The notes under the pieces are model-generated. The model did not search any database, was not told the origin of the DNA, and saw nothing but the letters and a program-made list of their open reading frames with translations. A stretch of DNA of 63,008 bases, the filler included, from Basidiobolus ranarum (lineage: Eukaryota): NCBI GenBank assembly GCA_040143965.1. It is 50 parts of 50 records of this genome, joined end to end, with 100 filler letters (N's around TTAATTAATTAA, not from the genome) between each part and the next. Parts side by side here need not be neighbours in the genome. Positions count along the whole stretch, not along the records: positions 55,572 to 56,728 come from JASJQH010013081.1; 49 more parts are not named here. The stretch is one strand, 5' to 3'. How positions within the stretch are numbered: the stretch's first letter is position 1; each line of letters starts with the position of its first letter. The translations under genes and the position numbers were made by a program. Positions 1 through 63,008 of the stretch are shown here, piece by piece.

Positions 1-1119
1 GAAACTTTTGCTCCTGTAGCAAAGTTTAATTCAATTAGATTGATTTTAGCAATTTCAGCTAAATATCAGTTTATTATACATCAAATGGATGTTAAAACAG
101 CTTTTTTGAATGGTGAGCTTGCTGAGAAGATCTATATGGACCAGCCAGATGGATTTGTGGACCCAGAAAACCCTAAAAAAGTTTGCAGACTCCAGAAAAC
201 ACTCTATGGCTTAAACCAATCTGCAAGAGCTTGGAATAGCAAGATAGATACTTTTTTAGAAACACTCAAATTCCAAAAGAGTAATGCTGACTATGGTATC
301 TACTTCAGGCCAGATAAGACAAACCCAGTTTTATTAGCCTTATATGTAGATGATCTTATTATAGCAACCAATGACTTGAAGACTTTGGAGAAAACCAAAT
401 CCAGCTTATCTGCCAAATTCAAAATGACTGATCTTGGTGAACTGATGTACTATCTTGGAATCCAAATTAAGATAGATAGAACTACCAAAACAATAACTTT
501 AAACCAGTCTAAGTATATCCTAGATATACTAAAGAAGTTTAAAATGGAAGAATGTAATCCAGTATCTACCCCAATGGAGACAAATCTTAACTTGACCAAA
601 AATGGCTCAAATCAGATGTTTTTGGATTCAAATGAAAGCCAGAAATTTCCTTATCAATCTATGGTTGGTAGTTTGATGTATATCATGATTGCAACATGGC
701 AAGATATTGCATATTCTGTGGGAGTTATGTGTCAATATCTTCAAAATTATGGATCTGATCAAATCATAGCAGTTAAGCAGATTTCCAGATATTTGAAAGG
801 TAATATAGATCTATGCTTAAAATACACATATTCTGGATCAAATTTTGATCTGATGGGATATTTGGATGCAAATTGGGGAAGAGATATTGAAGACAGGAGA
901 TCTACAACAGGATACTTGTTTCTTTGCTGTAATGGAGCTATTTCTTGGAATTCAAAGAAACAACCTACTAAGGCACTTTCAACCACAGAAGCTGAATACA
1001 TGGCTGCCTGTGAAGTAACAAAAGAAGCAATATGGTTAAGAAAACTCTTAACAGACTTGAGTTATTCCCAAAATTCACCACCACAATATTTCAAGATAAG
1101 CAAAGCTGTATCAAATTAG
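1..1119 (+). mobile_element. Ty1/Copia pol fragment: reverse transcriptase + RNase H (5' truncated, frameshifted at 3' end)
   Basis: Frame open from base 1 (ETFAPVAK); [51 protein letters not shown] motifs. Confidence 0.97.
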
Positions 1120-1168
1120 CTAAAAATTCCACGTTGTAGTGTTGCATTTTATGCAAACACCTTATTGC

Positions 1169-1268
1169 NNNNNNNNNNNNNNNNNNNNNNNNNNNNNNNN
1201 NNNNNNNNNNNNTTAATTAATTAANNNNNNNNNNNNNNNNNNNNNNNNNNNNNNNNNNNNNNNNNNNN
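1169..1268. other. Artificial contig linker N44-TTAATTAATTAA-N44 (first of 49; recurs about every 1.26 kb, last at 61754-61853)
   Basis: Identical 100-bp spacer with stop codons in all six frames; the contigs between spacers shrink monotonically from 1168 to 1155 bp. Confidence 0.99.
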
Positions 1269-1286
1269 TATTTAGTTGAGGGAGAG

Positions 1287-1631
1287 TGTTGAAATTAGCA
1301 TTGCCTAAACACCTATATAGTCATATATAGCTTAGTACTTAGTTATCTCATAATTCACTAAGATATTATCAATTATTCTGAATCAGAATTTACTTTAAAT
1401 ATTTTTACCAACTTGGAAGTTCTCAGATATATAGATTTTCAAACTTGTGCTAGAAGCCCCAAACTTTCCACATGTTCCTGGGACCTTCCTTAACATATTC
1501 TACACATTAGTTTGTTTACACTTTGACAAAACTATAAATGTCAACATTCTACTCAATAAATCAATAAGTGAAAACCACCAATTCCTCTAATTCTCCAAAC
1601 CACTTCCAACATGCTCCCAAATACTTTAACA
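1287..1631 (+). repeat. Copia-A 3' LTR (345 bp) preceded by polypurine tract
   Basis: GAGGGAGAG directly before TGTTGAAATT; ends TACTTTAACA; about 12 homologous copies in the window. Confidence 0.92.
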
Positions 1632-2351
1632 ATAACAAATATGATAAAGAAAATTAACTTCAACAAAGTGTACCTAGCACTATCTGATCACTTATCTATG
1701 TCAGGAAGAATTCATCAAGAAAGACAAAAGAAACCATGAGAATCAGAAAATACAACCATTTTGTTGTGTTTAGTCTCCTCATATGCATATACTTGACTGC
1801 TCAGACACAACTCAACAACATCAATGTACTTTACCAGCAAACTAACAATGGAAAAATTGCTAAATATCTGAAATTTAAAGTGGCACTGACACTTGGCAAA
1901 TAGCTGACTCTGTTTACCATTGACAATGAAAATAAGCTCTTGGATTTTGGTAAATTTCTGTAAAGAATTCAGCCAAAATATTCCTGACTTGCAGTCAACA
2001 TATGTCCTGCCACAAGTAGATAAGCCATTGCTTGAAAAAATTACCCCATAGCTAAAACAATAATACTAAGCATCTTGATCTATCCAACCAAGAAGCCTGT
2101 CTTGCACCTTTCCTAGAAATACTGTCAGTTTTATCACACAACCAAAATAGTCTGAATTATATAGGTTTTTGCTCTGTGTCCATGGGTTGGGTTTTGTTGC
2201 TGCTATTGCACTGAAACAATGCCAAAACCCATGAGCACATTGAAAAGAGGCTTATGATGAAAGGTTAATATAGTCTGGAGTCTCCTTAACCCATTGCATT
2301 ACATCCATCACTGATTTTGCTCATACAATGTTAATCAGACTAGTATATAGT
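1632..2351 (-). mobile_element. CMC-1 transposase C-terminal fragment, degenerate
   Basis: Clear nucleotide similarity to 42984-43100, 12037-12570 and 50931-51480. Confidence 0.8.
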
Positions 2352-2436
2352 TGTTGAAATTAGCATTGCCTAAACGCCTATATAGTCATATGTATCGTAG
2401 TACTTATTTATCTTATAACTCACTAAGATATTATCA
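2352..2436 (+). repeat. Copia-A LTR 5' part, inserted in CMC-1
   Basis: TGTTGAAATTAGCATTGCCTAAAC start matches 1287. Confidence 0.9.
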
Positions 2437-2598
2437 NNNNNNNNNNNNNNNNNNNNNNNNNNNNNNNNNNNNNNNNNNNNTTAATTAATTAANNNNNNNN
2501 NNNNNNNNNNNNNNNNNNNNNNNNNNNNNNNNNNNNCTTTCGATCGGGGTAGGGAAACCGGTTAAATCGCTCGAGCCCCCCCCCACGGGGTAACAATC

Positions 2599-3704
2599 TT
2601 AACCCCTGGCCCGAGCTAGGGACCAATAGGGGACCCCTATGCGGAGGATACTGGAAGAATTCAGATCAAAATCTAACTTTGGAATACCAAGAATGGGACT
2701 TGAAAGTGTCGCGCTTTTCTTAAGCGAAGCATTGGTTTTGAGCATATTCTTGAGATTTGACACACTATCAGAGAGGTCTTTAGTGGAAGGAGGTATAAGA
2801 TTAACTGGAAGTGTTTTAGGTATTTCTTGTCCAGCTAATTTAGCATAAATCAAGTGCATTGCGACTGCGAACTCATCCGAGTTAAGTTTTCCTTGATTAT
2901 GAATATCGGCTAAACCCCATATCTGACCTAGATCGGATTTGTTTAAACCGGACTCAGTGAATACTTGTCTAGCTTTCTCCCCCGAGAGAAAGCCAGAATG
3001 GGTGCTGTCAAGAGATTTGAAAATCTGATCAAATTGTGCTTTTTCCTCTGGAGTAACTGCCCATTGACCTCTTGCAAAATCATTGCTTTTTTGGTTATTG
3101 TACCCACCATATTGTGGTGAAGACATATTCATCCCAGGCATTGTTCCGCCTAAAGGAGTGGTTACTCCGGGGATATTAGGTCCTGGAGAGTAATACCCAG
3201 AATAAGAAGAGTTTGGAGTCCCTACATTTGGAAGTCCCATATTGGAAGCACCCGCAGATTGCATAGCAGACGTGATCTCCTGGCGCAAGTTTCCGGGGAG
3301 CTGATTAGGAACAATTTGACCAGTTAATTTCAAGTTAATCAAGTACATGGCCAAAGCAAATTCTGGAAAAGTTAAAGACCCAGATGCGTTGATATCTGCC
3401 AAAGACCTAATTATATTAAAGAATAACAAATAAGTTATAAAATTTTCTAAAAATAAGGAGATTGTTTTATAATACCAAATCTGAGCAAGAACCTCGGAAT
3501 CTAGTTTGGAACGTAAGAATATATCTCTTGCTGCTTCACCTAAATTTTATCCTTTGTGGTTAACACGTAAGTTTTAAAATGGAAACTTTCTTGAATTGTC
3601 AACCTGTTAATTGTTGGTTGGGACTAGAAACATTTTGTTGAAATAATTGTTCAAACTTTGCTTGTTCACTAGGGTTTAAGAAAGACAGTTTTTCTATAGC
3701 AAGG
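2599..3704 (-). CDS. PAN1: Pan1-like EH-domain endocytic scaffold, partial; exons 3704-3604, 3539-3476, 3406-~2645
   Basis: Spliced reading KLSFLNPSEQAKFEQLF..LTGEAARDIFLRSKLDSEVLAQIWSLAD..FPEFALAMYL (EH1) and WAVTPEEKAQFDQIF..GQIWGLAD..DEFAVAMHL (EH2); GT-AG introns 3540-3603 and 3407-3475 restore the frame; the last ~110 bp of the contig look like low-quality sequence. Confidence 0.88.
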
Positions 3705-3804
3705 NNNNNNNNNNNNNNNNNNNNNNNNNNNNNNNNNNNNNNNNNNNNTTAATTAATTAANNNNNNNNNNNNNNNNNNNNNNNNNNNNNNNNNNNNNNNN
3801 NNNN

Positions 3805-3968
3805 TGCAATAATGTCTAACAGTACTTTTGTTAATTATACCAGATAAGTAATATAAACTGTTTCCAAATAGGTAAATAACATCATGCCAGATAGTGCCCA
3901 ATCATGCCAATTTGTGCTGGCACACTTTTTAGCTGGCCTGATCTGGCTCAATAAAATGGAACAAGTCT
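3805..3968 (+). mobile_element. TIR-X terminus, type 1
   Basis: Reverse complement of 36506-36581; similarity stops at ATGGAACAAGTCT. Confidence 0.65.
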
Positions 3969-3971
3969 ATT

Positions 3972-4283
3972 ATATGGGAGTCATGATCTTTTGAATATTC
4001 TGTGAGACCTAACTAATCATATCATCCCCAAATAGTATATATCCACCAAGACCTTCCATGGAACATCACCTGATCATCCTTACATCATCCCCCCTTTGAT
4101 TGGTTCTTGTAGTCCCGAATATCCCAACACTTGAACTTTCCGTAGTATATTCTCTATTCAGTACATTGTATTTTACTTTGCTACATCTGTATGAGCTCAT
4201 TGTTTCCAATCAAAACAGGTAATTGATAAAGATTCTTGCCTAAGCAGATTTTTTCCATTAAACCAGATCAGATCATGATAACA
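3972..4283 (+). repeat. Diverged Gypsy-C-like LTR fragment
   Basis: CCACCAAGACCTTCCATGGAA..CTGATCATCCTTACATCATC block shared with 7654-8127; right boundary approximate. Confidence 0.55.
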
Positions 4284-4515
4284 GTGTTTAGGGGACTTGC
4301 AAGTGTTTTGGACAAGATTTGGATTTGTGAATTGGACAATTCAGTTTTATTGAATTGAATATGTCCTATTTATAGTTTACTATGAAATAGGACTATTGGA
4401 CATGCTTAGATCAAAACAAGAATACCTGTTAAGTGTGGGTGAAAATTAAAGGTGACTTGGAGAAGTTTTGAGAAAATAATAACAGTTGGTTGAAGTGATC
4501 TAATTGATATTTCTG

Positions 4516-4971
4516 TCAATCAGAGCATTTTTGAATTTCTTTTAAACCTAACTTGCATCCTAACAATTCAAATTGTGCTTTAGCTAAAGGCTTGGTTAAG
4601 ATGCTGGCAATCAATTCTTCAGTAAGGCAATAGACAAGTTTAAATGTATCAATCTTTATTGCTTCTCTAACAAGATGATGTCTAATATATATATGTTTTA
4701 TTCTAGCATGAAATGTTGGGTTTTTAGATAATGAAATAAAACTTTGATTATCTTCAAATAAAGTAAAAGCACATTTTTGCAGGTATCCTAAGTCTGTAAA
4801 TAACTCCCTTAGCCACATAGCTTCTTGTGATGTAGCAGAGGCAGCCATATACTCTGCTTTGGTAGTGGAAAGTGCTACAGTTGGTTGCTTCTTACTATTC
4901 CAAGTTTTGGCTCCATTACCATAGAGACTAGTGTACCCAGTTAATGATCTTCTATCATCAAGGATACTTCC
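4516..4971 (-). mobile_element. Copia RNase H C-terminus, degenerate
   Basis: DDRRSLTGY, LSTTKAEYMA, EDNQS..KNPTFHARIKHI, ASILTKPL. Confidence 0.92.
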
Positions 4972-5071
4972 NNNNNNNNNNNNNNNNNNNNNNNNNNNNN
5001 NNNNNNNNNNNNNNNTTAATTAATTAANNNNNNNNNNNNNNNNNNNNNNNNNNNNNNNNNNNNNNNNNNNN

Positions 5072-6238
5072 CTGAAAGTAGCTGAGTGCAAATTTGAGAT
5101 GAGGTCCTTCAGTTTCGGGATCGAATGTGATAGTGCACGAGACTTGGTTGTCAGACCAATATTTTTGCATAAATGCTGCTAATGATAGCTGTTCCCACAT
5201 TGTTACATCTACCAAAGATCTTATTTCGTCGCCGTGGTCGATAGGAATTTCTACTACCATGGTATTCGGCTCAACTGTGGATGGGAGAAGCGAAATGAGA
5301 AGAGCGATCAATAGCTTCATAGAACGTAGTAGATGATACTTACCGACATCAGGCTCCACTTTGTAACCGGCTTCTCTGAAAGGTTCCACCATCTCTGATA
5401 TTTTGGATAGACGTACACGGCGAATGCAAAACCTACTTTCTGGATAATGCAGCCCCGGAGTGGCTATATACGTAGTAATTATGATTAAGTATGATCTTTC
5501 CCAAGCTTGAATGTGTGCGAGTAACGTACCTCCAGCTAACAAGGAAACCGTTCCACTTGGTTTAACTGTAGTGATCTTGATAGATCTAGGAATACCGAGC
5601 CATTCACACAACCTTAAATGTGCTACTTGTTTAGTATACGTTCAATAAAAGTACAGTATTATTATATGGCGTCTTACTTCTTGTCCGTTTCTAAAATATG
5701 CTTATAGCCCTCTTCGCACCATGTTCTGAGCTCTTCGATCCCTGGACGATATATGTATATCAACACCAAATACCAAAGGGCAATTCAATACATAAACTCA
5801 CCTCTTTTGCTTATAAACTGGGCGATACCACTTAAACCAGTTCCAATTCTACGATTTCTCGTCATGACTTTATTAGTTTCCGGCCAGTGTGTAGTTCCCA
5901 ACGTCACTGTCTTTGCATAAAGGAATGCCAGCTCCAATGTTTCCAGGAAATCGTAAATTGAGGAATGATTACTAGGAAATACTTCTACAAGACAACACAG
6001 CTCAAAGGATTCCAAAGTTTGTTCCAGGCACGGATTTCCACCTTGTGCTCGATAGTCTTGTTTATTCTAACAATAGAAGAATTGAATAAGTAAAGGGGTG
6101 GTGTCAGCGCGCATGGTGATTTATTACCATTGGGTCACCCATTCTTCCATAGTTCTGGGCATTATCTAACCATGAGAACCCGGGCTCTCCATTAGAGATC
6201 ACGCGCTTGCAAATGTTCTGGTAGTCCATACCAATCTT
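5072..6238 (-). CDS. nrdJ: Class II (adenosylcobalamin-dependent, monomeric RTPR-type) ribonucleotide reductase, internal fragment with 5 introns
   Basis: Exons 6238-6128, 6066-5802, 5741-5678, 5612-5530, 5463-5344, 5274-5072 splice in frame: NGEPG, GGNPCLEQTLESFELCCLVE, FLYAKTVTL, RNRRIGTGLSG, TTVKPSGTVSLLAGATPGLH, WSDNQVSCT. Confidence 0.93.
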
Positions 6239-6338
6239 NNNNNNNNNNNNNNNNNNNNNNNNNNNNNNNNNNNNNNNNNNNNTTAATTAATTAANNNNNN
6301 NNNNNNNNNNNNNNNNNNNNNNNNNNNNNNNNNNNNNN

Positions 6339-6695
6339 CAAAGCACTTCTCATCAACAGGATAGCCCAAATTGACAGACACCATGTTGATGTAGAAAAAG
6401 CTGCTGAAGAACTGAAGAAAGCCAGAAATGCTAACAAGGACTACTTTGACAAAACCCATCCCCTCCAACCAAAGCCACTACAAGTTGATGACCTTGTCCT
6501 GGAATATAAATCCATTTTGACAAACCAAGGAGCAGGAAGTTTGACAACCAATGGTGAGGCCCATACAAAATTGTTAAAGTTTTAGGTAATGGAAGCTATT
6601 ACACAGCAAAAGTTGATGGAACAGAATTCAGAATGCCAGTTGCAGGGAACCCACCAATGTTTTTCAAGACTAGAGGAAATAACTCAACCTGGTGA
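6339..6695 (+). mobile_element. Ty3/Gypsy integrase C-terminus (GPY/F region), degenerate
   Basis: NKDYFDK..LQVDDLVL..W*GPYKIVKVLGNGSY. Confidence 0.8.
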
Positions 6696-6737
6696 GTTTG
6701 GTTATTCACTTGAGTTCAAAATTCAGAGAGGGGTGGA

Positions 6738-7414
6738 TGTAGTGTGGTAACATTGCTACCCACTGGCAGGTTGACTTATTTCCACTCCATGCTCATTTCA
6801 TTACTATTGCTCAATTTTTGTTTTATTATCCATGTTTGACTTACCCATATTTTCTAGCCAATTGTATCATACCATTAATATTATCCCATACTATTTCAGA
6901 TTTATCAGTATTAACCCATATTAGGCCTATTATTTTCTGGAAAATTCCACAATCTTCCTTAACATTCCATAAGATTGTTGGAATTTTTGATGATTGAATG
7001 AGTTTTGACCAATCAAAACTTGAATTTGCCAGAACATACCATGACTTTCTGTATAACTCTACAATCTTCCAGAACATTGCATGAAATACTAATCTTACAA
7101 TTTATGGTGATATCATAACCCCAGATCCCCACCAATAGAATTCTCTGGAACTTTCCAGAAATTTTCACTAGTAATCATTTCTACCATCAGAAAAGTATAA
7201 AAAGGAGCCATATCTTTTCAAATATAAATCATCCTGGTTTTCAATTAACAACTACTACTTATGATCACCCCTGATTTTCATCAACCCTTAAGAACCTTTA
7301 AAGAGAAACCTCAAGAGAAGCTACCAGAGGCAATTACAGGCTACCATGTGACTAGAAAGGACTTGACTGGTTCAAAGGAAGTACTGACAGGTAGGTACGT
7401 TTCCGTTCTTCACA
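6738..7414 (+). repeat. Probable 3' LTR of a second Gypsy family
   Basis: AGAGAGGGGTGGA purine tract followed by TGTAG just after the integrase; right end (..TTCACA) is tentative. Confidence 0.55.
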
Positions 7415-7605
7415 TAAATCTCTTATGATTTCCACATTTGTAGTCGTATGAATCTTGCCAAAAAATTTGTCTTGTTCCTGATTTTGTTCATCAAAAGAAC
7501 AACTGNNNNNNNNNNNNNNNNNNNNNNNNNNNNNNNNNNNNNNNNNNNNTTAATTAATTAANNNNNNNNNNNNNNNNNNNNNNNNNNNNNNNNNNNNNNN
7601 NNNNN

Positions 7606-7653
7606 TGGAGGGTGGATCCAATCCGGATCAAATCGATTTTATTTTTGTTAGGG
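7606..7653 (+). mobile_element. CMC-1 right terminus (..ATTTTTGTTAGGG) inserted into a Gypsy-C LTR
   Basis: Reverse complement of 11752-11800; LTR-C sequence resumes immediately after GGG. Confidence 0.8.
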
Positions 7654-8127
7654 TGTGCCATCCCTTCTTGGCAATCTGATATCAGTTCATCCAGATTACC
7701 TGATATGGATGTCATGTTCTTTGGAACATTACATGAAACCTGACCAATCATGTCATCCCACACATAGTGTATTTCCACCAAGACCTTCCATGGAAGGTCA
7801 CCTGATCATGCTTACATCATCCTTACATCATCCTTGCATCATCGCTCTTTGTATTGGTCCTTGTAGTCCCTAACATCCCAACTCTCAAACTTGCCACAGT
7901 ATATTCCCTATTCAGTATATTACGTTTCACCTTGCAATATCTATATAAGCAACATGTATTCCTTGATCAGACCTCAGTCTGATCAATGCCAGTTATCAAT
8001 AAGGATTCTTGCCAAAGTATCTTCCTTGTCTAGTCTTGTCTTGTCTTGTGGTCTACACCCAAGTACTCTCCTGCCTTCTAGCCTCTTGTCGTTGTTCCCA
8101 GTCCTTGTCCAGTTCCTTATTGCGACA
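7654..8127 (+). repeat. Gypsy-C LTR, 5' part interrupted; inserted in Copia-A gag
   Basis: Matches 21765-22295 (minus); ends CCTTATTGCGACA. Confidence 0.88.
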
Positions 8128-8660
8128 TGTGTATATGGCAGACTTCTCGATGAAGATTTATTCAAGTCAGGATCCAAACAAAAGAATGAAGAAAATGCTT
8201 TAATAGCCTTTGGGAAACCTTCCTATAAAGGTCAAAAGCACTTTAAGAAGAAAAGTAACACATTCTGTGATAACTGTAAAAGAACTGGCCATTTAAGAAA
8301 AGATGGCTTAAAAAAAAATTCAAAAGAAGAAAAATGCACTGAATGTGGAAATGTGGTTAGAACAGAAGATCACTTGTTCATATCTGCTCTATCTATGACT
8401 ACCAACAAGGATTCTCAGATTTAGTGTATTGATTCTGGAGCTTTGCAACATTTTACATATGAAAAACATTGGTTTGTGTAATATGAAGAAATCCCAGTTA
8501 GACAGGTTTTCATGGGAGATGACTGCACATTGGATGCTATTGGAATGGGAACAATGCAAGCCATTTAACTGGAGATTCTGAAGAGAAAGTATATACTTTT
8601 AAGGATGTACTACATGTTCCAGATATTGCCAAGTACTTAACATCTGTATGCAAGGCCATC
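8128..8660 (+). mobile_element. Copia-A gag zinc knuckle and protease, degenerate
   Basis: CDNCKRTGH, IDSGALQH; colinear with 18360-18890. Confidence 0.88.
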
Positions 8661-8872
8661 TCAGGGGGGGGTTTTACCCCCCCCATGGGGGGCCCACCCA
8701 CAATAAAAAAGAGGGAAAAAGGGGGGAAGAGCCAGGCCGAGGGGAGTGATTTGATCAAATCAAATGTGGCAANNNNNNNNNNNNNNNNNNNNNNNNNNNN
8801 NNNNNNNNNNNNNNNNTTAATTAATTAANNNNNNNNNNNNNNNNNNNNNNNNNNNNNNNNNNNNNNNNNNNN

Positions 8873-8995
8873 AGTAGGGCAATAGACAAGTTCCATTATA
8901 CCTTTCTCTTTTGCTTCTCAAACAAAAAGCTGCCTAGCATCTATGTGCTTTGTCCTAGCATGAAATGTAGGGTTTTTAGCTAATGAGATACAACT
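8873..8995 (-). mobile_element. Copia RNase H fragment
   Basis: CISLAKNPTFHARTKHID. Confidence 0.8.
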
Positions 8996-9099
8996 CATAA
9001 TACCTGGTTTTTAGTTTTTCCACATTTGGCTCAATTCAATGTGAATCTTCCTCCTTCTCAGCAGCATCACATACATAATATTTTGTTACTATCCATTGT

Positions 9100-10038
9100 A
9101 TCTGGAGCTTATAGATAGCTTCTTGGAGCCTTTGATTGCAGATTTTGAATAGTTATCCAAAGGGGTTCAGATGAGTGAATATTTTTTAACACTAATGTCT
9201 TTGTATTGATTGGTGACACTCCTGCAGTCAGTAAACTTGGAGGTTTTGTGGGTGCAATGCACTATCTGGCTGTATATTCTGTCAAATAAATGGAGTTTAC
9301 TCCACCAGGCACATGCATTACTACTATCCAACTCAGCACTAAACTCCATGATTTTACTGCCAAGAGCCTGGTCATATTTCAACTTGCTCACTGATATCAG
9401 TTCACCAAATAGTCAGTCTAACATCCAACTTGGGATTAGTCATAAGCCTAAGAATGCATTGCTAAAGGGGATCAGCTGGAGCCAGGGCTTCCCATTAGGC
9501 ACTATGCACTTACTATTCCATAACATTCCAATACAACTTACTCAGCTATACAGTAGAAAATTGTATATGATTGGTAATTTGAAATAGGAGCAATATTTGA
9601 ATTGTTAGGGAAAATTCTTCAAATATCAAGATGCCATCATATTTAGTGCAGACTCCCCTGAATATCCACTCATTTAGGCATTTATTAAAATGCAAAGACT
9701 GGAAGTGATGGATTTGTATATATTCAAGTGGAATCTTGAAAAGATTTCTGCCTGATGCATATTGGAAACATTAGGAGCTATTTCTGGATATTGAAATGAT
9801 CCTCCATGGGAAGTCTTCAATAATACTGCATGCACATCTGATTAACACTGTATCAGCAAATTCAATGAATGGTATAGCTCACAGGGTCAAGAAGACTCGA
9901 GATATTATTAAACTTACCATAAATGGCTCTTTCCAATTGGCTCAAGAGTATTAGCATTGGTTGAGCACAATAACAGCAATAAGACCCAATCCATGGATGC
10001 AGTGTAATACCTCTATAACATGGACTTTTCTGTTTGTG
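9100..10038 (+). mobile_element. CMC-1 transposase core, degenerate with internal deletion
   Basis: DSFLEPLIA, GDTPAVSKLGGF, FPLGTMHLLF; colinear with 42984-44143. Confidence 0.88.
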
Positions 10039-10138
10039 NNNNNNNNNNNNNNNNNNNNNNNNNNNNNNNNNNNNNNNNNNNNTTAATTAATTAANNNNNN
10101 NNNNNNNNNNNNNNNNNNNNNNNNNNNNNNNNNNNNNN

Positions 10139-11304
10139 TTAGTGCAACTGCCCTTTCTCTGCCTAGTTCAAGCACATTCCATGAAGACATCCGCAAACTT
10201 CAATCTGAAGACCCATTGGTAATATCAATCAAGAAAGCCCAGGAAACACCCAAAGACCTCTCAAGCTTGAACTTGTACCGCCATTTCTCTATCATCAATG
10301 ATCTCTTGTTTTATAAGAAGCACCTTTATATTCCAGATGACACTTCCAGACTCAAAATCATGCAGGAAAGACATGACTCACCCCTAGCAGGACACTTTGG
10401 TGTTGCCAAATCATATATGTTGGCATCCAGGGATTATTGGTGGCCCAAAATGTTTGCATTTGTTAAGACTTATGTTTCCACCTGTGATACTTGTGCTTGA
10501 GTGAAGACTCCAAGACATCAGCCCTATGGCCTCCTACAGCCACTTCCAATTCCTGATCAGCAGTGGAAATCCATATCCATGGATTTCATAACTTATTTAC
10601 TCATGTCTGTCAAATATGATACAATTCTGGTAATTGTTAACCATCTAACAAAGATGGCCCACTTTGTGCCCTGCAACAAGTCAATTGATGCAAAACAAAC
10701 AGCAGAATTGGTAACTCAAAACATCTTCTGCCTACATGGACTCCCTGAAACTATCATCTCTGACCAAGGACCTCAGTTTGCTTCCAAATTCTGGATAAGT
10801 GTGCTCCATACCTTGGGTATCTCTGCCAATCTCTCCACTGCCTTCCATCACTAATCTGATGGCCAAACAGAAAGAGTCAATCAAGTTTTGGAAAAAAGTT
10901 CACTATTCACCCACCATCCAATCTACCTTGCCCTGCTGCCTCAGACCATGCTTCTTACCTTAAGGACATCCATAAACAATTAATATCTGAGTTGGAGCAT
11001 GCTCAATCCCAATACAAGAACTTTGCTGATAAGAAAAGAAAGCCAAGCCCAGATCTCAGGTCAGGAGATTAAGTTTTGCTATTTAGAAAAAATATCAAAA
11101 CCACTAGACCTTGTGATAAACTTGATCATAAAAGACTAGAGCCTTTTACAATTATTAAGCAAATCAAATCAGTAGCCTTCTGCCTTGTACTCCCAGCCTA
11201 TTTCAAAGTCCACAATGTATTCCATGTATCTTTTTTAGAGCCACATGCCAGAAACACCTTCCAGGGCCAATCCATTGACCCACCCCCAGCAATCCAAGTG
11301 GAAG
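10139..11304 (+). mobile_element. Gypsy-C (chromovirus-type) integrase, with stops and a deletion
   Basis: HDSPLAGHFG..YWWP..CDTC (H2C2), GLLQPLP, WKSISMDF, IISDQGPQF, DGQTERVNQ, VHNVFHVS. Confidence 0.95.
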
Positions 11305-11404
11305 NNNNNNNNNNNNNNNNNNNNNNNNNNNNNNNNNNNNNNNNNNNNTTAATTAATTAANNNNNNNNNNNNNNNNNNNNNNNNNNNNNNNNNNNNNNNN
11401 NNNN

Positions 11405-11751
11405 ACAATCTATTCTCTTGCACTATTGCTGCATAGGAACACATCTTGTAAAGTGACTAATGCTTCATCATTACTTGAGTTAGATTTTGGCATGTTAATG
11501 CCTTCCAAAGTGGATAGTGGATCACTTGACTGCTCATCAATTGAGTCCTCTGTTCTTGCTGGTTTTTTTCCTTTTGTGCCAGCAGGCTTTGGCTTGGAAG
11601 CTGATTTTGTCTTAGATTTTCAATGCTTTTTAATGGCATTGAAATTTTCATATGGTAAGCATGGTGTAATGAAATTACTTAGAAACAGCTTATAATAAAC
11701 CAAAATTGCCATCCATTACTGGAAATATGCTGTAAATCCCCTGATAATTCT
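11405..11751 (-). mobile_element. CMC-1 ORF2 5' end and upstream region
   Basis: Colinear with 23690-23957. Confidence 0.85.
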
Positions 11752-12570
11752 TCCTAACAAAAATAAAGTTAATTTGATCTGGATTGGATCCACCCTCCAA
11801 AATAGCAATACCATCAGAGCACCATCACAATATTGTTGGCTTGCATTTTGCCAGGGATTTTGATGGTGTGACGGTGGTTTCTTGACAGTATCTTAATGGT
11901 ATTCATACATGTTAAAATATAGATCCTCAAATTTGACATGTGTTATTCAAAATACATCAATTTTTGCAAAAAATTAATTTCAATTGGCAAATTACTGGGT
12001 TTGCTCCTGTAGGAATTTGAATTAATATGCATGCCTTTATTTAGATATTTTAGGCTCTGTATTGCAGCCATAATGAGAATCAAAAAAAACAAGAATCTTG
12101 TTGTGCTTAGTCTCTACATATGCACCTACATGACTGATTAGCCATAACTCAATAACATCAATATGCTTTACCAGCAAACATACAGTGGAAAAATTGCTAA
12201 ACATCTGAACTTTTGAATAGCACTGACACTTGGCAAATAGCTGACTCGTGTTACCATTAACAATGAGAATAAGCTCTTGGATTTTGGCAAATCTTTGTAA
12301 AGAATTCAGCCAATATATCCCCACCTTGCAGTCAACAAATGTCTTGCCACAAGTAGATGTGTCATTGCTTGAATAAATTACCTCATGGCTAAAAAAATAA
12401 TACTTCATATCTCCATCTATCTCACCAAGAAGTCTGTCTTGCAGCTTTCCTAAAAATACCATCAGATTATCACACAAGCAAATCAGTCTGATTATAGAGG
12501 TACTTACTCTGTGTCCATGGATTGGGATTTGTTGCTGTTATTGTGCTCAAGCAATGCAAAAACCGGTGAG
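11752..12570 (-). mobile_element. CMC-1 transposase 3' end and right terminus, nested in another CMC-1 copy
   Basis: ORF 12037-12477 is the transposase tail; TCCTAACAAAAAT terminus at 11752 is where similarity to 44760-44866 stops. Confidence 0.82.
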
Positions 12571-12671
12571 NNNNNNNNNNNNNNNNNNNNNNNNNNNNNN
12601 NNNNNNNNNNNNNNTTAATTAATTAANNNNNNNNNNNNNNNNNNNNNNNNNNNNNNNNNNNNNNNNNNNNC

Positions 12672-13151
12672 ACGGAGTTCTTCAATGCTGCTCCTGATAA
12701 TGATGAGACTGGTACTCAGATTGAGAAACGTGGGGCCATTGGCATCTATGAGACTGCTGGCTGGCCTGGATACAAGGATGAGGATGGTGATGGCTTCCCT
12801 GATAACTGGACACCCCGAGTCACCTTAGCTGCTGGTACAGTCAATTTCCCTAGCTACCATGAAACCTTCCAACTCAACACTACCAGTGTCAAGAACCCAG
12901 CTATCTTGGACAAGGGCACTCACTCTCATGGACCCACTTATGATCACTACATTGCCAATCCTGATGAAGCCAAGAGCGCTCTCCACCGTAGTGGTAACTT
13001 ACCATCCACTGAGGCTACCGGTGTTCACTCACTACAAGATGTTCCAGTATTTGCCACTGGGCCAGGCGCCCACCTCTTCGGACGTGTCATGGACAACACC
13101 GAGGTGTTCTTCAACTTTGCTGAAGTCCTCGGACTTGGACTTGACGAATAA
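12672..13151 (+). CDS. Alkaline phosphatase, C-terminal 159 aa (5' truncated)
   Basis: Open frame from contig start: KRGAIGIYETAGWPGYKDEDGDGFPD..GNLP..GVHSLQDVPVFATGPGAHLFGRVMDNTEVF, the PhoA-family H-S/T-x-x-DV..A-x-GP-x-A..F-x-G..DNT C-terminal motif. Confidence 0.85.
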   Translation, partial: TEFFNAAPDNDETGTQIEKRGAIGIYETAGWPGYKDEDGDGFPDNWTPRVTLAAGTVNFPSYHETFQLNTTSVKNPAILDKGTHSHGPTYDHYIANPDEAKSALHRSGNLPSTEATGVHSLQDVPVFATGPGAHLFGRVMDNTEVFFNFAEVLGLGLDE

Positions 13152-13936
13152 TTAGACTCACCTGTTTACTCTACTATATTAATTTTGTGAGTCAAGAATA
13201 ATAATATGTTAATCGATTTTGATAACTTAGAAATAAATCTACACATTTCTCGTAATTGTAACAAGCATTCATATTCATTGTGAGGTTCATTCACTTGAAG
13301 AGGTTTTAGTGTTTGCCATTGGACCAGTGATGGCACTTCAATTGAATCTCATATTTTCCATATACATATACATTGACTCACCTTGTAGAATAGCAGCATT
13401 TTGTCTCGCCACCTTTGTTAGAGATAGTATAGCTGATCTATTTACATATACCAAGCAATATGCTCATATATATTCGATGTAATTTTGTTAAGGATTCAAG
13501 TTCAAGTGTTTACTTTCTAAGATCTTGAGAGCGATGCGATCACTTATAAATAGAAAATGAAAACGACAATGGCTATAAGGCTATATGACCCTAATCGAAA
13601 TGGTTTATTTTCCTTCTCATACATGATCAATACGAGGCTTGAATTATGGACCAAATAGAAAGGGTTCGAGGAGGTAACAATAGTTGAATGTATAGATTTC
13701 AATACATTCAATACTGTTCCTAACCGAAAAACTTGTCAAGTGGCAATTCGAGGGGCTAATTGCTAAAAGATGAAGGTTGTATCAAACTCTGGTAAGAAAT
13801 CTACAAACTTGCATCAACAACGAGATGGCGGCGAAANNNNNNNNNNNNNNNNNNNNNNNNNNNNNNNNNNNNNNNNNNNNTTAATTAATTAANNNNNNNN
13901 NNNNNNNNNNNNNNNNNNNNNNNNNNNNNNNNNNNN

Positions 13937-14500
13937 GTAGGCATAATGGTCCAGCACATATTCTGCTCTGCTAGATTGTCACAGTGACATTCATATATAT
14001 GGTGTGGGATTGATTGAAATCCTGTATGAGAATGGACAGAGGGACCAGCATGTTGCTGTAGCTCAAGTACAGCATTTGAAAAGTCTTGTATCATTGCTGA
14101 GTGACTCTCTAACTGTTGACTAGTTACTTCCAAACACTGCATTAATTGCAATATTGTGGCATTATTACTTGTCATGGCCTGTATAGCAACTTTGTAGTTT
14201 TTCTTATGATTGCATCCAAATCATTATAGTGTTCTGCCTGCAATTGCCTTGTTGTAATAATTCTATCCAAATTTTCTGTGGAGGGTGGTTCAATAGTGGG
14301 GAAAATAGCCATTTCGGAAGTTGATGGACTTGACGGTGTTTTGGTTGAACTTTGCTCAATTATTGATTTACAATGTAATTGAGGGATTACAATCTCTTAG
14401 CTTGCACTATTGCTAGAAATGAACACATCTGGTAAATTGATTAATGCTTCATCATTACTAGAGTATGTTTCTGGCATGCTAATGCCTTCCAAATTGGATA
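13937..14500 (-). mobile_element. CMC-1 ORF2 fragment
   Basis: Colinear with 23215-23785. Confidence 0.85.
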
Positions 14501-15102
14501 GTTTTCTCTACAATATCCTTCTCATGCTGCAACACAAACATTCAAAGAAGCCCTGCTATCATTGACACAAATTCTTGTGCTATGAAAGCCAGAGGTTTCA
14601 TAGAAAAAATAATCACAAGCACAGTCACTGTAGAAAGCCACCAGCTTCATAAAGCCTGGTGAATATCAATAGTAATAAGTGCACAAAATTGACTTTAGTT
14701 TTGCCTACTAAGTCTACTGACTGTACTTTGCCTCAAAGTTTTGGTAACACTGCCAAAAGTCAAGATACTGTGGAGTTACCACAGTTATAGGACCAGAATG
14801 ATGTAGGTCAAAATGCAACTTTGGTTGAACCAGTAAGTCCAGATAACTTTGAGGACTTGCTGCTAGATGTTGACCTTGGTGATTCTAGTATTAATGGTAG
14901 TATATCAGAAGTTGAAGAAGAACACAATGGTTCTGTTTTGGACTCTTTGTTATTGGCAAGCATTAGTCCACTCCTAACATTTACAGGAAAGGAAGCAGCT
15001 TTGATTATTGAGGAGTGGAGAGTTTAATCCAATCCTAGTAAGCAGGTTTTATTGGTTTTCTTACACTTTTATCACCACTGATTGGCAACTGTTGATTGCC
15101 AC
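14501..15102 (+). mobile_element. CMC-1 transposase N-terminal region, divergent from ORF2
   Basis: Reverse complement of 44244-44675 and 58560-58925. Confidence 0.8.
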
Positions 15103-15202
15103 NNNNNNNNNNNNNNNNNNNNNNNNNNNNNNNNNNNNNNNNNNNNTTAATTAATTAANNNNNNNNNNNNNNNNNNNNNNNNNNNNNNNNNNNNNNNNNN
15201 NN

Positions 15203-15470
15203 TTGAAGAGGCAAGAACTGCCAAACGCAAACCTCAAGGTATATGACTTGCTCCAACATGTACTGGAATGCGACCATGGCAATGGCCAGTCAAAAGAGAT
15301 GAAGCTTCCACTCTGGTTGAAGAAGCAATAACCGCAGAACACAAACCACAAGGTAGACAACTTGCTCCAATATTTACTGCCATGCAACCACAGTCACAGC
15401 CAGTCAAAGAGATGAAGCTTCTACTGTGGTTGAAGAAGGAATAACTGTTGAGCACAAACCTCAAATGAGA
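15203..15470 (+). repeat. ~114-bp tandem repeat, about 2.4 copies
   Basis: Units start at 15203, 15317, 15430 (TTGAAGA..CAAGGTA..CTTGCTCCAA..GCCAGTCAAA..GAGATGAAGCTTC). Confidence 0.85.
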
Positions 15471-15789
15471 CATTCCGGGTCAATGCGTAGAGCTGCACGC
15501 CAGCAGCAATGGCTGGTTGACCCATTAAGTTAAGGCTCCACATCTGACGAAGAGACTATAGATACAAACAAACCGCAAACTAGACTAAACAAGCTAACAC
15601 ATACCACAGCGCATCAACCTCAAGCCACAACTCATGCTGGCCAAGGTAGAGGAACTTCAGCAGGATTGAACCGACCAACTCAGCGCAGAGGTTCAAGCAA
15701 AGATTTTTCCATGGAAATATCAAGGAGACAACAAAAGTAACAGAAGCAAATCAGCATGTACTGCTTCAAACCTAGGCAACTGCTGAATA

Positions 15790-16368
15790 CTCTTGTTAAT
15801 ACTTGCATTATCCTATCTTTACTGTTTAGCGCATCATGCAAACTCAATATGAATCACAGTTAAATATAGCCTAAATTGCTTTAGTTAGATCATGATCACC
15901 AATGTGTTTATGAAACACTGATAGTGTGAAATCATCATATATCAAAAAAATCAATGATAGCCTATTAATACAAGCAATTTCACTACAATCAAATGAAAAT
16001 GTTGTCAATAAAAAGCTTGAGCAGCCGTATTGGCTTGATAGGGCTCAATCTATTCACATTTTCACCCAATTAGAAGCTTACATCATTTAATAAAGAATTT
16101 GCTGAACTAAAAATGATGAATCAAGAAATCCTGATCACTAATATCATACTGCAGATTGATCCATCATCAAGTGCTGTGATTTGTCACCGGTGTCCCAAAA
16201 CTACTGGTGTTTTGTAATGCAGGAGCTGTTGTGCCCAATTGAAAATCAGGATACTGAGTTAGTGAGGGACAAATGATTGGCCTAAAAACATGTGAATGTC
16301 TTGGTTATACATTTGATTGGGTAAGTTACAGTATAAATTGTTTATTGTTACACATTCAGTAATTTGTA
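15790..16368 (+). mobile_element. TIR-X internal sequence
   Basis: Similar to reverse complement of 57250-57826; last ~120 bp nearly identical to 50541-50660, which runs on to a TIR-X end. Confidence 0.65.
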
Positions 16369-16468
16369 NNNNNNNNNNNNNNNNNNNNNNNNNNNNNNNN
16401 NNNNNNNNNNNNTTAATTAATTAANNNNNNNNNNNNNNNNNNNNNNNNNNNNNNNNNNNNNNNNNNNN

Positions 16469-16577
16469 TAAGTGATATTTGACTAAATAATGTTGACTAA
16501 CTAATATGTGATATATGAAATAGTTAGGTGTATAAAGATAGGGATAACATATATGATAAAGACAATAAACTTCAACA
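16469..16577 (-). repeat. Copia-B LTR 5' part
   Basis: Reverse complement of TGTTGAAGTTTATTGTCTTTATC. Confidence 0.9.
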
Positions 16578-17633
16578 ATGATCAGAACTTATAAAAACTT
16601 ACATATAATCTAAGAGGTTTATGTGTAAATATAAGTTATTCCAACCAAGAAACTATTCAACAATGGCATAAGAGATTTGGCCATATTGGATTTGATTATT
16701 TGAGTAAAATGATTTAAATTAACCCCCCAACCAAAATGGAAATATTTCAGGGCTGCATATATGGAAAACAAGCCAGGCAACAGTTTATGAGCTCTTGTTT
16801 AATCCAATCTGTCAAAAAAATGGATCTAATTCATTCAGATTTGTGTATATTTCTATTTATCTTTAAATGGAAAAAGGTATTAATCACATGTGTTGATGAT
16901 TTTTCAAGATAGATTTGGGTCTTGTTTATGGAAAGAAAAGAAGAAGCTCTTGCTATTTTTAGAGATTTTAAAACACTTGTCAAGACTGAAACTGGAACTA
17001 AAATCAAGAAAATATACACTGATAATGGTAGGAGATGTACTTCAACACTATTTCATCACTTTTTTAAGATCCATGGAATTAAGCAAGAAACTACTGCCCC
17101 CTATTCACCTCAGCAAAATGAAGCTGCTGAAAGAGCTAACAGGACCATAATAGAAATGGTAAGAACTACCATATATGCACAAAATTTATCTCATAACTTT
17201 TGGGTGGAATCTGTTGCTACAACTGTGTATTTGAAGAATAGGAATTTTACTGGAGGTCTGTCCAACTCTACACCGTTATCAAGCTTGGTTTGGAGTGAAA
17301 CCTGATGTAAAACAATTAAGGATCTCTGGATGCAATGCTTAAGTCAAAATTATGACCAAAAATTGGTCCGAACTTGATACAAAAAATTAGAAAAGGATAT
17401 TTCTGAGTTATTGTAATCAAACTAAGGCCTACAGACACTATAATACTGGTGTTTCAAAGTTAATCAAGTCCAGGGATGGTTTGTTTAATGAAAAAAATAT
17501 TAACCCAAAATGATATCATCTAACAACGAAAATGAATATTTCCATGATACAATCATTTAAATTCATTCAAACCATAACATTGAAGAAAGTTGCATTTCAG
17601 TGAACCCTTCAACCAATATTCTCCCTTCTGAAG
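16578..17633 (+). mobile_element. Copia integrase, degenerate
   Basis: WHKRFGH, DLIHSDLC, YTDNG, TAPYSPQQNEAAERANRTI. Confidence 0.92.
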
Positions 17634-17733
17634 NNNNNNNNNNNNNNNNNNNNNNNNNNNNNNNNNNNNNNNNNNNNTTAATTAATTAANNNNNNNNNNN
17701 NNNNNNNNNNNNNNNNNNNNNNNNNNNNNNNNN

Positions 17734-18898
17734 TATGAGAAAACCACCAATTTCTCTAATTCTCCAAACCCCTTCCAACAGGCTCCCAAATACTTTAACA
17801 GGTTATGGGCCCCAAGCTTGCACTCTCTGTAATCTCAACTTCTCAAATCTATGGAACTTTTCCCTCTTCTGAAAAATTGGATGGAACCAATTATCAAGTT
17901 TGGAAAATTAAAATGAAAATGCTGCTGCAAGAAAAAGGACTTTGAGGCACTGTTGTAGGAGAAGAAAACAATGCAAAACTATCTGCAACCAAAGTTTTAC
18001 TCCAGGTTAAAAAACAACAAAGTGCCTTTAACACAATTTTTCTTAATGTTGAAGACAAATTGCTAATTCAATATTCAAGAGCTAAAACTGCCAAAAAGGT
18101 ATAGAAAGCCTTGGAAGACATCCACCAAACAAGTTCTGCTGCCAACAAGATGTTTCTAAGACAATTCTTTCATTTAAAGATGAATCCAGGAGAAGACATT
18201 AAATCACTCATTGATAGTCACTTTTTTAGTGGATGAAATGGAATGCATTGGAGTATCTACTACTGATCATGATATCATAGTTACAGTCCTGAATAGCCTG
18301 TCACATGGTTTCAGAGCCTAGTAATAGCTCTAGAATCAAGAACGTGACCTTAAATTATGTATTTGGCAGACTTCTGGATGAAGATTTACACAAATTAGGA
18401 TCCAACCAAAAGAATGAAGAAAATGCTTTAATAGGTTATGTGAAACATTTTTATAAAGGTCAAAAGCACTTTAAGAAGAAAAGTAACACATTCTGTGATC
18501 ACTGTGAAAGAACTGGCTATTTAAGCAAAGATTGCCTGAAAAGAATTGCAAAAGAAGGAAAACATAATGAATCTGGAAATGTGGTTACAACAGAAGATCA
18601 CTTGTTCATATCTGCTCTATCTATGACTACCAACAAGGATTCTCAGACATGGTATATTGATTCTGGAGCCTCCCAACATTTCAGAAATGAAAAACATTGG
18701 TTTGTGCATTATGAAGAAATGCCACTTATGAAGGTTTTCATGGCAGGTGACCATACATTGGATGTTATTGGAAGAGGAACAATGCAAGTCAATTTAACTG
18801 GAGCTTCTGCAGAGAAAGTGTATACATTTAGGGATGTACTGCATGTTCCAGATATTGCCAACAATTAAATATCTTCATGCAAACCCACCTCTGCAGGC
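17734..18898 (+). mobile_element. Copia-A 5' end: LTR end (to 17800), PBS GGTTATGGGCCCCA (17801-17814), gag-zinc knuckle-protease
   Basis: EKLDGTNYQVWKIKM, CDHCERTGYLSKDC, WYIDSGASQH, DVLHVP; several stops and frameshifts. Confidence 0.93.
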
Positions 18899-18998
18899 NN
18901 NNNNNNNNNNNNNNNNNNNNNNNNNNNNNNNNNNNNNNNNNNTTAATTAATTAANNNNNNNNNNNNNNNNNNNNNNNNNNNNNNNNNNNNNNNNNNNN

Positions 18999-19104
18999 CG
19001 AGTGTTATAGGACCCAGCCATGGTAATTGACAGATCGCGCCAGATGGTGTACTAGCAGGCTGGATCGAGCGGCACGATCTGACCTGGTCCGATGGAACAA
19101 GTCT
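18999..19104 (+). mobile_element. TIR-X terminus, type 2
   Basis: Nearly identical to 50822-50927; similarity ends at GGAACAAGTCT. Confidence 0.7.
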
Positions 19105-19520
19105 ATTATGACTGGAAATGTGTCAAGAATACTTCTGATAAGAGATCTATTGGCAAATACTCCAGGAAATGGAAGGAAATTAGAGTCTCTAAGTCTTTTG
19201 TCCCCGGCACCTTCAACATCATTCACCACTGAAGCTAGATAATTCTCACTTACTTGAAGCCTGGTAAGGAAGCTTCTCCCACTTTTGCTACCATCAATAG
19301 TGCACTGAAATCTAATTGGACAATAGTTTTTGTAGTAACAAAACAAATTGACTAGCTGCTTTCTGGTAGGTATTGGAGTGTATGAGCCACAGTATTTCTC
19401 AAATATAGCTTCTAGGGTGGTGCCAGGAAAGCCAGTAGTTGCTTTTGGATCAATGAGGAATGACCATATAGAGTCGAGGGAGAGCATGATATTATTCTTA
19501 TATTGATCTGGCATGTGCAA
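19105..19520 (-). mobile_element. Possible PIF/Harbinger/ISL2EU-like transposase N-terminus, cut by TIR-X
   Basis: TTGFP..L..YYKNY..GSKS (HTH-like spacing) followed by SILDTFPVII, resembling the first catalytic Asp strand; pattern recognition only. Confidence 0.45.
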
Positions 19521-20263
19521 GTCATTTATCTAAGAATTTCAATTTTCATGGTAAAATTCCCTACATTCTATCTAATAAAATTTCTGTATGCAATTATTAT
19601 CCCAATTATTCCCAATAATGTGTAATTACATGGAAATTATATATAAGCTGCATCAGCAAAGTTAATCATAATTTGATGCAAATCAATTTATTTAGTATAC
19701 ATATTGAAAGGGCTCAAAGCAGAATGCATTATGCTTGATCACACCATAGGAAACTAACTTTGACATTTTAACCAATAATATAAAAAGATCTCTAGGTCTG
19801 ATTGAAACCAATAAAGTCTAACAGCATAGATATATATGGTAGTTATGTATCATGTCAAAACAGATTCTTCCTGATTCACAACCTACTTTTGTACAGGAAA
19901 CCATCACTTCCAAAATTTCACATGCACAGTCAAATGAAGATGTGAGTGTGCAAAGCAGCATGTGCCTAATGATTTTACAGATCCCAGGTATCCACTATGA
20001 ATTCTTGCTTGGATATATGGAAGTTATTGATAAACTTGACAGAAGCTGGGGAAGGGGGTATTAGACAAAAGTGGAAGCAACTTTTGACTATGCTTTGGGA
20101 AAATATTATATCATCATGCCTTCAGATGTCTGCAAGAAAATAAATGATATGACTAATGAGGAGNNNNNNNNNNNNNNNNNNNNNNNNNNNNNNNNNNNNN
20201 NNNNNNNTTAATTAATTAANNNNNNNNNNNNNNNNNNNNNNNNNNNNNNNNNNNNNNNNNNNN

Positions 20264-21428
20264 AGTTGGAATTTGGATAATTATTCGCCCTGAATGTATT
20301 TATTTGCCTTCTCCATCCGACATTAACTCAATCAGGTAAAACAGGTTACTGAATGTCAAATGAGAGGCTGAAAAGGTGCCAGACCTGGAATCAAATCAAT
20401 AGTCACTTGTTGTAGTATTACCCGGATTTGCCTTTCTTCTCAAATTGAAACTTTGCTCTTTTGACTGCCTCAAATATCGCTCACTTGACTTATCTATTTA
20501 GAGTGGATCCGCGAGTAATCAGTTAACCCCTCATACGTAGAAACCAATGGGTAACCAACGCAATAGTTGAGTACAAACAAATACCCTACTGGTAATGAAA
20601 GAACAATCAATGTCAGTACTCAACAGATGCCATACTAAGCCATTCCACCTATGATAAGGCGAAAGAATAAGGAAATGATATGTCGGACAAGGTTTCTCAA
20701 TGATAAGAAAAAAGAACTCCTCATCAATCAAACAGAATCAGGAAATGTAGTTATCACACATGGCTATAGGACTGCTAATACAATACCTTTTGGTCAGTAA
20801 AAAGATCGTTATTCGAGTTGCTACGTCTAGAACACTGATATACCATATATGTCTAGATGTTCATCGTGAGTCCAGTGTGGGTTTTCTGGTTAGGGTATTT
20901 GTAGGGCATGTTCGGGTTAAAATGACCGCAACAGTTACCTTGAATGACGTTATTCAGATAAGCCGAAACCACCTGTAATCTATGGAACATCCACTCGGAA
21001 TCTTTTTTGAACCTTTGTCTAATCCTACCTGGTACATGACATATTTGAACCTCTTTCTAACTTATACTGATACATTGTAGGTTAAGAGATCTCCTCTTAG
21101 GTATGATTCTTCTCCCATTTCAAGCAAACTCCACAGTAAATAATGTGCTCAACCACTCGTACTAACGAAAGAGTAGTTGCGAACCTTAATTCACCTTCTG
21201 ATCAATCATTCTCGTTGCTATACTCCTGGTTCATTTTACAGAAAGATACCCCCTGGTTAGTTTCAAAGCAAGATCATTAAATACAATATAGTTACAGCTC
21301 GGTGATATCTTACTGAATTCACTCTAATCAATTGTCATGATAACTACAAGTATGATGTTGAAGATTTAGATTACTATATCTAACTCAATTTTGTACTATC
21401 TGACTGCCTGAAATAAAGTATTGTTTAG
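20264..21428 (+). repeat. Low-copy duplicated non-coding region, copy 1
   Basis: Colinear over its whole length with 25322-26484; same first base; scattered SNPs and small indels. Confidence 0.92.
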
Positions 21429-21764
21429 NNNNNNNNNNNNNNNNNNNNNNNNNNNNNNNNNNNNNNNNNNNNTTAATTAATTAANNNNNNNNNNNNNNNN
21501 NNNNNNNNNNNNNNNNNNNNNNNNNNNNTTGATCTTGATCAAGTACTAAAGCTTCTTTGATCAAAAACAACTGTAAACTCAACCAGTAATGTCTTGACAA
21601 GGATGCAATTAGAGCAATTATCCAGAGGTGAAAGGTACCTTTGCCATAGCAGGAAAGCTTGGGAAAGATGGGGAATATGAGGGAAGCCAACCTTGGGGGG
21701 TTTCAAGGTTGGAGAACAGGGATGGAGAGAAGTCTGCAGGCAAGTATAAGTAGTCTGATCAAAT

Positions 21765-22295
21765 TGTCACAATAAGGAACTAGATAAGGACTGGAAACAG
21801 CAAGAGGCTAGAAGGCAGGAGAGTACTTGGGTGTAGACCACAAGACAAGACAAGACAAGACTGGACAAGGAAGATTCTTTGGCAAGAATCTTTATTGATA
21901 ACTGGCATTGATCAGACTGAGGTCTGATCAAGGAATACATGGGGCTTATATAGATATTGCAAGGTGAAACATAATATACTGAATAGGGAATATACTGTGG
22001 CAAGTTCAAGAGTTTGGATGTTAGGGACTACAAGGATCAATACAAAGAGGGATGATGCAAGGATGACCAGGTGACCTTCCATGGAAGGTCTTGGTGGAAA
22101 TACACTATGTGTGGGTTGACATGATTGTTTGGGTTTCATGGAATGTTCCAAAGAACATGACTTTCATAGAAGGTTATCTGGATGAACTAACACCCAATTG
22201 CCAAGAAGAATGGAACAGCAGATATGATGTCATAATCTGATAATAGAAGAGTTCTATTTTAAGTGGATCAGTATGCCAAGATCAGAATCATGACA
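21765..22295 (-). repeat. Gypsy-C complete 3' LTR (531 bp)
   Basis: TGTCA..TGACA termini; purine tract AGAAGGGG between the chromodomain stop and the LTR. Confidence 0.92.
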
Positions 22296-22307
22296 GTATC
22301 CCCTTCT

Positions 22308-22693
22308 TTAGTGATGGCTTCCAGACATCATAGGGCCAGGTTTTTCTGGGTAGGCTTCATGAAACTCCTGGCAAAGTTCCTTGGAATTGGAAAGATTTGT
22401 TGCTGGCTCCCATGATTGATCATTTGTTGAGTATCCCTTCCAGTCCACTAAATATTGCAATTTATGTTGATAAATTCTGGAATCTAGAATTTTGCTAACT
22501 TCATATTCAGGGTGTTCTTCAACTTGGATTGCTGGGGGTGGGTCAATGGATTGGCCCTGGAAGGTGTTTCTTGCATGTGGCTCTAAGAGAGACACATGGA
22601 ATACATTGTGGACTTTGAAATGGGCTGGGAGTTCAAGGCAGAAGGCTACTGAATTGATTTGCTTAATAATCTTAAAAGGCCCTAGTCTTTTAT
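22308..22693 (-). mobile_element. Gypsy-C integrase tail with chromodomain
   Basis: HNVFHVSLL, EYEVSKILDSR..LQYLVDWKGY..SWEP..NL; overlaps 11130-11304. Confidence 0.95.
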
Positions 22694-22793
22694 NNNNNNN
22701 NNNNNNNNNNNNNNNNNNNNNNNNNNNNNNNNNNNNNTTAATTAATTAANNNNNNNNNNNNNNNNNNNNNNNNNNNNNNNNNNNNNNNNNNNN

Positions 22794-23905
22794 GTAAGTG
22801 GGACAGTAGAGCCTAAACTCACTGGCTCCTTTGCTTTTCCCTTGGGTTTACTAACTTCCTGCTCCTTCAGTACTTCTTTAGCTGCTTTTCTTTCTTTTCC
22901 AAGTTGATAATTGCATACATTTTTGAGATGTTTCATGAATAGGCCTATACTAGCCCAATTGCCATTTGCTTGCAAAAACCCAGGATAAGCCACATGAAAT
23001 AAGTCAAGAACCTTCAGAGTAATGCCTGGTTTTTGGTTTTTCCACAATTGACTCAAATCCAGGTGATTTTGGGCAAGATTCCACACAGTTTCCAAAATGT
23101 TAAACCACTCATCATCAGAGCAAGTGATGGCAGCTCTGACATTCAGAGTCTTTTGGTTTGCCAGTTTTCCTATGAGATTTCTACTTTCATGTGCCCAAGC
23201 AATTTTGGGTTGTTGTGTAGGCTTAATGGTCTAACACATATTCTGCTCTGCTAGATTGTCATGGTGATGTTCATATGTATGGTGTGGGATTGATTGAAAT
23301 CCCATATGAGCATGGACAGGGGGAGCAGCATGTTGCTGTAGCTGAAGTACAGCATTGTGAAGGTCTTGTATCATTGATGAGTGGCTCTCTAACTGTTGAC
23401 TAGTTGCTTCTGAACGCTGCATTAATTGTGATATTGTGGCATTATTGCTTGTCATGGCCTGTATAGCAACTTCATAGTTTTTACTTATGATTGCATACAA
23501 GTCATTATGGTGTTCTGCCTGTGATTCCATTGTTGTAATAATTCTATTCAAATTTTCTATGGAGGGTTGTTAAATAGTGGGCATAGTAGCCATTTTGGAT
23601 GTTGATGGTCTTGACAGTGTTTTGGTTGAACTTTGCTCAACTATTGATTTACTACATAATTGGGGGATTACAATCTCTTCACTTGCACTATTGCTGGAAA
23701 GGAACACATCTGGTAAATTGATTAATGCTTCATCATTACTTGAGTTAGTTTCTGGCATGTTAATGCCTTCCAAAGTGGATAGTGGATTGCTAGACTGTTT
23801 GTCAATTAAGTCCGCTGTTCTTGCTGGTTTTTTTCCTTTTGTGCCAGCAGGCTTTGGCTTGGAAGCCAATTTTGACTTAGATTTTGAATGCTTTTTGAAT
23901 GGCAT
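22794..23905 (-). mobile_element. CMC-1 ORF2 N-terminal ~370 codons (two in-frame stops)
   Basis: ORFs 23570-23905, 23231-23551 and 22742-23095 are in one frame; many homologous copies in the window. Confidence 0.85.
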
Positions 23906-24057
23906 TGAAATTTTCAGATGGTAAACTTGGTGTAATGAAATTGCTTAGAAACAGCTTNNNNNNNNNNNNNNNNNNNNNNNNNNNNNNNNNNNNNNNNNNN
24001 NTTAATTAATTAANNNNNNNNNNNNNNNNNNNNNNNNNNNNNNNNNNNNNNNNNNNN

Positions 24058-24496
24058 CCCTATACCTGAAGAATGGAGAGATATTGTCCATTATTTGACT
24101 ATGTTACAGAGACCCTACACCTTAGATCCCCAGCAATTCAGAAACCTCAGGAGGAAAGCCCATCACTTTCTTGTAAGGGATGGACTACTTCTCAAGCTGG
24201 TTAAGGGAGGACAAGTACCAAGAAGAGTCATCTTTGGCTCTAAAGAAATGCAGAGGATCATTAATGAGATCCATGAAGGAGAACCAGGAGGACACTGTGG
24301 CAGAGAGGCTACTTTCAAGAACTCAACATTAAGATACTATTGGACCAAACAATATCAGGATATCAAAGCATATGTGGAGACATGAGATGCATGCCAAAGG
24401 AGATCAACCAAAAGATACAAGGAACCACTTTACCCCACCTATGTACCCACACTATGGCAGAAGGTGGGAGTTGATCTTGTACATATGCCCACAGCT
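24058..24496 (+). mobile_element. Gypsy integrase zinc-binding region
   Basis: IHEGEPGGHCGREATF..RYYW..IKAYVETC, WQKVGVDLVHMP. Confidence 0.9.
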
Positions 24497-25221
24497 TGTT
24501 GAAGTTTATTGTCTTTATCATATTTGTTATCTCTATCTTTATATACCTGACTATTTCATATATCACATATAAGTTAGTTAACATTATTTAGTCAAATATC
24601 ACTTAGCTGCAAATTGGAACATATATTATATATATGTGAATGATGTGTGAATTAGCAATTCCATATTGGAAATTTCAAACTCGTCCAAATTGGCCCAAAG
24701 ATAGTTAATTTTACTCCCACAGATGTTCTGAACACAATCCCAGTGTTAGTTTTCTGTATTTCCATCAAAATGTATAAATGTTCTATTTCTGGACAATAAA
24801 CAATTATTTCACAAAGCTATTTGCAACTCCACTTTTCTAAAGTTTCTCCAAACAGCCCATATTTTCCCAATAGGCTATGAGCTTCATGTTCTAACCTTTA
24901 CAGCATGAAAGAAACCACCACTACCACTTTTATCAACTCAAGTGTTGAAAAGCTTGATGGAGAAAATGACAATTTCTTGAAGTTCAAGCTGCAAATCATG
25001 CTGGAAGACAGGGACCTTTGGGATGTAATCTCTGGAGATGAAAAGGAACCTTCTGGCCCTTCTTTATTGGAAGCTTACAAGAAAAGAGACAAGAAGGCCT
25101 TTAATGTTGTTTGTCAAAGGTTGAAGGATTCACAACTTGTGAATATTCAATATGCAAAGACTTCCCATCAAGCTTGGACTATATTGGAAGAGTGTTATGA
25201 AACACAGAGTCTTGCAAATAG
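24497..25221 (+). mobile_element. Copia-B 5' end: LTR 24497-24872 (376 bp), decayed PBS, gag from 24905
   Basis: TGTTGAAG..CCCAATA, GGCTATGAGC, EKLDGENDNFLKFKLQIMLEDRDLW. Confidence 0.92.
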
Positions 25222-25321
25222 NNNNNNNNNNNNNNNNNNNNNNNNNNNNNNNNNNNNNNNNNNNNTTAATTAATTAANNNNNNNNNNNNNNNNNNNNNNN
25301 NNNNNNNNNNNNNNNNNNNNN

Positions 25322-26484
25322 AGTTGGAATTTGGATAATTATTCGCCCTGAATGTATTTATTTGCATTCTCCATCCGACATTAACTCAATCAGGTAAAAC
25401 AGGTTACTGAATGTCAAATGAGAGGCTGAAAAAGTACCGGACCTGGAATCAAATCAATAATCACTTGTTGTAGTATTACCCGGATTTGCTTTTCTTCTCA
25501 AATTGAGCCTTTACTCTTTTGACTGCCTCAAACATCGCTCACTTGACTTGCCTACTTAGAGTGGATCCGCGAGTAGTCAGTTAATCCAACCCCTATGCGC
25601 AGAAACCAATGGGTAACCAACGCAATAGTTGAGTACAAACAATTACCCTACTAGTAATGAAAGAACCATCAATGTCAGAGTAGCACTCAATAGATGTCAT
25701 ACTAAGCGATTCCACCTATGAAAAGGCGAAAGAATAAGGAAATGATATGTCGGACAAGGTTCCTCAATGATAAGAAAAAAGAACTCCTCATCAATCAAAC
25801 AGAATCAGGAAATGTAGTTTTCACACATGGCTCTAGGACTGCTAAAACCTTTTGGTCAGTAAAAAGATCGTTATTCGAGTTGCTACGTTTAGAGCACTGA
25901 TATACCATATTTAGATGTTCATCGTGAGTCCAGTGTGGGTTTTCTGGTATATGTAGGGCATAAAATGACCGCAACAGTTACCTTGAATGACGTTATTTAG
26001 ATAAGCCGAAACCACCTGTAATCTATGGAACATCCACTTGGAATCTTTTTTGAACCTTTGTCTAATCCCACCTGATACATGACATACTTGAACCTCTTTC
26101 TAACTTATACTGATGCATTATAGGTTAAGAGATCTCCTCATAGGTATGACTTCTCTCCCATTTCAAGCAAATTCCACCGTAAATAATGTGTTCAACCTCT
26201 CGTACTAACGAAAGAGTGGTAGCGAACCTTAATGCACCTTCTGGTCAATCATTCTCATTGCTATACTCCTGGTTCAATTTACAGAAAGATACCCCCTGGT
26301 TAGTTTAACTACCATATAGTTACAACTCGGTGATATCTTACTGAATTCACTCTAATCAATTGTCATGAAACTACAAGTATGATATTGAAGATTTAGATTA
26401 CTATATCTAACTCAATTTTGTACTATCTGACTGCTTTATGTAGAGTATTGTTTAGGGGAAGAGCTGATTACCCATGATCAAATA
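25322..26484 (+). repeat. Low-copy duplicated non-coding region, copy 2
   Basis: See 20264-21428. Confidence 0.92.
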
Positions 26485-27288
26485 NNNNNNNNNNNNNNNN
26501 NNNNNNNNNNNNNNNNNNNNNNNNNNNNTTAATTAATTAANNNNNNNNNNNNNNNNNNNNNNNNNNNNNNNNNNNNNNNNNNNNAAGACCTAACCGACGG
26601 ACCGTAATCATTTGAGTCGAAAGATTCCGTCTTTGGATCGGGTTTGGGAGATCCGTTGGTGGAAGATATCTACCTACCCACTTCAACAACTACACAATGC
26701 CAGAATTTGGAGATGTTGTTGGTTTATGAGCAAGACAGATTGCATACCTTTATTGATGGCTAGGTACGGGCTGAATTACTTGAGCTGAATGCTTGCGGAC
26801 CAGACTCAGGATTTCTCCCGCTGTGACATCTAACCTATCCATGATGATGACATTCTATCCCGCTATTCTGAGGTTTGTCAGAAGTGGGATGCCTAAATCG
26901 TTCAAGCTATCAAAAAGGGAATCTATCGGTCCCTAAGTATTGAGAAAAGCCGGCACTTTGGCCACCTTCATAGCATGTAATTTATCACTAAGCAACGGAT
27001 GACAGAATGTCCAGATATATTACATCAAACATCACATTGCGTCCCAACTTGATTTGGTGATTTTAACTTATCGTACCTGGACAAAATACACCAAGTGAGC
27101 AATTCATCGTATCCCTAATTTTATCCCTAATTTTATCCCTAATTTTTGCTCATGCTCCACACAAGATATTCAAATTTGCTTAATGGTAAGAGGAGTTTGA
27201 CTAGTTAATCAACAAATTGTAGCCAAGTTATTTATTGTCATTATAGATCATGGCTACTTCTATTTAAAAATGCGGTTAATCATGGCAG

Positions 27289-27747
27289 TTAATCACGGCG
27301 GTTAATCTTGGCTGCCATTCCATAATCATATGGAGCGCCAGGATTGACGGTAAATGAAGCTTCATATCCAGCTGCTGGCTTCATTGGCATGACGACTGTG
27401 CTCTGAATTCCATACTTGAGCATGTTCTCGGTAGCAGGTATAAGGGTATAATATTCCATTGAGGTACTATATGGGGTCAAGCATACGCGCTCTCCAGTAC
27501 AATTGGGCTCACTATAGAAGCAGTAGATACCGGCAGTAGGATAGTTGAGTACAAAGCCTCCATTGTCTCCATAAGGAGTGATATTGCCACATTGTCCATA
27601 CTCGGGATAGGTAATTACAAATCCGTCATTGTCGACGCTTACGACGGGTTCCTTGTAGTTAATGGTGGTAACTGCGGCAGGGGATACATTGCTATCACCA
27701 TTGATGATAGCTGCTTGATTTGGTACGGCTGTCCATTTCAGAAACTG
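27289..27747 (-). CDS. Unknown protein, C-terminal 152 aa (5' truncated), probably extracellular
   Basis: Frame open from contig edge to TAA; Tyr/Gly/Asn-rich, four Cys including YCFYSEPNCTG; gene-like codon use with CpG retained. Confidence 0.65.
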   Translation of the reverse strand, partial: QFLKWTAVPNQAAIINGDSNVSPAAVTTINYKEPVVSVDNDGFVITYPEYGQCGNITPYGDNGGFVLNYPTAGIYCFYSEPNCTGERVCLTPYSTSMEYYTLIPATENMLKYGIQSTVVMPMKPAAGYEASFTVNPGAPYDYGMAAKINRRD

Positions 27748-27847
27748 NNNNNNNNNNNNNNNNNNNNNNNNNNNNNNNNNNNNNNNNNNNNTTAATTAAT
27801 TAANNNNNNNNNNNNNNNNNNNNNNNNNNNNNNNNNNNNNNNNNNNN

Positions 27848-28594
27848 TGATTTAATATCTTCCTCTTGCTTCATCTTTAAGTTAAAGAATTGTCTTCTCA
27901 GAAACATCTTGTTGGAAGCAGAACTTGTTTGATAGGTGTCTTCCAAGGCGTTTCATACCTTCTTGGCAGTTTTAACTCTTAAACATTGAATTACCAAATT
28001 GTCTTCAACATTAAGACAAATTGTGATAACAGCACTTTGTTCTTTTTTAACCTGGAGTAAGACTTTAGTTTCAGATAGTTTTGCATTGTTTTCTTCTCCT
28101 ACAACAATGTTCCAAAGTCTTTTTCATGCAGCTGCATTTTCATTATAATTTTCCATATTTGATAATTGGTTCCATCCAATTTTTCAGAAGAGGGAAAAGT
28201 TCCATAAATCTGAGAAGTAGACATTACAGAGAGTGCCAGCCTGGGGCTCATAACCTGTTAAAGTATTTGGGAGCCTGTTGGAAGTGATTTGGAGAATTAG
28301 AGGAATTGGTGGTTTTCACTTGTTGATTTATTGAGTAGAAAGTTGACATTTATAGTTTTGTCAAGATGTAAACAAACTAATATGTAGAATGTGTTAAGGA
28401 AGGTCCCAGGAACATGTGTGCAAAGTTTGTGGCTTCTTTGAAACATCTATATATCTGAGAACTTCTAAGTTGGTAAAAATATTCTAAGTAAATTCCATTT
28501 GAGAATAAAGGATAATATCTTAGTGAAATATAAGATAACTAAGTACTAAGCTATATATGACTTTATAGGTGCTTAGGCAATGCTAATTTCAACA
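27848..28594 (-). mobile_element. Copia-A 5' end: LTR 28256-28594, PBS 28242-28255, gag from 28224
   Basis: Reverse complement of 17734-18200; PBS GGTTATGAGCCCCA. Confidence 0.92.
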
Positions 28595-29010
28595 AATCAT
28601 AATTGTATTAAATTAGCTAAAAATCCCATGTTTCATAATGGAAGCAATCAGACATCACTTCACTAGAGGGACTATAGAGAATTAGTTTATTGAATTAACT
28701 TATTATTCTACAGAAGACATGATTGCTGATATCTTAACTAAACCATTAGCTAGACAGAAATTTCAGAAATATAGACCTTGCTAAGGATTTGTTTATATGA
28801 CTTTTAGTTGAAGAAGAGTGTTGAAATTAGCATTGTCTAAAGACCTATATAGTCATATATAGCTTAGTACTTAGTTATCTTATATTTCACTAAGATATTA
28901 CCCATTTTTCTCCATTGGAATATACTTAGAAGTTCTTAGATATGCAGATTTTTCAAACTTGTGCTAGAAGCCCCAAACTTTGCACACATGCTCCTGGGAC
29001 CTTTCTTAAC
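28595..29010 (+). mobile_element. Copia-A 3' end: RNase H tail, PPT, LTR from 28819; host of the opposite-strand Copia-A
   Basis: CIKLAKNP, STEDMIADILTKPL, GAAGAAGAG-TGTTGAAATT. Confidence 0.9.
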
Positions 29011-29110
29011 NNNNNNNNNNNNNNNNNNNNNNNNNNNNNNNNNNNNNNNNNNNNTTAATTAATTAANNNNNNNNNNNNNNNNNNNNNNNNNNNNNNNNNN
29101 NNNNNNNNNN

Positions 29111-29833
29111 AATACTGGCATAGATTCAGTCAGTCTTCTTTAAACCTGTAATAAAGTTTTTCATATCCAATCACAAAATCTTTGCACAGTTGATGTATCT
29201 GCCTGAGATCTGCCAATGTGAATAGATGCTGTCAGAATATATTAACAATATCCACAAATAACTCCCAATGTTGCCAATACTTATCATGCAGAAATCTTTT
29301 CAAAATTGCACTTGAATATATAAAAATCCAATACTTCCAGTCTTTACATTTGAATAAACATCTAGAAGAGTGGATATTGATGCAAGTCCTGGTAAAATAT
29401 GATGCTATCTTGATGCTTTCAAGCATTTTCCCAATCAATTCAAACTTTGATCCTATCTTGATTTGATCATTCATATTAAATTTTCCTCTATATAGCTGAG
29501 TAAGTAGTATTAGAATGTTGTTGAATAGTAAATGCATAGTGCCTAATGGGAAGCTTTGGCTCCAGCAGATCCCCTTTAACAATAGAATATCAGGCTTATG
29601 GCTAATACCAAGTTTGATGTTAGACTGACAATTTGGTGAATTGATATCAGTGATCTTATTGAAATCTGACTGGGCTCTTGATGATATAATCATGAAATTT
29701 AGTGTTGTATATAGATGGTAGTAATGCATATGCCTGTTATAGTAAACTCCATTGATTTGACAAAATATACAGCAAGATAGTGTATTGTGCTGACAAAAAC
29801 CTCCAAGTTTACTGATGTCAAGAGTGTCACCAA
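29111..29833 (-). mobile_element. CMC-1 transposase core
   Basis: GDTL.ISKLGGF, FPLGTMHLLF, FKCKDWKYW, FVIGYEKLYY. Confidence 0.9.
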
Positions 29834-30273
29834 TTTCATGATTCTGATCTAGGCATACTGATCTATACAAATAGAACTCTTCTATTATTAGCTTATAACA
29901 TCATATCTGCTGTGCCATCCCTTCTTAGCAATCTTGTGTTAGTTCATCCAGATTACCTTATACAGAAGTCATATTCTTTGGAACATCCCATGAAACCTAA
30001 CAAATCATTTCATCCCACAAATAGTGTATTCCAACCAAGACCTTCCATGGAACATCCCCTGATCATCCTTATATCATACTTCATCATCCCCCTTTGTATT
30101 GGTCCCTGCAGTCCCCAACACCCCAACTCTTGAACTTGCCACAGTATATTCCCTATTCAGTATATTATGCTTCATCTTGCAATATCTATATAAGCCCCAT
30201 ATATTCCTTGATCAGACTTCAGTCTCATCAATGCCAGTTATCAATAGTAATTCTTGCAAAATTATCTTCCCTG
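29834..30273 (+). repeat. Gypsy-C LTR, 3' truncated; inserted in CMC-1 transposase
   Basis: TCATGATTCTGATC start matches the 22295 end. Confidence 0.88.
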
Positions 30274-30373
30274 NNNNNNNNNNNNNNNNNNNNNNNNNNN
30301 NNNNNNNNNNNNNNNNNTTAATTAATTAANNNNNNNNNNNNNNNNNNNNNNNNNNNNNNNNNNNNNNNNNNNN

Positions 30374-31014
30374 AATATGTTTCATGATTTCAATATCTTC
30401 AGAAGTCTTTGGTTCCATATTCTTAGTGAGTTTCAGCATACACAGTGGATTTGAAGCTGTTTTACATTTGGACATATTGAATCTGTTTAAAACATCTCCA
30501 ATATATTTTTCTTGTGTAATACAGAGTGTTCCAATAGTCCATTTTGATGTATTTGCATTCCAAGACAAGATGCTAGTGACCCAAAATCTTGCATTTTAAA
30601 CTTGGAAGATAGCCAGGTCTTAGTTTGTTTCATCAGAATTGAGCAATTACTAACTATTATGATATCATCAACATAGAGAGCAATTATCACTTTGGTGTTT
30701 ATGATAGTCTTGAAGTGTATGCAGTGATCAGCTTTGCTACAATGGAAAAGATGTTTCATGAAGATCTGATTGATTTTGGTATTCTATGCACAAGGAGCCT
30801 GTTTCAGACCATATAGACATCTCTGTAGTTTGCATACTTGATGTTCTCTTCCTTTTGCAATATATCCTTCTGGTTGATCCATATTTATATCTTCATCAAT
30901 TTCTCCATTAAGAAATGCTGTCTTGACATCCATTTGTTCAATCAGCACTCCTTGGTGGGTAGCAATGGTTAGGATTACTCAGATTTAGGTAAACTTAGCA
31001 ATGGGAGAAAATGT
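30374..31014 (-). mobile_element. Copia reverse transcriptase fragment
   Basis: [25 protein letters not shown]. Confidence 0.93.
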
Positions 31015-31535
31015 TGTTGAAGTTTATTGTCTTTATCATATTTGTTCTCTCTGTCTCTATACACCTAACTATTTCATATATCACATATCAGTTAGTTGAC
31101 ATTACTTAGTCAAATATCAGTTAGCTGAAAATTGGAACATATATTATATATATATATGTGTATAATGTGAGAATTAGCAATTCCATAGTGGAAATTTCAA
31201 ACTTGTCCAACTTGGGCCAAAGATAGCTCATTTTACTCCCACAGATGTTCTGACCATAACCCCAGTGTTAGTTTTCTGTATTTCCACCAAAAAGTATATA
31301 TGCTTTATTTCTGGACAATAAACAATTATCCCACACAGCTATTTACAACTCCACTTTTCTAAAGTTCCTCCAAACAGCCCATATTTTTGCGATAGGTTAT
31401 GAGCCCCATGTTCTAACCTTTACAGCATGACAGAAACCACTACTACCACTTTTATTAACTCAAGTGTTGAAAAGCTTGATAGAGAAAATTGCAATTTCTG
31501 GAAGTTAAAGATGCAAATCATGCTGGAAGACAGGG
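31015..31535 (+). mobile_element. Copia-B 5' end: LTR 31015-31394, PBS 31395-31408, gag from 31427
   Basis: Colinear with 24497-25015; PBS GGTTATGAGCCCCA. Confidence 0.92.
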
Positions 31536-32475
31536 NNNNNNNNNNNNNNNNNNNNNNNNNNNNNNNNNNNNNNNNNNNNTTAATTAATTAANNNNNNNNN
31601 NNNNNNNNNNNNNNNNNNNNNNNNNNNNNNNNNNNTAGGAATGGAAAGAATGGGTTTCTTTTTAAATAGTAAATTATAGGAAAGATCCCTTGTAAGTGAT
31701 AAAGGGATATGTGATGCGAGCCATCAATGTCAGGTAAGCCTCTCACCGATAAGAGACAAAGAGATGTCTCTCCTGAATTGAATAGATATTTACCAATGAC
31801 GAATTTCCTGGATATTTTCTGCAATCGTTACTTGATTTCCCCACTATATCAGCTCAGTATCAGTTAGTAAATAGACACTTCGATGATTGAAATAATGGGT
31901 CTCGTGTTAGGATTAACTTCCGATCTGTGGTGATACCCCACACTGCACAGATAGTACGTGAAGGCCAAATAAGGTACATGAGCAGGAGTAATGTCAACAA
32001 TAAAACCCATACTACAGGTGCTCATTCGAGGTGTTCATACGTAATATTGGCCATGTTATGTACAGCCACTGACTGTAATTTGCTATTCGTCATCTGCTTG
32101 CAATATCTTGACCCTTATGCCTGACTAACTCTAGCTCTGATCAATAGAATGCTGACTAGGTCACACTTTCAGCAAGTCTTCATTTCCCACATCGGATTAT
32201 TTTTACTAGATTGCACTTGTAGCATTTGAGTACTTGAATTACTATGCTACTTTTATCATTCATTCCCTCATCATACTACCTATAGATTATACATTCAATA
32301 GTTTGGATATCCTAGCCTTTAATTAGCACGATAGATATGGTACAGTTGGCAAATATCAATTCAAAAGTGTGAATTCTTTAGAAAGACTTAATATATTGAA
32401 CAATTACACTATAATCTTTGGTTTAGTTATTTTCTGATAACTCGCTGCATTTCAGCTACATCTTTTGGTTAATGA

Positions 32476-32797
32476 TGTTAAAGTATTTGGGAGCCTGTTG
32501 GAAGTGGTTTGGAGAATTAGAGGAATTGGTGGTTTTCTCTTATTGATTTATTGAGTAGAAAGTTGACATTTATAGTTTTGTCAAGATGTAAGCAAACTGA
32601 CGTGTAGAATATGTTAAGGAAGGTCCCAGGAACATGTGTGCAAAGTTTGGGGCTTCTAGCACAAGTTTGAAAAATCTATATATCTGAGAACTTCAAAGTT
32701 GGTAAAAATATTCTAAGTAAATTCCTTATGAGAATAATTGATAATATCTTAGTGAATTATAAGATAACTATGTACTAAGCTATATATGACTATATAG
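32476..32797 (-). repeat. Copia-A LTR, nearly complete, in unique DNA
   Basis: TGTTAAAGTATTTGGGAG end. Confidence 0.9.
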
Positions 32798-32897
32798 NNN
32801 NNNNNNNNNNNNNNNNNNNNNNNNNNNNNNNNNNNNNNNNNTTAATTAATTAANNNNNNNNNNNNNNNNNNNNNNNNNNNNNNNNNNNNNNNNNNNN

Positions 32898-33270
32898 GAG
32901 CAAGCCCTTTTTGCTCATGATGTTCCACTAGGATTTCTCATGCATTCTTGGCAGAGTCAGCATCTCTGACTAGCATAAGTTGTTGTGATCCCAGTCTTAG
33001 ACATATTTTCCTAAATGCAAATCTGTCTTTTTCTTTGAAGGTTGCCCTGGCTTCTTTACATGTTGGCTTCTTTGTTTCAGTGTCAGAGTGTATACTTTCT
33101 TCTTCAGAAGTTTCTTCTTCATCATCTGGTTGAACTACTTCCTAGACATGTTTCCCTTCAAGCACAAGTTGCATCTTGAATTTCCATTCGTGAAAATCTT
33201 CCCCACCAAATGTTGTAATATTAGTAATCTCCTTTTGGGAAGAAGACTCTAATTAACTTGCTGCTACCAT
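32898..33270 (-). mobile_element. Copia gag N-terminus (third family), degenerate
   Basis: ITTFGGEDFHEWKFKMQLVLEGK..DSAKNA*EIL. Confidence 0.82.
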
Positions 33271-33459
33271 GTTGGAGGATCTTGACATACTGGGGTTAGA
33301 CTTTGGGTATTAGAAGCAACTTATGATAGTGTTTTTAGTTACTTTATTCTTAAGAATATATGGTGACTTATATAGGAGAAAAGTAAATCAATTGTTTGAG
33401 ATATTCAGGAGTTTGTGTAACAATATATAATAGATAAGTGGGGATAATAAGACATAGTT

Positions 33460-33741
33460 TGTTGAAAGTCAGATGACTTGTGGTACAAGCAGTAATTCCC
33501 AAAGAGGAAAATATGGAGTATGGTGATTGCATCTGAACACAAAGTCTAAGGCCAATCAGTTGCTTGTAAAGCTGAAATGTCAAAGTACCATAAATTGACA
33601 GACTAGGTTAAAGTTACCTAGCAATATAGGCATAGCATACAAGGACTGGTAGCTCAGTGGTTAGAGCACCTTGCTAGAGTGAGGGAGGTCCCAGGTTCAA
33701 ATCCTGGCCAGATCAATATTTCTCCCTAAATAATTTCAACA
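33460..33741. mobile_element. 282-bp solo LTR-like element containing a tRNA-like sequence
   Basis: Perfect 8-bp inverted ends TGTTGAAA..TTTCAACA; flanks TAGTT/TACTT (4/5 target-site duplication). Confidence 0.72.
33643..33715 (+). tRNA. tRNA-like sequence or pseudo-tRNA (AGA at the anticodon position; isotype unreliable)
   Basis: 73-nt cloverleaf: acceptor GGACTGG/CCAGATC, D arm GCTC-AGTGGTTA-GAGC, T arm CCAGG-TTCAAAT-CCTGG; weak anticodon stem and no long variable arm. Confidence 0.7.
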
Positions 33742-33848
33742 TACTTGTTATATAGATATAGAGATATCCCTATGTAGAATATAGGGGCTATAGATACGTT
33801 GCTTTCTGTTTCTGATATATGCATCATAACCTAAGTTAACTATGATGC

Positions 33849-34059
33849 CCCTAACAGAAATTTTAGGATTGTTATTATAGGAAAACTGTCACAATTTTAA
33901 TCCATTTGGGATTGACCATTTACTTACCATCATAAAATTGTCAAGTTTGATTTGATTTTAATCAATTTTTTCAGTTTCAGGAGTGAAATTTCAAGATCTT
34001 GCAAAATAGTTGTGCATGATTGGCTACAATCTCAGAGAACTATGGATCAACACATGTGC
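33849..34059 (-). mobile_element. CMC-1 left terminus (CCCTAACAGAAATT)
   Basis: Shared with 58947, 59763 and 62758; flanks beyond CCC differ. Confidence 0.82.
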
Positions 34060-34287
34060 NNNNNNNNNNNNNNNNNNNNNNNNNNNNNNNNNNNNNNNNN
34101 NNNTTAATTAATTAANNNNNNNNNNNNNNNNNNNNNNNNNNNNNNNNNNNNNNNNNNNNCTTGTGAATGACAGTGGGGACTTTAATAAGCTTAGAGATAG
34201 TAGGGACTTTAGTACTTTTTAGAGAGTTTGTAGCTACAGCATTTGGCCAGTGTGAATCGGCAGTCGCTTTACTAAACTTATGAGAAC

Positions 34288-34491
34288 TGTTTAAATTAGC
34301 ATAGCCTAAACACCTATATAGTCCTATATAGCTTAGTATTTAGTGATTCCATATTGAACTAAGATATCATCTCAATCGGAACTTACTTAGAAGTTCTCAA
34401 ATATACACATTTTTCAAACTTGTGCTAATAAAGCCACCAATTCTTCGAGTTTAAAAAACCACTTCCAACAAACTCCCAAAATTCTTCAACA
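34288..34491 (+). repeat. Copia-A-related solo LTR, short or internally deleted (204 bp)
   Basis: TGTT..CAACA ends; flanks AGAAC/AGGAC. Confidence 0.75.
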
Positions 34492-34753
34492 AGGACTGGT
34501 ACTTTATTTCAATACGAGCGCCAGATTTAGTGGTGACTTTAGTAGACTTGTGAATTTTAGATGAATTTGCAGCAGCTGTAGAAATGATCTAGTGCACTCT
34601 ATATTTCGCGTCAGATATTAGTGTACCCAAAACACCTCTCCACATATTTTTTCTTCCTATACTATAAATCTAACAACAAATCTTTGCCATATTACTCAAG
34701 AACATACCAAGCCTCTTAACTTAGCTACCCTCACTTGTGTTATGGTGTTACTA

Positions 34754-35072
34754 TGTTAAAGTATTTGGGAGCCTGTTGCCAGTGGTCTGGAGAGTTAGAG
34801 AAATTGGTTGTTTTCACTTGTTGATTTATTGAGTATTCAGTTAATATTTGTAGTTTTGTCAAGTTGTAAACAAACTAACGTGTAGAATGTGTTAAGGAAG
34901 GTCCCAGGAGCATGTGAGCAAAGTTTGGGGCTTCTTTGAAAAATCTGTATATTTGAGAACTTCTAAGTATACTCCAATTGAGAGTAATGGGTAATATCTT
35001 GGTGAATATAGGATAACTAAATACCAAGCTATATAGGACTATATAGGTGTTTAGGCAATGCTAACTTCAACT
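34754..35072 (-). repeat. Copia-A solo LTR
   Basis: Full LTR; flanks TACTA/GACTA (4/5 TSD). Confidence 0.88.
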
Positions 35073-35210
35073 GACTATCCTAAATTATGTTTTAAATATT
35101 CATAGCATACCTCACCTCTACCTTCATCTGGTCATTAGTGGTATAAATGTTTCAAAAAAAGCAAAACAACCCTACTAGGAGGTTTTTTTCCCATTGTTTT
35201 TGGATATTAT

Positions 35211-35320
35211 TGTTAAAGTATTTGGGAGCCTGTTGGAAGTGGTTTGGAGAATTAGAGGAATTGGTGGTTTTCACTTGTTGATTTATTGAGTAGAAAGTTG
35301 ACATTTATAGTTTTGTCAAG
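35211..35320 (-). repeat. Copia-A LTR 3' part
   Basis: TGTTAAAGTATTTGGGAG. Confidence 0.9.
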
Positions 35321-35420
35321 NNNNNNNNNNNNNNNNNNNNNNNNNNNNNNNNNNNNNNNNNNNNTTAATTAATTAANNNNNNNNNNNNNNNNNNNNNNNN
35401 NNNNNNNNNNNNNNNNNNNN

Positions 35421-36505
35421 TAACAATATATCAGCAAAATTGGTGATGGATGTAATAAAATGGGTTAAGGAGACTCCAGAGTCAATCAACCTTTCAACAA
35501 GGGGCTCTTTTCAATGTGCTCATGGTTCTTTGCATTGTTTGATCACAATAACAGCAAGAAAACCCAATCCATGGGCTTAGAGTAAGTATCTCTATAATTT
35601 GGACTAATTTGTTTGTGTGATAATCTGATGGTATTGCTAGGAAAGCTGCAATACAGACTTCTTGGTGAGATAGATTGAGATACATAGTATTATTGTTTTA
35701 GCCATGAGGTTATCTATTCAAGTAATCACATACCTACTGGTAGCAGGACATTTGTCAACTGCAAGTCAGGGATATTTTGGCTGAAATCTTTACAGAAATT
35801 TGCCAAAATCAAAGAGCTTATTCTCATTGCAAACAGTAACAAGAGTCAGCTATATGCCAAGTGTCAGTGCTATTCAAAATTTCCAATGTTGAGCAAATTT
35901 TCCACCATTAGCTTGCTGGTATAGCATATTGACATTGTTGAGTTATGTCTAATCAGTCAGGTATGTGCATTTGTAGAGACTAAACACAACAAGATTCTTG
36001 TAATTTTTGATTCTCATCATGGCTGGAATAAGAAGCCTAAAATATCTAAATAAAGCCATGCATATTTATTTGAATTTGTACAGCAGTAAACCCACTAATT
36101 TGACATTCAAAAATCAGTTTTTGTAAAAATTATCAGTAATTAAATAATGCATGCAAAATAAGATGATCAATATTTTAACATGTATGAATACAATCAAAAT
36201 ACCATCACAAAGCTGCTGTCTCACCATTAAAATCCCTGGCAGAATGCAAGCCACTGGTATTGGGATGGTTCTCTGATGGTTTGACAATCCAGATCAAATT
36301 GATTTTATTGTTGTTAAATATGTGCCAGTTGGAAGAGTGCAAAAGTTGGAAGTTTATCCAACAGCTGGCACCTCTCAACAAGCCAAAATACCAGCAAACA
36401 AAGCTCCTGGCTCTTCAATCTCAACAAGTACTTTTCAAAGTTTCAAAATCAGCCCCAAACTTAGAGTCAAGCAAAAAGCCACCCAAACACTGCAAAGCAT
36501 ACTGA
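35421..36505 (+). mobile_element. CMC-1 transposase tail with decayed right end (~36319), joined to an ORF2 fragment of another copy
   Basis: Colinear with 50931-51699, then PVGRVQKLEVYP of ORF2. Confidence 0.8.
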
Positions 36506-36581
36506 AGACTTGTTCCATTTTATTGAGCCAGATCAGGCCAGCTAAAAAGTGTGCCAGTACAAATTGGCATGATTGGGCACT
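36506..36581 (-). mobile_element. TIR-X terminus, type 1, inserted in CMC-1 ORF2
   Basis: AGACTTGTTCCATTTTATTGAGCC; matches 3893-3968. Confidence 0.65.
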
Positions 36582-37731
36582 NNNNNNNNNNNNNNNNNNN
36601 NNNNNNNNNNNNNNNNNNNNNNNNNTTAATTAATTAANNNNNNNNNNNNNNNNNNNNNNNNNNNNNNNNNNNNNNNNNNNNCGGTGTAGCTTAGTGTATC
36701 CAGAGTGCCACAGCTGTAGCACGATACCGGACCAGGTTACTCTTGTCTAAATGGCTGTTTGCACACCTTTTCCCATAACAAATGATTCAGCCGAAACTTC
36801 TTGCAGCCTCATTCATACTTTTCACATATGAAGTCAGGGCATAGTTTGACTTACACTGTCTAAGCACACATCTACACCACCAAGCAAATGCTGTACTTGC
36901 AGGCTTACTACATAGTATTTATCTCTAATTAACTCCATTCATTTCAGCCATTAGCCAATATTCACATACTCCATTCATTTTAGCCATTAGCCAATATTCG
37001 AACAGTATAATGTGAATCAGCTTAGGGTTAGCTTAGATACAAACAGCTAACATATTTGGTAGATTATCTCGAAGATCGCGTTGCCTAAAGTGAAGCACTA
37101 ATGATAGACGCTATTATTGGCTTGGTTTTGACTCAATGTTGTCCTAAAACATCGCGTATTAGGCGGACGAGCTAATCTGAGTTTATTTTCAGTGAGTTAC
37201 TGAGACATTATAACCTATTTTGTGAACGCGAAGTACCTGACAAAGTAGCTTATATGATCAAGTATCATTTGGCATATCTATGGCACATGATGTTGATCAC
37301 ATGATAATGGTGGTATTTTTATAGGGAACATTAAATTGGAGCTACTGAATGTTGTAATTGAAATAATAGAAGCATCTCTATAATTGACATTACATTTAAC
37401 ATTCGTAATTTTGTGTATAGACTATTTCGTTTAATTTAAGCCAGCTTTCTATGAGTGCCCTCCATGGACTTCGGTTCTTTGGGAATCTTTCATGTATAAA
37501 TAGAAGATATACATGTAAGCTTCGATAGTATTGCTTGCATTACGATGAAACTGTGTTATATTTTGGGGAATGCAAATAAGCTCCAATATTTCATATTCAA
37601 AAGAGGATAGTTATTTTTTAATGGCTTCAACAATATAATTCTAAATATTACATTGGAGTTACATACTATTTATCCGTTAACATGCAGCTTCTTATGGAGA
37701 TGACTTACTCTTACTTTCCAAACCTCCATGA

Positions 37732-37842
37732 TGTTAAAGTATTTGGGAGCCTGTTGGAAGTGGTTTGGAGAATTAGAGAAATTGGTGGTTTTCACTTGTT
37801 GATTTATTGAGTAGAAAGTTGACATTTATACTTTTGTCAAGA
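37732..37842 (-). repeat. Copia-A LTR 3' part
   Basis: TGTTAAAGTATTTGGGAG. Confidence 0.9.
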
Positions 37843-37942
37843 NNNNNNNNNNNNNNNNNNNNNNNNNNNNNNNNNNNNNNNNNNNNTTAATTAATTAANN
37901 NNNNNNNNNNNNNNNNNNNNNNNNNNNNNNNNNNNNNNNNNN

Positions 37943-38657
37943 ATTGTCTTCTTAGAAATATCTTGTTGGCAGCAGAACTTGTTTGGTAGGTGTCTTCCAA
38001 GGCTTTCCATACCTTCTTGGCAGTTTTAGCTCTTGAACATTGAATTAGCAATTGGTCTTTAACATTAAGACAAATTGTGTTTAAGGCACTTTGTTCTTTT
38101 TAACCTGGTGTAAAACTTTGGTTTCAGATAGTTTTCCATTGTTTTCTTCTCCTACAACAGTGTCCCAAAGTTCTTTTTCTTGCTGCAGCATTTTCATTTT
38201 AATTTTCCAAACTTGATAATTGGTTTCATTCAGTTTTTCAGAAGAAAGAAAAGTTCCATAAATTTAAGAAGTAGACATTACAGAGAGTGCAAGCTTGGGG
38301 CTCATAACCTGTTTAAGTATTTGGTAGCCTATTGGAAGTGGTTTGGAGAATTAGAGGAATTGGAGGTTTTCACTTTTTGATTTATTGAGTAGAAAGTTGA
38401 CATTTATAGTTTTGTCAAGATGTAAACAAACTAACGGGTAGAATGTGTTAAGGAAGGTCCCAGGAAGATGTGTGCAAAGTTTAGTGCTTCTAGCACAAGT
38501 TTGAAAAATCTATATATCTGAGAACCTCTAAGTTTGTAAAAATATTCTAAGTTAGTTCCAATTGGGGATAATTGATAATATCTTAGTGAATTATAAGATA
38601 ACTAAGTATTAAGCTATATATGACTATATAGGTGTTTAGGCAATGCTAATTTCAACA
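37943..38657 (-). mobile_element. Copia-A 5' end: LTR 38310-38657, PBS 38296-38309, gag from 38278
   Basis: Colinear with 27890-28594. Confidence 0.92.
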
Positions 38658-39103
38658 TCTATAAGCACTGGTGATTTAGGTACTGATACAATGGATAGGA
38701 TCAAATTATTATGACTCTTAAACCATTCAGAAGGAGGAAGATTTAAGTTTATTAAAATTATTGGCCAGCAAACCTTTCCAATGGTATATTTGTGTAGTGA
38801 GAAACTATTCAGAGCCAATGCAAATGCATGATTATATGTGTTCTCAAAGAAACCTTGACTTTTCAGATTCTAGTAGTGATATCCATCAAGTATATTGATA
38901 ATACCATCAGCTTTATGGTGAGTATTTTGGTATTGTATTAATGATCTATATTTGGGTGATTTCATCATACCTCTAAGATGGGGACTCAACAGTATAAGCT
39001 AAAAATGAATGATATTTACCTGATTCAGTGATTGCCAATTGTGTGCAAACAGTACATGACTTCAGGTTTTTCAGATCACTGGTGAAAGCCAAACAACCAT
39101 TTG
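38658..39103 (-). mobile_element. CMC-1 transposase fragment
   Basis: AFALALNSF..CWPIILINLNLPPSEWF..PKSP. Confidence 0.88.
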
Positions 39104-39203
39104 NNNNNNNNNNNNNNNNNNNNNNNNNNNNNNNNNNNNNNNNNNNNTTAATTAATTAANNNNNNNNNNNNNNNNNNNNNNNNNNNNNNNNNNNNNNNNN
39201 NNN

Positions 39204-40259
39204 TAGGCCTATACTAGCCCAATTGCCATTTGCTTGCAAAAACCCAGGATAAGCCACATGATATAAGTCAAGAACCTTCAGAGTAATGCCTGGTTTTTGG
39301 TTTTTCCACAATTGGCTCAAATCCGGATGATTTTGGGCAAAATTCCACACAGTTTTCAAAATGTTAAACCACTCATCATCAGAGCAAGTGAAAGCAGCTC
39401 TGACATTGAGAGTCTTTTGGTTTGCTGGTTTTCCTATGAGATTTCTACTGTCATATGCCCAAGCAAATTTGGGATGTTGTGTAGGCATAATGGTATAACA
39501 CATATTCTGCTCTGCTAGATTGGCATGGTGAAGTTTATATATATGGTGTGGGATTGATTGAAATCCCATATGAGAATGGACAGAGAGAGCAGCATGTTGC
39601 TACAGCTCAAGTACAGCACTTTGAAGATCTAGCATCATTGTTGAGTTACTCTCTAATTGTTGACTAGTTGCTTCCAAATGCTGCATTAATTGCAATATTG
39701 CGGCATTATTGCTTGCCATGGCCTGTATAGCAACTTTGTAGTTTTTACTCATGATTGCATACAAATCATTACTGTGTTCTGCCTGCAATTCACTTGCTGC
39801 AATAATTCTTTCCAAATATTCTACTGAGGGATGTTCAATAGTGGGCAAAGTAGCCATTTTAGAAGTTGATTGTCTTGATGGTGTTTTGGTTGAACTAAAA
39901 TATTCACCCATCTGATCCCCATTAGATAACTATTCAAATTTTGCAATCAAAGGCTCCAAGACGCTATCTATAAGCACTGGTGATTTAGGTCCAGATATGA
40001 CAATTGTATCAAAATATTATGACTCTTTTACCATTCAGAAGGAGGAAAATTAGAGTTGTTTAAATACATTGGCCAGCAAGCCTTTAGAACAGTATATTTG
40101 TTTAGTGAGAAACCATCCAGAGCCAATGTAAATGCATGCCCTTACATGTTGTCAAAGAAACCTTGACTTTTCAGCTTCTGGTAGTGATATCCATCAAGTA
40201 TATCAGTAATACCATCAGCTTTATGGTGAGTACTTGGGTAGTGGATTAATGGTCTATAT
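39204..40259 (-). mobile_element. CMC-1 ORF2 (39204-~39896) abutting a transposase fragment (~39897-40259)
   Basis: Colinear with 22940-23630 and 43985-44143/58086-58330; no TIR at the junction. Confidence 0.82.
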
Positions 40260-40363
40260 TGTTGAAGTTTATTGTCTTTATCATATATGTTATCCCTATC
40301 TTTATACACCTAACTATTTCATATATCACATATTAGTTAGTCAACATTATTTAGTCAAATATC
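40260..40363 (+). repeat. Copia-B LTR 5' part
   Basis: TGTTGAAGTTTATTGTC. Confidence 0.9.
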
Positions 40364-40463
40364 NNNNNNNNNNNNNNNNNNNNNNNNNNNNNNNNNNNNN
40401 NNNNNNNTTAATTAATTAANNNNNNNNNNNNNNNNNNNNNNNNNNNNNNNNNNNNNNNNNNNN

Positions 40464-41137
40464 TGTAATGGTAACCTTGGAAGATGTCTTATATATTCCA
40501 TCATTTACAACAAATCTGTTTTCAATTGGAGCAATTGAAAAGAAACATTATGATGTCAAATTCAGCCAAGGAAAAGCAACCATATACAAATCAAAGAACT
40601 TGTTAGTAGCAACTGGAACAAGAATTAGGAATCTATATCACCGGGATATTGCACCAATAACTGAGACGGTTTCTAACTTAGCAACAATTACTTCTAGAAA
40701 ATTGATGACTTGGCATCAGCACTTGGGTCATCTAAACTATAATAGTGTGAAACTATAATATAAAAATAGCCTGTGTACTGGAATGGATCTTAAGTCCTCA
40801 GATATTACTAAATGTGAAAGCTGTATTCAAGGGAAAATCTCCAGAAAACCATTTCCAAAAGAAGGAGCTAGCAAAGCCAAAGATTTATTGGATCTTATTC
40901 ATACAGACTTATGTGGCCCAATGCAAACTCCAACACCAAGTAAGCAACAATATTTACTCATCTTTATTGATGAAAAATCTCACTTCACAGTTTCATATCT
41001 TTTATCAAGCAAAGGAGAAGTGTTTCAATATTTCAAGATATATGAAGCAATGGTCACAACCATAACAGGAAGAAAAATCAAATACTTACACAGTGATAAT
41101 GGAACTGAATATAGCAATGAAGCCATGACTAGTTTTT
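40464..41137 (+). mobile_element. Copia protease tail, gag-pre-integrase and integrase
   Basis: DVLYIP..NLFSI, WHQHLGH, CESCIQGK, DLIHTDLCGP, HSDNGTEY. Confidence 0.93.
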
Positions 41138-41623
41138 TATTGGGAAAATATGGGCTGCTTGGAGGAACTTTAGAAAAGTGGAGTTGTGAATAACTTTGTG
41201 AGATGATTATTTATTGACCAGAAATAAAGCAATTATACATTTTGGTGGAAATACAGAAAACTAACACTGGGGTTGTGCTCAGAGCATCTGTGGGAGTAAA
41301 ATGAGCTATTTTTGGGGCAATTTGGACAAGTTTGAAATTTCCAATATGGAATTGCTAATTCTCACATTATTCACATATATATAATATATGTTCAAATTTT
41401 CAGCTAAGTGATATTTGGCTAAGTAATGTTAAATAACTTAGATGTGATATATGAAGTAGTTAGGTATATAAAGAAAGAGAAAACAAATATGATAAAGACA
41501 ATAAACTTCAATACTCCCACTCAACTAAATATTCATATATCTTAATCCTAACTTAAATCTTAATTCTTCAAATTTTGGCTTGGGTAATGGTTTGGTAAGG
41601 ATGTCAGCAATCATGTCCTCAGT
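41138..41623 (-). mobile_element. Copia-B 3' end: RNase H tail, PPT GAGTGGGAG, LTR 41138-41513
   Basis: TEDMIADILTKPL; 376-bp LTR. Confidence 0.92.
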
Positions 41624-41725
41624 NNNNNNNNNNNNNNNNNNNNNNNNNNNNNNNNNNNNNNNNNNNNTTAATTAATTAANNNNNNNNNNNNNNNNNNNNN
41701 NNNNNNNNNNNNNNNNNNNNNNNAC

Positions 41726-41926
41726 GCACCTGAAACTCAAGAGACCCTATCCGCTAATGCAATCAAACATTATCAGAGAAATGTTCTTCATTATGGGCCA
41801 TTAGAAACCACCGTATCATCGCCAAATAGTCAACGTAATGACAATATTGACCCTATAGGAAGAATCATTCCCACACGCCTCAAGCATAGGATTATCTATT
41901 CTAGTTCAGATGATGATAATGGATGA
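41726..41926 (+). CDS. Possible 3' end of an unknown gene (66 aa)
   Basis: Frame open from contig edge to TGA, then AT-rich sequence with AATAAA; no recognisable motif. Confidence 0.3.
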   Translation, partial: APETQETLSANAIKHYQRNVLHYGPLETTVSSPNSQRNDNIDPIGRIIPTRLKHRIIYSSSDDDNG

Positions 41927-42983
41927 CAATGCATTAACCAAACATTATCTGTATTTGATATCTTATATATTATCTTTGATACCTTGTCACTTTAAATAAA
42001 TAGGCCATTCCTTTATTCAGATTTTAGTGTTTTGGATTTTGGATTTCCGCAATGTGATGAAATATTCAAGTTAGCGGTACGCAAATGAAACAAGTGCTTC
42101 AAAATAATACTATTGATCAGCTGGTGAAAAGCATTGATTAAAAATAAGAAAGCAATACTACAGGCTTGCAAATTGATTTGTGAATGAAAATTATCAAGTT
42201 GTATATTAACAAAATCGAATATCATTTTCTCTCTCAGGTAAGTTGTACCCCCCCCATCAATAATATACCTCCACATTAGAAAGGCCTCACTTTCATTGTA
42301 ATGGAGTCGGAAGTGTTTGAGCAGTGTACCGGATCATTTGTCTCTCTCAAGACAGTGGGTCATTAGATGTCCTAGAAGCACAGCAAACTGTGTGCATTCT
42401 GATCAACGTTCAACCTTGAGAACGTGGTACTGTTTTTATTACTTCCCATATTGGCCATATTAGGTGCAGACCCTATTGTAGCGGCAAAAGCTTTGCTCTG
42501 GTCAATAGTTCATATCAGCAAGCAGTGTATGTTATACGTTGAAAGTCTTTGGTCATTTGTTTAACAATAATGACAAGTTATGCATCATAACTTGGAGGCA
42601 CTATTTACGGTGTTCTCTGACTATAGTACTTTTTTGACTTAATGTATACAGCATGCTTGACTTGAACAAAAAGACACCTCTAACCATATTAGGTGTAAAA
42701 ACCTATTGTAGCGGCGAAAGTTTTGCTCTGGTAATGTGTCAAGCAGTCTGGTTCCTAATCATTTGTCTCCATGGAGATGATAGGTTTTGCAAAACCTAGA
42801 GGTATAGTTAGCTATATACTCTGATTATGGATCACTCACGAGTGAATATACCACTGCTTATCTGATATTTGGTGCCATTTTAGNNNNNNNNNNNNNNNNN
42901 NNNNNNNNNNNNNNNNNNNNNNNNNNNTTAATTAATTAANNNNNNNNNNNNNNNNNNNNNNNNNNNNNNNNNNNNNNNNNNNN

Positions 42984-44143
42984 AACCTGTGAGCACATTG
43001 AAAAGAGCCCTTTGTTGGCAGGTTAATATACTCTGGAGTCTCCTTAACCCATTGCATTACATCCATCACTGATTTTGCTGATACATTGTTAATCAGATTA
43101 GCATACGGTAATACTGACGATTTCACACGGAGCATCATTTCACCGCAGGTGCACTCCATTGGGAACTCCCAGAATGTATAGCAAGGGCCTATAATCTCTA
43201 AGCATTGTGAAAGATGCAGCAGGGAATGTATTGAATACCGGCATAGATTCAGTCTATCTTCTTTAAACCTGTAATAAAGTTTTTCATATCCAATTACAAA
43301 ATCTTTGCACAGTTGCTGTATCTGCCTGAGATCTGCCAATGTGAGTTGATGCCATAAGAATATATTAACAATATCCACAAACAACTCCCAATGTTGCCAA
43401 TACTTATCAGGCAGAAATCTTTTCAAAATTCCACTTGAATATATACAAATCCAATACTTCCAGTCTTTGCATTTGAATAAACACCTAGATGAGTGGATAT
43501 TGATTGGAGTCCTGGTAAAATATGATGGTATCTTGATGTTTTCAAGCATTTTCCCAATCAATTCAAACTTTGATCCTATGTCAAATGTCTCATTCATATT
43601 GAATTCTCAACTATATAGCTGAGTAAGTAGTATTGGAATGTTGTTGAATAGTAAGTGCATGGTGCCTAATAGTAAGCTCTGGCTCCAGCTGATCCCCTTG
43701 AGCAATATAATCTTAGGATTATGGCTAATACCAAGTTTGATGTTAGAATGACTGTTTGGTAAATTGATATCAGTGATCATGTTGAAATCTGACCGGGCCC
43801 TTGACGGTAAAATCATGGAGTTTAGTGTTGCATTTGGATAGTAGTAATGTGTATGCTTGTTAGAGTAAACTCCATTGATTTGACAAAATCTACAGCAAGC
43901 TAGTGCATTGTGCCCGCAAAAACCTCCAAGTTTACTGATGGCAGGAGTGTCACCAATACATACTGTGATATCAGCTTTAATAAAATATTCACCCATCTGA
44001 ACCCCATTAGATAACCGTTCAAATTCCGCAATCAAAGGCTCCAAGAAGCTATCTATAAGCATTGGTGATTTAGGTCCAGATATGATGGATAGTATCAAAA
44101 TATTATGACTCTTATACCATTCAGAAGGAGGAAGATTTAATTT
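42984..44143 (-). mobile_element. CMC-1 Tnp2-family (CACTA/EnSpm) transposase, best-preserved copy (one frameshift near 43607)
   Basis: SIISGPKSP..DSFLEPLIAEF, IGDTPA, GHNALACCRFC, TMHLLF, YEKLYY..RL..C..SIHSLLHL..GP..WEFPME: the fungal Tnp2 motif series. Confidence 0.92.
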
Positions 44144-44243
44144 NNNNNNNNNNNNNNNNNNNNNNNNNNNNNNNNNNNNNNNNNNNNTTAATTAATTAAN
44201 NNNNNNNNNNNNNNNNNNNNNNNNNNNNNNNNNNNNNNNNNNN

Positions 44244-45403
44244 AAAACCATTGTCTTCTTCTTCAACTTCTGATATACTACCATTGTTAATGGAATAGTT
44301 AAGGTCAACATCTAGCAGCAAGTTGTCAATGTTGTCTGGACTTACTGGCTTGACCAAAGTTGCATTTCTACCTACTTCATTCTGGTCATAAAACTGGAGT
44401 AACTCCATGGTTTCTTGACTATTGGCAGTGTTACCAAAACTAGGAGGCAAAACACAGTCAGTGGACTTAATGGCCAAAATTAAAGTCAACATAGTGCACT
44501 TATTACTGTTGTTGTACACCAGGCTTTGTACAGCTGGTAGCTTTGTACAGTGGCAATGCTTGTGGCTATTCTCTCTATGAAGACCCTGGCTCTCATAGAA
44601 CAAGAATTTGTGACAATAATAACAAAGCTTCTTTAAATGTTAGTGTTGTGTCATGAGAAGGATATTGTAGAAAAACAAACACCTCCTACCTAAGGGTGGT
44701 TTTTAGGTATAACCCATTGATATCATCAGTTGATTCTGCAATGGTGTCACAGATAAGTCATCAGGAGATTTAGAAGATATTTCCGGCAATCAATGGCAAT
44801 TTTGGTTGATTATGAGCTATTTCTAAGCAATTTCATTACACCAAGTTTACCATCTGAATATTTCAATGCCATTCAAAAAGCATTCAAAATCTAGATCAAT
44901 ATTGGCTTCCAAGCCAAAGCCTGCTGGCACAAAAGGAAAGAAACCAGTAAGACAGAGGACTTCATTGATGAGCGGTCTGGCAATCCACCATCCAATTTGG
45001 ATGGCATTAACATACCAAAAACTAACTCAAGTACTGATGAAGCATTAATCAATTTACCAGATGTGTTCCTTTCCAGCAATAGTACAAGTGAAGAGATTGT
45101 TATCCCTCAATTTCATAGCAAATCAATAGTTGAGTAAAGTTCAACCAAAACACTGTCAATACCATCAACTTCCAAAATGTCTACTTTGCCCACTATTAAA
45201 CAACCCTCTCTAAAAAATTTGGATAGAAATATAACAGCAAGGTACTTACTGGCAGAACCCCATCATGATTTGAATGCAGTCATGAGCAAAAACTACAAAA
45301 TTGCTATAGAGGCCATGACTAGCAATAATGTTGCAACATCACAATTTAGGCGGCATTTGGAAGCAACTGGTCAAAAGTTAGAGAGTCACTCAACATTGAT
45401 ACA
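44244..45403. mobile_element. CMC-1 centre: transposase start (minus, below ~44650) and ORF2 start (plus, ATG 44866), head to head
   Basis: Left part matches 14501-14935 and 58730-58925; right part matches MPFKKHSKS of 23905. Confidence 0.82.
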
Positions 45404-45503
45404 NNNNNNNNNNNNNNNNNNNNNNNNNNNNNNNNNNNNNNNNNNNNTTAATTAATTAANNNNNNNNNNNNNNNNNNNNNNNNNNNNNNNNNNNNNNNNN
45501 NNN

Positions 45504-46663
45504 CTACAAAGCACTGGTAGAGAAAGAATCAGCACAAAAAACAAGGGTACTCAGGAGTAAAAATGGTGGAGAATACTGCTCTAAAGACTTTGCTAGTTTT
45601 TGCTCTAAACATGGAATTAGGCAACAAACCACTGTACCTTATACTCCACAGCAAAATGGAGTTGCAGAATGTGCTAATATGACAATAGTGCATATGGCAA
45701 GATAAATGTTATATGATCAAAGGTTAGATTACCAATATTAGGCTATATCTGCCTCCACTGCATTCTATATCAGAAAAAGATGCCCAACAAGATTGATACA
45801 AAATTCTACCCTATTTGAAGCCCTATATAGACCAAAACCAAGTGCGGATCATCTCAGGATCTTTGGTTGCACAGCATATTACCTAATTCCAGCTCAAATA
45901 TGCTCAAAATTGGAACCCAAAAGCAGAAAATGCATATTTCTTGGTTACTATGATGGATCCAAGGCCTACAAATTGTTTGATACTAAAAATCAGAAGTTAA
46001 TCAAATGCAGAGACGTGATTTTTGATGAAAAAGCAAATTTTTAACCTCAAACCACTGCTCTTGAACCAGAAAACACAATCAGCACTACTCAGAAAGTGTC
46101 TCACAAAATTCCAGCTGTATCTGAGCCCTATTCAACTCAAATTTCAGTTCTAAGTACATCAAAGAATGATGCAGGACCCAGAAGATCATCCAGAAGGAAA
46201 AATAAGCCAGGAAACTGGTGGAACACTTCAATGATGATGTACATGCTTATGCAGCACTCTGTGAAAAGCCACAGACTCTAGATCAAGCTCTGGAATGACC
46301 AGAATCAAATTTATGAGAAAAACTAATGCCAGATGAGTTTTCTTCATTTCAGGACAATAAAACATGGGCTTTAAGTCCTCCTCCATCAGGGAGAAAGCCA
46401 ATATGTTGTGAATGGGTCTACAAAGTAATAAACCGAGTTGATGGAACCACAGAAAGAAGAGAGATAAACCCAATCAGAAAATCATGCTGAGTCAGTCTAG
46501 ATAAATCCTAGACATTCTAAAACACATCAATATGGAGAATAGCAAGCCTTTATCAACACAAATGGATCCCAATGTGAAATTAATCAAAATTTCATTGGAT
46601 TTGGCCAAAAATGACTCAAATCAAAGCCAGGAGTTCCCTTATCAATCCATGGTTGGTAGTTTA
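45504..46663 (+). mobile_element. Copia integrase to RT, degenerate with deletions
   Basis: NGGEY, PYTPQQNGVAE, HLRIFGC, SKLEPKSRKCIFLGY, PYQSMVGSL. Confidence 0.92.
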
Positions 46664-46763
46664 NNNNNNNNNNNNNNNNNNNNNNNNNNNNNNNNNNNNN
46701 NNNNNNNTTAATTAATTAANNNNNNNNNNNNNNNNNNNNNNNNNNNNNNNNNNNNNNNNNNNN

Positions 46764-47207
46764 GTCAGATATACTGGCAAAAAGCTTAATTTCACCATGG
46801 AACCAGGTACACCAGTTGGAAGAGTGCTAAATTTGGAAGTTTATCCAACACCTGGCACCTCTCAACAAGCCAAAGTACCAGCAAATAAAACTCATGGCTC
46901 TACAACATCAACTGGTACTGTTCGAAGTGTTGAAGTTAGGCCCAGAATTTAAGGCAAGCAAAATCCAACAGGAACACTGCAAAGCACCCTCAGTAGTGTC
47001 ACAGCACAAGGACATATGAAAATAGTCAAAGTGCTTGAGGAGTATTTTCATAAGTATCAAAGGAAAAACACAGTTCAACTATGCCAAAAGTTGCTTCAGA
47101 AGAAGAACATTGAACTTGACATTCAGTCTGGTGTTGACCATGCAGATATCTGGGAAGAACTTAATACAGAGTGGCATGATATTGCCAGGTATCCACCAGA
47201 TAGCTGG
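46764..47207 (+). mobile_element. CMC-1 ORF2 C-terminal region
   Basis: Colinear with 61904-62347. Confidence 0.85.
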
Positions 47208-47922
47208 TATCCTGTCATCCTTGGTATCTTGTGGCTCATGCAGCATAGCCCAGTAGTCAACTGGAAAAAGAAGATTATCACATTCAAGCAAGCTCCACCT
47301 CTTAATCAATATTTGCCAACCTTCAAAGTATTCAATGCATCATCAGCCCAAATCCTCAAAACATCTATGAAGTCAATACCCATTGATAGTGTTACTGAGG
47401 AACCAAAACCAGTAGAACCTATGGTTCATAAGCTTCCACCTGAAAACTTAGCCTTTGCAGATGTCTTTGACAAAAAGAAATTTGATATACTCCTAGCTCA
47501 CTACCCATATGACTGCCCTATAGATCTACAAGCAGGAAAACAACCACCATTTGGGTGTATTGATGGGCTTACCCAGCCAAAACTCAACATTCTAAAAGAG
47601 TTTATTGCCAAAAATCTGGAGAAGGATTTATCCAACATCCAAAGTCTCCAGCAGGCCCTCCAATTTTATTTGTTAAGAAAATGGATGGATCCCACCATCT
47701 CTGTGTTGGTTATCAAGACCTAAATAGCATTACAGTCAAAAATGGTACCCCTTGCCTTTGATCAACTCACTCTTGGATTAGCTTGCTTCAGCTGTGGTAC
47801 TTACAAAGATTGCTTTCAGAGGTGCCTACAATCTTGTAAGAATCAAACCAGGAGACCAATGGAAAACTCCCTTCCTAACTTGCTATAGACACTTTGAATA
47901 CAATGTCATGCCATTTGGACTT
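47208..47922 (+). mobile_element. Gypsy protease tail and RT start, degenerate
   Basis: [51 protein letters not shown]. Confidence 0.92.
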
Positions 47923-49281
47923 NNNNNNNNNNNNNNNNNNNNNNNNNNNNNNNNNNNNNNNNNNNNTTAATTAATTAANNNNNNNNNNNNNNNNNNNNNN
48001 NNNNNNNNNNNNNNNNNNNNNNTTTACTTCTAGCTAAGCAACCTTCTTCTGACACTATGGATACATGATACACTAATCAAGTCTTAGCGGCTGTAGAGGA
48101 CAAGTAGAGTAATTCAACAGCCTCCTAACGATGCAATTGAAGTAGCAACACAATGTTAATGACTCCAAGGATCATGCGGAGTTATTTCTGAAAATGGAAT
48201 ATTCTATCGCTTAACTTAATTTAGCAATGCCAGCAGCTGATTTCTGATGTTGTTTGTGAACCGAACATTCAGTTTGTACCGACTTAATCTAGTAAGCCAA
48301 GCTCTTCTGTAAATAGAAGCATCCACAGGGCATACAATACAAATATCGTAGATTTGCCAAAAGGGGGCAAAAGGGGGCAATAGGGGCCAAAAGAGAAATA
48401 GATATCAAATGGTTTGTTCTGATAAACTTGATCTATCATTCCATATCAGCTTTTCTTTTCCGTAGATTTTCCTTATTACGGTCTGGAACTAGGGTTAGTA
48501 AATATTATGTCTAATCTTCTTCCGCTTGTCAACAAGCTTTTGATGAAATGTGCTTAGAATATGATTGCCCGATTAAGTAACTTATTATGATTAAGAATAT
48601 AGTATGATTGACATATTAAGTAACACATCATGATCATGAAGTTAGGACTTTTATGTGGTTTAATATCCGTGATGTAAATATAGTCGCACATATTGAGCTG
48701 ATATTTCTATCATTCTATAAAGGGGTGCATTGTAACTCTATAACAGGGTGTAATATGGAGGGCAATGAAAACATTTGTACTAATTTCTGGATCGAATCGA
48801 TAGCGCAGCAAACTCTGAAGTGCTAAATTTATTTTAAATAATTTCCGATACCTTAGTCAGGGTTACGAGATTGTTAAGTAAATTTAACATGGATACTTTG
48901 TAACTTAGCTTTATTCCATTACCTAGAGATTTATTTATTGTTTATAAGGGGTGGTAGTACAAAAGTTCTTGAAGAGTATCTAAGAAAAATTAGTCGGCAG
49001 AGCTTAGGGGATGATAAACACCAGAAGGGTTAGGGGGAGACAGTCACCAAAAGGTGAAATCTTTATTTTGAACAAAACAAAGAAGCCATAACTACTTTTG
49101 TAGTTTCTTAACTAATGTATGGAGATCTGGAGTATTTGTATGAATGTTGCAAAGCAGAAAAGTTAAGTCAGTAGAATCTAANNNNNNNNNNNNNNNNNNN
49201 NNNNNNNNNNNNNNNNNNNNNNNNNTTAATTAATTAANNNNNNNNNNNNNNNNNNNNNNNNNNNNNNNNNNNNNNNNNNNN

Positions 49282-50440
49282 ACAAGGATCCATGTGGTAT
49301 TCTTGATTAGGGAGTGAATTTCATCATCAGTGGCTTTTCTCCATTCTGTCACTTCATCAGATTTCAGAGCTTGTATCAGATTTTCTGGTTCAGAAAATGC
49401 CATATGTGCAGATATATTCCACCCTTTTTCTGAATTGAAAATGTTAATTTCATGCTCTGATTAGAGACATCCAAAGTCCTTGATAGAATGGTCAGATGTT
49501 TCACTTACAGGATGTTTCTGATTTCCACTCAGTAGGATTTCTGAGACTTGATTGCCTGAATTTTGTGATTGATTGAATTCTTGTTGTGATTGATCATATA
49601 CTTTCAATAATTGATTGCATCCAATATCAGCCAAATTGAGAGTAGGATATTTCTTAGGTATGTGATTGGGCAGAAAATGACTGCCTTTTTTCTGAGCCCA
49701 ATTTCCTGATCCCTGATTGGCTGGCAAAATATCCTTTTTCTGATTACCATATTTTTCATTGGCAGGGATAATATGCTGTTTTCCAGAAGCTGGTTGCAAA
49801 TTATCAGTATCTTCTGAGTAATTATCAGGTTTTCTGGTATGAATTGGTGCATTTCCAGTGCTGCCTTATGATTATTACTCAGATAGCTGCTTGATTCCAG
49901 AATATCACATAATAGTGTGTTCTCCTTGATTTCTGTACTCATAGTGAAGCTAGAGGTAGGATTATTACTTGTTGGTTTTCTGCTAGGAATATTCACCACA
50001 GAGATTGGTAATAATTTGAGCATTGTCATATATTCATTGGTGGCTGATGTTTCAGACCTTGTCCCAGATGTGATATTTTCTAAATTTGGATACTGTTGAT
50101 AGATAGTTTCAGATTCCAAATTTGGCCTAATTCCAGTATCTATTTCCAATGTAGCATTTTCCAAGTTGGTTTCAGTACTTGTTAGCTCAAGATTGGTTTC
50201 AGAGCTCATTGACTCAGAATTTGAGTTGTTGAGAAATTGATTTTCAGCCAAATTCAAATTCCCTTCATTAGAAGATTTGAGATTTTCTTCAATGAATATA
50301 GTATCTCTGGAGTTGATGATTTGATTTGTGGCCGCAATTAGGAGATGGTATACTTTTTTCTGATATCCTAATAGGATACATTTAATTGCCTTTTTGTCCA
50401 ATTTCTGATGCTGAGGTTTAGGAATATGAGCATATACTAT
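49282..50440 (-). mobile_element. Copia pol: integrase C-terminus and long low-complexity linker up to the pre-RT region
   Basis: KLDKKAIKCILLGY, IINSRD.IF.E; EPENLIQALKSDE..EWRKA..DEI.SL. Confidence 0.88.
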
Positions 50441-50540
50441 NNNNNNNNNNNNNNNNNNNNNNNNNNNNNNNNNNNNNNNNNNNNTTAATTAATTAANNNN
50501 NNNNNNNNNNNNNNNNNNNNNNNNNNNNNNNNNNNNNNNN

Positions 50541-50927
50541 GATACTGTGTTAGTGAGGGACAAATGATTGGCCTAAAAACATGTGAATGTCTTGGTTATA
50601 CATTTGATTGGGTAAGTTACAGTATAAATTGTTTATTGTTACACATTCAGTAATTCGTAAGTTACAAACTAGGGGATGAATTTACTTTGTCAGTTACCCA
50701 AAATTGTAATTTGGCAATACTAAATTGGGTAACTTGGTACGGGCTGGCACGATATCTCCAAAAAAATCATTGTGTCCGATTGTGGTGGGATAGTGCCATA
50801 TTGTTCCTTATAGGGTCTGCTTGAGTGTTATAGGACCCAGCCATGGTAATTGACAGATTGTGCCAGATGGTGTACTAGCAGGCTGGATCAAGCAGCACAA
50901 TCTGACCTGGTCCGACGGAACAAGTCT
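50541..50927 (+). mobile_element. TIR-X subterminal region and terminus type 2, inserted in CMC-1 transposase
   Basis: Ends GGAACAAGTCT; transposase sequence AACCTGCCAACAAAGGG resumes just after. Confidence 0.7.
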
Positions 50928-51699
50928 AATAACCTGCCAACAAAGGGCTCTTTTCAATGTGCTCACAGGCTTTTGCATTGTTTGAGCACAATAACAGCAA
51001 CAAAGCCCAATCCATGGACACAGAGTATGTACCTCTGTAATTGGACTAATTTGCTTGTGCAATAATCTGACAGTATTTTTAGGAAAGCTGCAAGACAGAC
51101 TTCTTGGTGAGATAGATGGAGATATGCAGTATTATTGTTTTAGCCACAGGCTAATCTATTCAAGCAATGATGCATCTACTTGTGGCAGGACATTTGTTGA
51201 CTGCAAGTTGGGGATATATTGGCTGAATTCTTTATGAAAATTTGCCAAAATTCAAGAACTTATTCTCATTGTGAATGGTAACAAGAGTCAGCTATTTGCC
51301 TAGTGTTGTTGCCATTCAAAATTTCTGATGTTTAGCAATTTTTCCACCATTAGTTTGCTGGTAAAGCATATTGATGTTGTAGAGTTATGTCTAATCAGTC
51401 AAGTATGTGCATATGTAGAGACAAACCACAACAAGATTCTTGTATTTTTTGATTCTCATTATGGCTGGAATACAAAGCCTAAAATATATAAATAAAGGCA
51501 TGCATATTAAGTCAAATTCCTACAGCAGTAAACCCAGTAATTTGCCATTTGAAAATTATATTTTTGCAAAAATTGCTGGATATTGAATAATGCATACTAA
51601 ATTTGAGGACCAATATTTAGCATGTATGAATACTGTTAATATACCATTAAGAAACTGCCATCACACCATCAAAATCCCTGGCAGAATGCAAGCCAACAT
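50928..51699 (+). mobile_element. CMC-1 transposase tail and 3' region
   Basis: NLPTKGSFQCAHR overlap with 42984-43025; colinear with 11835-12570 (reverse). Confidence 0.85.
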
Positions 51700-51799
51700 N
51701 NNNNNNNNNNNNNNNNNNNNNNNNNNNNNNNNNNNNNNNNNNNTTAATTAATTAANNNNNNNNNNNNNNNNNNNNNNNNNNNNNNNNNNNNNNNNNNNN

Positions 51800-52957
51800 C
51801 ATATTATCACACAAGTAAATTAGTCTCACTATAAAGGTACTTACTCTGTGTCCATGGATTAGGCTTTGTTGCTGTTATTGTGCTCAAACAATGCAAAAAC
51901 ACATGAGCACATTGAAAAGAGCCCTTTGTTTCAAGGTTGTATATTCTGGAGTCTCCTTAACCCATTGCATTACATCCATCACTGATTTTGCTGGTACATT
52001 GTTAATCAGATTAGCATATGGTAATACTGACAATTTCAAAGAGCGTCATTTTGCCGCAGGTGCACTCCATTGGGAACTCCCATGATGTATAGCAACGGCC
52101 TATAATCTCTAAGCTTTGTGAAAGATGCAGCAGGGAATGTATTGAAGACTGGCATAGATTCAGTCTATCTTCCGTAAACCCATAATAAAGTTTTTTACAT
52201 CCAATCACAAAATCTATGCACAGTTGCTGTATCTGCCAGAGATCTGCCAATGTGAGTTGATGCCATAAGAATATATTAACAATATTGATAAACATTCCCA
52301 ATGTTGCTAATACTTATGAGGCATAATTCTTTTCAAGATTCTACTTGAATATATACAAATCCAATACTTCCCGTCTTTGCATTTGAATAAGCACCTAGAT
52401 GAGTGGATACTGCAGAAGTCCTGGTAAAATATGAAGGTATCTTGATGTTTTCAAGCATATTCCCAATCAATTCAAACTTTGATCCTATCTCAAATGGCTC
52501 ATTCATATTGAATTCTCCAATACATAGTTGAGTAAGTAGTATTGGAATGTGGCTGAATAGTAAGTGCATAGTGCCTAATGAGAAGCTCTGGCTCCAGCTG
52601 ATACCCTTTAGCAATAGCAAGTTTGATGTCAGACTCACTAGTTGGTAAATAGATATCAGTGATCATGTTGAAATCTGACCAGGCTCTTGATGGTAAAATC
52701 ATAGAGCTTAGTGTTGTATTTGGACAGTAGCAATGCATATCCCTGATAGAGTAAACTCCATTGATTGGACAAAATCTACAGTAAGATGGTGCATTGTGCC
52801 CACAAAAACATCCAAGTTTACTAATGGCAGGAGTGTCACCAATACATACAATGAAATTAGCTTTCATAAAATATTCACCTATCTGAACCCCATTAGATAA
52901 CCATTCAAATTCAACAATCAAAGGCTCCAAGAAGCTATCTATAAGCACTGGTGATTT
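51800..52957 (-). mobile_element. CMC-1 transposase core, degenerate
   Basis: Colinear with 42984-44070. Confidence 0.9.
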
Positions 52958-53834
52958 NNNNNNNNNNNNNNNNNNNNNNNNNNNNNNNNNNNNNNNNNNN
53001 NTTAATTAATTAANNNNNNNNNNNNNNNNNNNNNNNNNNNNNNNNNNNNNNNNNNNNCTAACTAACTTCAAACAAAACAGTGGAGTCGATGTTATTTCAC
53101 CTTTCCCGCTCTTAGTGTCATGCGGATAGTTTTGTGAATTTACTAATCCAAACCAGGACTGAGTTAATGACTTCTATTATTGTACATGTGGGGTAATGAC
53201 TTCTAAACACCTTATAGTACCCGCTACCCATGGGTCACTAATCTATTTAGAGAGAAGTCAGTCATCATCAAGCATCAAATGGCTTTTTATGGCACAAATT
53301 CCTACATACGTTATTCAACAGGAATCTAGACTTGAGATATGACGAATATTACTGTCGGATTTACTCTAGTTCGTTGAGTGGACTGCTTTCTTGAACCCTC
53401 ATCCCAATGCTCTTCGTTACATCATCGTCAACCCAACTAAACTCTGGACAATCTATTTTCGGAACCAGAAGCAAGTTTTGTCAGGTAACTGAGGTTGCTT
53501 TTAGGATGGTGTATATCTATCATGACTTCACAATCCACAATATGAGCTCTCATTTCGTACTATTACGCATCATTTTGCATGCATTACATACCAGGGATTC
53601 CTAAGCATTTTGTGAGAGATCGTCGTATTTGATTCGAGAACCCACTGTACATCCTAAATGTGCCGTCTGAATTTGGTTTCAGTACAAAATTAATGGGCTT
53701 TGATGGTCTAAGCCTACCAAATAGGCAATATCACTCAATTAGCTCTAGCCTTGCACGAGATGTGCATTGTATAGCTATTGTATTCCCAATAAACGGAAAT
53801 GTGTAGATGGTGTTACTTCGGATTTGTGTTTGGG

Positions 53835-53842
53835 TATATATA
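53835..53842 (+). promoter_or_regulatory. Candidate TATA box
   Basis: TATATATA about 100 bp upstream of ATG 53936. Confidence 0.45.
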
Positions 53843-53935
53843 GGTGGTACAAGTAGCTAACTAACAGTAAGTCCCTCATTGAAGTTTCTCTTCCACTTCA
53901 TACAAAATCACCACAGATCATATTTACTACTTAAC

Positions 53936-54214
53936 ATGAAATCTTTCTTTGCCATCGCTTTAGCCGCTCTTGCCACCCAGATATCAGCTGCACCTGTTGG
54001 ATCACCCAGTCAATGCGAAGGCTGGGAAGTCGCTGCTATAGAGCACGCCACTGGCAATGAGGCAACATTTGCATCAAATGACCAAGTGGTCCTCAAATGG
54101 ACAGTATCTGGCTCCGAAGTGACCAACATCAGAGAGGTAGACCTTTACAGTGCTAAAACCAATGAATTCCTGCACACACAATATCGTAACTACCCAGGAG
54201 TGAGTGCCACCAGT
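53936..54214 (+). CDS. Unknown secreted protein, N-terminal 93 aa (3' truncated)
   Basis: Signal peptide MKSFFAIALAALATQISA-AP; beta-rich pattern V.LKW..VDLY. Confidence 0.78.
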
Positions 54215-54314
54215 NNNNNNNNNNNNNNNNNNNNNNNNNNNNNNNNNNNNNNNNNNNNTTAATTAATTAANNNNNNNNNNNNNNNNNNNNNNNNNNNNNN
54301 NNNNNNNNNNNNNN

Positions 54315-54612
54315 AGATAAGTTTGATGGTGAAGATTTTGCCTTTGGAAGTTCAACATGCAAATGGTGCCAGAAGACAAAGACCTTGGGGGACTGGTTAT
54401 GGGAGAAGAAACAGAGCCAAAGGGACCACCAGAAGCTCTCCTTGCCTTTAACAAGAAGCAGATGAAAGCACTCTCTACACTTTGTCTGCATCTCAGAGAC
54501 TCTCAATTGAGGCATGTACATTGAGCCAAAAGCATCCAAACTGCTTGGGGAACACTTGAAGGACTATATGAGACTAAATGTCTGCCTGATAGGTCATATC
54601 TTAGGTGAAAAT
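54315..54612 (+). mobile_element. Copia gag fragment
   Basis: DKFDGEDFA.WKFNMQM..LRDSQL..AWGTLEG.YE. Confidence 0.82.
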
Positions 54613-55471
54613 TGTTGAAGTTTATTGTCCTTATCATATTTGTTGTCTCTATCTTTATACACCTAACTATGTCATTTATCACATATAAGTTGGTTAATGT
54701 TACTTAGTCAAATATTACTTAACTAAGAATTGGAACATTTATTATATATATATGTGAATAATGTGAGAAAAAGCAGTCTCATATTGGAAATTTCAAACTC
54801 ATCCAAATTGCCGCAAAAATAACTCATTTTAATCCCACTGATGTTCTGAACACAACCCCAGTGTTAGTTTTCTGTTTTTCTACAAAAATGTATAAATGTT
54901 TGATTTCTGGACAAAAAATAATTATCTCACAAAGCTATTCACAACTCCACTTTTCTAAAGTTCCACCAAACAGCACATATTTTCCCAATAGGTTATGAGC
55001 CCAATGTTCTAACCTTTACAGCATGACAAAAACCACTACTACCACTTTTATTAACTCAGGTGTTGAATAGCTTGATGGAGAAAATTACAATTTCAGGAAG
55101 TTCAAGATGCAAATCAGGCTGGAAGACAGGGAGCTTTGGGATGTTGTCTCTGGAGATGAAAAGGAACATTCTGGCCCATCTTCATTGGAAGTTTACAAGA
55201 AAAGAGACAAGAAGGCCTTTAACATCAATTGTCAAAGTTTAAAGAACTCACAAGTTGTCAATATTCAATCTGCAAAGACTTCCCATCAAGGCTGGACTAT
55301 ATTGAAAAAGTTTTATGAAGCAAAGAGTCTTGCCAATAGACTCTTTCTCAGATAAAAATTCTTCAATATAAAGATGGAAAAGTCTGGAAGTATGGTTACT
55401 AATATTGCAAATGTGAGATCTTTGGCAAAACAACTGGAAAATATTGGTGCAACTTTACAGGAAGAAGATGT
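54613..55471 (+). mobile_element. Copia-B 5' end: LTR 54613-54990, PBS 54991-55003, gag from 55023
   Basis: TGTTGAAG..CCCAATA-GGTTATGAGCCC. Confidence 0.92.
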
Positions 55472-55572
55472 NNNNNNNNNNNNNNNNNNNNNNNNNNNNN
55501 NNNNNNNNNNNNNNNTTAATTAATTAANNNNNNNNNNNNNNNNNNNNNNNNNNNNNNNNNNNNNNNNNNNNC

Positions 55573-55812
55573 TCCATGCCCCAACCCCAGGCTGAGCACT
55601 CTCTGCAGAAAAGAGGAGGCTGGGGTGGCTGGGATGACTGCTGCTGTGATGATTGTTGTGATGATTGCTGTGATGATTGTTGTGATGACTGTTGTGATGA
55701 CTGCTGCTGGGATGATTGCTGTGATGACTGCTGTGATGATTGCTGTGATGACTGTTGTGATGATTGCTGTGATGATTGTTGTGATGACTGCTGTGATGAC
55801 TGCTGCTGCTAG
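55573..55812 (+). CDS. Secreted (Asp-Asp-Cys-Cys)n peptide precursor, copy 1 (signal peptide cut off by contig edge)
   Basis: ..HSLQKR-GGWGGW-(DDCC)x14-stop; repeat variation is confined to third codon positions; AATAAA at 55924-55929. Confidence 0.85.
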   Translation, partial: SMPQPQAEHSLQKRGGWGGWDDCCCDDCCDDCCDDCCDDCCDDCCWDDCCDDCCDDCCDDCCDDCCDDCCDDCCDDCCC

Positions 55813-56470
55813 GATCTGCATCAAATCACACCATTGGGCAAAGTTCCTTCAGCAGGCCAGCTGGAAGCAATCTTTCCAAACTCAAAGGATTTCCTTTTCT
55901 CCCCATTTTGCCAACTATTATTGAATAAATCTTTTTTGCTTGAGTCAAAATGATTGCACTTGTTTTTATATTGACCTCTTGGAAGGTTTCACTGGTTTCA
56001 AATGTAAGTCTCAAACCATTGTACCTGGTCAAATCTGAATTCTCCAAAAGTCAGATGGACTTTCAATTGATTTCTTAATTGGTTTCACTTCTGCTTAGGG
56101 TTAGTGAGAAAAATAGTAATATTCACTTGAGAAGGGGCACAAAACTGCCTATTGAAAGATGGAAAATTTTTGCATCCCTCTCTATGCTATTGCTTAATTT
56201 CTCAAATTATCTGCTGGATGGGATTGGAACCCAGCACCATCAGGGTGATCAATTTCCTCCCTGCCATTAGGCTATGATCAAGTTACATTAGATTGTGATG
56301 TGGATTCTAATTAATCACTCCACTGCTGAGCCTGGCCTCAGATAGATCTACAGATTAGGGATTGGGGGAATCCACTCAATAGCTACTTTGATCAGCTTGG
56401 CAGAGAATTTGGATGAAGTGATCTGATTATTCTTCCCATCATTTTGATCAATCTCAAGGTAGTCACAGTG

Positions 56471-56477
56471 TATAAAA
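56471..56477 (+). promoter_or_regulatory. Candidate TATA box of the DDCC peptide gene
   Basis: TATAAAA 79 bp upstream of ATG 56550, followed by a CT-rich leader. Confidence 0.55.
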
Positions 56478-56549
56478 GTGAAGCAAATGGATCCACATTA
56501 AATATCTTCTTCTTCTATCTCTCCCCAGCATCTAATTTACCTTTCCAAT

Positions 56550-56728
56550 ATGAAACTCTCCATCTCCAAAGTATCCTTGGTAACACTGTTCAGCCTTGTA
56601 TTCATAAGCAAGGTACTCTCCATGCCCCAACCCCAGGCTGAGCACTCTCTGCAGAAAAGAGGAGGCTGGGGTGGCTGGGATGACTGCTGCTGTGATGATT
56701 GTTGTGATGATTGCTGTGATGATTGTTG
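56550..56728 (+). CDS. Secreted (Asp-Asp-Cys-Cys)n peptide precursor, copy 2 (3' truncated)
   Basis: MKLSISKVSLVTLFSLVFISKVLS signal, pro-region, KR; 56618-56728 identical to 55572-55682. Confidence 0.85.
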
Positions 56729-57019
56729 NNNNNNNNNNNNNNNNNNNNNNNNNNNNNNNNNNNNNNNNNNNNTTAATTAATTAANNNNNNNNNNNNNNNN
56801 NNNNNNNNNNNNNNNNNNNNNNNNNNNNTCACCTTGATAAAAGGCTTTTGATTGAGACGCATGCAACATTTGTAATATATAAGAAATCTATGGCCGATTG
56901 GGCATACCTTGGGGAAGAATGCAGAAGGCTAGGATGTGTCACAGCTATCAGGCGGTCAAGAGGAGGGATACTCACAGAGAGGCAAAAGCTTGAAAATGAC
57001 ATTTATATTTAGAATGTGC

Positions 57020-57826
57020 CACTCAATCCAGCCTGCTATCTCCCCTTCTGGCATGATCTGTCAATTGCCATGGCTAGGTCCTATAATGCTCAATCCAAAA
57101 CTATAGCAAACAATATGGCACTATTGCACCACAGTTGGTCATAATGATTTTTTTGGAGATATCATGTCAGCCCATAACAAGTTATTAGTGTTATAATGCC
57201 CAATACAGATCTTGGGTTACTGACAATTCAAGTTCATCCCCTAGTTTATAACTTACTAGTTATTGAATGTGTAAAAACAGACAACTTATACTATGACTTA
57301 ACCAATCAAATGTATAACCATGACATTCATATGTTTTTAGGCCAATCATTTGTGTCTCACTTACATAATATGTGGATCTTCAATTGGGCCAATGGCACCT
57401 GCAGGAGGAAACATCAGTTGTTTTAGCACATTGGTGACAAATCATAGCAATCAATGATTGTTCAATCTGCAGTATGATGGAAATGACCAGGATTGCTTTA
57501 TTCATCAGTTTAGATCAGCAAATTATTCATTTAATTATGTAAGCTGCTAATTGGGTGAGAATATGAACAGATTGAGCCATATCAAGCCAATAGAGCTGCA
57601 CAAGCTTTCCATTGACAGACAGTTTTCATTTAATTCTAGTGAAATTGCTTGTAATAATAGGCTATCTTTAATTCTTTTGATATATGTCACTTTCACATAT
57701 CAGTGTTTCATATAGACCCAGGCAATTGTGATCTAACTAAAGCAATTTATGCTATATTTAACTGCAATCCATATCAATTACACATGATGTGCTAAACAGT
57801 AAAGATAGGATAATATAAGTATTAAC
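57020..57826 (-). mobile_element. TIR-X internal sequence, diverged copy
   Basis: Reverse complement aligns to 15790-16368 and 50541-50900. Confidence 0.65.
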
Positions 57827-57985
57827 TGTCATGATTCTGATCTAGGCATACTGATCCACTGCACATAGAACTCTTCTATTATTAGAATATGACATCATAT
57901 CTACTACGCCATCCCTTTGTCACAATAAGGAAGTGGAGAAGGACTGGGAACAATGACAAGAGGCTAAAAGGCAGGAGAGTACTTG
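57827..57985. repeat. Gypsy-C LTR start (plus, 57827-57917) interrupted by an opposite-strand Gypsy-C LTR end (57918-57985)
   Basis: TGTCATGATTCTGATC then TGTCACAATAAGG. Confidence 0.85.
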
Positions 57986-58085
57986 NNNNNNNNNNNNNNN
58001 NNNNNNNNNNNNNNNNNNNNNNNNNNNNNTTAATTAATTAANNNNNNNNNNNNNNNNNNNNNNNNNNNNNNNNNNNNNNNNNNNN

Positions 58086-58935
58086 TATTATGACTCTTGT
58101 ACCATTCAGGAGGAGGAAGATATAGTTGATTAAAAATATTAGCCAGCAAGCCTTTCCAACAGTATATTTGTTTAGTGAGAAACCATCCAGAGCCAATGCA
58201 AATGCATGCTCATACATGTTCATAAATAAACCTTGTCTTTTTAGATTCTGGTAGTGATATCCATCAAGTATATTGGTAATACCATCAGCTTTATGGCAAG
58301 TACTTTGGTATTGGATCAATGATCTATATTTGGGTGATTTCATCAAAACTTTAGGATGGGGAATCAATGGTATGTAAGCCAAATATGAATGATATTTACC
58401 TGATTCAGTGATTGCTAATTGTGTGCAAACAGTACATGACTTCAGGTTTTTCAGATCACTGGTGAAAGCCAAACAACCATTTCAACATGAAAGCAGTTTA
58501 ATTACTAAAGGATTACAAGTCATACAATTGACAAGTGCTTTCCACTTGTACCAGGCCTGTGGCAAGCACCGGTTGCCAATTAACTGCAATAAATGTGTAA
58601 GAAAGCCAATAAACACCTGGTTGATAAGATTGGATTGAACTCTCCACTCCTCAATAATCAAAGACACTTACTTTACAGTAAGTGTTATGAGTGGACTATT
58701 GTTTGCCAATAACAAAGAGTCCATAACAAAACCATTGTCTTCTTCTTCAACTTCTGAAATACTACCATTGGTAATAGAATAACCATGGTCAACATCTAGC
58801 AGCAAGTCCTCAAAGTTGTCTGGACTTACTGGTTTAACCAAAGTTGTAATTTGACCTACATCACTCTGGTCATATAACTGTGATAACTCCATGGTATCTT
58901 GACTTTTTGCAGTGTTACCAAAGCTTTAAGACAAA
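58086..58935 (-). mobile_element. CMC-1 transposase N-terminal region up to the first catalytic Asp
   Basis: CxxC (SCTVCT), ILDGYHYQNL, AFALALDGF, CW. Confidence 0.88.
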
Positions 58936-58946
58936 CTACCATTGGT

Positions 58947-59241
58947 CCCTAACAGAAATTTGAAGATTGTTATTGTAGGAAACCATCACAATTTTAATCC
59001 ATTTGGTATTGACCATTTACTTACAGTCATAAAATTGTCAAGTTAGATTTGATATTAATCAATTTTTTCAGTTTCAGTAGTGAAATTTCAAGATCTAGCA
59101 AAATAGTTGAGCATGATTGGCTAAAATCTCAGAGAACTATGGATCAACACATGTGCAAGAAACATAACTCAAATTTTACACAATTACCACTTGAATACTA
59201 ATTTGTCACCTTTGAAATCCCTAGTCTCTTTGATATATTCT
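58947..59241 (-). mobile_element. CMC-1 left terminus, nested in or next to another copy
   Basis: CCCTAACAGAAATTT at 58947. Confidence 0.82.
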
Positions 59242-59341
59242 NNNNNNNNNNNNNNNNNNNNNNNNNNNNNNNNNNNNNNNNNNNNTTAATTAATTAANNN
59301 NNNNNNNNNNNNNNNNNNNNNNNNNNNNNNNNNNNNNNNNN

Positions 59342-59763
59342 GATAGCTGGAAGAATGTTGATTCAGCAACACAAATACAATGGTGGGCTTTGATGGAGAT
59401 ATTGATACAAACTTGTGTTGGGTATGAGCTAAACCTTGGGTATGAAAACTCTATAACAATATTCAGGAGAATATATCAAAGAGACTAGGGATTTCAAAGG
59501 TGACAAATTAGCATTGAAGTGGCAATTGTGTAAAAGTTGAGTTATGTTTTTTGCACATGTGTTGATCCATAAGTCTCTGAGATTTTAGCCAATCATGTGC
59601 AACTATTTTGCAAGATCTTAAAATTTTGCTCCTGAAACTGAAAATATTGATTAAAATCAAATCTAACTTGATGATTTTATAAAGGTATGTAAATGGTCAA
59701 TCCCAAATGGATTAAAATCAAGATGGTTTTCCTACAATAACAATTCTCAAATTTCTGATAGGG
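59342..59763 (+). mobile_element. CMC-1 ORF2 tail and left terminus, inserted in a Copia
   Basis: Ends AAATTTCTGATAGGG. Confidence 0.82.
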
Positions 59764-59765
59764 GA

Positions 59766-60497
59766 ATGAGCATAATTGATCAAAAATTGGGCCTGATACC
59801 CTCAGATCTGTGTGGCCCAATACAGACAAAATCCTTAGGCGGAAAAAGATATTATATGACCTTAATTGATGATAAGACAAAGTATACTTGGGTGCACTTT
59901 CTGGCCAGTAAGGATGAAGCCTTTGCTAACCTCAAGAAGTTCAAAGCAATGGTGGAGACTGAAACAGGTCTAAAGATTTAAATTATCTGTACTGATAATG
60001 GAGGGGAATATGCCTCAAAACTCTTCTCTATTTTCTGCTCAACACATGGGAAAAAACAGCAGACTACAGTGCCATATTCTCCACAGCAAAATGGAGTAGC
60101 AGAACATGCAAACAGATCAATAATGGAAAAGGCTAGATCAATCCTTTATGATCAATATTTACCAAAATAGTTCTGGCCTGAATTGGTTGCAACTGCAGTA
60201 TATATTAGGAATAGATGTCCTTATAGGTCTCTATTAGCTATGACACCTTATCAAGCTTGGTTTGGAAGTAAACCTGATGTGGCTAATCTCAGAGTTTTGG
60301 AAGTACCACATATGCAATGATTCCAGACCAGAAGAGATCAAAATTAGACCAAAAAAGCCAGAAATGTCTTTTTTTGGGATATTGTGATGGAACAAAAGGG
60401 TACAGGCTATATGACACTGAAAATAAGAGGCTAATCAAGTCAAGGGATGTGGAATTTGTGGAAGAAGAAAAATATTCAATCAAAACAATCCAATATC
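59766..60497 (+). mobile_element. Copia integrase
   Basis: SDLCGP, IDDKT, TDNGGEY, PYSPQQNGVAE, KLDQKSQKCLFLGY. Confidence 0.93.
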
Positions 60498-60597
60498 NNN
60501 NNNNNNNNNNNNNNNNNNNNNNNNNNNNNNNNNNNNNNNNNTTAATTAATTAANNNNNNNNNNNNNNNNNNNNNNNNNNNNNNNNNNNNNNNNNNNN

Positions 60598-61720
60598 GGC
60601 TACAATCTCAGAGAACTATAGATCAACACATGTGCAAAAAATGTAACTCAAATTTACACAATTACAACCTGAACACTAATTAGCCACCTTCAAGATTCCT
60701 AGTCTCTTTGATATATTTTCCTGAATATTTTTATAGAGTTCTTCATACCCAAGGTTCAGATCATACCCAACACAAGTTTGTATCAATATCTCCCTCAAAG
60801 CCCACTATTGTATTAACGTTGCTGAATCAACATTCTTCCAGCTATCTGGCATATACCCTGCAATATGGAGCCACTTTAGATTAAGTTCTTCCCAGATATC
60901 TGCATGGTCCACACCAGACTGAATATCAAGTTGAACGTTCATCTTCTGAAGCCACTTTCTGCATACTTCCACTGCATTCTTACATTCATACTTTTGAAAA
61001 TACTCCTGAAGCACTTTGACTATTTTTGTATGTCCTTGAGGTGTGACACTACTGAGGGTCCTTTGCGGTGCTTATGCATCTTTTTGCTTGCCTTTAACTT
61101 TGGGGCTAATTTCAACACTTTCAACAGTACCAGTTAAGGTTGGTGAGCCATGAGTTCTATTTGCTGGTATTTTGGCTTGTTCAGAGGTGCCAGGTATTGG
61201 ATAAACTTCCAAATTTAGCACTCTTCCAACTGGTGAACCTAGTTCCATCTTGAATATAAGCTTTTTTGCCAGTATATCTGACTCTAGAAATACAGAGCTT
61301 TGTAATGGGGTGATGAATTTAGTAAGTGGGACAGTAGAGCCTTAGCTCACTGGCTCCTTTTGCTTTTCCCTGGGGTTTACTAACTTCCTGCTCCTTCAGT
61401 ACTTCTTTAGCTGCTTTTCTTTCTTTTCCAAGTTGATATTTCTATACATTTTTGAGATGCTTCATGAGTAGGCCTATACCAGCCCAATTGCCATTTGCTT
61501 GCAAAAACTCAGGATCAGCCACATGAAATAAGTCAAGAACCTTTAGAGTAAGGCCTGGTTTTTGATTTTTCCTGATTGGCAGAGATCCAGGTGATTTTGA
61601 GCAAGATTCTGCAGATTTCCAAAGTGTTACACTACTCATCATCAGAGCAAGTGTTGGCAGCTCTGACATTCAGAGTCTTTTGGTTTACCGGTTTGCTACA
61701 AGATTTCTGCTTTCATGCCT
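60598..61720 (-). mobile_element. CMC-1 ORF2 central and C-terminal region
   Basis: Bridges the 22794 end (GSTVPL) to the 61939-type sequence (PVGRVLNLEVY) in one frame. Confidence 0.85.
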
Positions 61721-61853
61721 AGTTTTCGACAACAAAATTGGTTAATCCGAGCCNNNNNNNNNNNNNNNNNNNNNNNNNNNNNNNNNNNNNNNNNNNNTTA
61801 ATTAATTAANNNNNNNNNNNNNNNNNNNNNNNNNNNNNNNNNNNNNNNNNNNN

Positions 61854-62758
61854 TGTCCCACTTACCAAATTTGTTGCACCATTATGAAGATCTGCATTTC
61901 CAGAGTCAGATATACTGGCAAAAAAGCTTAATTTCACCATGGAACCAGGTATACCAGTTGGAAGAGTGACAAATTCAGAGGTTTATCCAACAACTGGCAC
62001 CTACCAACAAGTCAAAACACCAGCAAATAACACTCATGGCTCTCCAACCTCAACTGGTACTTTTCAAGGTGTTGAAATTAGCCCCAAAGTTAAAGGCAAG
62101 CAAAAAGCCGCACAATGCTGCAAAGCATCCTCAGTAGTGTCACACTACAAGGACATATAAAAATAGTCAAAGTGCTTGAGGAGTATTTTCAAAAGTATGA
62201 AGGGAAAAATGCAGTGCAAGTATGCAGAAAGTGGCTTCAGAAGAAGAACATTCAACTTCACATTCAGACTGATGTTGACCATGCAGATATCTGGGAAGAA
62301 CTTAATATGGAGTGGCACAATATTGCAGGGTATCTGCCATATAGCTTGAAGAATGTTGATTTGGCAACATTAATACAAAGGTAGGGTTTGATGGAGATAT
62401 TGATACAAACTCATGTTGGATATGAGTTAAACCTCATGTATGAAGAACTCAATAAAAATATTCAGAAGAATATATCAAAAAACAAGGGATTTTGAAGGTG
62501 ACAAATTAGTGTTGAAGTGGTAAATTTGTAAAATTGAGTTATGTTTTTTGCACTTGTGTTGATCTGTAGTTCTCTGAGATTGTAGCCAATCATGTGCAAA
62601 TATTTTGCAAGATCTTGAAATTTTACTCCTGAAACTGAAAAAATTGATAGAAACAAAATCTAACTTGACAATTATATGATGGTAATTGAATGATAAATCC
62701 AAAATGAATTAAAAGTGACATTTCTCCTATGATAACAATTCTCAAATTTATGTTAGGG
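61854..62758 (+). mobile_element. CMC-1 ORF2 C-terminal region and left terminus
   Basis: Ends AAATTTATGTTAGGG. Confidence 0.85.
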
Positions 62759-63008
62759 TATGGATGATGGTAGAAGATATAGTTCAGCAATATTTAATCA
62801 CTTTATGGTGTAAACTTTGTATTATAGATGCAACTCATGTTAGTGTTTCTGGTTATTTTATTCACAAGATAATATGGGGACTTATACAGCAGCTAATTCT
62901 ATCAACTGCTGGAGATATTCATGAGCTTCTATAATAATCCATAGTAGATAAGCCCAGTTATTAAGACACACTTGTTATGTAGATATGGAGGTATTACTAT
63001 TCAGAATA

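Follow-up and report, generated by a model that had tools for sequence, protein, structure and literature searches.

We regard it as possible, though somewhat short of an even chance, that an unplaced contig of 1157 bp carries a real gene, without introns and so far unannotated, by which a Basidiobolus-like fungus encodes a pre-pro-peptide, with the function as a metal chelator discussed below included. The putative product has 102 residues, and its mature part would consist, behind a short Gly/Trp head, of Asp-Asp-Cys-Cys (DDCC) repeats. The sequence argument for this reading comes from the layout of the reading frame, the pattern of variation among its repeat units, and the resemblance of the predicted peptide to known metal-binding peptides; several alternatives are weighed where the evidence bears on them.

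The window, i.e. the whole stretch of 63,008 nt that was analysed, consists of 50 unrelated contigs (1168 to 1155 bp) with N44-TTAATTAATTAA-N44 linkers between them. The peptide-gene feature (55572..56728) is exactly one of these contigs, and the flanking sequence carries no information. The contig comprises a 1046-bp unit followed by 111 bp in which its beginning recurs, the longest exact prefix that is also a suffix: the terminal 111 bases (56618..56728, plus strand) are identical to 55572-55682. An exact terminal overlap was found in this contig alone (1 of 50), and it implies that the contig closes on itself in the assembly, i.e. a head-to-tail array or a circle; at minimum, a self-closing contig requires a head-to-tail duplication (at least two units) or a circle. 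The original prediction had called the gene tandemly amplified and described two partial copies. Closure of the contig through the 111-bp overlap fits an array of two or more units or a circle, but the second copy is not independently seen: both copies lie within one 1046-bp unit plus the overlap, and they are thus identical by construction and not independent evidence. By blastn, the contig showed no similarity to the other 49 (best matches of at most 20 nt, E >= 0.49). Tandem 1-kb units can also be plain satellites, which counts against reading this one as a chelator gene.

The 102-codon frame is obtained by joining the contig ends through the exact 111-base overlap, and divides into a hydrophobic start of 24 aa, 13 aa that run from Met25 to Lys-Arg, and the remaining 65 aa. 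On the plus strand, the start codon (in a favourable context, with A at -3) and the signal-peptide-like leader of 24 codons occupy 56550..56621, as located from the list of ORFs and the hydropathy profile; they are followed by the 13-codon pro-region (56622..56660, also 55576-55614), which ends in Leu-Gln-Lys-Arg, a candidate Kex2 site. The part coding for the mature peptide (55615..55812, plus strand) contains 65 codons and a TAG stop, opening with a Gly-Gly-Trp-Gly-Gly-Trp head and continuing as the D/C array (55633..55809, plus strand), with the stop codon placed directly after the last array unit. The sequence TATAAAA (56471..56477), located 79 nt upstream of the ATG at 56550, is the only plus-strand TATAAA in the contig, and AATAAA (55924..55929, plus strand), 112 nt past the stop, is the only one on either contig strand. 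Recomputation reproduced every sequence statement made earlier about the frame, its composition, its repeats and these two hexamers. The two hexamers occur often in this AT-rich DNA (background per kb per strand, 0.46 for TATAAA and 0.89 for AATAAA), and therefore constitute weak evidence for a gene. The spacer of 737 bp between the stop and the next start (55813..56549; GC 0.383) encodes no further ORF of at least 60 aa, its longest being 42 aa.

Across the array there are three open frames (102 aa in the sense frame, 96 aa in the +1 frame and 111 aa in antisense), and the openness of the latter two counts against the chelator reading. The contig could, for example, represent a non-functional ~1-kb satellite or recent tandem duplication in which a 12-nt microsatellite is open by chance, or the true product could derive from another frame or strand; the weak promoter and poly(A) hexamers would be consistent with either. 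The variation within the array points in the other direction; we consider such an origin quite unlikely. The array comprises 14 units of the form GAT GAY TGY TGY (period 12, 13.4 copies by Tandem Repeats Finder), and three of the units are each followed by one additional in-frame codon (TGT in unit 1, TGG in unit 6 and TGC in unit 14), so that in all three cases the length changes by a whole codon. The 14 units differ at unit positions 6, 9 and 12 alone, always by C/T and always at codon position 3; the chance that three variable columns all fall on third positions of this frame is 4/12 x 3/11 x 2/10 = 0.018 (calculated by hand). Positions 6 and 9 of the unit show their variants in all four combinations, and therefore more than three events lie behind the pattern. 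When the same variable sites are read in the other open frames they change residues; only in the D/C frame is the variation synonymous, in agreement with the earlier proposal that selection acts on this frame. A microsatellite open by chance likewise fits poorly with an in-frame ATG, a leader-like segment and an L-x-K-R motif before the array, and a stop right behind its last unit. The repeat is also confined to this contig within the window: a degenerate (DDCC)2 DNA pattern, allowing at most 2 mismatches, has 15 matches in the window, all inside the peptide-gene contig, and had a match in none of 100 shuffles.

Lys occupies positions 2 and 7 of the leader, which has a hydrophobic core and then Val-Leu-Ser ahead of the predicted cut, set by eye using the -3/-1 rule. 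Its Kyte-Doolittle profile (9-residue window) reaches a maximum of 2.73 over residues 11-19 and is below 0 from residue 20. This profile and the n/h/c layout of the 24-aa segment fit an ER signal peptide (by inspection), and from the same two sources we infer that the peptide is probably secreted. The Lys-Arg behind a short pro-region had been proposed as a Kex2 site; the sequence Leu(P4)-Gln-Lys(P2)-Arg(P1) fits the combination of P4-Leu, P2-Lys and P1-Arg described as the major Kex2 preference (10.1101/2020.05.27.120113), which supports it as a candidate site. According to the K2PP rule described in the same source (10.1101/2020.05.27.120113), a pro-domain of more than 4 aa follows the signal peptide, LxxR, KR or RR lies in the first half, and the mature part takes up over half of the secreted product. 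The layout found here is the same, with a pro-region of 13 aa, L-Q-K-R, and a mature part of 65 of the 78 secreted residues, the cleavage itself being predicted. Like the K2PP (Kex2-processed pro-domain) proteins, which in fungi include small, secreted, Cys-rich members such as SnTox3, ToxA and the SIX effectors, the product would combine a signal peptide, a short disordered pro-domain with P4 Leu and P2-P1 Lys-Arg, and a Cys-rich mature part that exceeds half of the secreted chain. However, K2PP denotes a processing class, not a homologous family, and its members are globular with few disulfides, whereas the mature peptide here would be a pure D/C repeat of period 4 with no detectable fold match.

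The Kex2-processed repeat proteins, or KEPs (ustiloxin-type precursors, Rep1), share with this product an ER signal (predicted here), internal tandem repeats and a Kex2 site, and Basidiobolus is reported to be the most KEP-rich genus among the fungi surveyed (PMC7329392). Under the definition in that report, Kex2 recognition sites lie between the repeats of a KEP (PMC7329392), and the repeats are released as many short peptides; in contrast, there is a single KR in the 102 residues and none within the array, so that one site is followed by an uninterrupted 65-mer, and KEP membership was rejected. Hydrophobin membership was rejected on the Cys pattern. Cys-rich cores are typical substrates in RiPP biosynthesis, and the D/C core could be heavily modified (by thioether, thiazoline or similar) after Kex2 cleavage by enzymes encoded elsewhere, as in the ustiloxin type. 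A signal peptide and Kex2 processing are described as the entry route of ustiloxin-type RiPPs (PMC7329392), and the genus, besides being rich in KEPs, is described as rich in biosynthetic clusters (10.1101/2025.03.31.646025). Even so, the single Kex2 site with repeats not separated by KR departs from the KEP definition, the 1046-bp unit contains no second gene, and clusters do not normally consist of tandem copies of nothing but the precursor; we give a RiPP precursor only a slim chance.

The 65-aa mature part is composed of 30 Cys (46%), 28 Asp (43%), 4 Gly and 3 Trp, in a strict DDCC period with 15 adjacent Cys pairs; its computed mass is 7.1 kDa and its computed charge at pH 7 is -28.5. Together with the stop, its 66 codons are GAT (21), GAC (7), TGT (17), TGC (13), TGG (3), GGC (2), GGA (1), GGT (1) and TAG (1). 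This composition, by analogy with known metal-binding peptides, suggests to us a metallothionein- or phytochelatin-like chelator working outside the cytosol and encoded on a CUP1-like tandem array, a reading that we favour tentatively and would not yet call an even bet. Metallothioneins as a functional class are small and Cys-rich, with CC/CxC motifs and few aromatics; the corresponding traits here are the length of 65 aa, the 30 Cys in adjacent pairs or triplets (a Cys content above that of metallothioneins) and the 3 Trp. As with the metallothioneins and the CUP1 array of Saccharomyces cerevisiae, the product would be small and extremely Cys-rich, with adjacent Cys, and the unit of 1-2 kb would be repeated head to tail. 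Unlike metallothioneins, it has 43% Asp, a predicted signal peptide and a pro-region, and matches no Pfam metallothionein model at E <= 10; where a metallothionein would be cytosolic and signal-less, this frame begins with a 24-aa leader-like N-terminus and then a pro-region, as judged by inspection and hydropathy. Three further points count against the chelator reading: metallothioneins of the classical kind reside in the cytosol and depend on reduced thiols, the oxidising ER would promote disulfides, and Asp-rich stretches are not known as a metallothionein feature.

The phytochelatins and EC20, (Glu-Cys)n-Gly, provide the second comparison. In these, as here, carboxylate and thiol side chains alternate at a ratio of 1:1. 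Phytochelatins, (gamma-Glu-Cys)n-Gly, are made enzymatically by phytochelatin synthase through gamma-Glu links, whereas the peptide described here would be ribosomal, translated from an ORF with Asp codons in place of Glu, joined by alpha-peptide bonds, and built from paired residues (DDCC vs EC). EC20, a directly translated (Glu-Cys)n analogue, is reported to work when exported to the cell surface, and to chelate Cd, Hg, Zn, Pb, Cu and Ni outside bacterial cells (PMC4611968). There is likewise a reported precedent for a metallothionein-like protein in fungal cell walls, Mmt1 (PMC9036806), and CUP1 is described as a tandem array of a small Cys-rich metal-binding gene (PMC4232551 and others). 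If the chelator reading holds, the leader would carry the peptide into the ER, a Kex2-type protease would remove the pro-region in the late Golgi, and a polyanion of 7 kDa, bearing 30 thiols and 28 carboxylates, would be released to the wall or medium or, alternatively, kept in a secretory or vacuolar compartment. There it could bind soft and borderline metal ions (such as Cu, Zn and Cd) with high capacity, either as a gene-encoded counterpart of phytochelatin with a thiol:carboxylate ratio of 1:1 or as a metallothionein outside the cytosol, and its gene dosage might be raised by tandem repetition, as in the yeast CUP1 array. A more specific form of this proposal is a ribosomal secreted 'phytochelatin', i.e. 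a Kex2-released 65-residue polythiol/polycarboxylate that captures or detoxifies metals outside the cytosol, on a dosage-adjustable 1-kb array evolved independently of CUP1. In this specific form it is rather doubtful; were it true, it would define a new class of extracellular fungal metal-handling peptides without sequence relatives.

Should the gene be expressed, its product would be the first natural secreted peptide of Asp-Cys repeats only, and a natural counterpart to the engineered EC20 peptides for metal capture. It would extend metal-thiolate chemistry beyond the cytosol, the place of metallothioneins and phytochelatins, to the fungal secretory pathway and the exterior, and would place a second, independent tandemly arrayed Cys-rich gene beside CUP1.

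The secretory route predicted from the leader and Kex2 site is also where disulfides form, and with 15 adjacent Cys pairs the peptide could be structural: inter-chain disulfides between vicinal Cys would link the chains into a strongly anionic material of the wall or spore coat, or into an adhesive, e.g. in the sticky tip of capilliconidia, with the Gly/Trp head as the anchor to polysaccharide. The adhesive idea draws on the biology of Basidiobolus, whose capilliconidia have a sticky tip. A bulk material would suit the high dosage from a tandem array, and repeats rich in Pro, Asp and Cys are described for SOWgp, a wall glycoprotein of Coccidioides (PMC9409882). On the other hand, the 65 residues contain no GPI signal, Ser/Thr glycosylation tract or known wall-linkage motif, and 28 negative charges among them oppose close packing unless bridged by cations; a structural role is, in our view, unlikely. 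Biomineralisation proteins rich in Asp are known, as are anionic peptides of poly-Asp, and the 28 Asp residues, the charge of -28.5 and the predicted secretory route would also be compatible with Asp runs that bind Ca2+ and control calcium oxalate or carbonate crystals, or with an anionic, Zn-dependent antimicrobial or metal-withholding agent directed against gut bacteria. Basidiobolus is reported to live in the herptile gut (PMC9391592). Such functions leave unexplained why every second pair is Cys and why selection would have retained it, and no acidic matrix protein relative was found in Pfam or by HMMER over 1.84 billion proteins; we judge them very unlikely.

Searches for relatives of the peptide were consistently negative. 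Pfam gave no family at E <= 10 for either protein piece, metallothionein models included, and NCBIfam, with its curated bacterial and archaeal families, gave none at E <= 0.01 for either. In a word-indexed search of 5.8 billion proteins, restricted to near lengths, the 59-aa N-terminal piece had no candidate and the 78-aa piece no significant match; among 672 candidates for the latter, one protein was within E <= 10 (P0001, 108 aa, with CC-x-x repeats), and its E value of 0.27 is not significant. HMMER returned no match at E <= 0.001 among 1.84 billion representative proteins of any length, and the PDB none by sequence at E <= 10. The ESM Atlas provided no usable match, and its recognition value for the peptide (1363) is under the level reached by most real families. 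A single-sequence AlphaFold2 model with two helices (mean pLDDT 62.4) was given no weight; Foldseek found no match to it in the PDB at E <= 10, and a model of this kind says nothing on metal binding. The peptide is absent from protein databases that include the B. ranarum and B. meristosporus proteomes. The low Atlas value and the lack of any homologue or annotation in these databases would fit a non-functional array, but low-complexity orphans score poorly in such searches anyway. The family had not been recognised at the outset either. With no relative from Pfam, NCBIfam, the PDB, the Atlas or the word-indexed and HMMER protein searches, conservation cannot be cited for the gene, which counts against the chelator explanation. 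A literature search found the string DDCCDDCC in no paper, nothing relevant among the matches listed for a DDCC repeat with a signal peptide, and nothing relevant for Basidiobolus combined with metallothionein; Asp/Cys-rich phrasings led to Coccidioides SOWgp alone, which is not the same thing. How such genes may escape notice can be seen from this one: it lies on a 1.1-kb self-closing contig and is absent from the databases, and since the mature peptide contains no Lys or Arg, and hence no tryptic site, trypsin-based proteomics would probably miss it.

The fungal origin assumed in the original prediction is borne out by another contig of the set, which encodes a fragment of a class II ribonucleotide reductase that agrees with a Basidiobolus ranarum protein at 153 of 159 aligned residues. 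Judged from this fragment, the assembly belongs in Basidiobolus, close to B. ranarum, and the fungal reading holds; an origin from a rust fungus or an animal (cnidarian or mollusc), also considered, was rejected after this match. An EH-domain ORF gave no taxonomic assignment in the Atlas. The peptide-gene contig is tied to Basidiobolus solely by its membership in the contig set, which counts against our preferred explanation. The dinucleotide signature of its spacer falls inside the range spanned by size-matched pieces from the remaining contigs, in the outer part of that range (12 of 147 pieces are at least as distant), and neither ties the contig to the others nor separates it from them.

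Among the genomes of 185,579 prokaryotic species, (DDCC)3 was found at only two loci, both predicted ORFs: one in Thermosporothrix hazakensis (L001:1285-1734) and one in a MAG (ORF ending at L002:1557). Both place short D/C runs of period 4 behind a hydrophobic N-terminus, as here, and look exported, as the chelator reading would have it for the Basidiobolus peptide. They differ from it in having just 3-5 units and no similarity outside the repeat, and the resemblance is one of convergence, not homology. One of the bacterial DDCC proteins adjoins a sortase-like gene (a match below the NCBIfam cut-offs, which weakens the point) and has a Pro-rich tail or spacer and an LPPTG motif, suggesting a wall-attached context that would accord with a structural role for D/C repeats.

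The 63,008-base window contains 98 runs of 44 N around 49 copies of TTAATTAATTAA, and these N44-TTAATTAATTAA-N44 linkers cut it into 50 pieces, ordered by size from 1168 down to 1155 bp; it is therefore a chain of small unplaced contigs, not a single locus. Features that apparently cross a linker are artefacts. The coordinates of the Asp/Cys (D/C) gene, 55572-56728, are exactly those of one whole contig of 1157 bp, so the adjoining DNA comes from contigs that have no relation to it. Because the last 111 bases of this contig are identical to its first 111, it is one 1046-bp unit closing on itself; a prefix equal to the suffix is found in none of the other 49 contigs, against which blastn of the unit returned only matches of at most 20 nt (E >= 0.49). 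The original prediction had described two partial copies of the gene; the 111 identical bases instead reflect an assembler overlap on a single unit. It had also proposed tandem amplification, which the self-closure of the contig makes plausible. Since the closed contig spans 737 bp of unique spacer, closure cannot be explained by the 12-nt internal repeat if the gene is single-copy. There must be reads linking the 3' flank of the gene to its promoter, which implies either two or more units arranged head to tail or a circular molecule. Any differences between copies would have been merged during assembly.

Read across the closure, the unit contains an ORF of 102 codons, from an ATG at 56550 to a TAG at 55810-55812. 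Its product begins with a 24-residue leader in which two Lys lie close to the N-terminus, the core is hydrophobic, and small residues make up the end; hydropathy peaks at 2.73 in a 9-residue window and is below zero from residue 20 on. A 13-residue pro-region extends from Met25 to Leu-Gln-Lys-Arg, followed by a mature part of 65 residues: 30 Cys, 28 Asp, 4 Gly, and 3 Trp. The computed mass of the mature peptide is 7.1 kDa and its charge at pH 7 is -28.5; a calcium-binding or anionic antimicrobial peptide, a reading on which this charge bears, seems improbable to us. The array consists of 14 units of GAT-GAY-TGY-TGY (13.4 copies of period 12 in Tandem Repeats Finder), with one extra codon after units 1, 6, and 14 (TGT, TGG, and TGC, respectively), and these three units have an identical third-position pattern. 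When up to two mismatches were allowed, a degenerate (DDCC)2 pattern matched 15 times in the window, always within the D/C contig, and had no match over 100 shuffles. Recounting the ORF, leader, Lys-Arg site, composition, and units reproduced the earlier description in all countable details. TATAAAA lies 79 nt upstream of the ATG and AATAAA 112 nt downstream of the stop, adding little support because both hexamers are common in the contigs (TATA hexamer, 0.46; AATAAA, 0.89 per kb per strand).

Besides the D/C frame (102 aa), two others stay open across the array: +1 (96 aa, a Met/Thr/Ala/Val/Ile product) and antisense (111 aa, Ala/Val/Ile/Thr). The openness of the D/C frame by itself therefore proves nothing, and a non-functional satellite with fortuitous ORFs has to be weighed. 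The antisense ORF (55516-55821, minus strand, extended over the closure; a 111-codon Ala/Val/Ile/Thr repeat) probably arises as a side effect of the D/C repeat. The variable sites of the unit are positions 6, 9, and 12, each C/T and each codon position 3 of the D/C frame; in the +1 and antisense frames they fall at position 2 or 1, where the residue changes. The chance of all three variable columns hitting D/C third positions is 4/12 x 3/11 x 2/10 = 0.018, a hand calculation in which only the three columns are counted as events; because the variants at positions 6 and 9 occur in all four possible combinations, the true number of events exceeds three. All three length changes in the array are whole codons, an ATG, the leader, and L-x-K-R precede the array in frame, and a stop directly follows it. 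Selection on the D/C frame, as originally proposed, is favored by the third-position C/T variation and the whole-codon indels; the case for D/C as the coding frame is good but not conclusive, and we regard the satellite as unlikely.

The source of the contigs is indicated by a fragment of a class II (adenosylcobalamin-dependent) ribonucleoside-triphosphate reductase (5072-5641, minus strand), identified by protein search. It matches a Basidiobolus ranarum protein best and one from B. meristosporus (69%) next; in the pairwise alignment with the B. ranarum protein, identity is 153 of 159 aligned residues, and a gap of 22 residues marks the place where the ORF in the window runs on through an intron. 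Judged by this closest match, the contig set is Basidiobolus, close to B. ranarum. The genus is described as a zoopagomycete that inhabits the guts of amphibians and reptiles and is occasionally a human opportunist (PMC9391592). The D/C contig has no feature of its own by which to place it and is assigned to the fungus by association; in dinucleotide signature, its spacer is inside the range of size-matched pieces from other contigs, near the far end, with 12 of 147 control pieces at least as distant.

The candidate cleavage site, Leu-Gln-Lys-Arg, has Arg at P1, Lys at P2, and Leu at P4, the major Kex2 cleavage pattern according to 10.1101/2020.05.27.120113. There, a K2PP combines a signal peptide with a pro-domain of more than four residues, has the motif in the first half, and devotes over half of the chain to the mature part; the D/C precursor has every one of these features, with the leader as predicted signal peptide. 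According to PMC7329392, B. meristosporus has 43 Kex2-processed repeat proteins (KEPs), the maximum among 1461 assemblies surveyed, so Kex2-type processing of secreted repeat proteins is at home in Basidiobolus. The D/C protein itself is ruled out as a KEP by the definition in that paper, as its repeats have no Kex2 sites between them. A peptide that is fungal, secreted, and Kex2-processed, as first suggested, is thus supported by inference from the reductase match, the predicted leader, and L-Q-K-R. In architecture, the precursor appears to be of a familiar type, the small secreted Cys-rich proteins that fungi make in pre-pro form; that this pre-pro layout is instead a RiPP precursor is the least probable of the readings considered.

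No counterpart of the mature peptide is known. Neither of the two pieces of the protein used as queries has a family in Pfam (E <= 10) or NCBIfam (E <= 0.01). In a word-indexed search of 5.8 billion proteins, which include the proteomes of B. ranarum and B. meristosporus, run at near lengths, the 78-aa piece retrieved, among 672 candidates, only an insignificant match (E 0.27) to P0001, an unnamed 108-aa record with CC-x-x repeats, and the N-terminal 59 aa yielded zero candidates. HMMER against 1.84 billion representatives (E <= 0.001) and a PDB sequence search gave no match, and an Atlas search gave no usable one. A single-sequence AlphaFold model (two helices with a break at the internal Trp; mean pLDDT 62.4) matched no solved structure, and the DDCCDDCC motif was not found in the literature searched. 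These searches support the original prediction, in which the family was not recognized.

Across 185,579 bacterial and archaeal species, each represented by one genome, DNA encoding (DDCC)3 was found at two loci. The Thermosporothrix hazakensis ORF encodes 149 aa, in which five D/C units accompany a hydrophobic N-terminus and a Pro-rich tail with LPPTG; its neighbors are a lanthipeptide precursor of the mersacidin type on one side and a sortase-like gene (model match under the cut-off) on the other. At this locus (L001, 711-2488), the mersacidin/lichenicidin-type precursor (TIGR03898, E 1.6e-21), LPPTG ORF, and sortase-like gene adjoin. The other, in an uncultured-bacterium MAG, is a short ORF with a hydrophobic leader and a Cys/Asp tail. 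Both products look exported; because the likeness is limited to the repeat, it would be convergence at most.

The sequence supports the architecture and selection on the D/C frame; how the peptide works is inferred from there. We tentatively rank first a metal chelator of high capacity that would act outside the cytosol, its 30 thiols and 28 carboxylates binding the metal, because of the likeness of the peptide to several known systems. Chemically nearest is phytochelatin, (gamma-Glu-Cys)n, which likewise combines thiols and carboxylates and to which the D/C peptide adds only a Gly/Trp head. EC20, a translated phytochelatin analogue, is reported to chelate Cd, Hg, Zn, Pb, Cu, and Ni when displayed on the outside of bacterial cells (PMC4611968). 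Metallothioneins are also chemically close, and the metallothionein-like Mmt1 is described as residing in fungal cell walls (PMC9036806). The D/C unit further resembles CUP1, whose small, Cys-rich, metal-binding product is encoded by gene copies repeated head to tail. Against chelation stand the oxidizing secretory pathway and the lack of relatives found; a disulfide-cross-linked wall, spore, or adhesive material is the next candidate, though a rather doubtful one. Chelator or not, the D/C peptide is a striking and testable orphan.

Elsewhere in the window are pieces of copia-type LTR retrotransposons at 1-1116 (+), 49607-50440 (-), 55107-55355 (+), and 24881-25219 (+), with RVT_2, a retroviral SH3-like domain, and copia gag; among them, a second gag-like ORF on a separate contig was recognized by eye alone. 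Pfam identifies a Transposase_21 (tnp2-type) fragment at 43610-44143 (-), and ORFs on two further contigs, 52502-52957 (-) and 29235-29900 (-), are similar to it by eye; together, the three contigs suggest a multi-copy DNA transposon. An ORF at 2602-3546 (-) encodes an EH domain and EF-hands of the endocytosis adaptor type, and one tRNA gene lies at 33643-33715 (+); nothing else in the window reaches the gathering score of an Rfam model. Finally, the ORF at 53861-54214 (+), with no Pfam family, contains a Met followed by a typical fungal signal-peptide-like stretch and may encode another small secreted protein.
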